Shown here: piece by piece, positions 1 to 64,000 of the stretch
Layout of the letters: every line of letters starts with the position of its first letter
Numbering within the stretch: position 1 is the stretch's first letter
NCBI RefSeq assembly: GCF_044222565.1
Contig: NZ_JBGANA010000033.1
Coordinates: 5,923 to 69,922, forward strand
Reading direction: 5' to 3'
From: Prosthecobacter sp.
Lineage (GTDB): Bacteria > Verrucomicrobiota > Verrucomicrobiia > Verrucomicrobiales > Verrucomicrobiaceae
DNA: 64,000 nucleotides
The notes under the pieces: model-generated
Database searches by the model: none
Seen by the model: only the letters and a program-made list of their open reading frames with translations
What the model was told of the DNA's origin: nothing
Made by a program: the position numbers and the translations under genes

Positions 1-1108
1 CGCTGCCGTTGGGCTGAAATTCATACCACAGTACATGCGTGCCCGCGCTTCGCAGTTCTGCCGCCGCCAGATGCCGCTCACACAGCATGCGGAACTGCTT
101 CACATTCGCAGGATCAAAGTTCACCTGCAGAGGAAAGCGGCTCTCCGCGTTCAGCACGGCTGGCTGGTCCGCCGGCAATTGGATCACAATCCGCAGCAGG
201 CGGTTTGCGGCGTTCCATGGGCAGGCGGCCACTTCAGCCTGCCATGAGTGAATGTACAAATCTGCCACCCGCTCAGGCTTGTGCTCAATCTTGCTGCCGG
301 CGGCTGTTTGTGGAGAAGCCAGCGCCTGTGCCTTCGCCTTGGACTGCATGGGTTTGATCTCGGCCGGGTGCAGGCTGAACTGATCAGCAGCCTGCTTCGT
401 GGTGCTCACAAAGGCGGCATGTCCGGCCGGGAGGGTAAACCCAAGCTTGAGCTTCGCTCCACCTGCGGCCGCAGGCAGTTCCTTCATCGACGGCATCTGG
501 GCCACCACCATTTCCTGCACGTTGGGTGCCGGAACTGCAGGAGCCACAGCGACCTCTGGCTTTGCCACGTTGGCTGCAGCCACGACTGGCTTCGACTCAG
601 GCTCGGTTGGTTTTGCCTTCTCAACCGCGACGACAGGTGCATGAACAGTCTTTTCAATTCCCGCCTTGGGATTGACGATTGTTGCAGTAGCTTCGGACTC
701 CGACGGCGTGGAAGCCATCTGCGCCGCAGACTTCATCTCCGGTCCGTACAACCAGCCCAACGTAAATGCTGCTCCGGTCAGCGCGATCACAGCTGCGATC
801 TTCACCAAAGATCCAACAACCGGCCAGAAGAGCGGCTGCGCCCGTTTCACCGGCTGGCGCGGCCTCATCGGCTGAATGCGTCGTGGAAGATTGGCAGGGT
901 GCAGCACTGCATGCCGCTGCTCATGGGTGAGGCGTGATTGCGGAATGGGCGCTCCATGGCGCAAGGCGTCTGTGACCGCTTCGATCTGCTCCAGCTCATG
1001 CGCAGCCGCTGGAGTGCTGGCCAGCAGCTCGTGCATGGCGCGCGCCTCCTCGGCACTCAGTTCTCCGAGTGCATAAGCGGTAAAGTTGGGATTGTCCTGA
1101 GGATTCAT
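1..1108 (-). CDS. Putative anti-sigma factor (N-terminal anti-sigma domain, one TM helix, Pro/Ala-rich linker, YfbK/DUF3520-like C-terminal part); 3' end runs off the window
   Basis: Not in the ORF track (no stop inside the window). ATG at 1108 overlaps the sigma stop (ATGA). Manual translation: MNPQDNPNFTAYALGELSAEEARAMHELL..., TM VVGSLVKIAAVIALTGAAFTLGWLY, then ...AEVAACPWNAANRLLRIVIQLP...LQVNFDPANVKQFRML. Confidence 0.7.
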   Translation of the reverse strand, partial: MNPQDNPNFTAYALGELSAEEARAMHELLASTPAAAHELEQIEAVTDALRHGAPIPQSRLTHEQRHAVLHPANLPRRIQPMRPRQPVKRAQPLFWPVVGSLVKIAAVIALTGAAFTLGWLYGPEMKSAAQMASTPSESEATATIVNPKAGIEKTVHAPVVAVEKAKPTEPESKPVVAAANVAKPEVAVAPAVPAPNVQEMVVAQMPSMKELPAAAGGAKLKLGFTLPAGHAAFVSTTKQAADQFSLHPAEIKPMQSKAKAQALASPQTAAGSKIEHKPERVADLYIHSWQAEVAACPWNAANRLLRIVIQLPADQPAVLNAESRFPLQVNFDPANVKQFRMLCERHLAAAELRSAGTHVLWYEFQPNGS

Positions 1109-1656
1109 GAATGGGTGGGTGAGTAGGCTTCGCTGACGTCGGTGCTCATCACTTCGCGGAGTTTCTTGATGGCGTGGTGCATGATGAAGCCCACATTGCC
1201 GACACTGAGTCCGGTGATTCCGGCGATTTCCTGGTAGGAGCAGTCGTGCAGAAATTTAAGCCGCACGACTTCACGCTGATTGGGCCGCAGGCGGTCCACG
1301 CAGCTCCAGATGTGCTCGTAGAGCTCATGCATGCCGGCGCTTTGGGAAGGGTCGGGCTCATGGTCTGTCGCAGCATCGATGACCTCCTCGTTTCCAAGGT
1401 CCAGCCGCTGCTCCTTGCGCAGGATGTCAAAGGCCCGGTTGCGGCAGACGGTAAAAAGCCACGATTTGAGGTTTTCGCGGACTCTCTCCGGCTCGGTGAG
1501 GTAAAGCCGAAGCATGGCATCCTGCACGACATCACGCGCACGCTCGATGTCTCCACCAAGGATGCCGGCTGTGTAGGCGATAAGGGTGCTTTCATGCTGG
1601 TCTAACGCACGTCTGACCAGCACGGCGGCTTCATCCTGTACGTGTGGGTCGGGCAT
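1105..1656 (-). CDS. ECF (sigma-70 family, group 4) RNA polymerase sigma factor
   Basis: Region 2 (ARDVVQDAMLRL...KSWLFTVCRNRAFD) and region 4 (LRPNQREVVRLKFLHDCSYQEIA...GNVGFIMHHA). ATG 1656 preferred over the ORF-track start 1725. Confidence 0.9.
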   Translation of the reverse strand: MPDPHVQDEAAVLVRRALDQHESTLIAYTAGILGGDIERARDVVQDAMLRLYLTEPERVRENLKSWLFTVCRNRAFDILRKEQRLDLGNEEVIDAATDHEPDPSQSAGMHELYEHIWSCVDRLRPNQREVVRLKFLHDCSYQEIAGITGLSVGNVGFIMHHAIKKLREVMSTDVSEAYSPTHS

Positions 1657-1804
1657 GTGAGAGTTCAGGTTCGGAACGGGCAGACACGGGGGAAACTTAG
1701 GCTCAATGAACGATTTTTGCCGCACTTTTTTGCCTCGAACACGGCAATCCTGCCCCTTTCATGGCATTGACTTGGCCCCGGTTTCCGGCGTTGGTACCGC
1801 CATC

Positions 1805-2086
1805 GTGAGCGATTCCTCCTCCACCGGCACCTCCTTCGTCTTGATCCTTCTGGCTCTGGGCGGCGGCATGTGGCTCGTCCAGCAGGCCTTCACCGAACCA
1901 CCCAAACCGGTGCCAGCAGCCCCAGTCGAGGAGGCATCCTCCACCGCCAGCCGCTCCTTGGACTATTCCAAAACCAACGGCGATGCCATGAACAACTCGG
2001 TGAACGATCAGCTCAAATCCGTGCAGCAGATGACAGGCGGTTCCTACGATGGCCAGACCTTCGTGCTGCCAAAGGCAAAGAAATAG
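1805..2086 (+). CDS. Small hypothetical membrane-anchored/exported protein
   Basis: One hydrophobic helix (FVLILLALGGGMWLV) then a Pro/Ser-rich region; divergent from the sigma gene. GTG 1805 is a guess within ORF 1706..2086. Confidence 0.5.
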   Translation: MSDSSSTGTSFVLILLALGGGMWLVQQAFTEPPKPVPAAPVEEASSTASRSLDYSKTNGDAMNNSVNDQLKSVQQMTGGSYDGQTFVLPKAKK

Positions 2087-2108
2087 CCAGTCTTGGCTCT
2101 TCCCCCGC

Positions 2109-3518
2109 TCACCACCCCCCACCCAGCGCCTTCACCAGCGCCACGGTGGCATTCAGTCGCCGCGAACGCAGATCAATGGCACTGCGTTCCGCGTTCAGAG
2201 CCGCAGCCTGTGCCGTGGTGACATTGATATAACTCAAAGTCCCGGCCTCATACTGATTCCCCGCGATCCGCTCGCTCTCCCGCGCGGCCCTCACGGCCTC
2301 ATCCTGCGCAGTGGATTCAGCTGCCAGGATCCGTAGCGTGGACAGGGCATCCTCAGACTCCTGCATCGCCGTCAGCACCGTCTGCCGGTAATCCGCCACG
2401 GCCTGCCGCCACGTGGCATCCGCCTGGGCCTTCGCTGCCAGCCTCTGCCCGCTGTCCAGCAGGTTCAGCGCAGCATCCGGACCAAACGACCAGAAGTTGT
2501 TTCCCTGCGCAAACAGATTGGCCAGCGCTCGCCAGCCAGTGGCCGCGCCAAGAGAAACCGTGGGAAAAAACGCCGCGATCGCCGCGCCGATTCGTTCATT
2601 GGCCGCAGCCACGCGCCGTTCTCCGGCGGCAATGTCCGGCCTTCGCTGCAGGAGCGTTGACGGGGCGGTGGCCGGCACCGTGGGGATGTGGGAGGCCAGT
2701 GTGGCTGGCTTCAGCCCAAACTCTGCCGGCGTCCGTCCGGTAAGCACTGCCAGTGCATGCTCCATCGTGGCACGTGTCACTCCGGTTTCGATCAATGCAG
2801 CGCGGGAAGTCGCCAGCTGCGTGGCCGCGAGAGCCACATCCGCCTCGGACGCAACCCCCTGCGCTTTGCGGTTTTGCGTGAGCTCAAGAGACTTCGCATA
2901 GCTGGCCACCTGCCGCTCCAGCAGCTGCCGCTGCGCATCCGCGGCACGCAGGGAAAAGTAGCTCTGCGCTGCCTGCGCCTGAAGTGTCAGCCTCGTGGAC
3001 TCCACATCCGCCTTAGCCGCCTCGACGTCCGCCTTGGTGGCCTTGGCCGTGTGCCTGAGCCGTCCCCACAAATCGATTTCCCAGTTTGATGTGGCACCCA
3101 CAGACTGAATGCTCTTCACACCGGCCCCGGCCCGGGAGGCGTTGATCGAGTTCGCACTGCCACCGCCGCCCAGCGCACCGCTCTTGTTCACGGTGTAGTC
3201 GCTCGTCAACTGGGCCGTGGGCAGAAAGGCCAGCTTCGCTGCGGTGAGCAGTGCCGAAGTCTGCTGCGCCTTGGCCACTGCGGATTGCAGAGACTGATTT
3301 GAGACCTCCAGGCTCTGCATGATGGCGTCCAGATCTCTGTCATGAAAAATGGACCACCAGTTGCCTCGCGGCAGATGATCGGCAGGCTGAGCGACTTTCC
3401 AGCCGCGGCTTTCCTTGAAGTTCGCCGGCACATTCATCAACGGCGCCTGCTTTTTCGGACTAAAACTGCAGCCGGACGCGGCCAGCATGAGCACAAGGAA
3501 AAGGGGACGGTTCGTCAT
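2109..3518 (-). CDS. RND efflux outer-membrane factor lipoprotein (NodT/OprM family)
   Basis: Lipobox LAASGC; WEIDLWGRLR and LLQRRPDIAAGERRVAAANERIG motifs; C-terminal LVKALGGGW; overlaps the mdtC stop. Confidence 0.93.
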   Translation of the reverse strand: MTNRPLFLVLMLAASGCSFSPKKQAPLMNVPANFKESRGWKVAQPADHLPRGNWWSIFHDRDLDAIMQSLEVSNQSLQSAVAKAQQTSALLTAAKLAFLPTAQLTSDYTVNKSGALGGGGSANSINASRAGAGVKSIQSVGATSNWEIDLWGRLRHTAKATKADVEAAKADVESTRLTLQAQAAQSYFSLRAADAQRQLLERQVASYAKSLELTQNRKAQGVASEADVALAATQLATSRAALIETGVTRATMEHALAVLTGRTPAEFGLKPATLASHIPTVPATAPSTLLQRRPDIAAGERRVAAANERIGAAIAAFFPTVSLGAATGWRALANLFAQGNNFWSFGPDAALNLLDSGQRLAAKAQADATWRQAVADYRQTVLTAMQESEDALSTLRILAAESTAQDEAVRAARESERIAGNQYEAGTLSYINVTTAQAAALNAERSAIDLRSRRLNATVALVKALGGGW

Positions 3519-6500
3519 AGAGTAACAGGAGCAGAGGAAGCGGTCATGACCGGCTCCGCGTGATGTTTTTTCAGAAAACGCATCCGCAGGCCATCGAGAA
3601 AGAGATACACAACAGGCGTGGTGTAAAGCGTGAGCACCTGGCTGACGATCAGCCCGCCCACCACGGCCACGCCTAGCGGTCGCCGCAGTTCAGACCCCAC
3701 GCCGGTGCCCATCGCCAATGGCAGCGCACCCAGCATGGCGGCAAAGGTGGTCATCAGAATGGGCCGCAGGCGCAGCTGGCAGGCTTCGAAAATCGCCTGA
3801 AACGAATCAATGCCACGGTCGCGCTCCACCTGCAGCGCGAAGTCGATCATCATGATCGCATTCTTCTTCACGATCCCGATCAGCAGGAAGATGCCGATCA
3901 TCGCCATCACGCTGAAATCCATGCCGCTGATGTACAGCGCCAGCATGGCTCCCGCACCGGCGGAGGGCAGCGTGGAAAGGATCGTCAGCGGCAGCAGGAA
4001 GCTCTCATACAGGATGCCCAGCACCAGGTAGATCACAATGAGCGCCGTGAGAATGAGAATCGGCTGGCTGTCCAATGAGGCCTGAAAGGCTCCCGCGGTG
4101 CCCGCAAAAATCCGCTGCACATCTTCGGGAATGTTCAGCTTGTCCACGGCGTTGGTGATCGCGTCGGTGGCCTGCGCAAAAGCCACGCCGGCTGGAACAT
4201 TGAAGGAGAAGGTCAGAGCGGCAAACTGCCCCTGGTGGCTGATGGACAACGGCGCGGGCGCGGACTCCCAGCGCGCAAGCTGGTTCAGCGATACCAGCTT
4301 CCCGGAAACGGTGCGCACCATCACATGGTCGATGGCGCCCGCATCGTCATTTTCCGAGGCCTCCAGGATGACGCGGTACTGGTTCAGCGGCGCATAGATG
4401 GTGGACACCATTCGCTGGCCAAAGGAGCTGTTCAAGGCCGCGTCCACGGACTGCATCGTCACGCCGATGCGTGCGCAGGCCTCCCGGTCAATCACGAGAC
4501 GGGTCACCGTGCCCTTGTCCTCAAAGTCGCTGTTCACGTCCGTGAGTTCCTTGAGTCCCAGCAGCGCCAGCCTCACGCGCGGCTCCAGCTTGCGCAGTGT
4601 GTCCACATCGCCTGCCTGCAGCGTGTATTGGTACAAAGCGCGGCTGGAACGCCCGCCGATGCGCAGATCCTGCGAGGGCATGAGCAGCAGCTGCGCCCCG
4701 GCAATCTTGGAAAGTTTGCCGCGGAAGCGCGCCAGCACCACGTCCATTGATTCGCGCTGGCTGACCGGCTTGAGCGCAATGAAAACCCTGCCGGTGTTCT
4801 TTGGCCCGCCCATGCGCGAGTCGGAACCGCAGCTCGCATTGAGCTTCGCCACGGCCGGATCTTTCTGCACGATTTCCGAAATCGCGATGATCTTTTCCCG
4901 CATCGCCTGAAACGAAATGTTTTGATCCGCGCTGATGTTGCCAATCAGCAGGCCGTTGTCCTGCTGCGGGAAAAACCCCTTCGGGATCGTCACATACAGC
5001 CAGCCGGTCAGGCCGACAATACCAATGAGTGCTGTGAGCGTGAGCCAGTGATGCCGCAGGGCAATGTGCAGCGTGTAGGCGTAAAACGACTGCACCCAGT
5101 TGAAGATGCCGTCCGAGAGACGGGCAAAAAATCCCGGCTTGTGCCCCGGCTTGTCTGCGCTGATGAGACGTGCGCACATCATCGGCGTGGTGGTCAGGGA
5201 AACCACAAGCGAGACCGCGATGGCCACGGAAAGAACGACCGCAAACTCCCGGAACAGCAGACCCATCAGCCCGCCCATCAGCAGAATGGGGATGAAAACG
5301 GCCACCAGCGAAACGCTCATGGAGATGACCGTAAAGGTCACCTCCCGCGTCCCCCGGCGCGCCGCCTCCATCACCGGCATCCCGTTCTCAATGTGGCGGG
5401 TGATGTTTTCCAGCACCACCACCGCGTCATCAACCACAAAGCCCGTGCTGATCGTCAGCGCCATCAGCGAAAGATTGTCCAGGCTGTAGCCGCAGAGATA
5501 CATCACACCGAACGTGCCCAGCAGCGAAACCGGCACCGCCACCCCTGGGATCAAAGTGGCCCGCACCCGGCGCAAAAAGGCAAACACCACCAGCACGACG
5601 AGCAGCGTGGCGATAAGCAGCGAGTGCTGCACATCATCAATGGAGGCACGAATGGTGATGGTGCGCTCCATCGTAACGTCCAGCGACATCGAGGCGGGAA
5701 TCATCGCTCGCAGCTTTGGGACAAGGTCTTTGATCTTGTCCACCACTTCGATGATGTTGGCTCCGGCCTGCCGGAAGACGATCAAAGAAACGGACACTCT
5801 GCCGTTGGTGCTTCCGTAGTTAAAGGCATCCTGAACCGAGTCCGTCACTTCGCCGAGATCCGCCAGCCGCACCGCAGCGCCATTGACGTAGCTGACCACG
5901 ACATCCTTGTACTGGTCCGCCTTCGAGAGCTGATCGCTGGCCAGCACCTGCCAGCGCCGGTCCGCGTCTTCCACGACTCCCTTGGGCCGGTTGACGTTGG
6001 CCGCCGCGATGGCCGTGCGCACATCTTCCATGGTCAGGTTTGCGCGCGTGAGGGCGCCCATGTTCATGGTCGCGCGAACCGCCGGCAGCGAGCTCCCCCC
6101 AATGCTCACATTCCCCACACCATCCACCTGCGAGATCTTCTGCGCCACGATCGTCGAGGCAACATCGTACATCTGCCCCGAGGTATGAACGTCCGACGTC
6201 ATGGCCATGATCATGATCGGCGAATCCGCCGAGTTCATTTTGCGGTACGTCGGATTTCCCGGCATGCCCGTGGGCAGCAGGCTGCGCGCGGCATTGATGG
6301 CGGCCTCCACATCCCGCGCGGCGCTGTCCACATCCCGGCTGATGTCAAACTGCAGGCTGATGCTGGTGGTGCCCATCGATGACGAAGACGTCATCTCCGT
6401 GATGCCTGCGATCCGGCCCAGCGTGCGCTCCAGCGGTGTGGCCACCGTGGCCGCCATGGTCTCAGGGCTGGCTCCCGGCAGCGACGCCGAAACCGAAATC

Positions 6501-6631
6501 GAAGGCATGTCCACCTGCGGCAGCGGAGAGACCGGCAGATTCGTGTAGGCCAGCACACCCGCCAGCGCAATCGCCAGCGTGGCGAGCGTCGTCGCTACGG
6601 GGCGGTGGATGAAGGTGTCGGTGATGCTCAT
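3515..6631 (-). CDS. mdtC: RND efflux permease MdtC-like
   Basis: 1038 aa; [59 protein letters not shown]. Confidence 0.88.
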
Positions 6632-9600
6632 GCGACGGAGGCCATGGCAGGGCTGGAGGCCGGATCCTGCTCCCTGCTGGATGAAGCCACAAACCGGTCA
6701 AACATCAGGTAGATCACCGGCGTGGTGAAAAGAGTGAGCAGCTGGCTGACGAGCAGGCCGCCCACCATCGTCAACCCCAGCGGATGGCGCAGCTCGGAGC
6801 CTTCGCCACTGCCGATCATGAGAGGCAGCGCGCCCAGCAAAGCAGCCAGCGTGGTCATCAGAATGGGCCGGAAGCGCAGCAGGCAGGCCTGATAAATCGC
6901 CTCGCGCGGCGGCATGTGGTGCTCACGCTCGGCCTCCAGCGCGAAGTCGATCATCATGATCGCGTTTTTCTTCACGATGCCGATGAGGAGCACGATGCCG
7001 ATGATGGCCATGACGCCGAGTTCCGTATGCGTCACCTCCAGCGCGAGCAGCGCCCCCACCGCCGCCGAAGGCAGAGTGGACAAAATCGTCAGCGGATGAA
7101 TGAAGCTCTCATACAGAATGCCCAGCACCAGATACATCACCACCACGGCGGCAAGAATGAGCAGCAGCTGGTTGCTCAGCGCGCCCTGGAAGGCCAGCGC
7201 AGTGCCCGCAAACGCCGTCTCGATGCTTTCGGGCATGCCCAGCTCTTCTTTGATGTGCTCGATCTCCGAAACCGCGGCCCCCAGCGAAACTCCCGGCGCC
7301 AGATTGAATGACACAGTTGCCACCGGAAACTGATCCTGATGCGCCACGGCCAGGGCTGCGGGTTCCTCAACGATCTTGGCAATCGTGTTCAGCAGCACCT
7401 GCTGCCCGCCCGTTGCTGGCACGCGCACCTGGTCAAAGGCGGCAAGTCCGGACTGGAACTCCAGGTCATGCTCCAGCACCACGCGGTACTGCCCGCTCTG
7501 CGTGAAAATCGTCGAGACAAGCCGCTGGCCAAACGCATTGTACAGCGCCGCGTCAATGGCCGCCACCGTCACCCCGAGTCGGCTGGCCGTTTCACGCTCG
7601 ATGATCACCCGCGCCTGCAGGCCTTTGTCCAGTTGGTCGTCGGCCACGTCCGCCAGCAAGGGGGAGGCGCGGAGTTCATCCACAAACTGGTGCGTCCATG
7701 ACTGCAGCGAGTCGATGTCCGGAGATTGCAGCGTGAACTGAAATTGCGTACGGCTCACACGGTCCTCGATGTTCAAATCCTGCACCGGCTGCAGATACAG
7801 CTGCACTCCCGGTATCCGGTTGGCCCGGTCCTGCAGCCGCCGCACCACCTGCACCGCGGAGACGTCACGCTTCTCCCGCGGCACAAGGTTGATGAGCATG
7901 CGCCCGCTGTTGGGCGTGGTGTTCACACCGTCCACACCGATAAAGGACGAAACACTTTCCACGGCGGGATCCTCCCGCACCAGCCTCATCAGCTCCTGCT
8001 GCCGCTTGCCCAGGGCAGAAAACGACCCGTTCTGCGAGGTCTCGACGAAGCCCTGGATCAGCCCCGTGTCCTGCAGCGGGAAGAAGCCTTTCGTCACACT
8101 TTCATAAAGCACCCCTGTCGCCACCAGCGTGGCGGCAAACACCAGCATCGTCGTTGCGCCGTGGTTTAGCACCACACGCAGCACTCTCCCGTAGAAATGA
8201 ATGATCGCATCAAAGCCCCGCTCCACCGCCCGGGCCAGCGGCCCTTCTCCGCCATGCTTCAGCAGGCGGGCACACATCATCGGCGTCAGCGTCAGCGAGA
8301 CGATGGCGGAGATCACAATGGAAATGGCCAGCGTAATGGCAAACTCACGAAACAGCCGCCCCACCACATCCTGCATGAACAGCAGCGGGATCAGCACGGC
8401 AATCAGCGAGATGGTAAGCGAGATGATGGTGAAACCGATCTGCCGCGCCCCTTTCAGCGCAGCCGCCATCGGCGCCTCCCCTGCCTCGATGTAGCGCGCG
8501 ATGTTTTCGATCATCACAATGGCGTCATCGACCACGAACCCGGTCGCAATCGTCAGCGCCATGAGCGTCAGGTTGTTCAGGCTGAAACCACACACCCACA
8601 TCACAGCAAAGGTGCCGACGAGCGACAGCGGCACTGCCACCGCCGGAATCACGGTCGCGCGCAGGCTGCGCAAAAACACAAAGATCACCGCAACCACGAG
8701 GCCGATTGAGAGCAGCAGCTCATATTGCACGTCTTCCACCGAAGCACGGATGGTCGTGGTGCGGTCGGTGAGGATCTGGACGTCCACCGCCAGAGGGAGG
8801 TTCTCACGCAGCTTTGGCAGCAGCGCCTTGATGCGGTCCGCCACTTCGATGACGTTGGCCCCGGGCTGGCGCTGTACATTCACCACCACCGCCGGCAGCA
8901 CGCCCGCCTTCGAGTTCACATCCACCCAGGCGGCAAGACGAACATTCTCCGCGTCATCCACCACATCCGCCACGTCGATCACCCGCACCGCCGCGCCGTT
9001 GCGCCATGCGATGACCAGATTGCGGTAGTCGTCCGCGGACAGGAGCTGATCATTGGCATCCACCGTGCTGCTGCGTGTGGTGCTGTCGAATCCGCCCTTC
9101 GGCTGGTTCACATTGCCCATCGTGATGGCATTGCGCAGATCCTCAGTGCTGAGACCGCGCGAAGCCAGCGCCACCGGATTGGCCCGAATGCGCACCGCCG
9201 GCCGCATGCCGCCGCTGAGCGAGACAAGGCCCACCCCGGAAATCTGCGAGAGCTTGGGCACCAGCCTCGTGTCCGCCGCGTCCTGCACCTTGATCAGTGG
9301 CAGCGTTGCCGAAGTCAGCGCCAGCGAAATGATGGGCGCATCGGCCGGGTTAACCTTGTTGTAGATCGGTGGGTTGGGCAGGTCCGTGGGCAGCAGCGTG
9401 GCCGCTGCATTGATCGCTGCCTGCACGCTCTGCTCGGCAATGTCCAGCCTCAACCCCAGCGTGAACCGCAGCGTGATCACCGAGGAGCCGCCGCTGCTGA
9501 TGGAATACATCTGCGCCAGCCCGGGCATCTGGCCAAACTGCCGCTCCAGCGGTGCGGTGATGGAGGACGTCATCACCTCCGGGCCAGCTCCAGGATAAAG

Positions 9601-9747
9601 CGTGACGACCTGGATCGTCGGATAGTCCACCTGAGGCAGTGCTGACACCGGCAACAGCCGGTAGGCCAGCCCGCCGACCAGCAGCACGGCCACCATCAGC
9701 AGCGTGGTCGCCACGGGGCGTTCAATGAAGATGCGAGAGGGATTCAT
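6628..9747 (-). CDS. mdtB: RND efflux permease MdtB-like
   Basis: 1039 aa; [56 protein letters not shown]. Confidence 0.9.
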
Positions 9748-9773
9748 GCGTCATGCTTCAGGTGAAACATCCC

Positions 9774-11057
9774 TCATGACAGAGGCGCTCCTTTGCCGCG
9801 CCTCTCGTCCCCCTTCTCTTCTTTGTCCTCTTTGGGCTTCTCTCCCTTCTCCCCTTTCGGCCCTCCTCCCGGAGGATTCTTGCCGGGAACGATGACCTCC
9901 ACTTTGGAACCGTCGCGCAGGCGGTCCACCCCCTGCGTGATCACCTTGTCTCCCGCCTTCAACCCTTCAGTAACGAGAACTCGGTCTCCCTGCGTGGGAC
10001 CAGTCACCACATTGTGCATCTTCACCGTGCTGTCATCCTGCAAGACATACGCATAGGCTCCCTTGGCCCCGCGCTGAATCGCCGTTGCCGGCGCAACGGT
10101 GGCTTTCGGCTGGATGTCCACCAGCAGCCGCGTGATCACAAATTCATTCGGAAACAGCGCCAGGTCCGTATTGGGCAGCTGCGCCTTCAGTTTCAAAGTG
10201 CCTGAGGTGAGATCGATCTGATTGTCCGTCGTCAGCAGCTTGCCGCGCCCCAGCACCTTGTTCATCTCTTTGTCCACCGCCTCCACCTGCACTTCATCGC
10301 TGCTCCTGAGGCGTTTAAGCACCGCGTCCACCCGTTCCTGCGGAATCGAGCAGAACAGCCCGATGGGATCCATCTGTGTGATGATGACCAGCCCGTTCGC
10401 GTCGGTGGACCGGATCATGTTCCCGGCATCCACCTGGCGCAGACCGATGCGTCCGGACAGCGGCGCCGTGATCTTCGTGTAGCTGAGCTGCAGTTCCGCG
10501 CTGGCGACGGCGGCGCGGTCTGACACAAGCGTGGCCTCATACTGGCTGACAAGAGATCTCTGGGTGTCCACCTGCTGCTTGGCAATGGAGTCCTGCTTGA
10601 GCAGCTCCGTGTACCGGTTCATGTCCTTGTTCGCATTGGCCAGCATGGCCTCATCCCGGCCGAGCTGCCCTTTGGCCTGATCCAGGACGACCTGAAACGG
10701 GCGCGGATCAATCTCCGCCAGCAGGTCCCCGGCCTTGACCATCTGCCCTTCGACAAAATTGACTTTGTTCAGCTGCCCGTCCACGCGGCTGCGCACCACC
10801 ACCACCTGAAGCGGCGTTATGGTACCTGATAGGCTCACCCATTCCTCGAAGTCTTCCTGTTTCACTTCCCCTGCGGTAACCGCCACCGGACCTCCTGCTC
10901 CCCTGCCCCCTTTGCCGACGGGTGGCCCGCTTTGAGTCGTGGCCGGCCGGTGCATCCACAGCCATCCGCCGGCGGCAAGAACCAAAAAGATGATCACAAA
11001 ACATCCGGCACGACCTTTGGCTGATGGCGGATTGGGTGGGGAGGAGGTGTCGTTCAT
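9774..11057 (-). CDS. mdtA: RND membrane-fusion (periplasmic adaptor) protein MdtA-like
   Basis: N-terminal TM; VRSRVDGQL..V.F.EGQMVKAGDLLAEIDPRPF, LSYTKITAPLSGRIGLRQVDAGN, IDLTSGTLKLKA. Confidence 0.9.
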   Translation of the reverse strand: MNDTSSPPNPPSAKGRAGCFVIIFLVLAAGGWLWMHRPATTQSGPPVGKGGRGAGGPVAVTAGEVKQEDFEEWVSLSGTITPLQVVVVRSRVDGQLNKVNFVEGQMVKAGDLLAEIDPRPFQVVLDQAKGQLGRDEAMLANANKDMNRYTELLKQDSIAKQQVDTQRSLVSQYEATLVSDRAAVASAELQLSYTKITAPLSGRIGLRQVDAGNMIRSTDANGLVIITQMDPIGLFCSIPQERVDAVLKRLRSSDEVQVEAVDKEMNKVLGRGKLLTTDNQIDLTSGTLKLKAQLPNTDLALFPNEFVITRLLVDIQPKATVAPATAIQRGAKGAYAYVLQDDSTVKMHNVVTGPTQGDRVLVTEGLKAGDKVITQGVDRLRDGSKVEVIVPGKNPPGGGPKGEKGEKPKEDKEEKGDERRGKGAPLS

Positions 11058-11256
11058 GTATAAAGTGGACCGGAGCGCACGGAAGATGATTCGATCTAGC
11101 GCACACGCAAGAATACGAATCGCACCTGCGTCATGAATCAGTCTTTAATAGCACAAACGCTGTCAGTATTTTTGCAGAACAGTCGTATATTGCCTTCGTA
11201 AACACGGGTTATAAGCCGATCACTTAACCTGTGTAGCGGCTGCCATACTTCAAAGT

Positions 11257-12111
11257 TCAACCCAGCTCTGACACAGGTCTAGGCGTGAGGTCCGCAATTC
11301 CCTTGGGAAACATGCGATCACGTGCAGTCAAGATCTCCGGTTCATCCGCTGTGACCAGGACCACATGCTCAAAGTGGGCCGACGGCTTGCGGTCTGTCGT
11401 CACCACGGTCCACTTGTCTTCAAGGGTTTTGGTCTTGCCTGTTCCCATGTTGATCATGGGTTCGATGGCCAGAGTCATGCCGGCCTTGAGGCGCGGGCGC
11501 TCGCCTTTTTTGCCATAGTTGGGCACCTGCGGCTCTTCATGCAGCTTTCGGCCCACCCCATGGCCCACAAATTCGCGCACCACGCTGTAGCCATACTGGG
11601 TCACGTGAGCCTCGACGCTGTGGCAGAGATCGCCCAGCATCCAGCCATCGCGGGCATATTTGACGGCATTGAGCAGAGATTCTTCCGTCGCTGCCAGCAG
11701 GTGCAGCGTCTCCTGCGCCACCTTGCCCACCGGCACTGTCAGCGCATTGTCGCCGACCCAGCCATCAAAATGAACTCCAACGTCGATCTTGACAATGTCT
11801 CCATCCTGAATCACTCGCGGGCCACCGATCCCATGCACCACCTCCTCATTAATGGAGATGCAAATGTGTCCCGGAAACTTGAGGCGGCCGTAGCCAAGGA
11901 AGGCGCTGATGGCACCGCACGCCTTGATCTCAGCGGCGGCATACCGGTCCACTTCGGCTGTCGTCACACCCGCATGCACCTGCGATGCGGTCTTGATGAG
12001 AACATCGCGCGCGACCTGGCAGGCCCGGCGAATGCCTTGCTGCTGCGCGCCGTGACGGATGGGAATGTTTCCCGATTTGACGAAAGCCATGACGCGCTGA
12101 AGAAGACTCAC
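11257..12111 (-). CDS. map: Methionine aminopeptidase type I
   Basis: CISINEEVVHGIG, DGDIVKIDVG, GHGVGRKLHEEPQV, LAIEPMIN, SAHFEHVV; follows secY. GTG start overlaps the secY stop; ATG 12090 is an alternative. Confidence 0.95.
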   Translation of the reverse strand: MSLLQRVMAFVKSGNIPIRHGAQQQGIRRACQVARDVLIKTASQVHAGVTTAEVDRYAAAEIKACGAISAFLGYGRLKFPGHICISINEEVVHGIGGPRVIQDGDIVKIDVGVHFDGWVGDNALTVPVGKVAQETLHLLAATEESLLNAVKYARDGWMLGDLCHSVEAHVTQYGYSVVREFVGHGVGRKLHEEPQVPNYGKKGERPRLKAGMTLAIEPMINMGTGKTKTLEDKWTVVTTDRKPSAHFEHVVLVTADEPEILTARDRMFPKGIADLTPRPVSELG

Positions 12112-13610
12112 TTAAGAGCCAGTTTGTACACCACGCCGACCAAGACCATGATCGCGAGAGCCACCCAGATCCACACCACGGTGGTGGAATCCACAGCACG
12201 GGCTCCCTGCTGGATGCGATCCACGCGACCACGGATGCGCCCCTTCTTGAGGAAGCCGTCATAGTGGGCCTGCAAAAGATGAGTTTCCACCTGGCGCATG
12301 ACGTCAAGCACCACGCCCACCAAGATCAGCAGGCTCGTGCCACCAAAGAACTGGGCGGCGGAGCTGGAGATCTTCATCGAGCTGCTGACGATGCCTGGCA
12401 TCACATACAGTCCGGTAAGGAAGATCGCACCTGCGAAAGTGAGGCGGCTCATCGTGAAGTCGAGGAAGTCGGCGGTCGGCTTGCCCGGGCGGATGCCAGG
12501 AACGTAACCACCGCTTTTCTTGAGGTCTTCCGAGATCTGCGTCGGCTGGAACATCGTGGCCACCCAGAAGTAGCTGAAGAAGAAGATCAGCAGAGAGGAC
12601 GCCACATAATAAACCCAGCCGCTGCTCACAAAGATGGCCATGCGCTGAATCCAGGCGGTCTCCTTGAAAAGGGAGGCCAGAATCGTGGACGGGAAAAGAA
12701 GGATCGCCTGGGCGAAGATGATCGGCATGACGCCGGAATAATTGATCTTCAGCGGGAGATACTGCGTCTGACCGCCATAGACCTTGCGGCCCACCACGCG
12801 CTTGGCGTAAGTGATGGCGATACGGCGTGTTGCCTGTGTCAGCGCGATGACGCCGGCAATGACAAGAATCATGAAGCCCATCAGCAGCACAAGGGTGAAG
12901 GCGCTGGCCGGGCTGGCTTTCACGCTGTCCACAAAGGTCTGCCACACCTGGATCAGTGCGCCAGGAAGGTCGGAAACGATGTTGACGCAGATGAGGATGG
13001 AAACGCCGTTGCCAATGCCGCGGTCGGTGATCTGCTCGCCCAGCCACATCATCAGCATGGTGCCAGCAGTAATGGTGATGACACTCGTGATCACAAAGCC
13101 GATGCCATAGTTCGGCACCAGCGGTTGCCCGCCCAGCTTGTCGATCGCCTCCTGCAATCCCGCCATCAGGTAGTTCTGCTGCGGGTCCGCCAGAGACTGA
13201 GCCAGCAGCGTCGCCTGAAACACGCAAAGCAAAATGGTCGCCACGCGCGTATACTGCGTGATCTTCTGGCGGCCGCCTTCTTCACGGGCCAGCTTGCTCA
13301 GCGGCGGCCACACGGCGGTCAGCAGCTGCAGCATGATGCTCGCGCTGATGTAAGGCATGATCCCCAGGGCGAAAATAGCACAGTTTTGCAGGCCGCCTCC
13401 GCTGAAGATGTTGAGCAGCGCTGCCACCTGGGCGGCGCCACCGGCATTGTTGCCCGCCTTGTTTTCGATCCACGCATTCAGCACCGTTGGGTCCACGCCA
13501 GGAAGCGTGATCGAGGTGCCGATACGGACGATGACAATCATCGCCAGGGTGAAAAGAATGCGCGAGCGAAGTTCGGGGACTTTGAAGCTGTTGGCAAAAG
13601 CAGAGATCAT
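12108..13610 (-). CDS. secY: Preprotein translocase subunit SecY (with extra C-terminal hydrophobic segment)
   Basis: ELRSRILFTL, IFALGIMPYISASI, WLGEQITDRGIGNGVSILI, PLKINYSGVMPIIFA, GYVPGIRPGKPT, GGTSLLILVGV. Confidence 0.98.
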   Translation of the reverse strand: MISAFANSFKVPELRSRILFTLAMIVIVRIGTSITLPGVDPTVLNAWIENKAGNNAGGAAQVAALLNIFSGGGLQNCAIFALGIMPYISASIMLQLLTAVWPPLSKLAREEGGRQKITQYTRVATILLCVFQATLLAQSLADPQQNYLMAGLQEAIDKLGGQPLVPNYGIGFVITSVITITAGTMLMMWLGEQITDRGIGNGVSILICVNIVSDLPGALIQVWQTFVDSVKASPASAFTLVLLMGFMILVIAGVIALTQATRRIAITYAKRVVGRKVYGGQTQYLPLKINYSGVMPIIFAQAILLFPSTILASLFKETAWIQRMAIFVSSGWVYYVASSLLIFFFSYFWVATMFQPTQISEDLKKSGGYVPGIRPGKPTADFLDFTMSRLTFAGAIFLTGLYVMPGIVSSSMKISSSAAQFFGGTSLLILVGVVLDVMRQVETHLLQAHYDGFLKKGRIRGRVDRIQQGARAVDSTTVVWIWVALAIMVLVGVVYKLALK

Positions 13611-13631
13611 GAGAGAGTGGCTCTAAGCGAA

Positions 13632-13679
13632 GATGGGCCTGCTTCCTGGCAGCGTTCGCTGCGCGGAGACCGGCCCATC
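13632..13679 (-). other. Branched stem-loop in the rplO-secY intergenic region
   Basis: GATGGGCC/GGCCCATC 8-bp inverted repeat enclosing a GCAGC-GTTC-GCTGC hairpin. Confidence 0.45.
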
Positions 13680-13704
13680 AAAGAGGTTGGTTGGTCTGAA
13701 AAAA

Positions 13705-14148
13705 TCAGGCAGCGATGGAACCGCCTGCTTTTTCGATTTTTTCACGGGCCGTGGCGCTGACTTTGGCGCCCTGGACAGTGAGCTTGCGAGTAAGGTCGCC
13801 GGTGCCGAGAATCTTGATGATGTCGCAGTTGCGGCTCACAAGACCCGCTTCACGCAGCGCGGCTTCATTGATCACAGCGCCATCTTCAAAGGCTTCGTTC
13901 AGCTCACCCACATTCACGACCTCGATCGCGTCCTGGAAGAGGGTGTTGTTGAAGCCCTTCTTGGGGAGACGGCGATGCATTGGCATCTGACCACCTTCGA
14001 AGCCGGGGCGGATGCCGCGTCCTGCGCGGGCCATCTGGCCTTTGTTGCCTTTGCCGGAGGTTTTTCCGTGACCGGAGCTTTCGCCACAGCCGATGCGCTT
14101 GCGGCGCTTTTTGGCGCCGGGGCGGGGTTTGACGTCTTGGAGTTGCAT
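13705..14148 (-). CDS. rplO: 50S ribosomal protein L15
   Basis: RKRIGCGESSGHGKTSGKGNKGQMAR, GFEGGQMPMHRRLPKKGF. Confidence 0.97.
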   Translation of the reverse strand: MQLQDVKPRPGAKKRRKRIGCGESSGHGKTSGKGNKGQMARAGRGIRPGFEGGQMPMHRRLPKKGFNNTLFQDAIEVVNVGELNEAFEDGAVINEAALREAGLVSRNCDIIKILGTGDLTRKLTVQGAKVSATAREKIEKAGGSIAA

Positions 14149-14177
14149 GAAAATTAAAATGAGGAAATGGGATTCAA

Positions 14178-14777
14178 TCAGAGGGCCTTGCGCTCTTTGA
14201 TCTCCTTGCCGCGGGAGCGGAGGATTTCATCAGCAGGACGCAGAGCGGTCAGGGCGGCAAGAGTCGCACGCACCACATTGGCGTGGTTGCTGGACCCAAG
14301 GGATTTGCCGATCACGTCTTTCACGCCGGCTGCTTCCAGCACGGCGCGGGCTCCACCACCGGCGATGATGCCGGTGCCCGGAGTCGCGGGCTTGAGAAGG
14401 ATGTGGCCGCCACCGTGGGCACCGGTCACTTCATGGGGAATGGTGCTGTCCTTCAGAACGATATTGAACATGTTCTTGCGGGAGGCTTCCGTCGCCTTCT
14501 TGATGGCGTCGGAAACTTCGTTGGCCTTGCCAAATCCGCAGCCCACTTTGCCCTTTGCATCGCCGGAAACGACGAGTGCGCTGAAGCTGAAGCGGCGGCC
14601 GCCTTTGACCACCTTGGCGCATCGGTTGATGTGCACGACTTTTTCCACGCCGTCCACTTCACGAGGACCGCGGTCGTCACGGCGCCATGGGGAGCCGCCG
14701 CCGGAAGGTGCTTGTGCTGGAGCGGGTGCTGCGGCCTCCACCGGCGCTGCTTCGGTAACTACTGTTTCATCAGCCAT
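14178..14777 (-). CDS. rpsE: 30S ribosomal protein S5
   Basis: [36 protein letters not shown]; Ala/Pro-rich N-terminal extension. Confidence 0.97.
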
Positions 14778-14798
14778 AATAAAAAATTTGCGGGTGGA

Positions 14799-15155
14799 TT
14801 AGAATTTCAGGCCCTTTTCGCGGGCGGCATCGGCGAGGGCTTTCACCTTGCCATGATAAATGAAGCCGGCGCGGTCGAAGACCACTTCGGTGACGTTCTT
14901 GGCCATGGCGCGCTCCGCGAGGAGGGTGCCGATCTTCGTGGCGTTTTCGATGTTCGCCTTGCCGCCGCCGTAGCCTTTTTCCTTGGTGGAAGCCGAAACG
15001 ATCGTCTTGCCGGCAGCATCGTCGATGACCTGCGCATAAACGTTCGTGTTCGAGAAGTAAACGGCGAGGCGGGGACGCTCGGCTGTGCCGCTGAGCTTGC
15101 GGCGGATGCGCTTGTGAATGCGAGCGCGGATTTCTTTGCGATTGGTAAGAGCCAT
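14799..15155 (-). CDS. rplR: 50S ribosomal protein L18
   Basis: [47 protein letters not shown]. Confidence 0.97.
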
Positions 15156-15173
15156 GATGAGTATCTCCGGTAA

Positions 15174-15713
15174 TTATTTGACGGACTTGCCGGCCTTGCG
15201 GCGGATGTGTTCGCCCACATAACGGACGCCCTTGGCCTTGTAAGGCTCTGGCGGATAGTAAGCGCGGATGTCAGCGGCGAGCTGGCCGACGACCTGTTTG
15301 TCGATGCCTTCGATGGCGATCTTGGTGTTTTCCGTGACGGTCACCTTCACACCCTTTGGAATCGGGTGCAGGCGGTCGTGGGACTGGCCAAGCTGGAGAT
15401 CAATGTTGGAACCTTTCACCGCCGCACGAAAGCCCACGCCGTGGATCTCGAGGTTGCGGGTGTAGCCCTGACTGACGCCGATCATCATGTTGTTGATCAG
15501 ACGCTGGGTCGTGCCATGAAGGGCGCGCACCTTGCGGTCTTCGGATTCGCGGGTGACCGTGGCGGTCTTCGCGTCAGATTCGACGGCGACGCCAGCCGGA
15601 AGGGTCCAGCCGAGTTCACCTTTAGGTCCTTTGACCTGCACCGAGCGGTCGGCGCCTACTTTGAGGGTGACCTTGTCCGGGATGGAAATAACTTGTTTGC
15701 CTACGCGTGACAT
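15174..15713 (-). CDS. rplF: 50S ribosomal protein L6
   Basis: MSRVGKQVISIP, PPEPYKAKGVRY; ATG 15713. Confidence 0.97.
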   Translation of the reverse strand: MSRVGKQVISIPDKVTLKVGADRSVQVKGPKGELGWTLPAGVAVESDAKTATVTRESEDRKVRALHGTTQRLINNMMIGVSQGYTRNLEIHGVGFRAAVKGSNIDLQLGQSHDRLHPIPKGVKVTVTENTKIAIEGIDKQVVGQLAADIRAYYPPEPYKAKGVRYVGEHIRRKAGKSVK

Positions 15714-15735
15714 AATGTTGCTACGGGTTGGGGGT

Positions 15736-16125
15736 TTACCAGACGGTGGCGAGGAGTTCACCGCCCACCTTGGCCTTGCGGGCCTTGGCTCCGGTCATGA
15801 TGCCACGTGGCGTGGAGAGGATCGAGATGCCCAGGCCGCCAAGAACGCGGGGGATCTCGGTGCTGCCGACATACTTGCGCAGACCAGGCTTGCTGACGCG
15901 GTCAAGCTTGCGGATGACAGGGGCTTTGTCCTGATACTTGAGCTTCAGCTTGAGGCGGGGATGCGCCGCGCTGGTGTCCACTTCGTAGCTCCAGATGTAG
16001 CCTTCTTCCTGCAGGATGCGGGACAGTTCGGCCTTCATTTTGGAGAAGGGGATGAGCACCTGCTCCTGCTGGGCTGAGCAGGCGTTGCGGATGCGGGTGA
16101 GAAAATCTGAAATAGGATCGGTCAT
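15736..16125 (-). CDS. rpsH: 30S ribosomal protein S8
   Basis: MTDPISDFLTRIRNA, RVSKPGLRKY, GLGISILSTPRGIMT. Confidence 0.98.
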   Translation of the reverse strand: MTDPISDFLTRIRNACSAQQEQVLIPFSKMKAELSRILQEEGYIWSYEVDTSAAHPRLKLKLKYQDKAPVIRKLDRVSKPGLRKYVGSTEIPRVLGGLGISILSTPRGIMTGAKARKAKVGGELLATVW

Positions 16126-16152
16126 GACGCTGAGGGTGTCCGGGTGTTGGGG

Positions 16153-16737
16153 TTATGCGGCGGCTTCAGTGCCATCTTCCTTCTTCGGCTGGGCGGTGCG
16201 GGTGCGGAATGGCATGCCCAGGGCGCGCAGCATTTCACGCGCATGGTCATCATTGTTCGTGCTGGTCACGAAGGTGATGTCGAAGCCAAGCGGACGCTTG
16301 ATCTTGTCGAGTTCGATTTCCGGGAAGATCGACTGCTCGGCCACACCGAGGGTGTAGTTGCCACGGCCGTCAAACGCACGGGGGGCCACACCGCGGAAGT
16401 CACGGATGCGGGGGATGGCGGTGCGCACCAGGCGCATCATGAAGTCATACATCTTGCCACCACGGAGAGTGACCTTGACGCCGACGTTTTCACCTTCACG
16501 CAGCTTGAAGTTGGCGATGGCCTTCTTGCTCTTGGTGATGACGGGCTTCTGGCCGGTGATCAGCGTCACTTCGTTGACGGCGTCTTCGATGGCCTGCTTG
16601 CGCTCGCTCTGGCTGCCGATCGCGCAGTTCACGACGATCTTTTTCAGCTGCGGGACTTGATGAATGTTCGCAAGGTTGAGCTGGGTCTTCAGCTCCGTGC
16701 GCTTCTGCTTGTAGAGGGTCTGTAGGGTATGTTCCAT
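16153..16737 (-). CDS. rplE: 50S ribosomal protein L5
   Basis: ITGQKPVITKSKKAIANFKLREG, PRIRDFRG, FDGRGNYTLG. Confidence 0.98.
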   Translation of the reverse strand: MEHTLQTLYKQKRTELKTQLNLANIHQVPQLKKIVVNCAIGSQSERKQAIEDAVNEVTLITGQKPVITKSKKAIANFKLREGENVGVKVTLRGGKMYDFMMRLVRTAIPRIRDFRGVAPRAFDGRGNYTLGVAEQSIFPEIELDKIKRPLGFDITFVTSTNNDDHAREMLRALGMPFRTRTAQPKKEDGTEAAA

Positions 16738-16752
16738 GATTCAGTTTGGCTG

Positions 16753-16810
16753 TGCCGCCTTTCCCTCGTGGCCGCACCAGGGTGGTGCGGCGATGGCGGG
16801 GGGGGAGGCA
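16753..16810 (-). promoter_or_regulatory. Stem-loop between rplX and rplE (candidate translational/processing element)
   Basis: Perfect 9-bp stem GCCGCACCA/TGGTGCGGC (16771-16791) inside an imperfect G/C-rich outer stem, just upstream of the rplE start. Confidence 0.4.
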
Positions 16811-16826
16811 AATGGGGGGGCGAGAC

Positions 16827-17111
16827 TTAGGCCTTGGCCTTCTTCTTCGCAACTTTCTTTTTCTTCTCTTTCACAGGCGCATCGACGCGCTTGACGTTGG
16901 AGATGTGGATCGGGGCTTCCTGGTCCTGGAAACCACCGGCTTGATTCTGCTGGGTGGGCTTGATCGCTTTCTTGATCATGCGCACGCCTTCGACGAGCAC
17001 CCGGCCTTTGCCTGGCTGCACGGACAGGACAACGCCCTGGGCGCCTTTGGCTGCTCCGGAAATGACGACGACATTGTCGCCTTTTTTAACGTGGGTCTTG
17101 GTACGGCTCAT
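16827..17111 (-). CDS. rplX: 50S ribosomal protein L24
   Basis: [37 protein letters not shown]. Confidence 0.96.
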
Positions 17112-17116
17112 GGGAA

Positions 17117-17485
17117 TTACAGCACTTCGGGTGCGAGGGAAACGATCTTCATGAAGTTCTTGTCGCGCAGCTCACGGGCCACTGGGCCAAAGATGCGGGT
17201 GCCGCGCGGGTTGTTGTCCTTGTCGATGATGACCATCGCATTGCGGTCAAAACGCAGGATTGATCCATCAACGCGGCGGATCGGGTGCGAGGTGCGCACG
17301 ATCACGGCGCGGACCACTTCACCCTTCTTCACCGCCGCTGTCGGGGTGGATTCGCGGATGTGCGCGGTGATGATGTCGCCCACATAGGCGAAGCGGGTGT
17401 TTTTCTTGCCGAGCACGCCGATCATCGTCGCCAGTCGGGCACCGGTGTTGTCAGCCACCGGGATTGAGGACTCCATTTGCAACAT
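17117..17485 (-). CDS. rplN: 50S ribosomal protein L14
   Basis: [15 protein letters not shown]-like [37 protein letters not shown]. Confidence 0.98.
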
Positions 17486-17530
17486 AAACTGTTTCTCCTG
17501 GTCAGGTTAGGGGGTTCAAAAAATCACGGA

Positions 17531-17815
17531 CTAGTGCTTCTGCACTTCGATCAGCTCCCAGCGCTTCAGCTTGGACAGCGGACGGGTTTCGGCGATGAGC
17601 ACCTTGTCACCTTCCTTGGCCGCGTTGTTTTCGTCGTGGGCGTAGAACTTGGAGGTTTTGCGCACGATCTTCTTGAAGATCGGGTGCGGGACGCGGCGTT
17701 CAACCTTGACGACGATGGTCTTCGACATCTTGTTGGACACCACAACACCGACGCGCGTCTTGCGCACGGGTTGCTTTTCGGTGGCTGCAGGGGCTGCTGC
17801 GGTAGGCTCGCTCAT
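17531..17815 (-). CDS. rpsQ: 30S ribosomal protein S17
   Basis: [31 protein letters not shown]. Confidence 0.97.
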
Positions 17816-17850
17816 GATAATAGAAATGCTTCAGTGGGTTGATGACCGGA

Positions 17851-18069
17851 TCAGGCGGCCTTCTTGGCAGCCGCGGCGCGGGCGCGCTCGGTGATGATGG
17901 TTTCGATCCGGGCGATTTCGCGGCGGATATGCGTCAGACGGGCGGGATTTTCGAGCTGTCCGCCACCAGCGCTCTGCTGCACGCGCAGATTGAGCGCTTC
18001 CTGCTTCAGTTCGCGACGGCGTGTGGAGAGTTCTTCCACGGACGATTCACGGAGTTCTTTGATCTTCAT
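17851..18069 (-). CDS. rpmC: 50S ribosomal protein L29
   Basis: MKIKELRE, QLENPARLTHIRREIARIET; position between rplP and rpsQ. Confidence 0.95.
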   Translation of the reverse strand: MKIKELRESSVEELSTRRRELKQEALNLRVQQSAGGGQLENPARLTHIRREIARIETIITERARAAAAKKAA

Positions 18070-18093
18070 AATTCAGTTCGCAGTTCGCGTTGT

Positions 18094-18516
18094 TTATTTG
18101 TGCATGCTTTCACGGCTGACGAAGCGGCAGCGCAGGCCGAGCTTCGTGGCGGCCAGGCGGCAGGCTTCACGGGCGGTGGCTTCGTTCACACCGGAGATTT
18201 CGAACAGCATGTGTCCTGGAAGGACCACTGCCACCCAGAATTCGGGGGAGCCTTTACCTTTACCCATTCGGACTTCCGGTGGGCGCTGGGTGACGGGCTT
18301 GTGGGGAAAAATACGGCAGAAGACCTTTCCTTTGCGCTTCAGGAAGCGGGTGATGGCCACACGGCAGGCTTCAATGTGGATGTTCTTCACCCAGCCGCGC
18401 TCAAGCGTCTGAAGGCCGAAGTCACCGAAGTCCAGCTTGTTGCCGCTGGTGGCGTTGCCGCCGCGGTTGCCACGCTGCGATTTGCGATATTTTACTCTGC
18501 TTGGAAGGAGGGCCAT
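18094..18516 (-). CDS. rplP: 50S ribosomal protein L16
   Basis: PSRVKYRKSQRG, IEACRVAI, RIFPHKPVT..PPEVRMGKGKGSPE. Confidence 0.98.
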   Translation of the reverse strand: MALLPSRVKYRKSQRGNRGGNATSGNKLDFGDFGLQTLERGWVKNIHIEACRVAITRFLKRKGKVFCRIFPHKPVTQRPPEVRMGKGKGSPEFWVAVVLPGHMLFEISGVNEATAREACRLAATKLGLRCRFVSRESMHK

Positions 18517-18562
18517 AAATCTAGGTCCGGAGAAAAGGTTTTAGTTCAGTGAATGAGGCAGG

Positions 18563-19330
18563 TTATGCCTGGGCTGCAGGGGCTGGTGCGCCTTGGCCTT
18601 GCGGGCGGCGGTCGCCACCACGAGGGCCAGGAGCGCCTGGGCGGCGGTCACCACGGTCGTCACGGCGTGGGCGGCGTTCACCGGAAGGACGGGAGACGCC
18701 TTCAGGAGCATTGCCACGGTTCATCCAGCACTTGACGCCGATGATGCCGTAAACGGTGCGGGCTTCGGCAAAGCCGTAGTCGATCGGGATACGCAGAGTC
18801 TGGAGAGGAACCTTGCCCTGGCGGTACCACTCAGCACGGGCGATGTCAGCACCACCGAGACGGCCGGCGCAGCGGAGACGGATGCCGTCGGCACCCATGT
18901 CCATGGCGGTCTGCACGGAGCGCTTCATGGCGCGGCGGAAAGAAATACGGCGCTCAAGCTGCACGGCAACGGCTTCGGCCACCAGCTGGGCGTCGAGCTC
19001 AGGCTGCTTGATTTCGAAGATGTCAATTTTGACCTGCTTGCCACCGCACATTTCGGAGACCTTCTGGCTCATGACGTCGATTTCCTGACCCTTGCGGCCA
19101 ATGACGAGTCCTGGGCGGGCGGTGTGCAGCGTCACGCGGACCTGGTTCCAGGCGCGCTCGATGACGATCTTGGAAATGGCGGCCTGCATGAGCTTCTCCT
19201 TCAGGTAGGCACGGATGGCGAGGTCGCTGTGAAGCGAGTCTGCGTATTCTTTTTCAGGTGCGTACCACTTGGAGCGCCAGTCTTTGGTGACTGCGAGGCG
19301 GAAGCCGATCGGATTTACTTTCTGTCCCAT
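18563..19330 (-). CDS. rpsC: 30S ribosomal protein S3
   Basis: MGQKVNPIGFRL, ARPGLVIGRKG, GRLGGADIARAEW, VPLQTLRIPIDYG. Confidence 0.98.
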   Translation of the reverse strand: MGQKVNPIGFRLAVTKDWRSKWYAPEKEYADSLHSDLAIRAYLKEKLMQAAISKIVIERAWNQVRVTLHTARPGLVIGRKGQEIDVMSQKVSEMCGGKQVKIDIFEIKQPELDAQLVAEAVAVQLERRISFRRAMKRSVQTAMDMGADGIRLRCAGRLGGADIARAEWYRQGKVPLQTLRIPIDYGFAEARTVYGIIGVKCWMNRGNAPEGVSRPSGERRPRRDDRGDRRPGAPGPRGGDRRPQGQGAPAPAAQA

Positions 19331-19363
19331 AAAGTGAAGAGGTGCGGTTCGGTGGCGTTGCGG

Positions 19364-19810
19364 TTATTCGGAAGCTTTCTTGGATTTTTCAGCCTTGGCC
19401 GCCTTCTTTTTGGCGGGGGCGCTGCGGCGTGCGGACTTCGGGGCTTTCTTCTCCCCTTCGGCCTTGGCTTCTTCAGCCTTTGGCGCGCCAATGATGACGG
19501 TGATGTGGGTCATGCGCTTCTTGATCGGAGCGGCGGATCCACGGGCGCGTGGCATGATACGGCTCAGGGCAGGTCCAGGAGTGGCCACTGCGGATTGCAC
19601 AATGAATTCGGAGGCATCCTGCTCGTGATTGTTCTCAGCATTCGCGATCGCGGAGCGGAGGGTTTTGCCAACGAGGAAGGCGGCCTTTTTGGGGGTGAAG
19701 TCGAGAACGCTCAGCGCCTGGTTGACGGGCATGCCGGTGATGGCACGTGTGACCTGACGGGCTTTCTGCGAGGAGATCCTGGCGTATTTGAGGACGGAGC
19801 GGACGGACAT
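19364..19810 (-). CDS. rplV: 50S ribosomal protein L22
   Basis: ARISSQKARQV, LRSAIANAENN, PRARGSA.PIKKRMTHITV; Lys/Ala-rich tail. Confidence 0.97.
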   Translation of the reverse strand: MSVRSVLKYARISSQKARQVTRAITGMPVNQALSVLDFTPKKAAFLVGKTLRSAIANAENNHEQDASEFIVQSAVATPGPALSRIMPRARGSAAPIKKRMTHITVIIGAPKAEEAKAEGEKKAPKSARRSAPAKKKAAKAEKSKKASE

Positions 19811-19836
19811 AAAGCGAGGGGGGTTCTTGACTTCGT

Positions 19837-20616
19837 TTAGAGAGATTTGTTGAGATCGACGCGACCCCGGTCACCGACACGGACGGGATCGTTGGCAGCG
19901 GCCAGTTCCTGGACCACGGCGCCACAGACAGAGTTGCGAACTTCAGTGACAAGCACTTTGGCGATGGGCTTGTCTTCGCGATAGATTTCGAAAGGCATTC
20001 CAGGCTTCACACCATCCTTGGCACCAATGGACAGCACGGCGATGCCGAGCTCATTCTTGAGGCTGACGACGCGGGCGTTCTGGAGATCGCCAACGGCTTG
20101 ATTGCTCTGTCCGCCGCCAGCCTTGACCAGCGCTGCATCAGCGGCGGTGATGGCCTTGTTCAGACGGTCAGCCGCGGCGGGATCAGCGTTTTGAGCGCTC
20201 TTCATCAGGCCCATGCCCGACTCAGCCATTTCAATCAGGGCACCGGCGAGTTCATCGCGCTGCTCTTTCATGATGCGCAGATCGCTGAGGGCAGCGAGCA
20301 GGCGCTCCTGAGTCTGGTCCTTGGAGTTTTCCAAGGCTCCAACTCCGAGACCTTCCAGCAGGCCACGCAGCTTTTCGTAGCGTTCCTTCAGTTCGTTGGT
20401 TTCGGCATTGGCGGCAGCTGCGCTCTGGGCCAGGGCGTCGTTCTTGTCCTTGGCGGCAAGAAGCTGGGCGTCCTGCGCCTGGAGTTTCGCCGCTGCTACC
20501 GCAAGCGAGATGTGCAGCTCCTGATTTTCGAGCCTGTCATCCCCACGCACACCGGTCACTCCCACTGCCAGAAGCAGGGAGAAAGTGGTGCAGGTGATGG
20601 AGTTGCGGAGTGACAT
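19837..20616 (-). CDS. Hypothetical exported coiled-coil protein with C-terminal beta domain (FlgT C-terminal-like), embedded in the S10 operon
   Basis: 259 aa; signal-peptide-like N-terminus (FSLLLAVGVTGVRG), heptad-rich Ala/Leu/Glu middle, C-terminal VVSLKNELGIAVLSIGAKDGVKPGMPFEIYREDKPIAKVLVTEV; 26-nt gaps to rpsS and rplV. Confidence 0.8.
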   Translation of the reverse strand: MSLRNSITCTTFSLLLAVGVTGVRGDDRLENQELHISLAVAAAKLQAQDAQLLAAKDKNDALAQSAAAANAETNELKERYEKLRGLLEGLGVGALENSKDQTQERLLAALSDLRIMKEQRDELAGALIEMAESGMGLMKSAQNADPAAADRLNKAITAADAALVKAGGGQSNQAVGDLQNARVVSLKNELGIAVLSIGAKDGVKPGMPFEIYREDKPIAKVLVTEVRNSVCGAVVQELAAANDPVRVGDRGRVDLNKSL

Positions 20617-20642
20617 GATTGACTCGATGCTCAGGAATTGAA

Positions 20643-20921
20643 TTACTTGGCGGCCTTGACGGTGACAGCACCGTGAGACTTGAACAGACGGGTCATGGAG
20701 AACTCGCCGAGACGATGTCCGACCATGTTTTCGGTCACATACACGGACACGAAGTCCTTGCCATTGTGAACGAGGAAGGTGTGGCCGACGAGGTCAGGAG
20801 TGACCATCGAGGAACGGGCCCAGGTTTTGATGGGGCGTTTCTGCTTGGCGTCGTTGAGCTTGTCCACCTTGTCGAGGAGGGCTTGCTGAACGAAGGGACC
20901 TTTTTTGAGGGAGCGTGCCAT
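20643..20921 (-). CDS. rpsS: 30S ribosomal protein S19
   Basis: [39 protein letters not shown]. Confidence 0.98.
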
Positions 20922-20945
20922 GAGATTACTTGAGTGAGGAATGGA

Positions 20946-21785
20946 TTACTTCTTGGCGTTGCGGCCCTGGATGATGAGCTTGTTCGTCGCCTTCTTCTTG
21001 TTGCGGGTCTTCTCACCCTTCGCGTGGCCCCAGGGGCTGAGAAGGTGCTGACGACCACCACCGGACTTGGAACGGCCTTCACCACCACCGTTCGGATGGT
21101 CGATCGGGTTCATACACATGCCGCGGACGGTCGGGCGGGTGCCCTGCCAGCGGGTGCGGCCGGCCTTGGCACTCACCACGTTCATGTGCTCGATGTTGCC
21201 CACCTGGCCGATCGTGGCGTAGCAGACGGCGAGGATCTTGCGGATTTCTCCGGAAGGCATGCGCACCAGGGCGAAGTCACCTTCACGGTTGGAAAGCACG
21301 GCGGCCTGGCCTGCGGCACGGGCGACGACGCCACCTTTGCCTGGGGAGAGCTCGATGTTGTGGATCGAGGTACCAAGAGGGATCTTGCTCAGCGGAAGGG
21401 CATTGCCCACTTCTGGAGCGGCCTTCTCGCCGGCCATCACCGAGGCACCAACCGCGAGAGCGTTCGGGGCGAGGATGTAGGCGCGCTGTCCATCCTTGTA
21501 TTCCACAAGGGCGATGCGGGCGGAGCGGTTCGGATCGTATTCGATGCCGACCACTTTGGCGGCTTCGTCACGGCGGACGCGCTTGAAGTCGATGAGACGG
21601 TAACGCTTGTCGTGACCACCGCCGATGTGACGGCAGGTGATGCGACCAGTGTTGTTACGGCCACCGGATTTGCGGAGAGCCACGGTGAGGCTTTTCTCCG
21701 GAGAGTGCTTGGTGATCTCATCAAATGAGTTCCACTCTTTGTAACGGTTGGTGGGCGTGGTAGGCTTGAATGTTTTCAGCGCCAT
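20946..21785 (-). CDS. rplB: 50S ribosomal protein L2
   Basis: [52 protein letters not shown]. Confidence 0.98.
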
Positions 21786-21827
21786 GACGGTAGGATAAGT
21801 TAAAGGGTTGCGTGCCTGAGCCTGAGT

Positions 21828-22112
21828 TTACGCGAGGTCGAACTTCTCGCCGTCCTTGAGACGGACGATGGCTTTCTTCCAGTGATTGGTGCGGCCATAG
21901 TCGGCACGGCGTTCACGACGGGCCTTGCCGTCATAGTTCGCTGTGCGGACGCCGGTGACTTTCTTGCCAAAGAGCTTTTCGATGGCCTGCTTGATGTCGA
22001 TCTTGGTGGCATCGACATCGACGGAGAACACGTACTCGTTGTTCTTTTCGCCCAGCAGCGTTGCTTTTTCGCTGAGGCGGATGGTTTTGATGACTTTGTG
22101 CAGGTCTTTCAT
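21828..22112 (-). CDS. rplW: 50S ribosomal protein L23
   Basis: SEKA, YVFSVDVDATKIDIKQAIEKLF, WKKAIVRL. Confidence 0.96.
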   Translation of the reverse strand: MKDLHKVIKTIRLSEKATLLGEKNNEYVFSVDVDATKIDIKQAIEKLFGKKVTGVRTANYDGKARRERRADYGRTNHWKKAIVRLKDGEKFDLA

Positions 22113-22114
22113 GA

Positions 22115-22726
22115 TCAGGCAGTCCTCTTGGCAAGGGTTTCAAGGGCTTCTCCGGTCACCACAACGCTGCGGTAGCGCAGGAGGTGCTCGGCGTTCACTT
22201 CGTCAGCGGAGATAAGCTGAACGTTTTGTACATTGCGGCCGGCGCGGAAGGTGAGTTCATCGAAGCCTTTGCCGATGAGGAGCACATTCTTGGCATTGGT
22301 CAGGCCGTTGACGGCGGCGATGAAGCTCTTGGTCTTGCCATCAGTCACAGAAAAGCTTGGGACGGTAAGCACTTCGCCATCATTGATGCGGGCGGTCAAA
22401 GCGGCGCGCAAAGCCAGCTTGCGGGTGTTCTTGGTGGTCTTCTTGGCCCACACGGTCGTGTTGCGGGGACCAAAGACGACACCACCACCGCTCCAGATTG
22501 GAGAACGCTTGGAACCCATACGGGCGTTGCCGGTTCCCTTCTGGTTCCACAGCTTCTTGCCGGAGCCGGAAACTTCAGAACGGTTTTTGGTGTGGGCATT
22601 GCCCTGACGGCGGTTGGCACGGTAGGCCACCAGCGTGTCATTGAGAGCCTGGGAGCCTTGATAGCCCTCGGTCAGTTGGATGTTGGCCGCCTTGGCGGCG
22701 TCGGCTGAGAGAATGGTCGCGGACAT
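22115..22726 (-). CDS. rplD: 50S ribosomal protein L4
   Basis: RQGNAHTKNRSEVSGSGKKLWNQKGTGNARMGSKRSPIWSGGGVVFGP. Confidence 0.97.
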   Translation of the reverse strand: MSATILSADAAKAANIQLTEGYQGSQALNDTLVAYRANRRQGNAHTKNRSEVSGSGKKLWNQKGTGNARMGSKRSPIWSGGGVVFGPRNTTVWAKKTTKNTRKLALRAALTARINDGEVLTVPSFSVTDGKTKSFIAAVNGLTNAKNVLLIGKGFDELTFRAGRNVQNVQLISADEVNAEHLLRYRSVVVTGEALETLAKRTA

Positions 22727-22743
22727 GATTCAGTTCCTCGTGG

Positions 22744-23397
22744 TTACTTTTTGACGACGGCCTTCTTGCCGGGGCGCACCACAACGATGCTGCCAGTGTT
22801 GCCGGGGAGAGCGCCTTTGATGAGCAGGATGCCTTCTTCAGGGCGGCTCTGCACAACCACGAGATTCTGCGTGGTGCAGCGGGTGGTGCCGTCATGGCCG
22901 GGCATCTTCTGGTTCTTCCAGACGAGACCGGGGGTCAGACGGCAGCCGATGGAACCAGGACGACGATGCATCATGTGACCATGGGAAGCGGGCTGGCCGG
23001 CGAAGTTCCAGCGTTTCACAACGCCCTGGAAGCCTTTGCCCTTGGTGTTGCCGATGACGTCCACCACCTGGCCGTTGCTGAAGATGCTGGCGTCAAGCTT
23101 GGCGTCGGCAGCGGGGAGCTGGTCGTCGCTGGCAAGACGGAATTCTTTGACGATGCGCTTGGCGGTCGTGCAGCCGTGCTTCTTGAAGTGGCCCAGCAGC
23201 GGCTTGCTGACGCGGGAATCCTTCAGCTGGTCGCCGTAGCCCACCTGCACTGCGCTGTACTTGTCTTTGCCGTCGCTGCGCTTCACCTGCAGAATGGTGT
23301 TGCCGCTGACATCAACGACCGTGACGGAGATTGCGTCGCCTTTGGCGTCGTAAACCTTGGTCATGCCGAGTTTTTTGCCGATCAATCCGAGACTCAT
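22744..23397 (-). CDS. rplC: 50S ribosomal protein L3
   Basis: GLIGKKLGMT, VDVIGNTKGKGFQGVVKRWNF, PGSIG, KMPGH. Confidence 0.98.
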   Translation of the reverse strand: MSLGLIGKKLGMTKVYDAKGDAISVTVVDVSGNTILQVKRSDGKDKYSAVQVGYGDQLKDSRVSKPLLGHFKKHGCTTAKRIVKEFRLASDDQLPAADAKLDASIFSNGQVVDVIGNTKGKGFQGVVKRWNFAGQPASHGHMMHRRPGSIGCRLTPGLVWKNQKMPGHDGTTRCTTQNLVVVQSRPEEGILLIKGALPGNTGSIVVVRPGKKAVVKK

Positions 23398-23433
23398 GAG
23401 TGTGTCCTCCTGGTTGTAAAAAGTGAAGATCGC

Positions 23434-23742
23434 TTAGATCTTGATGGTGATGTCCACGCCGGAAGGAAGGTTGAGCTTCTTCAGCTCGTCCACGGTGCGG
23501 GAGGTGGGGTCAACGATGTCCAGCAGGCGCTTGTGCGTGCGGATTTCGAACTGGTCCATCGACTTCTTATCGACGTGCGGAGAGCGGTTCACGGTGAACT
23601 TCTCGATGCGGGTTGGCAGCGGGATGGGGCCTGCAACACGTGCGCCGGTGCGCTTGGCGGTTTCGACGATGTCTGCGGTGCTCTTGTCGAGCACGCGGTA
23701 GTCATAGGCGCGAAGGCGGATTCTGATGCGTTGATTTGTCAT
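23434..23742 (-). CDS. rpsJ: 30S ribosomal protein S10
   Basis: [43 protein letters not shown]. Confidence 0.98.
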
Positions 23743-23782
23743 GACGATGGTCCGGGGATTAGAGTTTCAGTGCGCGTATGCG

Positions 23783-25933
23783 TTATGCCTTGGAGCCTCC
23801 ACGCTGCTCGACGATCTGCTCAACGATCTGCTGCGGCACCTGCTCGAAGTGAGAAGGCTGCATGGAATAGCTGGCACGGCCGGAGGAAAGGGTGCGGATG
23901 GCGGTGGAGTAGCCGAACATTTCGGCCAGGGGAACTTCAGCGCGCAGGATGGCGGTGGTGCCGCGGCTGTCCATGCCCTGAATCTTGCCACGGCGACGGT
24001 TAAGGTCACCCATGATGTCGCCCTGATAATCTTCCGGAGTGGAAGCTTCGACTGCCATGATCGGCTCAAGCAGAATGCACTTGGCCTTCTTGAGCGCGTC
24101 TTTCACAGCGAAGATGCCGGCCATTTTGAACGCGTTTTCGTTGGAGTCCACTTCGTGGCTCGAACCATCGACCAGGTCGATGTGAAGGTCGATCACCGGA
24201 TATCCGGCGATGATGCCGTTGAGAGCGGCTTCGATGCAGCCAGCCTTCGCAGGGTTGATGAATTCTTTCGGAATGGTGCCGCCAACAACTTTGTTTTCGA
24301 CGACGACGCCGGAGCCCTTTTCACCAGGACGCACCTTGATGACAACGTGGCCATACTGACCACGACCACCGGACTGCTTGACCAGCTTGCCTTCGCCATC
24401 GGCTTCCTTCGTGAGGGTTTCGCGATAGGCGATCTGTGGCTTGCCCGTGTTGGTTTCCACCTTGTGCTCGCGCTTGAGGCGGTCGCAAAGAATTTCCAAG
24501 TGAAGCTCGCCCATGCCGGCGATGATGACCTGGCCGGTTTCTTCGTCGGTCTTGACGAAGAAGGTAGGATCTTCTTCGGAGAGGCGCTGAAGGGCGTTGC
24601 CCATCTTTTCCTGGTCGCCCTTGGTCTTTGGCTCGACGGCCATCGAGATAACGGGTTCTGGGAAGGTCGGCGGCTCAAGCTGCACGTCGAGATCTTCATC
24701 ACAGAAGGTGTCGCCAGTGCGGACGTCCTTCACACCCACGAGGGCGGCGATATCGCCAGAGTAGCAGGTTTCGATGTCCTTGTGGACGGCGGCCTGGATC
24801 TGGATCAGGCGGCCCACACGCTCAGACTTGCGGGTGCGGGGATTGTAGATCGTGTCGCCTTTGGAAACCTTGCCGGAATACACGCGGAAGAACACAAGGC
24901 GGCCAAACTTGTCGGACCAGAGCTTGAAGCCCAGAGCGATGAACTTGCCATTGTCATCAGGCTTGGCCTCAATGACGGTGTCTGGCTCATCAACGACGCT
25001 GCCCTTCTGAGGTTCAATGTCGAGAGGACCCGGGAGATAGTCGATCACGGCGTCGATCAGATACTGCACGCCCTTGTTCTTGAAGGCGGAACCACCGGCC
25101 ATTGGGATGATCTTGTTGGCGATCACCGCGCGGCGGAGACCTGCCTTGAGTTCCACAGGACCGATTGGCTTCTCTTCGAGGAAGAGCATGCCCAGCTCTT
25201 CGTCAGCGCTGCAGACGGCGTCGAGCAGCTCGTCATAGGCAGCCTTGGCAGTGGCCACTTCGTCACCTTCAAGATCACGCACGGTGTACTTGGAACCAAA
25301 CTTTTCGTCATCAGAATAGATGATCGACTTCTGGTTCACCACGTCGATCTGGCCGATGAGGTTTTCTTCAGCACCGATTGGGATGAGAACAGGGAAGGCA
25401 GGAGCACCCAGCTTCTTGCGCACATCATTGACCACGTTGAAGAAGTTGGCGCCAGTGCGGTCCATCTTGTTCACGAAGGCGATACGAGGCACGCCGTACT
25501 TTTCAGCCTGGCGATACACCGTTTCAGACTGCGGCTGCACACCGGCCACGCCGCAAAGCACGAAGATCGCGCCGTCGAGCACGCGCAGGGAACGTTCCAC
25601 TTCAGCGGTGAAGTCCACGTGTCCGGGGGTGTCGATGATGTTCACGCGGATGTCTTCCATTTCGCGTGACTTATAAATGCCGGCTTCCTTCAGCTGCTTC
25701 CAGCGGGCGGTCACAGCGGCGGAGGTGATGGTGATGCCGCGCTCCTTTTCCTGCTCCATCCAGTCGGTGGTCGCAGCGCCGTCATGCACTTCGCCGATCT
25801 TGTGGATCATGCCGGTGTAGAACAGAATACGTTCGGTCAGAGTCGTCTTGCCCGCGTCAATGTGGGCGCAGATCCCGATATTGCGGGTGCGCTCAAGGGG
25901 GTATTCGCGGTTGGGGGAATTTGGGTTCGACAT
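23783..25933 (-). CDS. fusA: Elongation factor G
   Basis: RNIGICAHIDAGKTTLTERIL, ERGITITSA, NIIDTPGHVDF, NKMD, GMGELHL, PQIAYRET. Confidence 0.99.
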   Translation of the reverse strand: MSNPNSPNREYPLERTRNIGICAHIDAGKTTLTERILFYTGMIHKIGEVHDGAATTDWMEQEKERGITITSAAVTARWKQLKEAGIYKSREMEDIRVNIIDTPGHVDFTAEVERSLRVLDGAIFVLCGVAGVQPQSETVYRQAEKYGVPRIAFVNKMDRTGANFFNVVNDVRKKLGAPAFPVLIPIGAEENLIGQIDVVNQKSIIYSDDEKFGSKYTVRDLEGDEVATAKAAYDELLDAVCSADEELGMLFLEEKPIGPVELKAGLRRAVIANKIIPMAGGSAFKNKGVQYLIDAVIDYLPGPLDIEPQKGSVVDEPDTVIEAKPDDNGKFIALGFKLWSDKFGRLVFFRVYSGKVSKGDTIYNPRTRKSERVGRLIQIQAAVHKDIETCYSGDIAALVGVKDVRTGDTFCDEDLDVQLEPPTFPEPVISMAVEPKTKGDQEKMGNALQRLSEEDPTFFVKTDEETGQVIIAGMGELHLEILCDRLKREHKVETNTGKPQIAYRETLTKEADGEGKLVKQSGGRGQYGHVVIKVRPGEKGSGVVVENKVVGGTIPKEFINPAKAGCIEAALNGIIAGYPVIDLHIDLVDGSSHEVDSNENAFKMAGIFAVKDALKKAKCILLEPIMAVEASTPEDYQGDIMGDLNRRRGKIQGMDSRGTTAILRAEVPLAEMFGYSTAIRTLSSGRASYSMQPSHFEQVPQQIVEQIVEQRGGSKA

Positions 25934-25972
25934 GGGGTCGGAAAAAATCGTGAAGTGGACGAAAGGGATGAA

Positions 25973-26446
25973 TTAGAAGCGGAAGTGGGCGAAGGCGCGG
26001 TTGGCCTGGGCCTGCTTGTGAACGTCGTCGCGTTTGCGGACGGCATTCCCCTGCCCTTGTGCGGCATCCTTCAGCTCATTGGCCAGCGCGCGGTGCATCG
26101 CCTGTCCTTTGCGGCCGCGGGCGAAACCAACGATCCAGCGCATGGCCAGGGATTCCTGACGGCGGGGCGACACTTCGAGCGGCACCTGGTAGGTCGCACC
26201 GCCAACGCGGCGGGCTTTGACTTCCACACGTGGCTTCGTGTTTTCGATGGCACGGTTGAAAAGCTCAAGCGGGTCAACGCTGTCAGTCTTGTCGTTGAGC
26301 GCCTCAATGGCGGAATAGACAATGCGCTCGGCGAGCGACTTCTTGCCATCCAGCATGATGTTGCTGATGAGGGCGGCGACGAGTTCGCTGTCGTAGCGGC
26401 TGTCTTTGCGGACCTCTTTGTTATAAACGCGTTTTCTGCGGGCCAT
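25973..26446 (-). CDS. rpsG: 30S ribosomal protein S7
   Basis: MLDGKKSLAE, PRVEVKARRVGGATYQVP, AQANRAFAHFR. Confidence 0.98.
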   Translation of the reverse strand: MARRKRVYNKEVRKDSRYDSELVAALISNIMLDGKKSLAERIVYSAIEALNDKTDSVDPLELFNRAIENTKPRVEVKARRVGGATYQVPLEVSPRRQESLAMRWIVGFARGRKGQAMHRALANELKDAAQGQGNAVRKRDDVHKQAQANRAFAHFRF

Positions 26447-26483
26447 GACGTGATGAGATAAAGGGTGGAGTCAGAGAAAATGA

Positions 26484-26888
26484 TTATTTCTTCTTAGCGG
26501 CAGCGGCGGCAGCACCAGCCTTCGGACGCTTTGCACCGTACTTGGAACGGCCACGACGGCGGGCGTCAACGCCAAGGCAGTCAAGCGTACCGCGGACGAT
26601 GTGGTAACGCACACCGGGCAAGTCTTTCACACGACCACCGCGCACCAGAACGATGCTGTGTTCCTGAAGATTGTGACCTTCACCACCGATGTAGGCGATG
26701 ACTTCATAGCCGTTGGTGAGGCGAACCTTGGCCACCTTACGCAGAGCGGAGTTGGGCTTCTTCGGTGTGCGGGTCATCACCTGAAGGCAGACGCCGCGAC
26801 GCTGCGGGCACTTTGCAAGCGCAGGAGACTTCGACTTTACCGCTTTGTCTTTGCGGCCGTGTCTGACGAGTTGATTGATGGTGGGCAT
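26484..26888 (-). CDS. rpsL: 30S ribosomal protein S12
   Basis: [47 protein letters not shown]; the streptomycin-relevant lysines are wild-type. Confidence 0.99.
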
Positions 26889-27180
26889 GGTGTGAAAGAG
26901 CTGTAAACCTCGGCTTTATCGTAGCCAGTTTCGGGGGACAGCGCGCCATGCTCACATTGAGCATACGCAGACTTTTCCGGATCTGGTTCCGATAATGAAG
27001 AGCCTCCGTGGAGGGTCTTTATTTGCCAGCATCGTGGGGGATGGCTGGGCCTTGGGAGCGCGCATCTTGGCGAGTCCCCACCTCCCCGCAAGCTCTTTTT
27101 AAAGCTTTTTGAAATAATTATTCACATTCTCTGCCCTTCCCACCAATAACTCCAGCTCAATGGGCTAAAACGCCTGCTTT

Positions 27181-30100
27181 TTACCGCGTTACACGCAGTC
27201 GCATGAATCGCCGAGGTGCCTCCTGCAGGCTCACTACGTCTTTCACCTCCACGTTCACCAGCGGCGTGATAATGAAAGTGCCCGTCGCTTGTTCGTCCAC
27301 AAAACCCGGCCCGCTGGTGGTGGCCCCACCTGCGCTGGTAGCCAGCGTGGTCCAGGGTCCCACAGGACTGTCCGAAGCCTGAACTTCGTAGGTGATGTCC
27401 GTCTTGGTGGGATCCCGCTGGAAGGTGAGACTGAGATGGTGCGCCCCGGAATAATTTTTCAACTGGGGCTGCGGTAGGATTTCTGGTTTGGCGGGATCCA
27501 GGTTGAGCGCATACTTCAGCAGATTAGGAACCCCGTCCCCAGCGGGCGCGGCCAAATCTGCCGCGTTGCCAGCGTCGTCGATGGTGTTGAACACCGCCTG
27601 CCGCCAAGCCTGAACAGGCGCGATCGTGCTGAAGCTCGCATCAGTTCCGTAGTAACTATTACCATAGTTGTCCGTGAGCTTGATTCGATAGTGATATTCC
27701 GTCAGCGGCAGCAAGGAAGCCACCATGCCAGATCGCGTCTGAGTGGTATTTCCACCTCCAATGATAATGATATTCTGACCATTCGGATCATTTCCACCCA
27801 ATACCAGTCCGCCGCCAAGAATCACCCCGCCACCTAAAATAATGCCTCCCGATGTCGCCGTCTGTCCATACGCGGTCGTTTGCCCATAATCGAATGCGAC
27901 CGTGTAGTTGCCACCCTGCATGTTGCAGGTGCCGTTGAGCAGGGCTGTGGTGGCCCTGATGGCGGTGGCGGCAGTGGTGGTGACCGTGGGCTGGTCCAGC
28001 GTCGTCACACTCACATCCTGCCCGGTGCTGGTCCCTTCACCGTTGGTCACGATGATGCGGTAGTGGTACTCAGTATTCGCTGTCAGGCCCTCCAGTGGGT
28101 GGGCAAAAAAGGCCGAGGTGCTCGTGTCAAAAGTTCCCGAAACCGCGAACTGACTCCCGTAGGCATTCGTGGTGCCATATTCAAATACCAGCGAGGCAGG
28201 CGAACTGCCGGTTTCAAAGCTGGCATTCAGCGTCACCGCCGTTGGCGCAAGGTTGGTCGCGCTCATGGTCGTGGCCGTTGGGGGTGTGGCTGGTGCACCT
28301 GTGGTGAAGGTCTGATCCGCCCCATAGAAGATTTGAAGGTTGTCCAGCGATCCAGTCTGCGGACTGAGATAGATGGTCAGCATGCGAAAATGGTACGTGG
28401 TGTTAGGCAGCAAATGATTGGCCGGCGTGCTGAATGGGATCGGACCTGATCCCGTGAGATAGTTACCTATGGGAGTGACTCTCCTGCCATAAGAGGTAGT
28501 GGGACCTATCTCAAAGTACACGGCATAATTGCCCCCTCCATTGGCATTGGCCGAGCCATTGAGTACCGCCGTGACGTCAGCCACGCTGGTTGCTGGTGCT
28601 GTGGTGACCGTGGGTCCATCCAGCGTGGTGAAGGTCGCGGAGGCACTGTAGGAAGTTCCCTGCCCGTTGGTGGCTCCGCAGCGATAGGTATAGGTCGTTG
28701 CGGGTTGCAACCCCGTCAGCAAGGCTAAAGCGGCGCTTGGAGTTCCAAGAGTGATCGTGGCAGGTGTCCCAGTCGCGGTCAGGACCGGCCCCCCGGCGGA
28801 AACCTGGTATTCCCAAAAGACGGTGGCTTCCGAACTGCCCGCAAAAACGGAACTGGCCTGAACCCTTGCCGTGGAAGCACCGACATTGTTGGATGAGACT
28901 GCGCCCACACTGGGAGGGGTCTGCGCCGCCGCCGTGGTAAAGCTCACATCGGGGCCATAGTAGTCCTGATCAAAAATGAAGGAGTAACGAACCTTGGCGC
29001 GGTAATGGTAAGTCGTGGCCGGCATCAGCCCAGTGGCACTGGCCGTGAAAGTTCCCGTACCGAGGATGCTGCCAGGCGCTCCATTCAAGGTCGTGCCATA
29101 GTCCGTCGTCGTGCCAAATTCAAAACTCACCGCCGCCGTGGTGCTCGGACCGTTGGGATTCACCCCGCCGTTCAGGATCGCAGACAAATCGCCCACACTT
29201 GTGGCCGCTCCCGTGGTCACGGAAGGCAGCATCACTGTGGTGAAAGTGCTGTCTGCCGAGGCATGCGACCCCTGCCCATTGGTCACCACACAGCGCACAT
29301 GGTAGGTGGTTCCCGGGGTTAAACCGCTCAGATCCACATATGGAGCGGCGTCTGGCACGTTGGCTGGGATTTCCGCGATGGCGGTGCTTGTGCTGCCATA
29401 GGTCGTGGTCGGGCCGTACTGGAACACGGCAGTGGTGGAAGAACTTCCAGAAAACACGGGCCAGCAGCTCACCCGGGCAGAAGTGGCGCCCACATTCGGA
29501 GCGCTCACCGTTCCCGCGGTCGGAGGGGTCGCAGCGGCGCCCGTGGTGAAGGTTTGATCCTGACCATAGAAAACAAGGTTGCTGTCATAGTAGTAAGATG
29601 CCTTGAGCCTGTAATGATAGGTCGTCGCAGGCAGGAGCGCCGGCGGCTGGACGCTCAGCGGAGTGGCGCTGGTGTTGCTCACCCCGTTTGCAGCACTGAT
29701 CACCAGCCCATAGTCGGTGCTCAGTCCGTACTCAAAGATCACATTCAAGAGCTGCCCGTCTGTCATCACAGTGCCGTTGAGCGTGGCTGCGAGGTCAGTC
29801 ACCCCCGTGGCCGCCCCCGTCACCAGCACCGGCCCCAATGGCGTGGTGAATGTACCGTCCGCGCTGTAAACCGTCCCCTGCGCATTCACCGCCTTCGCTC
29901 TAAAATGATACGTCGTACCCGGTGTCAGTCCCGTCGCTTTCGCAAAACAGGTCGTGTAGGCGATCAGGTCCTTGTCCACCTGCGTCGGACTTTCCACCAC
30001 GGAACCGTAGCTAGCCGTCAGCCCATATTCATAGGAAACCGTGGTGCGGGAACTGCCAGACAACAGCGAGCTCAGGGAAAAATTCACCTCCGTTGCTGCG

Positions 30101-37084: not shown

Positions 37085-37379
37085 GGGTGTGTTCAGAACT
37101 CCAGGCCGCCGTGTGGCAGGCACCTGGAAAAGGGTTTGGGAAAAGCGCGCTGAAAAAAACATCATGATCAGCGCGGACTCACTTCCAGCATGCACGCGCT
37201 CGCCTTCTCCCGTTCATGCGGGGTGTGTGGGCGCGTCAAAAATAAAATCATGCTGAGAAAAAAATCAAAAAGAGCGCTTTCTGTGAAAGCCGCTGGCAGA
37301 GCCTATGGACTCAAACGCTCGCCATAGGTAACGACTTTCACGACTTTCAGCAAGCCGATTTATTTTCTTGCAACATTTC

Positions 37380-37658
37380 CTAATGATCTTTGCCACAGAC
37401 CCGGCACATGAACCGGTTCGCCCGGTTTGGAATCTCGTAACTCTGCCCGCGGCAGAAAGGGCAGGTCACGGCCACGCAGTTTCGCACAAACCAGCGTGTC
37501 GCCATTCCCACCACCAGCCCTCCCACCAGCATGGTCACCAGCGGCGGGATGTGGTGCTTTTCCAAAAAGTTCCACGCCAGCACAATAAGTCCGCAAAACA
37601 GTCCCGCTGTGAGCATGGGACCGAAAAAGCTGAGGACGAAGTGTCGGTTCGAAGTCAT
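37380..37658 (-). CDS. Small membrane protein with C-terminal zinc ribbon
   Basis: Two hydrophobic helices followed by CPFC...CRVC; directly downstream of aroE. Confidence 0.7.
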   Translation of the reverse strand: MTSNRHFVLSFFGPMLTAGLFCGLIVLAWNFLEKHHIPPLVTMLVGGLVVGMATRWFVRNCVAVTCPFCRGQSYEIPNRANRFMCRVCGKDH

Positions 37659-37675
37659 CGGGGAAGAAGGTAGTC

Positions 37676-38590
37676 TCACCCCTTCACTGCGTTCTGCAAG
37701 CCCTCACGCATCACCTCCAGCGGAGCAGGCGGGCCAAACCAGTGCTCGAAGGAAATCGCCCCCTGGTGCAGCAGCAGCGTCAGCCCGTCCACCGTCTTCG
37801 CCCCTGCCGCCTTGGCGTCTGCCACAAGAGTGGTCTCCCCACCGGCGCGATAGACCATGTCGAAGACCAGATGCTTTGCAGCCAGCGCGTCGGCCGGAAG
37901 CAGTCTGGCGTCGTCCGCTTTCATGCCCAGGGAGGTGGCATTCACAATCAAATCAGCCTCCGCCAGCGTCTCTCGCAGGGCGCCGTCATCCCAGGTCCTG
38001 ACCCTCACATCAGGGCAGACCCCGAGGGCGCGAATCTCCGCCGCCACGGCATCCGCCTTCGCCGGTGACCGGTTCACCAGCGTCAGCTGTGGGCAGCCGC
38101 TCAGGGCGCTTTGCACCGCCACCGCCCGTCCGGCGCCGCCTCCCGCGCCGAGGATTAGTGCCCGCAAATCTTGAATCTCTGCTCCGAAAGCTTCCCGCAC
38201 GCTGCGTAGAAATCCCGGCCCGTCGCTGTTGTAGCCATGCAGCCGCCCCTCACGGATCGCCAGCGTGTTCACGGCTCCAAGCTGTCGTGCCAGCGGATCC
38301 AGCACATCCACCGCATCCAGCGCTTCAAATTTGTGCGGAATGGTGATGTTCACGCCTAGAAAGCCGCAGGCGGCAAACTGCCGGAATGCCTCTGCCACCC
38401 GTCCTACCGGCACCTGCACGCGGATGTACTGGGCGTCCTTTCCGCAAGCCTTGAGCGCCGGATTGTGCATCTGCGGACTGCGCGAATGCCCGATGGGATC
38501 GCCGATCACCGCCAGCCGCGCAGGCGGTGTGAAGCGCTCCGCCACCGCGTCCCAGTTCATCAATTCTTCAAATGATAAAAAATCTCCCAC
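37676..38590 (-). CDS. aroE: Shikimate dehydrogenase
   Basis: VIGDPIGHSRSPQMHN, GVNITIPHK, GAVNT, GYNSDGPGF, GAGGGAGRA, VNATSLGM, DGLTLLLHQGA; start uncertain (GTG 38590 or ATG 38560). Confidence 0.93.
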   Translation of the reverse strand: MGDFLSFEELMNWDAVAERFTPPARLAVIGDPIGHSRSPQMHNPALKACGKDAQYIRVQVPVGRVAEAFRQFAACGFLGVNITIPHKFEALDAVDVLDPLARQLGAVNTLAIREGRLHGYNSDGPGFLRSVREAFGAEIQDLRALILGAGGGAGRAVAVQSALSGCPQLTLVNRSPAKADAVAAEIRALGVCPDVRVRTWDDGALRETLAEADLIVNATSLGMKADDARLLPADALAAKHLVFDMVYRAGGETTLVADAKAAGAKTVDGLTLLLHQGAISFEHWFGPPAPLEVMREGLQNAVKG

Positions 38591-38709
38591 ACCGCAGACA
38601 TGGCTCGGAACCACCGCCTGTCAAAGCAGCCCGCAATTTTCCCGCTCGACATCCCGTTCCATCCGCGCTGCAATCAGCACTCCCGTTTCCCCCAACCAAC
38701 CACCACCCC

Positions 38710-39573
38710 ATGCGACTCCTCTTTCCCCTGCTCACTCTCACCGTAGGCACTGCCCTCTTTCTCGCCCAGGCCGCGGAATCCACTGTGAAGCCCCTGCGCG
38801 TCCTCATCGTCGCCGGCGGCTGCTGCCATGAGTATGACAAGCAGCACATCATCCTCAAAGAAGGCATCGAGGCCCGCCTCAACGCCATTGTCGATGTCGC
38901 CTACAATCCCGACAAGTCCACCAAGGCCACCTTTGAGATCTACCAGGCCAAGGACTGGGCCAAGGACTTCGATGTCATCGTCCACGACGAATGCAGCGCT
39001 GACGTGACGGACCCCGCCTATGTAAAGGCCATCCTCGATGCGCACAAGGCCGGCAAGCCCGCCATCAACCTTCACTGCGCCATGCACAGCTACCGCTGGG
39101 GCAATTTCCGCGAACCCGTGAAGGCTGGCGCGGACAATGCAGGCTGGTATGAAATGCTCGGCCTCCAGTCCACCGGCCACGGCCCGCAGCAGCCCATCGA
39201 CATCTCCTTCACCGACACCACCCACCCCATCACCAAGGGCCTCGAAAACTGGACCACCATCAACGAAGAGCTCTACAACAACATCCAGATCCTTACCGGC
39301 AAGGCGCTTGCCAGCGGCCACCAGGTTGTGCCACCCAAAGCCAAGAAAGGCGAAACCCTGCCGCCGGACGCCAAAGCCACCGAAGCCACCAGCGTTGTGG
39401 CCTGGACCAATGAATACGGCCCGAACAAGACCAAGATCTTCTCTACCACCATCGGCCACAACACCGCCACCGTCGCCGATACCCGCTACCTCGACCTTGT
39501 AACCCGTGCCATCCTCTGGACCACCAACCACATTGACGAAAACGGCAAAGCCCTCCCCGGCTACGGCAAATAA
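38710..39573 (+). CDS. Exported ThuA-like (class I glutamine amidotransferase-like fold) protein
   Basis: Signal peptide; LRVLIVAGGCCHEYD, LHCAMHSYR, HPITKGL, EELYN, KIFSTTIGHN. Confidence 0.8.
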   Translation: MRLLFPLLTLTVGTALFLAQAAESTVKPLRVLIVAGGCCHEYDKQHIILKEGIEARLNAIVDVAYNPDKSTKATFEIYQAKDWAKDFDVIVHDECSADVTDPAYVKAILDAHKAGKPAINLHCAMHSYRWGNFREPVKAGADNAGWYEMLGLQSTGHGPQQPIDISFTDTTHPITKGLENWTTINEELYNNIQILTGKALASGHQVVPPKAKKGETLPPDAKATEATSVVAWTNEYGPNKTKIFSTTIGHNTATVADTRYLDLVTRAILWTTNHIDENGKALPGYGK

Positions 39574-39595
39574 GAGCCTGTCCTGCCCAAATTTT

Positions 39596-39638
39596 GCAAA
39601 TGCCCGGCGGTAGCACCTCCGGGCATTTTGCTTTTTTC
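39596..39638 (+). terminator. Putative Rho-independent terminator
   Basis: GCAAATGCCCGG...CCGGGCATTTTGC hairpin followed by TTTTTT. Confidence 0.65.
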
Positions 39639-39690
39639 TGCCGTACAACTCTCAGTTTTCCGCTCCGATCAGCGTTCTAGCCATCTCCAC

Positions 39691-41961
39691 ATGCGTCACA
39701 TCCCATTCATCCTTCTCACGGCAATCTCGATTTTCCCTGCCTACGGAGACCCCGGCCACTCCGCCAACGGGGAGGCCTTCAATGAAGGCCCCCGCCAGGC
39801 CGCCGTCCTCATGCCAGGATGTGGGGACGTCCATTTCCCCATCAGTTCCAAGAATCCCGACGCGCAGAAGTTCTTCACCCAGGGCGTCGGCCAGCTCCAT
39901 GGCTTTTGGTATTACGAAGCCGAGCGCTCCTTCCGCCAGGTGGCCGCTATCGATCCCGACTGCGCCATGGCCTACTGGGGCATGTCAATGGCCAACGTGA
40001 ACAACGAACGTCGCGCCAGGGCCTTCATCAAAAAAGCCGCCCCCCTCAAATCCAAGGCCACACCTCGCGAACAGAAGTGGATCTCCACCCTCGAAAATCT
40101 CTACCGCGACGACGACAAGCGCGACAAAAAGCAGAAGAGCCTCGACTGCATCAAGGACTTCGAAACCCTCGTTCAGGACGACCCCAAAGACATCGAAGCC
40201 AAGGCCTTCCTCGTCTGGCGTGTCTGGTTTTCCCGCGAAGAAGCCCCCATCTCCAGCCTTCAGGCCCTCGATGCCTTGATCGACCAGATTTTCGCAGCCT
40301 CCCCCAACCACCCCTCCCACCACTACCGCATTCACCTTTGGGACCAGAGCAAGCCCATCCTCGCCCTCAAATCCGGCGCCCTCTGCGGCCAGTCCGCCCC
40401 CGGCATCGCCCACATGTGGCACATGCCCGGCCACACCTTCTCCAAATTGAAGCGCCCGGACGACGCCGCCTGGCAGCAGGAGGCCAGCACCCGGGTCGAT
40501 CACGCCTACATGATCCGCACCTACATTTTGCCGGATCAGATACACAACTATGCACATAATGAGGAGTGGCTGACCCGCACTTTCAACGATCTCGGCCGCG
40601 CCAAAGACGCCGCCGCCCTTGCCCGCAGCCTCATCGCCATCCCCCGCCACCCCGGCTACAACACCCTCGAAAAGCCCTCAACCTCAGCCAGTTACGGCCG
40701 CACCCGCCTCATCGAAACCCTCCTGAAATGGGAGCACTGGAAGGAAGTCAAAGACTTCACCCGCCCCCCCGCCGGCCAGACCACCCACGACATCACCCGC
40801 CTCCGCGCCCTCGGCATCGCCTCCTACCACCTCAAAGACACCCCAGCCCTCGCCACCGCCCTCAAGGACCTCGAAGCCGTCAAGATCGACACCAAGGCTC
40901 CCGCCACCGACAACAGCAAAACCCAGCCTCTCCCCGAACCCAAGAAAGCAGAAACCAAAAAATCTACGCCCACAACCGCTGGCACCCCTCCAGCCAAGAA
41001 ACCCGCCAAGCCGGAAGTGAAGGCTAAATCAAACGCCATCGCCGAGCTCAAAGCTCTCGCAGCCCTGAGCGACGCTTCGGCCCGTCGTGAAGATACCCGC
41101 AAGCTGCTCTCCGACCTCAAAGACAACGATGTACCGAAGGAAAGGCTGGCCCGTTACTGGTTGAAGTTTGACGACAAAACGCAGGCGGCAGAACTCACCA
41201 AGAACTTCACGGCAGACCTCGTCGGCCTGGCCACCAAAACCGAAGTGCTGCTGGAATGTGGCAAAACTGAAGACGCAAAAAAGGCCTTTGAGGAAACCCG
41301 CAAGCTGGCCTTTGCCATGGATCGAGATCTGCCCATCGCCAAGCGTCTGGATGCGCTGGCCAAGTCCTGGAACATTCAGGGTGAATGGCGTGCCGCCGCA
41401 CCCAAGCGCACCGATAGCGGTGTACGCCCGGACATTGCCTCCCTGGGCCCCGTTCATTGGAGCGCACCGGAGGCGCCGACCTTTGAGGCTCTGACCCTGG
41501 AAGGCAAACCCGTCAAGAGCACTGACTTTACCGCGAAGAAGCCCACTCTTTTCATCTTCTACCTTGGCCATGACTGCGGTCACTGTGTCGAGCAGATGCA
41601 GGCCTTCTCGAAAGCTGTGGCCGACTTTGACAAGGCGGGCATCCAGCTGGTGGCCATCACCTTGGAAAAGCCGGAAGACGCAGCTGGCATCCGCCCCAAA
41701 CTGGGGCTTAAACCCGAGCAGCCGCTCCCCTTCCCCATCCTCAGCGACGCCAGCCTGGCCTCCTTCAAAAAGGTGCGTGCGCATGACGACTTCGAAAACG
41801 AAAACCTCCACGCCACCATTCTCATCGACACGAACGGCAAGCAGCGCTGGCAGGACATCAGCTTTGATCCCTTCAAGGACGCGAAGTTTGCTTTGGAGGA
41901 ATCAAAGCGCCTGCTGCAACTCGATGCCCCCAAGGCCTCTCCGGCACACGCGGGGGAGTAA
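39691..41961 (+). CDS. Exported TPR-like protein fused to a C-terminal redoxin (AhpC/TSA-like, CxxC) domain
   Basis: Signal peptide; VHFPI...AQKFFTQGVGQLHGFWYYEAERSF..IDPDCAMAYWG helical region; C-terminal APTFEALTLEG...LFIFYLGHDCGHCVEQM...FPILSD. Confidence 0.8.
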   Translation: MRHIPFILLTAISIFPAYGDPGHSANGEAFNEGPRQAAVLMPGCGDVHFPISSKNPDAQKFFTQGVGQLHGFWYYEAERSFRQVAAIDPDCAMAYWGMSMANVNNERRARAFIKKAAPLKSKATPREQKWISTLENLYRDDDKRDKKQKSLDCIKDFETLVQDDPKDIEAKAFLVWRVWFSREEAPISSLQALDALIDQIFAASPNHPSHHYRIHLWDQSKPILALKSGALCGQSAPGIAHMWHMPGHTFSKLKRPDDAAWQQEASTRVDHAYMIRTYILPDQIHNYAHNEEWLTRTFNDLGRAKDAAALARSLIAIPRHPGYNTLEKPSTSASYGRTRLIETLLKWEHWKEVKDFTRPPAGQTTHDITRLRALGIASYHLKDTPALATALKDLEAVKIDTKAPATDNSKTQPLPEPKKAETKKSTPTTAGTPPAKKPAKPEVKAKSNAIAELKALAALSDASARREDTRKLLSDLKDNDVPKERLARYWLKFDDKTQAAELTKNFTADLVGLATKTEVLLECGKTEDAKKAFEETRKLAFAMDRDLPIAKRLDALAKSWNIQGEWRAAAPKRTDSGVRPDIASLGPVHWSAPEAPTFEALTLEGKPVKSTDFTAKKPTLFIFYLGHDCGHCVEQMQAFSKAVADFDKAGIQLVAITLEKPEDAAGIRPKLGLKPEQPLPFPILSDASLASFKKVRAHDDFENENLHATILIDTNGKQRWQDISFDPFKDAKFALEESKRLLQLDAPKASPAHAGE

Positions 41962-42025
41962 GCCTTTGGTTTGATTTTCAGCACCACGGCGTTGCCGCCT
42001 GCGGCATTAGCCGTTAAGACAGCGC

Positions 42026-43291
42026 ATGGATTTCCAACGTGTTTTTCTTCGTGTTGCAGCCGCCTGCTGCACGCTGCTCCTAGCTTCGTGTGAGATGCCT
42101 GCGCCGCAGGCTTATCAGCAACCGCAACAAGGCTATCAGCAGCCGCAGGCAGGGCCGTTTATGCTGGGAATTGATGTGCTGGCATCGAGGGGATTTGATC
42201 TGATCCGGGGGAAGAGGGTGGGGCTGATCACCAATCAAACCAGCATGACGGGACGTGGGGAACGGACGCGGACGGTCATGCAGCGGGCACTGGGACCGAA
42301 TTTGGTGGCGCTGTATGCGCCGGAGCATGGGATCGACGGGACCATCGGGGCCGGGCTGCATGTGAGCACGAGGCGGGACAATGTGACGGGACTGACGGTT
42401 TACTCGCTGTATGGACCCACTCGAAAACCGACACCGGCAATGCTGGCTCCGATCGATGTCCTTGTATTTGATCTGCAGGACATCGGCTGCCGCAGCTACA
42501 CGTATATCAGCACAATGATCGTGGCGATGGAAGCTGCGGCGGAATGCGGAAAACAGTTTGTGGTGCTGGACCGGCCGAACCCCATCGGCGGGTGGCGGGT
42601 GGAAGGCCCCCCGCTGGAGGCCAAGTGGAAGTCGTTTGTGGGTCAGATTCCAGTGCCGTATGTGCATGGCATGACTGCGGGAGAGCTGGCCATGATGGCG
42701 GCCGGACGTGGCTGGATGGCTCGGGTGCCGCGGCTGGATGTAGTGAAGATGCAGGGCTGGACCCGTGGCATGACATGGCAGGACACAGGACTGCATTGGT
42801 ATCAGACGTCCCCAAACATACCGCACGCCACTTCGCCGTTTTATTACGTGGCCACGGGCATTCTGGGCGGAGCCACGTCGGTGGACATCGGCATCGGCAC
42901 CGAAAATCCGTTTGGCTATGCGGGAGGCAGCGGTGTGAACCCGCAGGCACTGTACGCGTATTGCCAGCGGTTGAACACACCGGGTGTCAGCTTTTCGCCT
43001 TATTCGAAGAACGGGTTCGGCGGCGTGCGGCTCAACATTTCCCCGCGTGCGACAGCGGACATCACGGCGCTGGATGTGCTGCTGCTTGGAGAAATCAACC
43101 GCCAGACTGGAGGCAAAGTGATCGGGCGCATGAGCGGCTCAAAGCTGAACTTGTTTAACAAGGTGTATGGCAGCGAGTCGCTCTACCATGACCTGCGCCG
43201 TGGCGTTCCGGCGATGAGCATTGTTTCCCGCTGGCAGGGATACAACCAGAGCTTCCGCTCCCAGCGGCAGCGGTTTCTTCTCTATCCCTGA
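42026..43291 (+). CDS. Exo-beta-N-acetylmuramidase NamZ-family (DUF1343) lipoprotein
   Basis: Lipobox LLLASC; LGIDVL, KRVGLITNQT, LYAPEHGIDG, YSLYG..RKPT, FDLQDIGCRSYTYISTM, VLDRPNPIGG, TSPNIP. Confidence 0.9.
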   Translation: MDFQRVFLRVAAACCTLLLASCEMPAPQAYQQPQQGYQQPQAGPFMLGIDVLASRGFDLIRGKRVGLITNQTSMTGRGERTRTVMQRALGPNLVALYAPEHGIDGTIGAGLHVSTRRDNVTGLTVYSLYGPTRKPTPAMLAPIDVLVFDLQDIGCRSYTYISTMIVAMEAAAECGKQFVVLDRPNPIGGWRVEGPPLEAKWKSFVGQIPVPYVHGMTAGELAMMAAGRGWMARVPRLDVVKMQGWTRGMTWQDTGLHWYQTSPNIPHATSPFYYVATGILGGATSVDIGIGTENPFGYAGGSGVNPQALYAYCQRLNTPGVSFSPYSKNGFGGVRLNISPRATADITALDVLLLGEINRQTGGKVIGRMSGSKLNLFNKVYGSESLYHDLRRGVPAMSIVSRWQGYNQSFRSQRQRFLLYP

Positions 43292-43962
43292 CCACGCCAG
43301 CGGTAGCCGACGCCGCGCACGGTCTCGATGATTTCCTCGCTCTCGCGCTCGATCTTCCTGCGCAGTTTGGCGATGTGCTGGTCCAGTGTGCGGCTTTCCG
43401 GCATGTAATCGAGACCCCAGCAGACATCGAGCAAGGTGTCGCGGCTGAGCACCTGGCCGGCACGCTCGTGGAAGAGCTTGAGGATGGACACTTCGCGCGG
43501 AGTCAGGTCCATGCTGTCGGCTTCGCGCTGAGCACGGAGTTCGGCGGGAAAGACGCGCAGCGGGCCGAGCTGAAAGCTGGCGGAGGCAGGAGACTGCACC
43601 GTCTGCGTGCGGCGCAGGGCCGAACCGATCCGCGCGATTAGTTCGTGCTTGCCGAAGGGCTTGCGGACAAAATCATCGGCACCGAGACGGAGACCGACAA
43701 CGACGTCGATCTCCTCGCTCTTGGCGGAGAGAAAGAGGATGGGCACCGACGAGTCTGCTGCACGCACACGGCGGCAGACTTCGTAGCCGTCGATACCGGG
43801 CATCATGATGTCGAGGCAGAGGAGGTCGGGTTTGTGCTTTTGCCAAAGGGTCAGCGCTTCTTCGCCATCGTGCGCCAGCAGCGTGCGAAAACCTTCGGGC
43901 TGCAGGCAGGCGGCGAGGCTTTCGAGGGTGACGGGATCGTCTTCGGCGAGCAGGATGGTCAT
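43282..43962 (-). CDS. OmpR/PhoB-family response regulator
   Basis: ILLAEDD, DLLCLDIMMPGIDG, GADDFVRKPF, LTPREVSIL, RTLDQHIAKLRRKI, TVRGVGYR. Confidence 0.95.
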   Translation of the reverse strand: MTILLAEDDPVTLESLAACLQPEGFRTLLAHDGEEALTLWQKHKPDLLCLDIMMPGIDGYEVCRRVRAADSSVPILFLSAKSEEIDVVVGLRLGADDFVRKPFGKHELIARIGSALRRTQTVQSPASASFQLGPLRVFPAELRAQREADSMDLTPREVSILKLFHERAGQVLSRDTLLDVCWGLDYMPESRTLDQHIAKLRRKIERESEEIIETVRGVGYRWRGQG

Positions 43963-43980
43963 GGAGCAGAGGTGAAGAAG

Positions 43981-45546
43981 TCAGGAGGTGGTCAAAAGGT
44001 CAAGATGGAGCTCAAAGCACGCACCTTTCTCACCCGGAATGAGCTTTAACGTGCCCCCCATGCGCGCAGCCAGATCTCGCGCAATAGCAAGCCCGAGGCC
44101 AGCGCCGCTGACACCGGCTTTTACGCGATCATCGGTGCGATAAAAGGGTTCAAAAACACGCTCAGTTTCGCTGGCAGAAATGCCTGGGCCTCCATCTGTC
44201 ACGGTAAGGATGAATTCGTCAGCGGTCTGCCGGGTGTGAAGGGTGGCTGGTGCATGTGGGGCGTATTTCTCCACGTTCGAGAGCAGATTTGCAATGATCT
44301 GCGCGAGGGCGTCAGCATCCATCAAGGATTCGAGCCTTTCGCCTTCGTGGGTGCGAATCAGCGGGATGTCACGACGCTGAAGCGCGGCCTCAAACTGCCG
44401 CGCGATGCCGTCCACAACGGCAGCAGGAATGCATGGGGCGTTGTTGAGCTTCATGCGCCCTTCCTCCTGCCGGGAAAACGTGAGCACGTTTTCGATGAGG
44501 CGGCTGAGACGCCCGGCTTCTTCACGCACGATGGCAAAACGGCCGGTGGTGGCGTCCGGCACGGAGTCTTCAATCACATCCAGATTGAGGATGATGTTGG
44601 TCATAGGGGTGCGCAGCTCGTGGGAGACGCGGTTCACAAACGAAACCCGCTGTGCTGCCAGGTGAGCGGCGCGGCGCTGCTGGGCGCTCATCCAGATGCC
44701 GCAGCCTGCGACGAGCACTGCCAGAGCGAGCGAGCCGGCCAGAGTGGGCAGGTGATAGGTGGTTTGCATCTCACGCTCATCCCACGAGACCACCTGCCAG
44801 CCACCAAAGCGTGAAATGACCGGCCCCAGCAAATCGGGCTGCCGCGAAGGTAGATCGCCAATCGAACGCAGGATTTTCCCCTGAGCGTCCTGCACGGCAT
44901 CCGGGCCGCCCAGTTTTTCCATGGAGCGAAAGCCTTCTTCCAGCCAAGTTTGGAAGTGGCCCGCCATCGCCGAACTGACGGCATCCCGGTCGACCAACAT
45001 GACCACTGCAGTTCCGAGCGTCTGGACATAAAACATCAGCGGTTTCCCAGGCTCATCGATCCAGCCGGAAGTCCTGCCGCCGGCATCGCGAAACAACCGT
45101 TTGGGATCCAACAGCACGCGCGGGCGGGGGATGCCGCGCGGCTCTTTTTCGAGCGTTGGCTCGGGCAGTGGTGGATTCGCCACTGGGAGGAGACTCAGCT
45201 GCGTTTCAGGACTGGCGCTTTTCCAAAACAGCCATGCGATGTGCTGAATGCCCTCGATGTTTTGCGCGCGTCGTCTCGCGGTTTCGAGGTCGCTCCAGGC
45301 GTGGGTGAGCAGTTCGCCGGTGGTTTGAAGGTGCGCCTGATAAAGATCCTCCAGCTTGCGTGACTCGGCCTGCAATGCGGAAGCCAGCGCGTGCTGCGGC
45401 TGGCGGTCGCGCTCTCGCCGCAGCTCCGTTTCGCGCCGGGAAACCAGCAAGCCGCCCGCAGCGATGCAGACGGCGAGCGCGAGCATCATGCCAAGCACCA
45501 TGCCCGCGCTCGAAACTGGTGAGCGTTCTTTGGCGTCCGTCTTCAT
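43981..45546 (-). CDS. Sensor histidine kinase (two TM helices, HisKA + HATPase)
   Basis: H-box FVNRVSHELRTPMTNI, N-box QIIANLLSNVEKY, DGGPGI, FEPFYR, GAGLGLAIA; ATG 45546 overlaps the upstream stop. Confidence 0.93.
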   Translation of the reverse strand: MKTDAKERSPVSSAGMVLGMMLALAVCIAAGGLLVSRRETELRRERDRQPQHALASALQAESRKLEDLYQAHLQTTGELLTHAWSDLETARRRAQNIEGIQHIAWLFWKSASPETQLSLLPVANPPLPEPTLEKEPRGIPRPRVLLDPKRLFRDAGGRTSGWIDEPGKPLMFYVQTLGTAVVMLVDRDAVSSAMAGHFQTWLEEGFRSMEKLGGPDAVQDAQGKILRSIGDLPSRQPDLLGPVISRFGGWQVVSWDEREMQTTYHLPTLAGSLALAVLVAGCGIWMSAQQRRAAHLAAQRVSFVNRVSHELRTPMTNIILNLDVIEDSVPDATTGRFAIVREEAGRLSRLIENVLTFSRQEEGRMKLNNAPCIPAAVVDGIARQFEAALQRRDIPLIRTHEGERLESLMDADALAQIIANLLSNVEKYAPHAPATLHTRQTADEFILTVTDGGPGISASETERVFEPFYRTDDRVKAGVSGAGLGLAIARDLAARMGGTLKLIPGEKGACFELHLDLLTTS

Positions 45547-46886
45547 TCCAGATTCACATCCAAAAAGAGCAGCCACATGCGCCCTGTGTCTTTGTGACCG
45601 AGTGCGCCGGTGTCTCCCGGCGGGTTGAGGGTGCTGATCAAATGGGTGGTGCCGACGAGCTGGGAGTAGGATGTGGTGACTTTCTGGCAGGAAAACACAG
45701 GAATGTCCGGGTAGTGCTCGTTCCAATTCTCACCCTTCAGATTGCCAGTCATGGTGACGAACTCAGGGGCGAGGGTGAGATCGGCAGTCGCGCCGTCGGC
45801 TCCGATCACGGCCTCCACTTCCAGACGAAAACCAAGGGAACGATTTTCAAAGGCCGTGGTGCCCGCAAGGCTCGCAGGCATGGCTGGTTGCCCCTGGTCT
45901 TTGGGATCCTTGGCAGGTTGCGCGGGCACGGCCTCGATCGGTGGAGAGAACTGGGTACCATAGGTGTAGAGGACACCCGATTCGTGGACGGCACGCACGG
46001 CGGGCTTCACATTGATTGTAGCAATATGCTCGAGGGCGGCGCTTTTGGATGCAAGCAGGGGTTTCAAGTCGGCCAGAAGGGCGGCGTTTGCCGTGCCGTG
46101 CTGTTTGAGAAGCTCCCAGCCTTTGGCGCGATCGAGCGAGATGACGCGGGCGGTGAGGAGCACATTGCCCTCTGTCACTGCGGCGGGCGCTTTGGGGGCC
46201 GGGAGGGGGACGACATGGGCGGTGGCAAACAGCAGTGTCGTGCTGCCTGGCTCCGGATGGCTGAGCGTGGCGAGGAGTGTTGGGGAGCCGGGGATGAAGC
46301 GGCTGGAGGAGGTGCGCTTGCGCGTGAAGAAGTTCGCCACCGGTACGCCCATAAGGGTTGTGTCTGCCTTGACCACGCGCAGCCCAAGGAGCTGATCCCG
46401 TGAGAAATCATAGGTGACATCGAGAGTGCCGTTTTCGCTGTTTAAAACGGTCTCGTATTCGAAACGATCTCCCAACTGTCGCATTTCCAAGGCCGTCGGA
46501 TATTGGAATCCTTTGAGATCAGCGGGAGTCCACTCGCTGGGATGGATCAGTTCGTCCACGCTTTCGAGGACGGTGCGCATGCCGCTTTTATTGGTGACCC
46601 AATGGCATCCGTCGAGCCTGGCGCTGCCGGCTTTCACCGCCTCCAGCACCTGCGAGTAGAGCTTGTCACGGCCGCCGGGGGCGTCGAGCAGGGCTGCGTA
46701 GTCGGCCTGGGGCAGCGTGAAGGTTTCGAGCAGGCACTGGATGTTCCGGGGCGTGTCCTCCGACACAGCAGGTGCGGCGGCGGTCTGCTTGTCTTTGACG
46801 AAGGGGTCCTTGGGCTTGTCCTGCGCGGTTAGCAGGCTGGCGCTGGCGGAGGCGGCGAGAAGAAGCAGGCAGAGGTGTGGTTTCAT
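45543..46886 (-). CDS. Exported protein with two tandem secretin-like (GspD/PilQ C-terminal beta) segments
   Basis: Signal peptide; internal duplication YPTALEMRQLGDRFEYETVLNSENGTLDVTY vs GTTAFENRSLGFRLEVEAVIGADGATADLTLAPE, each followed by P.F...(K/T)...S and a TLL/HLIST motif. Confidence 0.6.
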   Translation of the reverse strand: MKPHLCLLLLAASASASLLTAQDKPKDPFVKDKQTAAAPAVSEDTPRNIQCLLETFTLPQADYAALLDAPGGRDKLYSQVLEAVKAGSARLDGCHWVTNKSGMRTVLESVDELIHPSEWTPADLKGFQYPTALEMRQLGDRFEYETVLNSENGTLDVTYDFSRDQLLGLRVVKADTTLMGVPVANFFTRKRTSSSRFIPGSPTLLATLSHPEPGSTTLLFATAHVVPLPAPKAPAAVTEGNVLLTARVISLDRAKGWELLKQHGTANAALLADLKPLLASKSAALEHIATINVKPAVRAVHESGVLYTYGTQFSPPIEAVPAQPAKDPKDQGQPAMPASLAGTTAFENRSLGFRLEVEAVIGADGATADLTLAPEFVTMTGNLKGENWNEHYPDIPVFSCQKVTTSYSQLVGTTHLISTLNPPGDTGALGHKDTGRMWLLFLDVNLE

Positions 46887-47006
46887 GGTGCCGGGAGAGT
46901 GGCGCATCGGCAGGAGCTTGCGTCAACGCTGCATGATGGGAGTGTAAAAGTTCTGTCAAAAGACCGAAATCCGTGCTTATGACTGCCTGCCCGTTACCAA
47001 ACAACC

Positions 47007-47480
47007 ATGGAAGACCTCGAAATCGCCCGCGCCTGCGCCCTTTACGCCGATGACAAAAAAGCGGAGAACATCCGCATTCTGGACCTGCGCGGACTCTCGC
47101 CCATCTCCGACTACTTCGTGCTCGTCACGGCTATGTCCACGCCGCAGCTGCGTGCCGTGCGGGATGAAATCGTGGAGCGGATGAAGGAAGAGCACAAGAT
47201 GCCCCCCACGGTGAAGGACGGCAATTTCGAGAGCCAGTGGATCATCCTCGTCTATGGAAGCGTGATGGTCCACATCCTCACGCCAGAGAAGCGCGAGTTT
47301 TACGCGCTGGAGGAACTGTGGGGTGATGCGCCGGAGCTTGCGCTGACTGTTGACGCCCCTGCCCCGCCACCGGAAGAGGCGAAGCCCAAGGCGGTGAAGA
47401 AGGTGACAGCCAAGAAAGCGGCTGTGAAAAAGACGGCCGCTAAGAAAGCACCCGCGAAAAAGGCGGCGAAGAAGAAGTAG
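47007..47480 (+). CDS. rsfS: Ribosome silencing factor RsfS with histone-H1-like Lys/Ala tail
   Basis: DDKKAENIRILDL...DYFVLVTAMSTPQLRAV, WIILVYGSVMVHI...REFYALEELWGDA; tail KAVKKVTAKKAAVKKTAAKKAPAKKAAKKK. Confidence 0.93.
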   Translation: MEDLEIARACALYADDKKAENIRILDLRGLSPISDYFVLVTAMSTPQLRAVRDEIVERMKEEHKMPPTVKDGNFESQWIILVYGSVMVHILTPEKREFYALEELWGDAPELALTVDAPAPPPEEAKPKAVKKVTAKKAAVKKTAAKKAPAKKAAKKK

Positions 47481-47515
47481 GGCGACGGTCTCAGCTGCGG
47501 TCTAAGATTTCGGAA

Positions 47516-47537
47516 GCAAGCGGGACGCTTGCACTAC
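47516..47537 (-). repeat. REP-like palindrome GTAGTGCAAGCGTCCCGCTTGC
   Basis: GTAG tetranucleotide followed by an imperfect hairpin GCAAGCG-TCC-CGCTTGC, between rsfS and xylF. Confidence 0.6.
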
Positions 47538-47564
47538 GGGGCTGTATTCGCTAAAACAGCGGTC

Positions 47565-48709
47565 ATGCCAGCCCGCATCCTGCTTGTTATTGTCTCCTGC
47601 GCCCTGAGCGTGGTCACCGGCCTTGTGATTGCCCGTGGGGGGGCTAACGAGGCGGAAGCACGCATGAAGACGGCTTTGTCCCATGCAACGGACTTCCTGA
47701 AGCAGCAGTCTGGGCAGGCGAAAAATGAACCAGTGTCCGTTACGGCGCAGCCGACGCAGGAGCGCCGACTCGTCATTGGCCTCTCGATGGACACGCTCAA
47801 GGAGGAACGCTGGCAGGTGGATCGGGATCTTTTCACCGCCAAGGTGCAGGCTGCTGGCGCGGAGGTGAAAGTGCAGTCCGCGAACAGCAACGACGTCATT
47901 CAGCTGCAAAACGTGGAAAGCCTGATCACGCAGAAGGTGGATGCGCTGGTGATCATTCCCCACGATGGCGCGGCGATGGCCAAGGCGGTGAATCTCGCGC
48001 ATCAGGCCGGGATTCCCGTGCTTTCCTATGACCGGCTGATCACGGGATGTGATCTGGATCTGTATCTGACTTTTGACAATGTGAAGGTTGGAGAGTTGCA
48101 GGCCAAATTTCTCGCGGATCGCATTCCCGCAGGCGGCAAGCTGAGGCTGGTCCGCATCTACGGAGCGAAGACCGACAACAACGCGAAACTGTTCAAGCAG
48201 GGGCAGGACAACATCCTGCAGCCGCTGATCGCCGCAGGCAAAGTGGAGGTCCTTTTTGAGGACTGGGCAGAGGATTGGAAACCGGAAAGCGCCAAGAAGA
48301 TCACCAATGCGGCCATCACCAAAAACGGCCCGAACTTTGACGCGATTCTGGCGAGCAACGATGGCACTGCGGGCGGTGCGATTCAGGCGCTGACGGAGGA
48401 AGGACTGGCAGGGAAGGTTATCGTCACCGGACAGGATGCCGACCTCGCTGCCTGCCAGCGCATCGCCCAAGGAACCCAGGCGATGACCGTTTACAAACCC
48501 ATCCATAGCATCGCCACCAAGGCGGCGGAGCTGGCGATAAAGCTCGCTCAAAGGAAACCGCTGGTGGCGCGGGATGCGATTTCAAACGGGCAGATCGAAG
48601 TGCCATCCGTGCTCCTGGACATTGTGTCGGTGACCAAGGAAAACTTGAGAGAGACTGTTGTGAAAGATGGTTTCCGTAAAGAGGCAGAGGTCTTCCAATC
48701 CAACCAGCC

Positions 48710-48713
<4 letters not shown>
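47565..48713 (+). CDS. xylF: D-xylose-type sugar ABC transporter substrate-binding protein
   Basis: IGLSMDTLKEERWQVDRDLF, QSANSND, YDRLI, FDNVKVGELQA, GAKTDNNAKLFKQG, ASNDGTAGG, GQDADL, TVYKPI. Confidence 0.88.
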
Positions 48714-50221
<1,508 letters not shown>

Positions 50222-50278
50222 TTCTTTTGAAAAGCAGCCCTCTTTTCCACGTTCGACATCCAGTCTTTTCCAACCACC

Positions 50279-51883
50279 ATGATCCGTTCCCTTCTTGCCA
50301 CACTCCTGCTGGCGTCCGCAGCCAGCGCTGCGCAGCAGCCGCCCAACATCGTCTTCATCTTCTGCGATGACCTGGCCTATCAGGCCATCAGCTGCTATGG
50401 AGACCACCGCAAGCTGCTGGACACGCCGAACATGGACCGCCTGGCCAAGGAAGGGATGCGTTTTGACCGCTGTCTGGTGACGAACTCCATCTGTGGCCCG
50501 AGCCGTGCGGTGATCCAGACGGGCAAGTACTCGCATGCCAACGGATTCTACAACAACAGCAACAGCAAGTTTGACAGCAGCCAGCCCACCTTCCCAAAGG
50601 TGATGCATGAGCATGGCTACCAGATGGCCATGATCGGAAAATGGCATCTCATGACCGATCCTGTGGGCTATGACTACTGGCATGTACTTCCCGGCCAAGG
50701 CGCTTACTACAATCCGCCAATGATCGACAACGGCAAGAACGTGAAGCACGAGGGCTATGTGACCGACATCATCGGCGATATCACGCTCGACTGGCTGAAG
50801 CAGCGCGACAAAACAAAGCCTTTCATGATGATGTGCCAGCACAAAGCTCCGCACCGCGAGTGGGAGCCGCCGGTGCGCTACCTGGGCTTTGACAAAGACC
50901 GCGTGTACGAAGAGCCTGAAACGCTCTTTGACAGCTACTCCGGCCGCAGCAAGGCCGTGAGCGACCACGACATGGGCATTGACCGCACGATGACGGATCG
51001 CGACACAAAGCTGGTGGTCCCGGGCAATTTGAACGAAGAGCAGAAGAAAGCCTGGAATGCCTACTACGAGCCCCGCAACGCAAAATACCGCGAAGCAGCC
51101 CCCGCAGGCCGCGATCTGGTGAAATGGCGCTACCAGCGCTACATGCACGACTACCTCGCCTGCGTGAAGGCGGTGGATGACAACGTGGGCCGTGTGCTGG
51201 ACTACCTGGACAAGGAAGGGCTCACGGAAAATACGGTGGTGATGCTGAGCAGCGACCAGGGCTTCTACCTTGGCGAACATGGCTGGTTTGACAAACGCTG
51301 GATCTTTGAGGAATCCCTGCGCACGCCATTCCTCGTTCGCTGGCCTGGAGTGATCAAGCCCGGCAGCACGAGCAGCAAGATTGTGAGCCTGATCGATTTT
51401 GCCAGCACCTTCCTGGACATCGCCCAGTGCCCGAATCTGCCGGATGTACATGGCCGCAGCCTGGTGCCGATTTTTAAAGGCGAGACCCCGGCGGACTGGC
51501 GCAAGTCCTTGTACTATCACTACTATGAGTACCCCGTGCCGCACCATGTGCGCCCGCACTACGGGGTGATCACGGACCGCTACAAGCTCATCCACTACTA
51601 CACGCCGGATGTGGATGACTGGGAGCTGATGGACCGTGAGAAGGATCCGCTGGAGGTGAAGAGCTTCTACAGTGATCCTGCGTACGCCGACACCGTGAAG
51701 GAATTGAAGGCCGAAATCGTGCGCCTGCAGGCGGAGGTGAAGGAGACGGTGCCGCCGCCACGCTTCACGCACGGGAACAAGGCGTTTGATGGAGAGAAGA
51801 ACCCGCCGACGCAGGAGCAGCCAAAGGGCCAGGGAGCGGGCAAAGGAAAGGGCAAGGGTGGTGGGAAGAAGAAGGCGGAATAG
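50279..51883 (+). CDS. Exported formylglycine-dependent sulfatase (S1)
   Basis: PNIVFIFCDD, NSICGPSRA (CxPxR), IGKWHL, SDQGFYLGEHG.FDKRW.FEESLR.PF. Confidence 0.95.
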   Translation: MIRSLLATLLLASAASAAQQPPNIVFIFCDDLAYQAISCYGDHRKLLDTPNMDRLAKEGMRFDRCLVTNSICGPSRAVIQTGKYSHANGFYNNSNSKFDSSQPTFPKVMHEHGYQMAMIGKWHLMTDPVGYDYWHVLPGQGAYYNPPMIDNGKNVKHEGYVTDIIGDITLDWLKQRDKTKPFMMMCQHKAPHREWEPPVRYLGFDKDRVYEEPETLFDSYSGRSKAVSDHDMGIDRTMTDRDTKLVVPGNLNEEQKKAWNAYYEPRNAKYREAAPAGRDLVKWRYQRYMHDYLACVKAVDDNVGRVLDYLDKEGLTENTVVMLSSDQGFYLGEHGWFDKRWIFEESLRTPFLVRWPGVIKPGSTSSKIVSLIDFASTFLDIAQCPNLPDVHGRSLVPIFKGETPADWRKSLYYHYYEYPVPHHVRPHYGVITDRYKLIHYYTPDVDDWELMDREKDPLEVKSFYSDPAYADTVKELKAEIVRLQAEVKETVPPPRFTHGNKAFDGEKNPPTQEQPKGQGAGKGKGKGGGKKKAE

Positions 51884-51947
51884 GAGGTCGGGACTTGAAC
51901 GCCTGGCACGGGACAGCCCACCCATCTATCTTTCTGCCTACCTCACC

Positions 51948-52484
51948 CTACAACTTCACCCGTTTCGGCATCGACGGGCACAACGCTGACGCCTTCGCAG
52001 CGGATGCCTCGCTGCCTTTGAGGAAGAAGTGCAGCGCTCCCTTCTGGTCGCAGAACCAAACCTCTTCTGCGCCCGCAGCGAAGTAAAGCTCACGCTTGTT
52101 CTCCATCTCCTGCCGGGTATTTCCCGGCGATACGACTTCGACGCAAATCTCCGGCGCGATTGTCAGCACGTCATCTTTCAACCCCCGTTTTACGCGCCCC
52201 CCTGAGATCCAGGCCACGTCGATGCCTTTAATTCCGTCTTCGGTGAGCACCGCCACCTCAACACTTGCGCCCGGAGGCATGGATGTCATCAAGTGAGCAA
52301 AAATCGCCGATTGACGAGTGGTGTGTGAAAAGCCAGGTGGCTGCATCAAGACGATGTGTCCGTAGCGGTTGGTTTCGATGCGGTTCGGCAGTCGTTGCAG
52401 GCTGGGATTGGCGCACACTTTTCTCCAGCGCTCCAGATGGAACGCAGTCGCATTCTTAATGCTGGGGATCTGAAGCAGCGCCAT
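51948..52484 (-). CDS. Uma2 family (DUF820) putative endonuclease
   Basis: RIETNRYGHIVL, DVAW, IAPEICVEVVSPGNTRQEMENKRELYFAAGAEEVW. Confidence 0.88.
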   Translation of the reverse strand: MALLQIPSIKNATAFHLERWRKVCANPSLQRLPNRIETNRYGHIVLMQPPGFSHTTRQSAIFAHLMTSMPPGASVEVAVLTEDGIKGIDVAWISGGRVKRGLKDDVLTIAPEICVEVVSPGNTRQEMENKRELYFAAGAEEVWFCDQKGALHFFLKGSEASAAKASALCPSMPKRVKL

Positions 52485-52517
52485 GACGATGGATGACAGG
52501 AGATCGCGGACGTGCCT

Positions 52518-53810
52518 TCAACCCGAAACTTCGGCGGAGGAAATGTCCAGCACATGGTTGTGCTGAGTTTGCCGCCACATCGTCTTGCTCACATACCACT
52601 CGACGAGTTGCGGGCCGCAGAAGACCCAGATCGTGGCGCCGAGGGCCAGGTAGGGGCCGAAGGGGATCTTGGCGCTCCATTCGGCTTTGCCGAGCAGGCG
52701 TGGCACCATGGCAAACAGAGTACCGATCATGGAAGCGGCAAAGATGGTAAAAAGCACAGACTGCCAGCCGCAGAAGGAGCCGATCATCATCAGGAAAAGC
52801 ACGTCGCCAAATCCCATGGCTTCGCGTGGAATGACCACCTCGGAGACGATGCCGTGAAGGGTGGTCACCCCCTCCAGCGGAAAGTCCTCGCTGCTGTCGT
52901 TTGATTTCACACGCAGTTTGTCATGCCACATTTCTGCTGTGACGCTCTTCCAGCTGCGGTCGTTTACCTGCAGCTCGTCACAGGTGATGACCATGCGGTC
53001 GCTCTCACGTCCGTAGATGTCGCCCCAGTCCATTTTTTTCTTGGCGAAGGACACGACAGGAGGCTCGTCGTCCTTCACTTGATCGACGCTCCACTTGACG
53101 GAGTTGTCCAGCCACTCGCAGCCCATGAATTTGCCCACCAGCCAGCAGACGGAGGGAGAGGCCGACTTTAAATAGCCCGGCTTCTGCCGGTGATGCACCT
53201 TGCCAAAGGCCAGCTTGCCCAGCTCCACGATGATCCACAAAAGGCCGAGGCCGAGGGCAGCACTGGCAAGTGAGATGTAGAGGCCGCGCAGATGGGTGGT
53301 CTCCCCCACCAGCCCAGGCACCCAGAAGGAAGCCAGCAGGCCCACTGCCGCCCCGCCGATGGTGATCGAATGCGGCAGAATGAAGTGGTCGATGTCGATG
53401 AAGGTGCCGGAGATCAGCAGGCTGATAAAGATCCAGAGGCAGAGCACTTGCGGCCCCCATTCCTTGATTTTCGGCCAGGGATCGCCGCCCACGGCGTAGT
53501 CACCGCTAATCTTGAGAAAGACCATGTAAAACATCACACCGGTGAGCAGTTCCACAAGGAAGTAGCGGATGGATATCCTTGATTTGCAGTTCGCGCATCT
53601 GCCCCGCAGCAGCAGCCAGCTGAGCAGCGGAATGTTTTGCCACATGGGGATCTGGTAGCCGCAAGAGGGGCAGAAGCTGCGCTTGGGATTGTTCACCGAC
53701 TTTCCTTCCAATGGCAGGCGGTAGATGACCACATTGAGGAAGGAACCGATGCCTGCGCCCATGTAAAAGGCCAGAAGGTGCAGCAGGGTGTTGAGAATTT
53801 GAAAGCGCAT
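52518..53810 (-). CDS. pilD: Prepilin peptidase (A24) with a large internal insertion
   Basis: GSFLNVVIYRLP, RSFCPSC..QI.MWQNIPLLSWLLLRGRCANC, IDIDHFILP, AMGFGDV, IPFGPYLA. Confidence 0.92.
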   Translation of the reverse strand: MRFQILNTLLHLLAFYMGAGIGSFLNVVIYRLPLEGKSVNNPKRSFCPSCGYQIPMWQNIPLLSWLLLRGRCANCKSRISIRYFLVELLTGVMFYMVFLKISGDYAVGGDPWPKIKEWGPQVLCLWIFISLLISGTFIDIDHFILPHSITIGGAAVGLLASFWVPGLVGETTHLRGLYISLASAALGLGLLWIIVELGKLAFGKVHHRQKPGYLKSASPSVCWLVGKFMGCEWLDNSVKWSVDQVKDDEPPVVSFAKKKMDWGDIYGRESDRMVITCDELQVNDRSWKSVTAEMWHDKLRVKSNDSSEDFPLEGVTTLHGIVSEVVIPREAMGFGDVLFLMMIGSFCGWQSVLFTIFAASMIGTLFAMVPRLLGKAEWSAKIPFGPYLALGATIWVFCGPQLVEWYVSKTMWRQTQHNHVLDISSAEVSG

Positions 53811-53873
53811 GGATGGTGGCTGAGTTTGCAAACTTCGCCTGCCGTGCGTGAATACGGAAGAAAAAAATTCCGC

Positions 53874-54584
53874 ATGTCTTCAGATTCCTGGCGCCGCCTG
53901 CGCATCTTTTGTCTTTCCTTGGCCCTGCTCCAGGCAGGCGGTTCCTGTGCTCATCAGGCTTCGGGAGGCACCCGCCTGCTGTCCGGCGATCCCGTGGAGG
54001 CGGCCAAGAAATACAATCTGGTGGATGTGCGCAAGGCGGTCCCCGGCATCTCGATCGACCTGCGCTACGCCACTTCTCAAAACATCACCGGCCAGCCCAT
54101 CTATCCCGCCAACATGCCCTGCCTGCTGCGGGCTGAAACGGCGGCCAAGCTCAAAAAAGCCCAGGAGCTTCTGCGTCCACAGGGTTACGCCCTGCGTGTC
54201 TGGGATGCCTACCGCCCGCCTGAGGCCCAGGAGACGCTGCACAAGCACGGCAGCAGCACGGGCATGTTTCTCTCTCCAAACACCGGCTGGAGCCGTCACT
54301 GCGGGGGCATCGCGGTGGATCTTACTCTCATCGACCTTCAGGGAAACGAGCAGCGCATGCCCACGGGATTTGACCAGGACTTCGCGCATGCGAGCATCAA
54401 CTACCGGGGAAACGATCCCCAGGTGGCGCAAAGCATGCGGATTCTTCAGACCGCCATGAAGCAGGCCGGATTCATTCAATTGGAGACCGAGTGGTGGCAC
54501 TTTGATGACGCAGACTACCTCACTGATCCCCAGCCTGTCATCTATGGCTGGCGGCTCGCTCTTCCCGGGATGGCACCGCCGTGA
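53874..54584 (+). CDS. D-alanyl-D-alanine dipeptidase (M15D/DdpX-like), exported
   Basis: DLRYATSQNITG, LRVWDAYRP, SRHCGGIAVDLTL, MPTGFD, ETEWWHF. Confidence 0.9.
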   Translation: MSSDSWRRLRIFCLSLALLQAGGSCAHQASGGTRLLSGDPVEAAKKYNLVDVRKAVPGISIDLRYATSQNITGQPIYPANMPCLLRAETAAKLKKAQELLRPQGYALRVWDAYRPPEAQETLHKHGSSTGMFLSPNTGWSRHCGGIAVDLTLIDLQGNEQRMPTGFDQDFAHASINYRGNDPQVAQSMRILQTAMKQAGFIQLETEWWHFDDADYLTDPQPVIYGWRLALPGMAPP

Positions 54585-55318
54585 GCATTCGTAACAACGC
54601 CACCTTCACCGTCATCGACGAGACGGACGGCTACATCGTCGTCAACAAGCCTGCGCCGCTGCAAATCCATCCGGGAGATCCCAAGGGCCCGCCCACGCTG
54701 TGGCATCGTGTGTGTGACTTGCTCTCCTACGAAATCGCAAACGGCGGGCAGGTTTCCATCATCAACCGCCTCGACCGCGAAACTAGCGGTGTGGTGCTCA
54801 TCGCCAAAAACCATGAACTGGCGCGGCTCTTTGGCATGGCGATGCAGGAGCGCAAGATTCACAAGACCTACGAGGCCCTGGTGCATGGCTGGCCGGCCTG
54901 GGACGAGCAGACACTGGATGCGCCCATCTTGAACGCGCGCGATGTGCAGGCCTATGACATTTGGGTAAAGCAGATTGTGCACCCGCAGGGCGCGGAGTGC
55001 CGGACGGGCTTTCGTACCCTTAAGCGGTTTGAACGCCACGGGGAGAAGTTCGCGCTGGTCGAAGCAAAGCCGGAAACGGGCCGCATGCATCAGATCCGCG
55101 TGCATCTGCACCATCTCGGACTGCCTATTGTGGGGGATAAATTGTATGGGCGTGATGACCGGTGTTACCTGGAGTTTATCGAGACGGGGTGGACGGAGGC
55201 GCTGGAGAAAAAGCTCATTCTGCCACGGCAGGCGCTGCATTCATCGCGGCTGGAGCTGAATCTGGAAGGTTTTCCACCGCATTGGGATGCACCTGTGCCA
55301 GAGGAGTTTTGCCTTTAG
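54581..55318 (+). CDS. RluA-family pseudouridine synthase
   Basis: VVNKPAPL, INRLDRETSGVVL, YEALVHG, PETGRMHQIRVHL..LG.PIVGDKLYG, RQALHS. Confidence 0.93.
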   Translation: MSIRNNATFTVIDETDGYIVVNKPAPLQIHPGDPKGPPTLWHRVCDLLSYEIANGGQVSIINRLDRETSGVVLIAKNHELARLFGMAMQERKIHKTYEALVHGWPAWDEQTLDAPILNARDVQAYDIWVKQIVHPQGAECRTGFRTLKRFERHGEKFALVEAKPETGRMHQIRVHLHHLGLPIVGDKLYGRDDRCYLEFIETGWTEALEKKLILPRQALHSSRLELNLEGFPPHWDAPVPEEFCL

Positions 55319-55349
55319 CCTGATCAGAACCGGCTAAAGCCTGGACTAC
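55313..55349. repeat. REP-like element (CTTTAGCC...GGCTAAAG-CCTGGACTAC) between convergent genes
   Basis: 8-bp hairpin plus a GTAG end on the minus strand; related half-site at 56147-56164. Confidence 0.55.
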
Positions 55350-55361
55350 CATACCCAAACC

Positions 55362-56042
55362 TCATGCCCAGCGGCGCACGCGGCTGTCGAGCTGGAAGAC
55401 CTGCCCGCTGATGTTTTCCATGCTGTGCAGGAAGGCGATGAAGCGGGCGACTTCGTGAGGAGTGTTGAGGCGGCCGAGTGCGTGCTGGCCGAGCAAGTTC
55501 CCGCGCCATGCGGCATCCGCCAGCAGATGGCGGGTCATCTTGGTTTCAAGGAAGCCCGGGAGGATGCAGTTGGCGCGGATGTTTCGAAGTCCGTATTCTT
55601 TGGCGGTGCTTTGGGTGAGGCCGATCAGGCCTGCTTTGGCGGCGGCATAATTTCCCTGGCCTGCGGGACCCCTCAGGGCGGAGTAGGAGCCGATGTTAAC
55701 GATGTGGCCGTGGCGTTGTTTTGACATGAGCTTCACCGCGGCTTGGGAAACGAGGAAGGCCCCTTTGAGATTCACATCGAGAACTTGATCGAACTGATGC
55801 TCGGTCATTTTGGCAACCGAGACGTCATGGCAGATGCCGGCGTTGTTAATGAGGAGATCGAGGCGTGTGAGCGCGGAGATACAGGCACGAACGGAGTGGG
55901 CGCTGGTGACGTCCAGGGCATCGCGCCCGGGAGACAGAACCGTGAAACCCGCGTGCTCAAGCTCGGCTCTGATGCCCCGCGCCAAATCGCCTTCCCCGCC
56001 GGTGATGAGGGCAGTGGGGGATGGTGCGGAGGACGTTGGCAT
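55362..56042 (-). CDS. Short-chain dehydrogenase/reductase, FabG-like
   Basis: ITGGEGDLARG, LINNAGI, VNLKG, NIGS, GQGNYAAAKAG (YxxxK), PGFLETKMT. Confidence 0.9.
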   Translation of the reverse strand: MPTSSAPSPTALITGGEGDLARGIRAELEHAGFTVLSPGRDALDVTSAHSVRACISALTRLDLLINNAGICHDVSVAKMTEHQFDQVLDVNLKGAFLVSQAAVKLMSKQRHGHIVNIGSYSALRGPAGQGNYAAAKAGLIGLTQSTAKEYGLRNIRANCILPGFLETKMTRHLLADAAWRGNLLGQHALGRLNTPHEVARFIAFLHSMENISGQVFQLDSRVRRWA

Positions 56043-56146
56043 GCGTGGTAATGGGCCAAGAATCCAGGCGATGGCAATGTCTTCATCCTCCAGATTTCAA
56101 GGGGGATGCAGCTCGCTCTGGGAGGCATGAAAGCGACCCAGAACGA

Positions 56147-56164
56147 GCTAAAGCTCTGAACTAC
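56147..56164 (-). repeat. REP-like half-site GCTAAAGCTCTGAACTAC
   Basis: Similar to GCTAAAGCCTGGACTAC at 55333-55349. Confidence 0.45.
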
Positions 56165-56168
56165 TTTC

Positions 56169-57296
56169 TCAGCCCAGCGTGAATGCCGGCAGCTTCACGA
56201 TCTTGCCACCTGCCATGGCGGACTGATGTGCGCAGAGGCCCACGCAGGTCCAGTTGGCGGACTGAGTGGCGTTCGGAAAGGGCTGGCGCTTTTCAGCGAG
56301 GGCATTCGCAAACTCGTTGGCAAGATGAGGATGGCTGCCACCATGGCCGCTGCCCTGGGTGAAGCTGAGATGCGTCTTCTTGCCGAGATCATACACGCCC
56401 TTTGTGGTGAAGCGCTGGATCGGCCTGGGCAGGCGTTTGGCAAAATCGGGTGTCTTGATCAATTTCGGGATCTTGTGCTCGGGCAGTTTGGCGCGGTGCA
56501 GGACGAGCGGCTCATGCTCGATGAGCGGCCATTCGATGGAGGCTTTGTCACCATAGACGTCGATGCTTTCACGATACTGGCGGGCGGTGTCAAACAGACT
56601 GCGGATGATGCGGGCGTTCACATCGGTACCTTTAAATTTGATGTGCGCAGTCTCGACAGCAAAGGGGGAGCCGTAACATTTTTGCAATTCTTTGCGCACC
56701 GTGCCGGAACCAAAGCAGCTCACGTATTCGGCGGGCTTGCCGATCATGCCGGCCACGGGGCCGACGCAGTGGGTGGCGTACCACATCGGCGGCAGGCCGG
56801 GCCAGTAGTTCGGCCAGCCGTCCATGTCCTGCTGGTGGGAGGCCTGCACGAACTGCAGCTTGCCCAGCTTGCCTTGATCGAGCTGCTCCTTCATGAAGAG
56901 GTACTCGCGTGCATAGACGACGGTCTCCATCATCATGTACTTAAGGCCGGTCTTCTTGACGAGATCGCAGATCTTTTTGCAGTCTTCGATGCTGGTGGCC
57001 ATCGGTACGGTGCAGGCCACGTGCTTGCCCGCTTTGAGCGCCTCGATGCTCATCCATCCATGATCAGGAATGGGGGAGTTGATGTGCACGGCGTCGATGT
57101 TCGGATCCTTGAGCATCGCCTTGAAATCCGTATAGCGCACGTCCACATCGAAGGCATCACCGATGGTGTTGAGCTTCTTCTCATCGCGCTGGCAGATGGC
57201 GTAGCAGGTGGTCAGCGGGTGGCGCTGCCAGATGGGTATGAATTCCGCCCCGAAACCGAGGCCTACGACGGCGATGTTGAGCTTTTTGTCTGACAT
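56169..57296 (-). CDS. Gfo/Idh/MocA family oxidoreductase
   Basis: IAVVGLGFGAEF, IDAVHINSP, GKHVACTVPMA, YATHCV.P; ATG 57296. Confidence 0.9.
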   Translation of the reverse strand: MSDKKLNIAVVGLGFGAEFIPIWQRHPLTTCYAICQRDEKKLNTIGDAFDVDVRYTDFKAMLKDPNIDAVHINSPIPDHGWMSIEALKAGKHVACTVPMATSIEDCKKICDLVKKTGLKYMMMETVVYAREYLFMKEQLDQGKLGKLQFVQASHQQDMDGWPNYWPGLPPMWYATHCVGPVAGMIGKPAEYVSCFGSGTVRKELQKCYGSPFAVETAHIKFKGTDVNARIIRSLFDTARQYRESIDVYGDKASIEWPLIEHEPLVLHRAKLPEHKIPKLIKTPDFAKRLPRPIQRFTTKGVYDLGKKTHLSFTQGSGHGGSHPHLANEFANALAEKRQPFPNATQSANWTCVGLCAHQSAMAGGKIVKLPAFTLG

Positions 57297-57393
57297 GATG
57301 TTTGGTAGGATGACGCGGCTGTTATAGGCGGGAACGGCGGGAAATGGGAAGGACAAAGTTTAGGAGGAATCGGACGGAGAGGGCCGCTGCGCG

Positions 57394-57525
57394 GCGTTTG
57401 CAGTTGTTTGCAATGGCTGAGGGCTTGCTGCGCAAGCGTTTGCAGTTGTTGGAAGAGAGTTCCGCTTCTGGTCCATCTGACAACCATTGCAAACCATCGC
57501 AAACCACTGCAAACAATCGCCAACC
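57394..57525. repeat. Inverted tandem-decamer element between divergent genes
   Basis: Left arms GCGTTTGCAGTTGTT x2 (57394, 57436); right arm caaccattgc-aaaccatcgc-aaaccactgc-aaacaatcgc-caacc (57481-57525), the reverse complement of the same GTTTGCRRTK unit. Confidence 0.85.
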
Positions 57526-57530
57526 CTCCA

Positions 57531-58511
57531 ATGCTTACTTCCGACTTCGACTACCACCTGCCGCCTGAACTCATTGCCAGTGAGCCGCTGGTGGAGAGAT
57601 CGGCCTCGCGCATGATGGTGGTGCACAGGAAGGAGGGTCGGATCGAGCACCGGATGTTTCGGGAGGTCGGAGAGTTTGTGTCCGAAGAGGCGGGAGACCT
57701 GCTGGTGCTGAATGACACGAGGGTGGTTCCCGCGCGCTACTTCACCGACAAAGGGCACGAGGTGCTGCGGTTGCAGATCCTGACGCCGACCCGCTGGCGC
57801 TGCATGGTGAAACCGGGGAAGAAATTTCGTGTTGGTCACACCGCCCGAATCGGCGAAGCCATAGGCACGGTGGTGGAGATCATGGAGGACAATGGTGACC
57901 GCATCATCGAGTTCGACCGTGTGGTGGATGAGACCAAGCACGGGCACCTGGCGCTGCCGCATTACATGGGGCGTGATGATCAGCCGGCGGATCGTGAGCG
58001 GTATCAAACCGTGTTCGCACGAAGCGAAGGCTCCATCGCTGCGCCGACTGCGGGGCTGCACTTCACGCCGGAGGTGCTGAATCCGCTGCCCCATGTCTTC
58101 GTAACGCTGCATGTGGGTGTGGGCACATTTCAGCCGGTGAAGGTGGAGAACATCGCGGAACACAAGATGCACTCCGAAGTGTATGAAGTTTCAGCCGCGA
58201 CGGCTCAGGCCGTGCACGACGCGAAACGGGTGATTCCTGTGGGCACTACAGCGCTGCGCACGCTGGAGACAGTGGCGCGTGATCATGGCAAGGTCATAGC
58301 CACGCAGGGCAGCACGGATATTTTCATTCATCCGGGTTTTGAGTTTAAAGTGGCGGGTGGGCTGCTGACGAATTTCCATCTGCCCAAGTCCACGCTCATC
58401 ATGCTAGTGAGTGCGTTCGCGGGCAAAGAGCTGGTGATGGAGGCGTATGCAGAGGCGATTCGGGAAAGGTATCGCTTTTTCAGCTATGGGGACTGCATGA
58501 TGATTGTGTGA
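57531..58511 (+). CDS. queA: S-adenosylmethionine:tRNA ribosyltransferase-isomerase
   Basis: SDFDYHLPPELIA, LVLNDTRV, LPHYM, DRERYQTVFA, AAPTAGLHFT, TLHVGVGTFQPV, LLTNFHLPKSTL, YRFFSYGDCM. Confidence 0.98.
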   Translation: MLTSDFDYHLPPELIASEPLVERSASRMMVVHRKEGRIEHRMFREVGEFVSEEAGDLLVLNDTRVVPARYFTDKGHEVLRLQILTPTRWRCMVKPGKKFRVGHTARIGEAIGTVVEIMEDNGDRIIEFDRVVDETKHGHLALPHYMGRDDQPADRERYQTVFARSEGSIAAPTAGLHFTPEVLNPLPHVFVTLHVGVGTFQPVKVENIAEHKMHSEVYEVSAATAQAVHDAKRVIPVGTTALRTLETVARDHGKVIATQGSTDIFIHPGFEFKVAGGLLTNFHLPKSTLIMLVSAFAGKELVMEAYAEAIRERYRFFSYGDCMMIV

Positions 58512-58554
58512 CGAGGATGCTCCTTGCCAGAGCGAAGGCCCCGAGACGCTCGTG

Positions 58555-58578
58555 TGCAGGCAGGAGTGCCCACATCAC
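58555..58578 (-). repeat. REP-like palindrome, third copy of the 33.8-kb family
   Basis: Reverse complement GTGATGTGGGCACTCCTGCCTGCA matches 33807-33830 at 23/24 positions; lies between convergent queA and aas. Confidence 0.75.
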
Positions 58579-58612
58579 TTTTCCCAGGCCAGTTGCGGCG
58601 CAACTGGGCAAC

Positions 58613-60799
58613 TTACGTCCCCGCCTTCGCAATCTTCTCGCAGCTCTGCACGTCCAGCTTGCCGGAGGCGAGCACAGGGATGTCGCTGACGCGGATCATC
58701 TTTTTGGGAATCCAAAGTGGTGGCATGCCTTTGTCGAGAAGGCGGTAGCGGAGGTCCAAGATCTCCTGGTGCTCGGGGCCGCCGGGCATGCTGGTGAGAA
58801 GGATGAGAGCCTCTCCTTTGTCCACGTCCGGAACGCCAACGACGGCGATCTTGCGCACGGTTTCGTTTTCGAGCCCCATGGCTTTCACCAGCGCTTCTTC
58901 CACGGTTTCATGCGGCACCATCTCACCGGCGATCTTGGAGAAGCGGCTGAGGCGGCCTTCGATGTAAAGAAAGCCATCGAGGTCCACGCGACCGATGTCC
59001 CCCGTGCGGAACCAGCCGTCCTTGAGCACTTCGGCGCTGCGCTTGGGATCATTGAGGTAGCCTTCGAAAACGTTCGGCCCCTTGAACCAGATCATGCCGC
59101 TTTGATGCAGCGGCACCGGAGCGTCCGTTTCAGGATTGGTGATGCGCACCGCCATGCCGGGCACGACGTGTCCCACCGATCCCTGCCGGTGGCTGGGAAG
59201 CCAGCTGTGTCCGCTCTCCTCATCACCGAGCGGTTCGGGGTCCGGAAGGTTCAGGTTGGAGGCAGGCGAGGTTTCGGTAAGGCCGTAGCCTTCCAGCACA
59301 CGTTTGCCAAACCGTGCCTCAAAGGCATCTGCCACGGTGCTTGGCAGCTTTTCCGCGCCGGTGACGCAGTATTTGATGGAGTTCAGCGACTCACGGTTCA
59401 CGCCGCGCAGGTAGCTGCGCAGGAAGGTGGGCGTGGAGATCATGAGGGTGATGCGATATTTCTCGATCAACTGGGCGAGCTTTTTCACCTCCATGGGCGA
59501 GGGATAGGTCACAAGATGCAGCCCGTAAATGATCGGGAACCAGAGCGTGACCGTGCAGCCAAAGCTGTGGAAGAGCGGCAGGCAGCCAAGGATGCTGTCA
59601 TTGCTCTGCATGCCGAGGCGGCTGCCAAACTGCATGACGTTGGAAATGAGATTGCGGTGGGTTAGAGCAACTCCTTTTGGCTCACCGGAACTGCCGCTGG
59701 TGAAAAGCAGCAGCGCCTCCTTGCGCCCGCCTTTCTTCGAGATGCCGAGCAGCGCCGCCAGCACTGCGGCGGGCAGCACCTTGCTAAGAACCAGCCACTT
59801 GGCGATGGAGACTTTCATCTTCGGCAAAATGCGTTCGATGAGGATGAGCTGCTTGCTCGGCGGCCAGGGGAAGCTTTGCATCTTGCGCACAAAAATGTCC
59901 GCAGTGAGGAAGCGGTCGATCTCGCCACGGCGGATGGCGCTGTCGATGGCGGCACGTCCGGCGGTGAAGTTGAGATTCACCGGGATTTTCCCTGCGAGTA
60001 CGACGGCCACATTGCAGATGAGGCCGCCAAGACCCGGAGGCAAAATGATCCCGACGCGCGCCTTCTTGGTCTCACGCTTCACCACCTGGGAAAGAGCCAG
60101 CGCAGTGGCAAAGACCTTGTCAAAGCGCAGGATTTTTTCATCCTTGCCGTCCACCACGCTGTTGCGGGTGCCATGCTTTTTAAAGCCCTGGATCAAAGCG
60201 TAGCCAAGACTGAGCTCAAGCGCGGCACATTCACTGATGCTTTGCTCAGAGAGCAGCAGCAGGGCCTCCTGATAGCTGGCGAGATTGGCTTCCGTCCCCT
60301 GTAGCAGCCGGCCAAAATTGAAGATTGCTTCGGCGTCGGTGTAGCGGCGCTCGATCGGCAGTGCGGTATCCTGCCGCCGGTGCACATACATCGGCAGCAC
60401 CGGGATTTCGGCCTTGAGCAGAAACTCGAGTTTTGTGCCCGGCACGGTGGTCATGGGCGAGGCCATCGTGGCCGCCTCGGCTGGGAGATAAATGATGACG
60501 GAGCCGGATTTGGCGGCGTCCGCCATGGCGCGGCGGTAGGCGGAGACCTCCGTCTCGCCGGGGGAAAACTCCAGGGCATGAACGTGCTCCCGCTCAAGAT
60601 GCGCCCGCAGCAGCGGGTGCAGCGCCGCACCTTTTCTCACCACGTAAACCACTTCACGTCCTCCCAGAACGAGTTCCAGCCGGAGCAGGTCAAAGTAACC
60701 GAGCTGGCTGGGCAGGATCATGAATCCGCCTCCTGAGGGCAGGTTCTCTTTGCCGAGGATCGTGAGGTCTTTGAGGGTGACGGGCTTTTCAGAGGCCAT
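58613..60799 (-). CDS. aas: Aas-like protein: degenerate acyltransferase-like N-terminus + acyl-ACP synthetase (AMP-binding) domain
   Basis: LLFTSGSSGEPKGV.LTHRNL, LPLFHSFG, EGYGLTETSP, GPNVFEGYL, GWFRTGD, RLSRFSKIAGEMVPH. Confidence 0.85.
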   Translation of the reverse strand: MASEKPVTLKDLTILGKENLPSGGGFMILPSQLGYFDLLRLELVLGGREVVYVVRKGAALHPLLRAHLEREHVHALEFSPGETEVSAYRRAMADAAKSGSVIIYLPAEAATMASPMTTVPGTKLEFLLKAEIPVLPMYVHRRQDTALPIERRYTDAEAIFNFGRLLQGTEANLASYQEALLLLSEQSISECAALELSLGYALIQGFKKHGTRNSVVDGKDEKILRFDKVFATALALSQVVKRETKKARVGIILPPGLGGLICNVAVVLAGKIPVNLNFTAGRAAIDSAIRRGEIDRFLTADIFVRKMQSFPWPPSKQLILIERILPKMKVSIAKWLVLSKVLPAAVLAALLGISKKGGRKEALLLFTSGSSGEPKGVALTHRNLISNVMQFGSRLGMQSNDSILGCLPLFHSFGCTVTLWFPIIYGLHLVTYPSPMEVKKLAQLIEKYRITLMISTPTFLRSYLRGVNRESLNSIKYCVTGAEKLPSTVADAFEARFGKRVLEGYGLTETSPASNLNLPDPEPLGDEESGHSWLPSHRQGSVGHVVPGMAVRITNPETDAPVPLHQSGMIWFKGPNVFEGYLNDPKRSAEVLKDGWFRTGDIGRVDLDGFLYIEGRLSRFSKIAGEMVPHETVEEALVKAMGLENETVRKIAVVGVPDVDKGEALILLTSMPGGPEHQEILDLRYRLLDKGMPPLWIPKKMIRVSDIPVLASGKLDVQSCEKIAKAGT

Positions 60800-60874
60800 G
60801 GGTGGGAGGCAGAATGCAGGTTTGGCGTACGTAAGCGGGGAGAGACGCGCATGCCAGCGGGAAAGCAGAGGGAA

Positions 60875-60984
60875 GTTGACGGTAGTTTACAGTTGTTGAC
60901 GATGGTTGACGGTGGAAAGAAAGAGCCAAACCACCCTCAACGCTCGAGCACCGATCCCTCAGCCGCCGTCAACCACCGTCAACC
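60875..60984. repeat. Inverted tandem-decamer element between divergent genes
   Basis: Left arm gttgacggta-gtttacagtt-gttgacgatg-gttgacggtg (60875-60914), 48-nt spacer, right arm ccgccgtcaa-ccaccgtcaa-cc (60963-60984). Confidence 0.85.
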
Positions 60985-60996
60985 GCCCCTTCCCCC

Positions 60997-62238
60997 ATGC
61001 CCCCTCCCCCGCGTTTTCCCCGCCGTGATTCGCCCCCGCCGCCTCCGCCCGGAAGCGACGGCTGGCTGCGGCCCTGGGCACAGATGAAGTACTTTTCCTT
61101 TCATCCGGCCGTATACCCCAACATGCTGCGTGCGGTGTCTCCAGACGCCGGGCCGGGGGATCTGGTGAACGTCTATGACAAGGAAGGGCAGCTCTTTGGC
61201 AGCGGTTTTTACAATGCGAACGCCCGCGTGCCGCTGCGGGTGCTGCAGCATGGCGAGGATGTGCTGAATGAGGACCTGCTGGACGCCCGGCTGGATGCCG
61301 CGCTGGATCTGCGACTGAAAACGCTGCGGCTCAACGAAACGACCGACGCCTGGCGGGCGGTGTCCTCGGACGGGGACGGCCTCAGCGGACTGGTGGTGGA
61401 CCGGTATGGCGATGTGCTCTCCATCGAAGTGACCTCCCTGGGAGTCTGGCGCCGTCTTTCCCGCTGGCTGCCCAAGCTGCACACTGCACTAGGCACGAAG
61501 CAGCACGTCATCGAGGTTGATCCAGACATCGCCCGGGTTGAGAACATGCGCCGGGCGGACGTGCCTGAAGCGGACGATCCAGCCCCCCGCAGCGTACGAA
61601 TTCGCGAAAATGGCGTGCGCTATCAGGTGAGCTTCGAAGACGGGCACAAAACGGGTTTCTTCTGTGATCAGCGGGACAACCGCCAGAAATTTGGCCACCT
61701 TGCCCGAGGTCGGCGCGTCCTGGACCTGTGCAGCTACACCGGGGGGTTTTCCCTGAACGCCCGCGTGCTCGGTGGCTGCGAGGATGTGACGGCCGTGGAT
61801 CTCGATGAAAAAGCCATCGCCCAGGGCAAGAAGAATGCGGATTTAAACCAGGTCCGAATCGACTGGGTGCATGCGGATACTTTCAGCTGGGGCCGCCAGA
61901 TGCAGCAAAACGGATCGCTCTGGGACGCCGTGGTGCTGGACCCGCCGAAGCTCGTCTTCTCCCGCGATGCGGAAGAAGGCCAGCTCGGCCGCAACAAATA
62001 CTACGATATGAATGCAGTGGCCCTCGGCCTGCTGAAGCGTGGCGGCCTGTTCGTCACCTGCTCATGTTCCGGGCTGCTGGATGTCGCTGAATTTGAGGAG
62101 ATTGTCATGCGTGCCGCGCACCGGAACAAGCGCCGGCTGCAGATCCTTGACCGCACGGGGGCCGGAGCGGACCACCCGGTCATGTCGAATTGTCCGGAGA
62201 GCCGCTACCTGAAGGTGCTGTGGTGTCTGGCGTGGTGA
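60997..62238 (+). CDS. RlmI/RlmK-family SAM-dependent rRNA methyltransferase
   Basis: PUA-like N-terminus; SDGDGLSGLVVDRYG, GHKTGFFCDQRDNR, RVLDLCSYTGGFS, VVLDPPK, TCSCSG, ESRYLK. Confidence 0.92.
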   Translation: MPPPPRFPRRDSPPPPPPGSDGWLRPWAQMKYFSFHPAVYPNMLRAVSPDAGPGDLVNVYDKEGQLFGSGFYNANARVPLRVLQHGEDVLNEDLLDARLDAALDLRLKTLRLNETTDAWRAVSSDGDGLSGLVVDRYGDVLSIEVTSLGVWRRLSRWLPKLHTALGTKQHVIEVDPDIARVENMRRADVPEADDPAPRSVRIRENGVRYQVSFEDGHKTGFFCDQRDNRQKFGHLARGRRVLDLCSYTGGFSLNARVLGGCEDVTAVDLDEKAIAQGKKNADLNQVRIDWVHADTFSWGRQMQQNGSLWDAVVLDPPKLVFSRDAEEGQLGRNKYYDMNAVALGLLKRGGLFVTCSCSGLLDVAEFEEIVMRAAHRNKRRLQILDRTGAGADHPVMSNCPESRYLKVLWCLAW

Positions 62239-62313
62239 CCCGCCTTCCGAAGGCGTGAATCCGTTACAGGTTTCCTTTGCTACCTCATTCCGACTGTTTA
62301 CTCTGCGTGTCCC

Positions 62314-64000
62314 ATGAATCCAGAGGTGCAAAACATTGTGGCCGCAGGCAAGCTCCCGGCTGCTGACGGCGAAAAACTTTCCAAACTCGAACCCGGAACC
62401 TTCGTTCTTCATAAAAGCTGGGGTGTCGGCAAAATCGCCGAATGGGATTTGCTGGGAGATCGCGTCCTCATCGACTTCGAAGGCAAGCCAGGGCATCCGC
62501 TGAAACTCGCTTTTGCCGTCAGCTCGCTCGAAGTCATTTCCCCGGATCACCTCCTGGCCCGCCGTCTTGCAGATCTTGACTCCCTCAAGGAACTGGCCGC
62601 CAAAAATCCACCGACGCTGGTGGAACTGGCGCTCAAGAGCAGCGGCAATTCCCTGCACCTGGACGACCTGGAAAAGCTGCTCAAAGGCCGCATCGTCTCC
62701 GACGCTGACTACAAGAAGTGGTGGGAAGGCGCCAAGCGCGCACTCAAGACCCACCGTCACATCGTGGTACCGGCAAAGCGCACCGAAAAACTCGTGCTGC
62801 GCGATCAGGCGGAAAACGCTGGAACGCAGATGGTGAAGTCCTTCCTGGCCGCGCGCGATTTGAAGAGCAAGCTCGCCACGCTGGCCAGCATTCAGAAGGA
62901 CATCGACCTCTTCACGGATCCAAAAACCGAACTGATCCCCGTTTTCCAGGATATCTCTGACTCCGCCCGCAAGAGCGTGAAGCTCAATCTCAAGGAGTGC
63001 CTTCAGCTCCTCCTGGCCCGGGACGAGCTCATTGAAAACCTCAGCGCCACCGCGCCGATGGGATCCATGAAGATTTCCGATCTGATCATGGAGACCAAGG
63101 AAGTGCTGGCAGATTCCATCAAAGGCCTCTCCGCCAGCCTGCTGGGCCGCATCTACCGGGCGTTCCCTGAAGCCTTCCCGAACCGTGGCTGGGTGCCTGA
63201 AATCCTGCACCACCTCACCAAGACCGGCGGGCGCGCCGTGGCCGAGATCGCAACCGTGCTGGATGCCAACGACGAACTCGACGTGCTTGCAGAAGCGCTG
63301 AAAAAATCCCTGCGCAACCGCATGCTCTCCGCAGATCTTCTCATCTGGATGGCCCGTGAGCGCAAAGGCCTCGCGGAATCCGTCTTCGACATTGATCTCG
63401 GTCATGCAATCCTGGGAGTCATCGAAAGCGATCACATGGAAGGTGGGCCCAAGCGTACCGGCCGCCTTCAGGACCTCCTCTCGGATGACAAGACCCTCCT
63501 TGGCGAAATGGTGGCCGAGGCTGAAGATGAAGATGTGAGACTGCTGGCCAAGCGCCTGATCAACGGCTCCCTGTTTGACGAACTGACCCGCCGCTCCCTC
63601 ATGGCCCGCATCATCAAGGTGCGTCCGGAAATGGAAGCTATGATGGACGAAAATGCCTCTGCCACCCATAAGGATGACTCCCTCATCGTCTCCTGGGAAA
63701 GCCTGGAGAAGAAAAAGCAGGAGCTGGAAGACCTCGTGAACGTCAAGATCCCGGACAACAAACGTGAGATCCAGATCGCCCGGGACGAAGGCGACCTTCG
63801 CGAAAACGGCGGTTACAAGGCTGCCCGTGACCAGCAGTCTGTGCTCCTGCGCATGCAGGGCAAGCTCGAACGCGAACTGCGCAACGCCCGCGGAACTGAT
63901 TTTGCCAACGTTCCCACGGACAAGGTCGGCATCGGCACGATTGTGGATCTCGAAGACGTGCCTTCGGGTGAAAAGGAAACCTTCACCATCCTCGGAGCCT
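62314..64000 (+). CDS. greA: Long multidomain GreA-family transcription elongation factor (C-terminal GreA domain); truncated by the window end
   Basis: Not in the ORF track (no stop in window). ATG 62314: MNPEVQNIVAAGKL...HKSWGVGKIAEW...; C-terminal EIQIARDEGDLRENGGYKAARDQQ...KVGIGTIVDLED...ETFTILG. Confidence 0.9.
   Translation, partial: MNPEVQNIVAAGKLPAADGEKLSKLEPGTFVLHKSWGVGKIAEWDLLGDRVLIDFEGKPGHPLKLAFAVSSLEVISPDHLLARRLADLDSLKELAAKNPPTLVELALKSSGNSLHLDDLEKLLKGRIVSDADYKKWWEGAKRALKTHRHIVVPAKRTEKLVLRDQAENAGTQMVKSFLAARDLKSKLATLASIQKDIDLFTDPKTELIPVFQDISDSARKSVKLNLKECLQLLLARDELIENLSATAPMGSMKISDLIMETKEVLADSIKGLSASLLGRIYRAFPEAFPNRGWVPEILHHLTKTGGRAVAEIATVLDANDELDVLAEALKKSLRNRMLSADLLIWMARERKGLAESVFDIDLGHAILGVIESDHMEGGPKRTGRLQDLLSDDKTLLGEMVAEAEDEDVRLLAKRLINGSLFDELTRRSLMARIIKVRPEMEAMMDENASATHKDDSLIVSWESLEKKKQELEDLVNVKIPDNKREIQIARDEGDLRENGGYKAARDQQSVLLRMQGKLERELRNARGTDFANVPTDKVGIGTIVDLEDVPSGEKETFTILGA

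What the first reader, a model, noticed from the sequence alone, without database searches (positions are those of the whole stretch)
57394..57525. Inverted tandem-decamer element upstream of queA (family member 1)
Arms of ~10-bp repeats (GTTTGCRRTK) face each other around a short spacer in a divergent promoter region, and the right arm ends 5 nt before the queA ATG. A 10-bp period places repeated sites on one helical face, as in iterons or protein-coating arrays. The inverted arms could also fold into a long RNA/DNA hairpin. It has no spacers, so it is not CRISPR, and it has no single TIR/TSD.
Basis: partly seen in the sequence, partly recalled or inferred. Interest (0 to 1): 0.62.

Follow-up and report, generated by a model that had tools for sequence, protein, structure and literature searches.

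The report
Gene-less decamer-repeat hairpin element
The odd repeat just upstream of queA is real: it is an empty copy of a scattered, non-coding hairpin element whose arms are tandem 10-base units. The one gene-carrying copy of this family holds a small four-helix-bundle gene of the type found in ribosomal-RNA intervening sequences, so this is not a queA control array.

Summary
Window 57396-57524 carries two inverted arms of 10-bp GTTTGC-type units. The left arm is split by a 22-nt mini-hairpin, and the right arm ends 6 nt before the queA ATG.

It belongs to a dispersed family: 70 arms in this 8.15-Mb genome versus 0 in a shuffled genome. The family occurs in 15 of 24 same-genus relatives (named hits are Prosthecobacter/Brevifollis) and in 0 of 16 genomes from other families of the order.

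Arms usually have four units, in two flavours (A or G at unit position 5), and both arms of an element always share one flavour. Their outer ends sit about 12 nt from a start or stop codon in every gene-orientation context, which argues against a promoter-specific array.

No RAYT or transposase gene lies next to them, and no target duplication was seen.

The family's one gene-bearing copy carries a PF05635 four-helix-bundle gene (23S rRNA IVS protein). Other PF05635 paralogs here sit between arms of other unit types.

Most likely this is a gene-less IVS-like hairpin cassette, probably transcribed as a stem-loop. How it spreads is unknown.

At this locus, 37 nt of the queA-proximal arm are invariant across four species, suggesting local co-option.

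The parts
57396..57415 (+). Left arm, outer two decamer units (GTTTGCAGTT GTTTGCAATG)
   Evidence: Orthologous units in G001, G002 and G006 differ only at the variable unit positions 4, 7, 8 and 10.
57416..57437 (+). 22-nt mini-hairpin module inserted in the left arm (GCTGAGGGCTTGCTGCGCAAGC; reverse complement GCTTGCGCAGCAAGCCCTCAGC)
   Evidence: It folds as its own small stem. It is present in E1 of the own genome, G001 and G002 but absent in G006. The same module type interrupts the arms of the orthologs of the sibling element E2.
57438..57457 (+). Left arm, inner unit GTTTGCAGTT plus degenerate unit/inner motif GTTGGAAGAG
   Evidence: The inner motif ..AGAGTTCC.. resembles the inner ends of other arms in this family, including arms of the gene-bearing cassette, where that stretch encodes the C-terminus of the four-helix-bundle protein. 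This resemblance is suggestive only.
57458..57474 (.). Apex/spacer of the foldback
   Evidence: It is the most variable part among the four orthologs.
57475..57524 (-). Right arm: five units (GTT strand is the minus strand); 57485-57521 is the 37-nt block invariant among species
   Evidence: The 37-nt block shows 0-1 differences in 37 nt among the own genome, G001, G002 and G006, while queA third-codon divergence among them is 0.28-0.44.
57525..57530 (+). C-rich 6-nt linker (CCTCCA) between the arm and the queA ATG; there is no Shine-Dalgarno motif
   Evidence: The family's outer flank consensus is TCCCCC on this strand. Genome-wide, SD motifs are depleted and C is enriched upstream of start codons.
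57531..58511 (+). queA (tRNA ribosyltransferase-isomerase), the flanking gene on the right
   Evidence: PF02547, E 1.4e-115; translation.
56169..57296 (-). GFO/IDH/MocA oxidoreductase gene, the divergent neighbour; its start lies 100 nt from the left arm
   Evidence: PF01408, E 6.6e-23. The 57297-57376 block upstream of it is conserved in all seven syntenic relatives.
60874..60985 (.). Sibling family member E2 (GTTGAC flavour), between the aas-like gene and rlmI
   Evidence: Its orthologs in six relatives carry either flavour.
33964..33993 (-). Third, degenerate decamer arm of the family within the window (C3:39886-39915)

Best explanation
E1 is a gene-less ('empty') copy of a dispersed, non-coding hairpin element family found in Prosthecobacter/Brevifollis-type Verrucomicrobiaceae.

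Each arm is a module: GGGGGA, then about four tandem GTTKRCNRTK units, then a degenerate fifth unit. Two arms face each other across a variable loop.

The family has a gene-bearing form. The same decamer arms enclose a PF05635 four-helix-bundle gene, the protein family encoded inside 23S rRNA intervening sequences (IVS). The element is therefore best read as an IVS-like cassette sitting at protein-gene boundaries, with many copies that lack the gene.

Inferred mechanism:
- The element is transcribed with its neighbours and forms a long imperfect stem-loop whose base lies a few nucleotides from the flanking start or stop codons.
- Like IVS stems, it is probably processed by RNase III or simply tolerated, so insertion at a gene junction costs little.
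- It turns over by gain, loss and replacement at the same junctions. The machinery is unidentified. The four-helix-bundle protein is the only candidate partner, and there is no transposase and no target duplication.

It is not a queuosine-specific operator or an iteron array. However, its queA-proximal arm has become locally constrained and probably now forms part of the queA leader or promoter.

Shown here: anatomy, family, distribution, gene-boundary placement, turnover, the PF05635 link, and local conservation.

Inferred only: transcription, RNase III processing, any role of the protein, and the way the element spreads.
For: **A real dispersed family**
- 70 arms versus 0 in a shuffled genome.
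- Present in 15 of 24 same-genus genomes and 0 of 16 genomes from other families of the order.
- A scan of 185,000 species hit almost only Prosthecobacter, Brevifollis and Verrucomicrobiaceae records.

**Modular arms**
- The commonest length is 4 units (42 of 70 arms).
- 60 of 70 arms are pure for A or G at unit position 5, against 9.5 expected if units varied independently.
- Both arms had the same flavour in 38 of 38 two-arm cases.
- The outer flank consensus is GGGGGA.

**Placement at gene boundaries**
- The outer ends lie a median of 12 nt from a coding-sequence boundary. 36 of 60 are within 15 nt, against 7.8 expected (p<5e-5).
- Gene-orientation context equals the genomic background (p 0.62).

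**Gain and loss**
- A clean filled site in G006 matches an empty site in the own genome, where two convergent stop codons abut (cattga|tcacga). There is no target duplication.
- Presence varies across 12 junctions in 8 species.
- E1 is present in 4 of 7 syntenic genomes.
- The whole intergenic element differs between the own genome and G014 at loci whose flanks are >90% identical.

**Link to PF05635**
- The own-genome gene at C16:236584-236958 lies between decamer arms.
- It matches Pfam PF05635 at E 1.3e-32, TIGR02436, and PDB 2gsc.
- In G008, G015, G001, G006 and G021 the gene's stop codon lies 3-4 nt inside the inner end of the + arm, so the gene is cargo rather than a neighbour.
- Its ortholog is in 11 genus genomes, all with arrays, and in none of the 9 array-free genomes (Fisher p 0.001).
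- Three other PF05635 paralogs in this genome sit between arms of other unit types (GTTWNAR, ATGAAKK, GAGGAC), and each of those unit types is itself a dispersed family.

**Published parallels**
- The Coxiella IVS has a 28-bp terminal stem, tandem GACAGAT heptamers and an S23p ORF, and is excised by RNase III (PMC4990558).
- GGGNATC heptamer arrays in Xanthomonas and Nostoc show the same preference for four units, the same polarity toward ORFs and the same inverted pairs, and most are transcribed (PMC4692102).

**Hairpin potential of E1**.

**Local constraint**: 0-1 differences in 37 nt versus third-codon divergence of 0.28-0.44. Typical same-flavour orthologous arms differ by 10-18%.
Against: - Transcription and RNase III processing rest on analogy only.
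- The two arms of one element are no more complementary to each other (0.81) than to arms from unrelated loci (0.83), even when G-U pairs are counted. There is therefore no sign of selection for pairing beyond the unit consensus and the flavour. This fits unit-by-unit recognition at least as well as a stem.
- Abundant arrays persist in genomes that lack the four-helix-bundle ortholog (G014 about 100 hits, G002 49, G012 35). The protein is not needed for persistence.
- The gene-array association is partly circular, since the gene's own arms count as hits, and it is not corrected for phylogeny.
- E1 itself carries no gene.
- Many copies are kept at the same junction across species with synonymous divergence of about 0.4. 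Core unit positions change about 10 times more slowly than positions 7 and 10. This looks more like host-level constraint or ongoing homogenisation than like junk.
Confidence: 0.58

Rival explanations
1. Protein-binding array with a host or element function. Each arm is a row of four to five phased sites read unit by unit by an oligomeric protein. The pentameric four-helix-bundle protein is the obvious candidate; a nucleoid-type protein is another. The inverted pair would be a symmetric binding platform rather than a functional hairpin.
For: - Unit positions 1, 3, 6 and 9 change in 1-5% of orthologous unit pairs, while positions 7 and 10 change at near-neutral rates of 36%.
- There is no excess complementarity between the arms of one element.
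- Flavour is pure within arms and concordant between arms, 38 of 38.
- The unit count stays near four to five whatever the unit length (10, 7 or 6 nt). This would suit a pentamer (PDB 2gsc has five chains; pentamer stated in PMC4990558).
- Each PF05635 paralog is flanked by its own unit type.
Against: - No binding data exist.
- One genome holds both flavours but only one ortholog of the decamer-armed gene.
- Arrays persist where that gene is absent.
- The consensus-based detection of arms inflates the apparent conservation of the core positions.
Confidence: 0.22
2. Locus-specific cis-regulatory element of queA. On this reading the foldback, or at least its right arm, is the queA leader, promoter or attenuator, and family membership is incidental.
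For: - 37 nt of the right arm, ending 10 nt before the ATG, are invariant in four species despite 28-44% third-codon divergence. The loop, the left arm and the 6-nt linker all vary.
- The alternative GTTTCAG array at the same site is also nearly identical between G014 and G007, whose third-codon divergence is 0.51.
- The C/A-rich, G-poor arm matches the genome's SD-less, C-rich leaders.
Against: - Three unrelated unit families occupy this site in different species, so no single sequence is required for queA.
- There is no Rfam match and no sigma-70-like promoter or terminator.
- The same element type sits next to stop codons and between convergent genes elsewhere.
- Start-adjacent arms at other loci are not unusually conserved.
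Confidence: 0.12
3. REP/REPIN-type element moved by a RAYT (Y1 HUH) transposase, or a classical MITE derived from an insertion sequence.
For: - It is a dispersed, extragenic, hairpin-forming, non-coding repeat with patchy distribution among relatives.
- The genome holds 18-23 Y1_Tnp homologs.
Against: - No Y1 gene lies within 1.5 kb of any array, and most are more than 10 kb away.
- Y1 genes are equally abundant in array-free congeners (G017 has 27, G018 has 19) and occur in 39 of 41 genomes.
- There is no target duplication at the one clean filled/empty pair.
- No transposase-bearing copy with these arms was found.
- Copies are not near-identical, as recent MITE copies would be. Inter-locus identity is at the floor set by the unit consensus.
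Confidence: 0.05

Closest known systems
23S rRNA intervening sequences (IVS) carrying an S23p/PF05635 ORF (Coxiella burnetii, Leptospira, Brucella; Warrier et al. 2016, PMC4990558)
   Same: - Complementary termini form a long stem.
- Short tandem repeats lie inside the arm region (GACAGAT heptamers in Coxiella).
- A PF05635 four-helix-bundle ORF sits in the loop of the full form.
- Copies with a decaying ORF or none exist.
- No transposase is known.
   Different: - This element sits between protein-coding genes, not in helix 25 or 45 of 23S rRNA.
- The arms are built from 10-nt units in two flavours.
- There are dozens of gene-less copies per genome.
- RNase III excision has not been shown here.
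GGGNATC / GGGGAYT heptamer repeat arrays of Xanthomonas and Nostoc (Rehm et al. 2015, PMC4692102), and more broadly cyanobacterial STRR and Beggiatoa TAACTGA repeats (PMC4679880)
   Same: [quoted passage not shown]
- Strict polarity: the G-rich strand lies downstream of stop codons on the sense strand and upstream of starts on the antisense strand, within 50 bp of the ORF.
- Frequent convergent inverted pairs.
- The type (single array or pair) is conserved between related species.
   Different: - The unit here is 10 nt with no G-tracts, so the G-quadruplex explanation offered in that paper cannot apply.
- That paper does not link the arrays to PF05635 genes.
REP/BIME and REPIN-RAYT systems
   Same: - Extragenic, hairpin-forming, dispersed and mosaic.
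- One vertically inherited gene copy flanked by the repeat, with many gene-less copies. This is the analogous layout if the four-helix-bundle gene takes the place of RAYT.
   Different: - The flanked gene is a four-helix bundle, not a Y1 transposase.
- RAYT adjacency and co-occurrence were tested here and not met.
- The arms are tandem arrays rather than single palindromes.
   Same: Tandem short units that fill the gap between genes of operons, with their ends flush against the flanking stop and start codons.
   Different: MIRUs are direct repeats of 46-100 bp with small coupled ORFs. They have no inverted arms.

Membership tests
REP/REPIN-RAYT | A RAYT (Y1_Tnp, PF01797) gene flanked by its own REP copies | tested here: not met
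   18 Y1 homologs were located in the own genome. The nearest array is at least 1.5 kb away and most are more than 10 kb away.
REP/REPIN-RAYT | Repeat family and RAYT co-occur across genomes | tested here: not met
   PF01797 occurs in 39 of 41 genomes, including array-free G017 (27 copies), G018 (19) and G022 (12).
REP/REPIN-RAYT | Dispersed extragenic palindromic repeat able to form a hairpin | tested here: met
MITE | Target-site duplication flanking the insert | tested here: not met
   In the filled (G006) versus empty (own C34:481486-481489) pair, the insert sits between two abutting stop codons with no direct repeat. Only one clean pair was examined.
MITE | A parent autonomous element with the same terminal inverted repeats and a transposase | tested here: not met
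   Regions between distant or direct arm pairs hold ordinary genes (purT, accD, a NusG-like gene and others). The only gene enclosed by the arms is PF05635.
23S rRNA IVS / S23p cassette | Inverted termini forming a long stem around a loop | tested here: met
23S rRNA IVS / S23p cassette | PF05635 ORF inside the element | tested here: inconclusive
   Met for the family: own C16 and the orthologous cassettes in G001, G005, G006, G008, G015 and G021. Not met for E1 itself, which is gene-less.
23S rRNA IVS / S23p cassette | Located in helix 25 or 45 of the 23S rRNA gene | tested here: not met
   E1 lies between the GFO/IDH/MocA gene and queA. All 46 array-bearing regions lie between protein-coding genes.
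23S rRNA IVS / S23p cassette | Excised from the transcript by RNase III | not testable with these tools
The published basis is PMC4990558.
Heptamer STRR / GGGNATC-type arrays | Preference for four units, and polarity toward the nearest ORF regardless of that ORF's orientation | tested here: met
   42 of 70 arms have 4 units. 36 of 60 outer ends are within 15 nt of a coding-sequence boundary, while inner ends lie a median of 188 nt away. Compare PMC4692102.
Heptamer STRR / GGGNATC-type arrays | G-tracts able to form a G-quadruplex | tested here: not met
   The unit profile GTTKRCNRTK has no run of three G.
Iterons | Direct repeats at a replication origin next to a rep gene and bound by its product | tested here: not met
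   There are 46 chromosomal intergenic regions in all gene contexts. The neighbours here are a GFO/IDH/MocA oxidoreductase gene and queA. Binding was not tested.
CRISPR | Repeats of 23-47 bp separated by unique spacers of similar length | tested here: not met
   The units are contiguous 10-mers with no spacers.
Integron attC | RYYYAAC at the 5' end and GTTRRRY at the 3' end of the site on either strand | tested here: not met
   Here the GTT ends are on the outer left and the AAC ends on the outer right, which is the opposite topology. The cassettes are not in an array next to an integrase. The attC consensus is quoted from my own knowledge.

The most novel reading that the evidence does not exclude
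PF05635 four-helix-bundle proteins (the S23p family, which are pentamers) are the cognate partners of dispersed tandem-unit hairpins. Each paralog would recognise the four to five units of its own arm type:
- decamer GTTKRC with C16:236584-236958;
- heptamer GTTWNAR with C42:41407-41817;
- ATGAAKK heptamers with the C28:139138 gene;
- GAGGAC hexamers with the C6:195231 gene.

Together these would form repeat-protein partnerships, analogous to REPIN-RAYT but without a known nuclease. They would colonise and replace one another at cistron boundaries. E1 would be one footprint of that system. This reading would also explain the long-puzzling STRR/GGGNATC-type arrays and the rRNA IVSs with a single mechanism.
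Probability: 0.25. Interest if true: 0.8.

Novelty: new variant of a known kind. Interest (0 to 1): 0.55.

Why it matters
Short tandem arrays that hug gene ends have been described several times without a mechanism: STRR in cyanobacteria, GGGNATC in Xanthomonas, TAACTGA in Beggiatoa. The small S23p proteins of rRNA intervening sequences have likewise had no function for 30 years.

This Prosthecobacter genome shows both features side by side.
- There are several unit families.
- Each has one copy that encloses its own PF05635 paralog.
- Each has many empty copies flush against start and stop codons.
- Copies turn over quickly between species, and the two arms switch flavour together.

This makes a concrete, testable link between the two puzzles. 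For annotation, it warns against reading such arrays upstream of housekeeping genes as operators.

For this particular locus the practical point is modest. queA is preceded by an inserted hairpin whose proximal arm has become conserved.

Tried and rejected
- **Rfam** at permissive threshold over 57000-61300: no match.
- **Sigma-70 promoter and intrinsic terminator scan**: nothing.
- **ECF-type or OmpR/PhoB-type site reading** of the units: considered and dropped. The spacing does not fit AAC-N16/17-CGT, and the arms show no preference for promoter contexts.
- **'Filled' versions among distant or direct arm pairs** in the own genome: these hold only ordinary housekeeping genes. The real filled copy was found only through the PF05635 search.
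- **RAYT hypothesis**: rejected.
- **Selection for a hairpin**: intra-locus complementarity was compared with inter-locus complementarity, with and without G-U pairs. There was no excess. RNAalifold on the four E1 orthologs gave 2 of 44 pairs with double changes, which is uninformative.
- **An apparent inversion of queA in G014, G006, G001 and G002**: this was my error. Those loci are stored in contig orientation. It was corrected, and all share the GFO<- ->queA layout.
- **Pattern hits outside Verrucomicrobia** (Paenibacillus, Bacillota, Chloroflexia, Methanoculleus and others): these are perfect decamer satellites in unrelated contexts. They are compatible with chance among all decamer arrays, at about 1 in 400 by my estimate.
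- **DGR-like adenine mutagenesis** as the cause of the A/G flavours: rejected. Only A and G occur, and no reverse transcriptase is adjacent.
- **Literature search** for Prosthecobacter repeats: nothing relevant.
- **PF13366 nuclease genes**: they exist in this genome and one is flanked by hairpins of a different repeat, but none is associated with the decamer arms.

Full report
**1. The observation**

The region reads, on the + strand:
- GC GTTTGCAGTT GTTTGCAATG (57396-57415)
- GCTGAGGGCTTGCTGCGCAAGC (57416-57437)
- GTTTGCAGTT GTTGGAAGAG (57438-57457)
- a 17-nt apex
- ATCTGACAAC CATTGCAAAC CATCGCAAAC CACTGCAAAC AATCGCCAAC (57475-57524)
- CCTCCA, then ATG (57531)

queA is confirmed (PF02547, E 1e-115). 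The divergent neighbour is a GFO/IDH/MocA oxidoreductase gene whose ATG is at 57296 on the minus strand.

So two arms of 10-bp units do face each other, and the right arm ends 6 nt before queA. The left arm is interrupted by a 22-nt module that forms its own small stem.

The strand folds into a long imperfect hairpin, as RNA (-56 kcal/mol, z -3.7) and as DNA (-32.7 kcal/mol, z -3.4). None of 200 shuffles did as well.

Rfam, promoter and terminator scans found nothing.

**2. A family, not a one-off**

In the whole 8.15-Mb assembly, chains of at least three in-phase units matching GTTKRC..T. number 70. A shuffled genome has none. TRF, which does not use my consensus, finds the same arrays.

- Forty-two of the 70 arms have exactly four units.
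- Units come in two flavours, A or G at position 5 (GTTGAC/GTTTAC versus GTTTGC/GTTGGC).
- Sixty of 70 arms are pure, where 9.5 would be expected if units varied independently.
- Eleven loci are close inverted pairs, always of one flavour.
- Four loci have a GC-type arm followed by an AC-type arm in the same orientation.
- Outside the first unit the consensus is GGGGGA. Inside the last unit there is a degenerate fifth unit.

The pattern occurs in 15 of 24 same-genus genomes (2-128 hits) and in none of 16 genomes from other families of the order. A reversed-pattern control gave 0-3 hits.

A scan of one genome per 185,000 species returned almost only Prosthecobacter, Brevifollis and Verrucomicrobiaceae records. 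The few hits in other phyla are perfect decamer satellites, compatible with chance.

**3. Where the arms sit**

This analysis uses my own rough gene calls (5,898 genes, 88% coding). Sixty arms lie in 46 intergenic regions.

- The outer (GGGGGA) end is a median of 12 nt from a coding-sequence boundary. 36 of 60 are within 15 nt, against 7.8 expected under uniform placement (p<5e-5).
- The inner end is a median of 188 nt from the next gene.
- The outer neighbour is a stop codon 25 times and a start codon 14 times.
- Tandem, divergent and convergent contexts match the genomic background (p 0.62).

On the sense strand of any neighbouring gene, the GTT-rich strand follows the stop codon and the C/A-rich strand precedes the start codon.

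This is the polarity that Rehm et al. reported for GGGNATC heptamer arrays in Xanthomonas and Nostoc. They also reported a preference for four units, frequent convergent inverted pairs, and transcription of most copies (PMC4692102).

This context independence argues against a promoter-specific operator or an iteron.

In passing, this genome lacks Shine-Dalgarno signals. SD-like motifs are depleted upstream of start codons (8.4% versus 12.3% in a control window). Leaders are C-rich and G-poor, with C at position -1 in 66% of genes. The C/A-rich arm therefore resembles a native leader.

**4. Evolution at orthologous junctions**

I fetched 12 junctions in seven relatives and 17 array loci of G006.

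- Presence varies. Some junctions are filled in nearly all species, some only in the own genome plus G014, and one only in the own genome.
- One clean pair shows the insert sitting exactly between two abutting convergent stop codons (own cattga|tcacga). The filled version in G006 has no target duplication.
- In every one of 38 two-arm cases both arms had the same flavour. Yet flavour differs between species at the same junction (loci 0, 1, 3, 4, 5, 7, 9, 10).
- Between the own genome and its closest relative G014, flanks are over 90% identical. Even so, the whole intergenic element differs at loci 0, 5, 7 and 9, starting at the start or stop codon. Elements are therefore replaced or converted as units.
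- In same-flavour orthologous units, positions 1, 3, 6 and 9 differ in 1-5% of pairs. Positions 7 and 10 differ in 36%, close to queA third-codon divergence (0.28-0.51). This estimate is inflated by consensus-based detection.
- The arms of one element are no more complementary to each other (0.81) than to arms of unrelated loci (0.83), with or without G-U pairs.

**5. E1 itself**

All seven closest relatives share the GFO<- ->queA layout and a conserved 80-nt block next to the GFO-family gene. An apparent queA inversion was my misreading of locus orientation.

- E1 is present in the own genome, G001, G002 and G006.
- G014 and G007 instead carry a GTTTCAG heptamer array at the same spot.
- G012 carries a GTTGATG heptamer array.

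So three unit families occupy one junction.

Within E1, the 37 nt CATTGCAAACCATCGCAAACCACTGCAAACAATCGCC (57485-57521) show 0-1 differences among four species. Their queA third-codon positions differ by 28-44%. The loop, the left arm and the 6-nt linker all vary. Typical arms differ by 10-18%. This points to an added local constraint, most simply that the arm now serves in the queA leader or promoter. That is inference.

**6. What moves or accompanies it**

Y1/RAYT genes are numerous (23 hits). None lies near an array, and they are just as numerous in array-free congeners. The REP-RAYT reading fails two defining tests.

Earlier notes from this scan (e1-2474491, e1-5209377) pointed to four-helix-bundle genes inside tandem-unit hairpins, so I searched for PF05635. 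One of five own-genome hits, C16:236584-236958, lies between decamer arms at 236541-236580 and 237033-237082. It matches:
- PF05635 (E 1.3e-32);
- TIGR02436;
- PDB 2gsc, five chains.

In G008, G015, G001, G006 and G021 the same gene at the same junction lies between the inner ends of a + arm and a - arm. Its stop codon is 3-4 nt from the + arm. In G005 a degenerate arm lies beside the gene's start codon instead. The arm flavour is AC in some species and GC in others.

Orthologs with at least 76% identity occur in 11 genus genomes, all array-bearing. They occur in none of the nine array-free genomes. They are also missing from five array-bearing genomes, including G014 with about 100 hits (Fisher p 0.001). 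This association is not phylogeny-corrected and is partly circular.

Three other PF05635 paralogs in this genome are flanked by arms of other units:
- GTTWNAR heptamers at C42;
- ATGAAKK heptamers at C28:139138;
- GAGGAC hexamers at C6:195231.

Each of these unit types is itself a dispersed family.

The heptamer family is also restricted to the genus (18 of 25 genus genomes, 0 of 16 outside). Its C42-type gene is flanked by heptamer arms in G014 and G008. G011 and G016 have the heptamer gene and arrays but no decamers. G005, G009 and G015 show the reverse pattern.

PF13366 nuclease genes exist, and one is flanked by a different hairpin repeat, but none is tied to the decamers.

**7. Reading**

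The closest described object is the ORF-bearing intervening sequence of 23S rRNA. That element has inverted termini forming a 28-bp stem, tandem heptamers, and an S23p (PF05635) ORF. It is excised by RNase III, and its origin is unknown (PMC4990558).

E1 is best read as a gene-less member of a decamer-armed, IVS-like hairpin cassette family that lives at protein-gene boundaries. By analogy, it is probably transcribed as a stem-loop and processed or tolerated.

The lack of arm-to-arm co-variation, the unit-level conservation and the constant unit number keep a protein-recognition model alive, possibly involving the pentameric four-helix-bundle protein. I rank it second. The two readings are not exclusive.

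The means of spread remains unknown.

**8. Limits**

- Gene calls are my own heuristic.
- Arm detection uses a consensus.
- Many relatives are MAGs.
- Associations are not corrected for phylogeny.
- Only one clean empty/filled junction was examined for a target duplication.

Noticed in passing
whole genome (G000); e.g. window 57525-57530: Shine-Dalgarno-like motifs are depleted upstream of start codons (8.4% versus 12.3% in a control window). Leaders are C-rich and G-poor, with C at position -1 in 66% of 4,399 ATG-start genes and CCTCC-like motifs enriched. Translation initiation in this organism appears to be independent of SD.
   Followed up: partly
window 33054-33085: A perfect (AAACTTG)x4.6 array belongs to a second dispersed family of GTTWNAR heptamers (45 hits in this genome; restricted to the genus). 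Its gene-bearing copy encloses another PF05635 gene at G000:C42:41407-41817.
   Followed up: partly
G000:C40:270071-270110: A four-unit GTTGAC-type array lies inside the open reading frame of an epoxyqueuosine-reductase-like (QueG-like) gene. It falls within an insertion of about 90 codons and reads in frame as ...PPSTTVNNGQPPST.... This may be an array tolerated within a coding region.
   Followed up: no
G000:C5:151924-152811: A tandem two-domain PF13366 (GxxExxY-type PD-(D/E)xK) gene is flanked on both sides by hairpins built from CGCAGAGAT-type units (TTTACACCGCAGAGATTGGATAAACGCAGAGATTT...). Copies of the same hairpin lie in the loop of a decamer element at C40:270574-271103.
   Followed up: no
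window 57416-57437 and orthologs of 60874-60985: A 22-nt mini-hairpin module (GCYYGCGCAGCRRGCCYTCAGC on the C/A-rich strand) recurs as an insert between units of arms at different loci and in different species.
   Followed up: partly
L245 (G021:C27:28600-29600): The junction that holds an empty decamer foldback in five species (own C1:167328-167414) is occupied in G021 by a different PF05635 gene with CTAGAT-type arms. Different cassettes therefore use the same junction.
   Followed up: partly
whole genome (G000): There are 18-23 diverged single-copy Y1_Tnp (IS200/RAYT-like) genes, none next to the decamer arrays. What repeats, if any, they are associated with was not examined.
   Followed up: no
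G000:C5:74062-75497: A run of about 15 copies, spaced about 101 bp apart, each containing three TGAACACGGA-type decamers. Related ATCCGTGTCA arrays occur at window 34260-34290 and elsewhere. This is a separate repeat family.
   Followed up: no

Follow-up and report, generated by a model that had tools for sequence, protein, structure and literature searches.

What is the block of short tandem repeats that lies between the divergent aas and rlmI genes of this Prosthecobacter genome? We analyzed a window of 64,000 nucleotides that contains the block (the window is the whole stretch of DNA under study), along with the genome of the window (G000; 8.15 Mb, 60.5% GC) and the genomes of related bacteria. 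A first-pass annotation of the window had described four tandem decamers on the left of this block and inverted units on the right, next to the rlmI ATG, and both can be read directly from the DNA.

From the aas side, the element starts with a G-rich linker or "head" (GCAGAGGGAA; 60865-60874, + strand), which precedes unit 1 of the left arm and fits the genome-wide head profile described below. The left arm (60875-60914, + strand) reads GTTGACGGTA GTTTACAGTT GTTGACGATG GTTGACGGTG. These four type A units fit the decamer GTTKACNRTN, and the arm is near the 40-nt type A consensus GTTGACGGTG GTTTACGGTT GTTGACGATG GTTGACGGTT. A 7-nt center, GAAAGAA (60915-60921), separates the two arms, and its first bases are conserved in G014, the closest relative. 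The right arm is on the - strand. It has units 4 and 3 in decayed form (GTTTGGCTCT and GTTGAGGGTG; 60922-60941), which were recognized by gapless alignment to the left arm of the element at 57.4 kb and to the arms of a third element on contig C27; then a 22-nt module (GCTGAGGG plus a GC-rich palindrome; 60942-60963), which lies between units 3 and 2 and is also found at 57416-57437 (+ strand); and then units 2 and 1 (GTTGACGGCG and GTTGACGGTG; 60964-60983), which can be read directly. A C-rich linker, CGCCCCTTCCCCC (60984-60996, + strand), is the reverse complement of a head and abuts the start codon of rlmI, so the ATG at 60997 is about 12-13 nt beyond the last inverted unit. This linker agrees with the G-poor, C-rich context of start codons in this genome.

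On the - strand, 60922-60983 has the order unit 1, unit 2, 22-nt module, unit 3, unit 4, and no gaps are needed to align it to 57396-57457 or to either arm of the C27 element. Because this region aligns gaplessly as units plus module, the aas/rlmI element is a compact foldback with a 7-nt center and one partly decayed arm. The 48-nt spacer that had been annotated between the arms is mostly two decayed right-arm units and the module. The module, which also occurs at C27:~561.78-561.93 kb in G000, consists of GCTGARGG and a 14-nt GC-rich palindrome whose stems show compensatory changes among copies (CTTGC/GCAAG, CCCGC/GCGGG, and CCTGC/GCAGG). It is REP-like, and it has a GGCTGA lead-in in common with the REPs that flank a RAYT gene at C27:565.4 kb.

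The genes on either side are an AMP-binding gene (acyl-CoA synthetase or Aas-like, with Pfam PF00501 and PF13193; 58613-60799, - strand) and, divergent from it, an rlmI-like rRNA methyltransferase with PUA and SAM methyltransferase domains (PF17785 and PF10672; 60997-62238, + strand). The ATG at 60997 is the true start of rlmI, because a proline-rich N-terminal extension stays in frame across congeners; indels within it are in multiples of 3 in seven close and three distant congeners. This extension (29 amino acids, MPPPPRFPRRDSPPPPPPGSDGWLRPWAQ; 60997-61083) precedes the PUA domain and is found genus-wide. Adjoining the aas start and outside of the repeat is a highly conserved block (60800-60864, - strand), which is near-invariant between G000 and G014, is conserved in seven species, and is a probable leader, promoter, or regulatory element of aas. 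These 65 nt are conserved far better than the neighboring repeat arms. A search of 56900-61400 against Rfam gave no matches at E ≤ 1, and we found neither a sigma-70 promoter nor an intrinsic terminator at the aas/rlmI locus.

Two other sites in the window are related to this one. A sister element of type B (GTTKGC units; 57396-57524) ends 5-6 nt ahead of the queA ATG, and the 9/10 match that had been noted between one of its units and a unit at aas/rlmI is correct. Pattern matching also located the lone type A arm that had been placed near 33978; it spans 33974-34014 on the - strand and reads GTTTACGGTG GCTGAACGATT GTTGACGGCG GTTGACAC. The two-unit pattern GTTKRCNNTNGTTKRCNNT, with at most one mismatch, matches the window 10 times, as compared to 0.20 ± 0.40 times in 100 dinucleotide shuffles, and all 10 matches are at 33.97, 57.4, or 60.9 kb. 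The similarity between the sites is therefore well above chance level. The aas/rlmI element also folds more stably than mononucleotide shuffles do (-47.0 versus -33.7 ± 5.0 for the + strand and -56.6 versus -41.3 ± 4.3 for the - strand), or 2.7-3.6 standard deviations below them.

The proposal that the three sites belong to a dispersed family held up across the genome. We defined arrays as two or more units that match GTT[GT][AG]C..T., and we found about 77 of them in the 8.15 Mb of G000. Type A (GTTKAC) accounts for 43 of them and type B (GTTKGC) for 33, and a unit of the minority type is present in only five of the 77. The GTT..C..T skeleton is invariant, the period is exactly 10 bp, and four units is the modal length (39 of 77 arrays). 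The four-unit arrays have a common, position-specific 40-nt consensus (the type A form is given above), which indicates that they probably descend from master copies and did not arise by local slippage. Unit number can alter by slippage, atop the four-unit norm. Expanded arrays that resemble VNTRs have 9-12 units in G000 (C23:13647-13766, C21:145478-145567, and C13:13164-13263) and about 24 units in G014 (C18:156337-156572).

The arrays are polar, with a G-rich head (…GGGGGA) before unit 1 and the tail GTTKNCCRGAGG after the last unit. Genome-wide, 58%-77% of arrays have G at each of positions -6 to -2 of the head, and 74% have A at position -1. Arrays pair tail to tail, with their heads facing out: there are 13 such pairs within 130 nt and no head-to-head (tails-out) pairs. 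A complete element has two inverted arms of 20-50 bp and is about 90-230 bp overall. Most arrays (69 of 77) are intergenic, according to a crude gene caller that was trained on the data at hand, and pairs sit between divergent, convergent, and co-directional genes. The outer ends are often next to genes. In about 39 of the 77 arrays, no more than 15 nt separate the head from the start (14 arrays) or stop (25 arrays) of an ORF, versus about four arrays for the tail. With a limit of 45 nt, 30 heads are near stop codons and 20 are near starts. If an arm adjoins a start codon, it is always the C/A-rich one, which ends in …CAAC(C).

Both arms agree in their majority type in 30 of 30 pairs; mixed A/B elements are present in other genomes. 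Between loci, the closest match that we saw among arms, as judged by eye, was about 37/40, which gives no indication of recent bursts in G000. Nor do the two arms of a pair match each other better than expected. Complementarity at variable positions is 0.44 for true pairs and 0.48 for chimeric pairs (19 pairs, p = 0.85), so a perfect hairpin is not maintained. As the family is star-like, this missing covariation counts only against the maintenance of pairing. An all-against-all BLAST of the tail-side sequences gave almost solely arm-to-arm matches, along with a few small modules that are common to several loci. Two multi-kilobase stretches of G000 have no predicted genes (C19:21.3-26.4 kb and C16:123.7-125.8 kb) and are filled by G-rich repeat modules, which include words of the CACGGAT, GCAGAGG, and CACAGAGG types, as well as arrays of both types. 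One of these stretches surrounds what, from its translation, may be a NusG/UpxY-type antiterminator-like gene.

The family is confined to one lineage, the Verrucomicrobiaceae. Among congeners, the type A pattern was found in 11 of 19 genomes, as compared to 0 of 12 from other genera of the order (0-1 matches for reversed-pattern controls), and the type B pattern in 26 of 46 (essentially none for the control). Across 185,579 species, with one genome each, the type A pattern is present only in Prosthecobacter, Brevifollis, Verrucomicrobiaceae or Verrucomicrobiota MAGs, and one MAG that is labeled as Akkermansia. Counts vary greatly between congeners: they are about 100 in each of G000, G001, G014, and G033 and zero in G007, G010, G011, G016, G017, and G018, each of which is at least 93% complete. 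G002, G008, G047, and G055 are array-rich as well, and G034, G039, and G043 also have no arrays. The distant congener G008 has the identical four-unit, head, and tail design. A search of the literature on repeats in Prosthecobacter found nothing. The decamer arrays make up a previously undescribed repeat family that is specific to this lineage, and its members are short, polar, non-coding, and dispersed.

Orthologous gene junctions show how copies come and go. The aas/rlmI element is carried by six of seven close species. It is present in G000, G001, G002, and G006, degenerate in G004, and represented by the left arm alone in G012; the whole element is decayed in G007 and it is absent from the distant clade. 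It is type A in G000, whereas G014 and G006 have type B in both arms. Despite this switch, G000 and G014 share about 97% identity in the flanking non-coding sequence (60796-60864).

We also compared the junction between the dapB stop codon and the folK ATG across about 25 species. In at least 11 species, the junction is empty, with a spacer of 1-15 nt. In at least six (four with type B and two with type A), an element occupies the exact interval between stop codon and ATG, in the order stop, 0-5 nt, four units, GTTTCCAAAC, two to four inverted units, 1-4 nt, and ATG. In at least five species, including G000, the element has decayed. Elsewhere, G000 and G014 differ by an exact 40-nt (four-unit) indel, which leaves the seed GTTTGCCAG, and by a 74-nt indel. 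At two sites with conserved flanks, G014 has a decamer element where G000 has a heptamer element (C15:38028-38120 in G000 versus L090 in G014, and C28:~254.7 kb versus L102). The array at the swapped junctions behaves like an exchangeable cassette. We found no consistent direct repeat flanking the filled dapB/folK junctions, L085, or L096; one possible ATGC repeat at L096 is unconvincing. Overall, these alignments show gain, loss, decay, type switching, or replacement of copies at fixed gene junctions. Orthologous sites with conserved flanks clearly differ among the congeners in whether an element is present, as expected of mobile DNA. The first-pass annotation had proposed that the idea of a mobile family be given up if there were no further copies and no insertion polymorphism, and we found plenty of both.

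The heptamer repeats are a parallel case. G000 contains about 212 tandem-repeat loci with a period of 7, of which 179 are intergenic, and the families include ATGATTT, GGATGCT, AAACTTT, AAACTTG, and ATGAATT. Within the window, an AAACTTG array with 4.6 copies is at 33054-33085. The ATGATTT/ACGATTT family has 40 arrays in G000, with a modal length of four units, and these arrays resemble the decamers in that they have a G-rich head, a CCGGAGG tail, tail-to-tail pairs, and heads that abut ORF ends. The distribution of this heptamer family across genomes is independent of that of the decamers (44 matches in G000 and none in the decamer-rich G001 and G033). Each repeat family therefore has its own dynamics, which speaks for replicating families and against a general tendency toward slippage.

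The sequence at the ends of the elements resembles the usual context of start codons in this genome. G000 is poor in Shine-Dalgarno sequences, with GGAGG upstream of about 3% of ATG starts, and such scarcity is already known in Verrucomicrobia (PMC10783764). In G000, the 40 nt that precede starts are rich in C and poor in G, 68% of starts have C at position -1, and both CAACC and CCACC have their peak right against the ATG. This is a Kozak-like context (for example, 60984-60999 and 57525-57533 in the window). Lone arms also have a preferred strand: the G/T-rich strand of the arm is on the G-rich strand of the replicore for 32 of 40 decamer arms and 23 of 23 heptamer arms. We considered whether the bias of the decamers is evidence for transposition via single-stranded DNA and rejected this as non-specific, because 73% of all long intergenic regions also follow GC skew. 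This skew is very strong in G000, in coding and intergenic sequence alike (mean |skew| of 0.064 per 80 kb), and genes are not co-oriented with it (46% co-oriented).

If the elements are mobile, then a mobilizing gene or a cargo might be found with them. In the 8.15 Mb of G000 and in 49 loci of 8 kb each from about 25 other genomes, we found no cargo between the arms; and no autonomous copy or parent insertion sequence (sought as heads-out arrays 0.8-4 kb apart that enclose an ORF). Nor did we find a linked nuclease, recombinase, or reverse transcriptase. The description of these sites as empty forms of a cassette is unsupported, because no cargo-bearing copy, transposase, convincing target duplication, or link to a RAYT was found. 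Genes of the Y1_Tnp family (RAYT or IS200-like) are unusually numerous in these bacteria, with 23 matches to PF01797 in G000 and 2-27 per congener. We inspected 13 of the matches in G000 by eye and scanned 10 ORF matches for the pattern (using a Y1 HMM built from eight of them), and there were no decamer arrays within about 400-600 nt on each side of the Y1/RAYT-like genes that we examined. The canonical genes are flanked by GC-rich REP hairpins of their own. Furthermore, the numbers of Y1 genes and of arrays do not vary together across genomes; G017, for instance, has 27 Y1 matches and no arrays. We therefore rejected a link to RAYTs, as the Y1 genes that we examined are bordered by other REP hairpins and by no arrays.

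Our preferred interpretation, with a probability of roughly 0.55, is that the family is a non-autonomous foldback element similar to REPINs, BIMEs, or MITEs, rather than a conserved regulator site. Each arm consists of a G-rich head, typically four degenerate 10-bp units (GTTKACNRTK for type A or GTTKGCNRTK for type B), and a tail of the type described above. Two arms placed tail to tail form a foldback of about 90-130 bp, in which either strand reads with the G/T-rich arm at its 5' end and the C/A-rich arm at its 3' end. Such an element would spread, or would once have spread, as selfish DNA that some enzyme mobilizes in trans, and lone arms may be the remnants of pairs, as has been proposed for REP singlets (PMC3116915). 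Insertion upstream of a gene could replace the native leader without destroying initiation; this may be tolerated because the C/A-rich strand resembles the Shine-Dalgarno-independent (C/A)ACC-ATG leaders of this genome. In particular, the right arm and the C-rich linker at aas/rlmI probably form part of the 5' leader of rlmI. The foldback interpretation has weaknesses. The lack of a convincing target duplication, of autonomous or cargo-bearing copies, of arrays beside the Y1 genes that we examined, of recent bursts, and of extra complementarity between the arms all count against it, and random transposition does not explain why heads, but not tails, abut ORF ends (about 39 versus about four of 77 arrays). 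Also, the persistence of elements at the same junctions across deep splits, or the re-occupation of these junctions by different families, could reflect a function for the host instead. These two patterns may point to site-specific installation, or to a function in protein binding, as a leader, or as a coupling hairpin.

If the arrays are phased sites for one or two host DNA-binding proteins (nucleoid-associated or of the OmpR/PhoB winged-helix type), with A and B as two specificities, then this would account for the invariant skeleton, the exact 10-bp period, and the modal four units, and also for the purity of type within arrays (a minority unit in just five of 77) and between the arms of all 30 pairs. 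If a protein reads the arms, then no extra complementarity between them is expected. The motifs GTTTACA and GTTGAC also resemble half-sites of the OmpR family. Nevertheless, we consider this unlikely. Half of the arrays are outside of promoters, after stop codons or between convergent genes or cistrons; in close relatives, sites are lost, decayed, or swapped for arrays whose 7-bp period cannot hold one face of the helix; and entire genomes of congeners lack the family. An operator or iteron should be in promoters or origins and be conserved with its gene, and these arrays are found at more stops than starts. The flanking genes are functionally incoherent as well (aas-like, rlmI, queA, an oxidoreductase, and dapB/folK). 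The suggestion in the first-pass annotation that the arrays bind a regulator or nucleoid protein in divergent promoters thus fits poorly: the window does have arrays just before start codons, but across the genome they are as often after stops, between convergent genes, or between cistrons. We also considered inferring two protein specificities from the purity of types, which is weakened by the existence of mixed A/B elements; two master copies would give similar purity.

A role in RNA has its own attractions. The C/A-rich arm might be a Shine-Dalgarno-independent leader that is sequestered by the paired G/U-rich arm, so that the elements couple the translation of adjacent cistrons or form 3'-end hairpins where genes converge. 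At filled dapB/folK junctions, the base of the stem is 0-2 nt from the stop codon and 1-4 nt from the ATG; the arm that adjoins an ATG is always C/A-rich with an …AAC(C) end, like starts genome-wide; and pairs fold well below mononucleotide shuffles. Pairing of the arms without compensatory maintenance argues against this role, as do the dispensability of elements at the same junction in many congeners, the lack of an Rfam match, and the orientation of lone arms, which tracks the GC skew of the replicore (32/40 decamer and 23/23 heptamer arms) and not gene direction. We judge it quite improbable. Local replication slippage from short seeds, which would make arrays unrelated by descent or dispersal, could produce the long arrays seen in G000 (9-12 units) and G014 (about 24 units), and the exact four-unit indel does leave a seed. 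But the same types of units, with the same position-specific variants across four units and the same heads and tails, recur at about 77 loci and in distant congeners, while reversed-pattern controls give essentially nothing. The common 40-nt consensus and the family-specific counts per genome largely refute slippage as the origin of the arrays, and we give it very little credence. A bolder proposal, which we hold to be doubtful, is that these repeats are a new class of element: a polar four-unit module with interchangeable units (A, B, or heptamers) in a frame of G-rich head and CCRGAGG tail, which a dedicated enzyme would install and exchange site-specifically at ORF boundaries, and whose C/A-rich strand would double as a portable Shine-Dalgarno-independent leader or coupling hairpin.

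Few families of intergenic repeats are recognized in bacteria (REP, BIME, MITE, and STRR), and for most of them the mechanism is unsettled. The traits that make this family unusual are the four phased tandem units in each arm, the outer ends that abut start or stop codons, and the replacement of one family of units by another at shared junctions of close relatives. If a mobilizing activity is found, it would be a new way to move or template short DNA in bacteria, and if the C/A-rich arm is a true leader, it would provide a handle on Shine-Dalgarno-independent initiation in Verrucomicrobia. The arrays are also well suited for strain typing and as markers of assembly breakpoints in Prosthecobacter and Brevifollis.

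How does the decamer family compare to known systems? The attC sites of integrons have the polarity RYYYAAC ... GTTRRRY, and their cassette arrays are clustered next to intI and carry cargo ORFs. We rejected an attC or gene cassette because the decamer elements have the reverse polarity (GTT... at the left end and ...AAC at the right), occur as dispersed copies, and lack cargo. REPs and REPINs are short repeats outside of genes whose copies number in the tens to hundreds and which are mobilized by RAYTs, which are Y1 HUH enzymes (Bertels & Rainey 2011, PMC3116915; PMC3337134); the inverted doublet is probably what replicates, and singlets are its remnants (PMC3116915). The decamer family is like them in copy number, in its long persistence within a lineage and in the re-occupation of positions while the sequences differ. 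As with REPINs, inverted doublets that can form hairpins are over-represented (13 versus 0, with folds below those of shuffles). A REP is an imperfect palindrome of 20-60 nt, whereas a decamer arm has four 10-bp units in direct orientation and is not internally palindromic; a small palindrome is present only in the optional 22-nt GCTGARGG module. Also, RAYT genes are flanked by their cognate REPs, and among those that we examined, we found no RAYT gene with decamer flanks.

BIMEs and the BOX elements of pneumococci are modular mosaic repeats. They share with the decamer family a head/tail polarity, variable internal tandem modules, and extra motifs between units, which in the decamers are the 22-nt module with its GC hairpin; the sequences of the units, the 10-bp period, and the host lineage differ. 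Correia and ERIC elements are MITEs, and the decamer elements are similarly small and gene-adjacent, with terminal inverted repeats and presence/absence polymorphism. Unlike MITEs, their arms are tandem repeats with a variable number of units, and we saw no convincing target-site duplication and no parent insertion sequence with matching ends. In eukaryotes, Foldback (FB) transposons have long inverted termini of ~10-bp tandem repeats around a variable center. This is a likeness in architecture only, as FB elements are eukaryotic, are of kilobase scale, and have associated coding copies. Finally, heterocystous cyanobacteria reportedly contain short tandemly repeated repetitive (STRR) heptamers, described by Mazel and colleagues in 1990. 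Like the STRRs, the repeats that we describe are dispersed intergenic tandem arrays with several families per genome (of 7-nt units and here also of 10-nt units), and they differ in that the modal number of units is fixed at four, the heads and tails are defined motifs, and the arrays form inverted pairs that abut the ends of ORFs.
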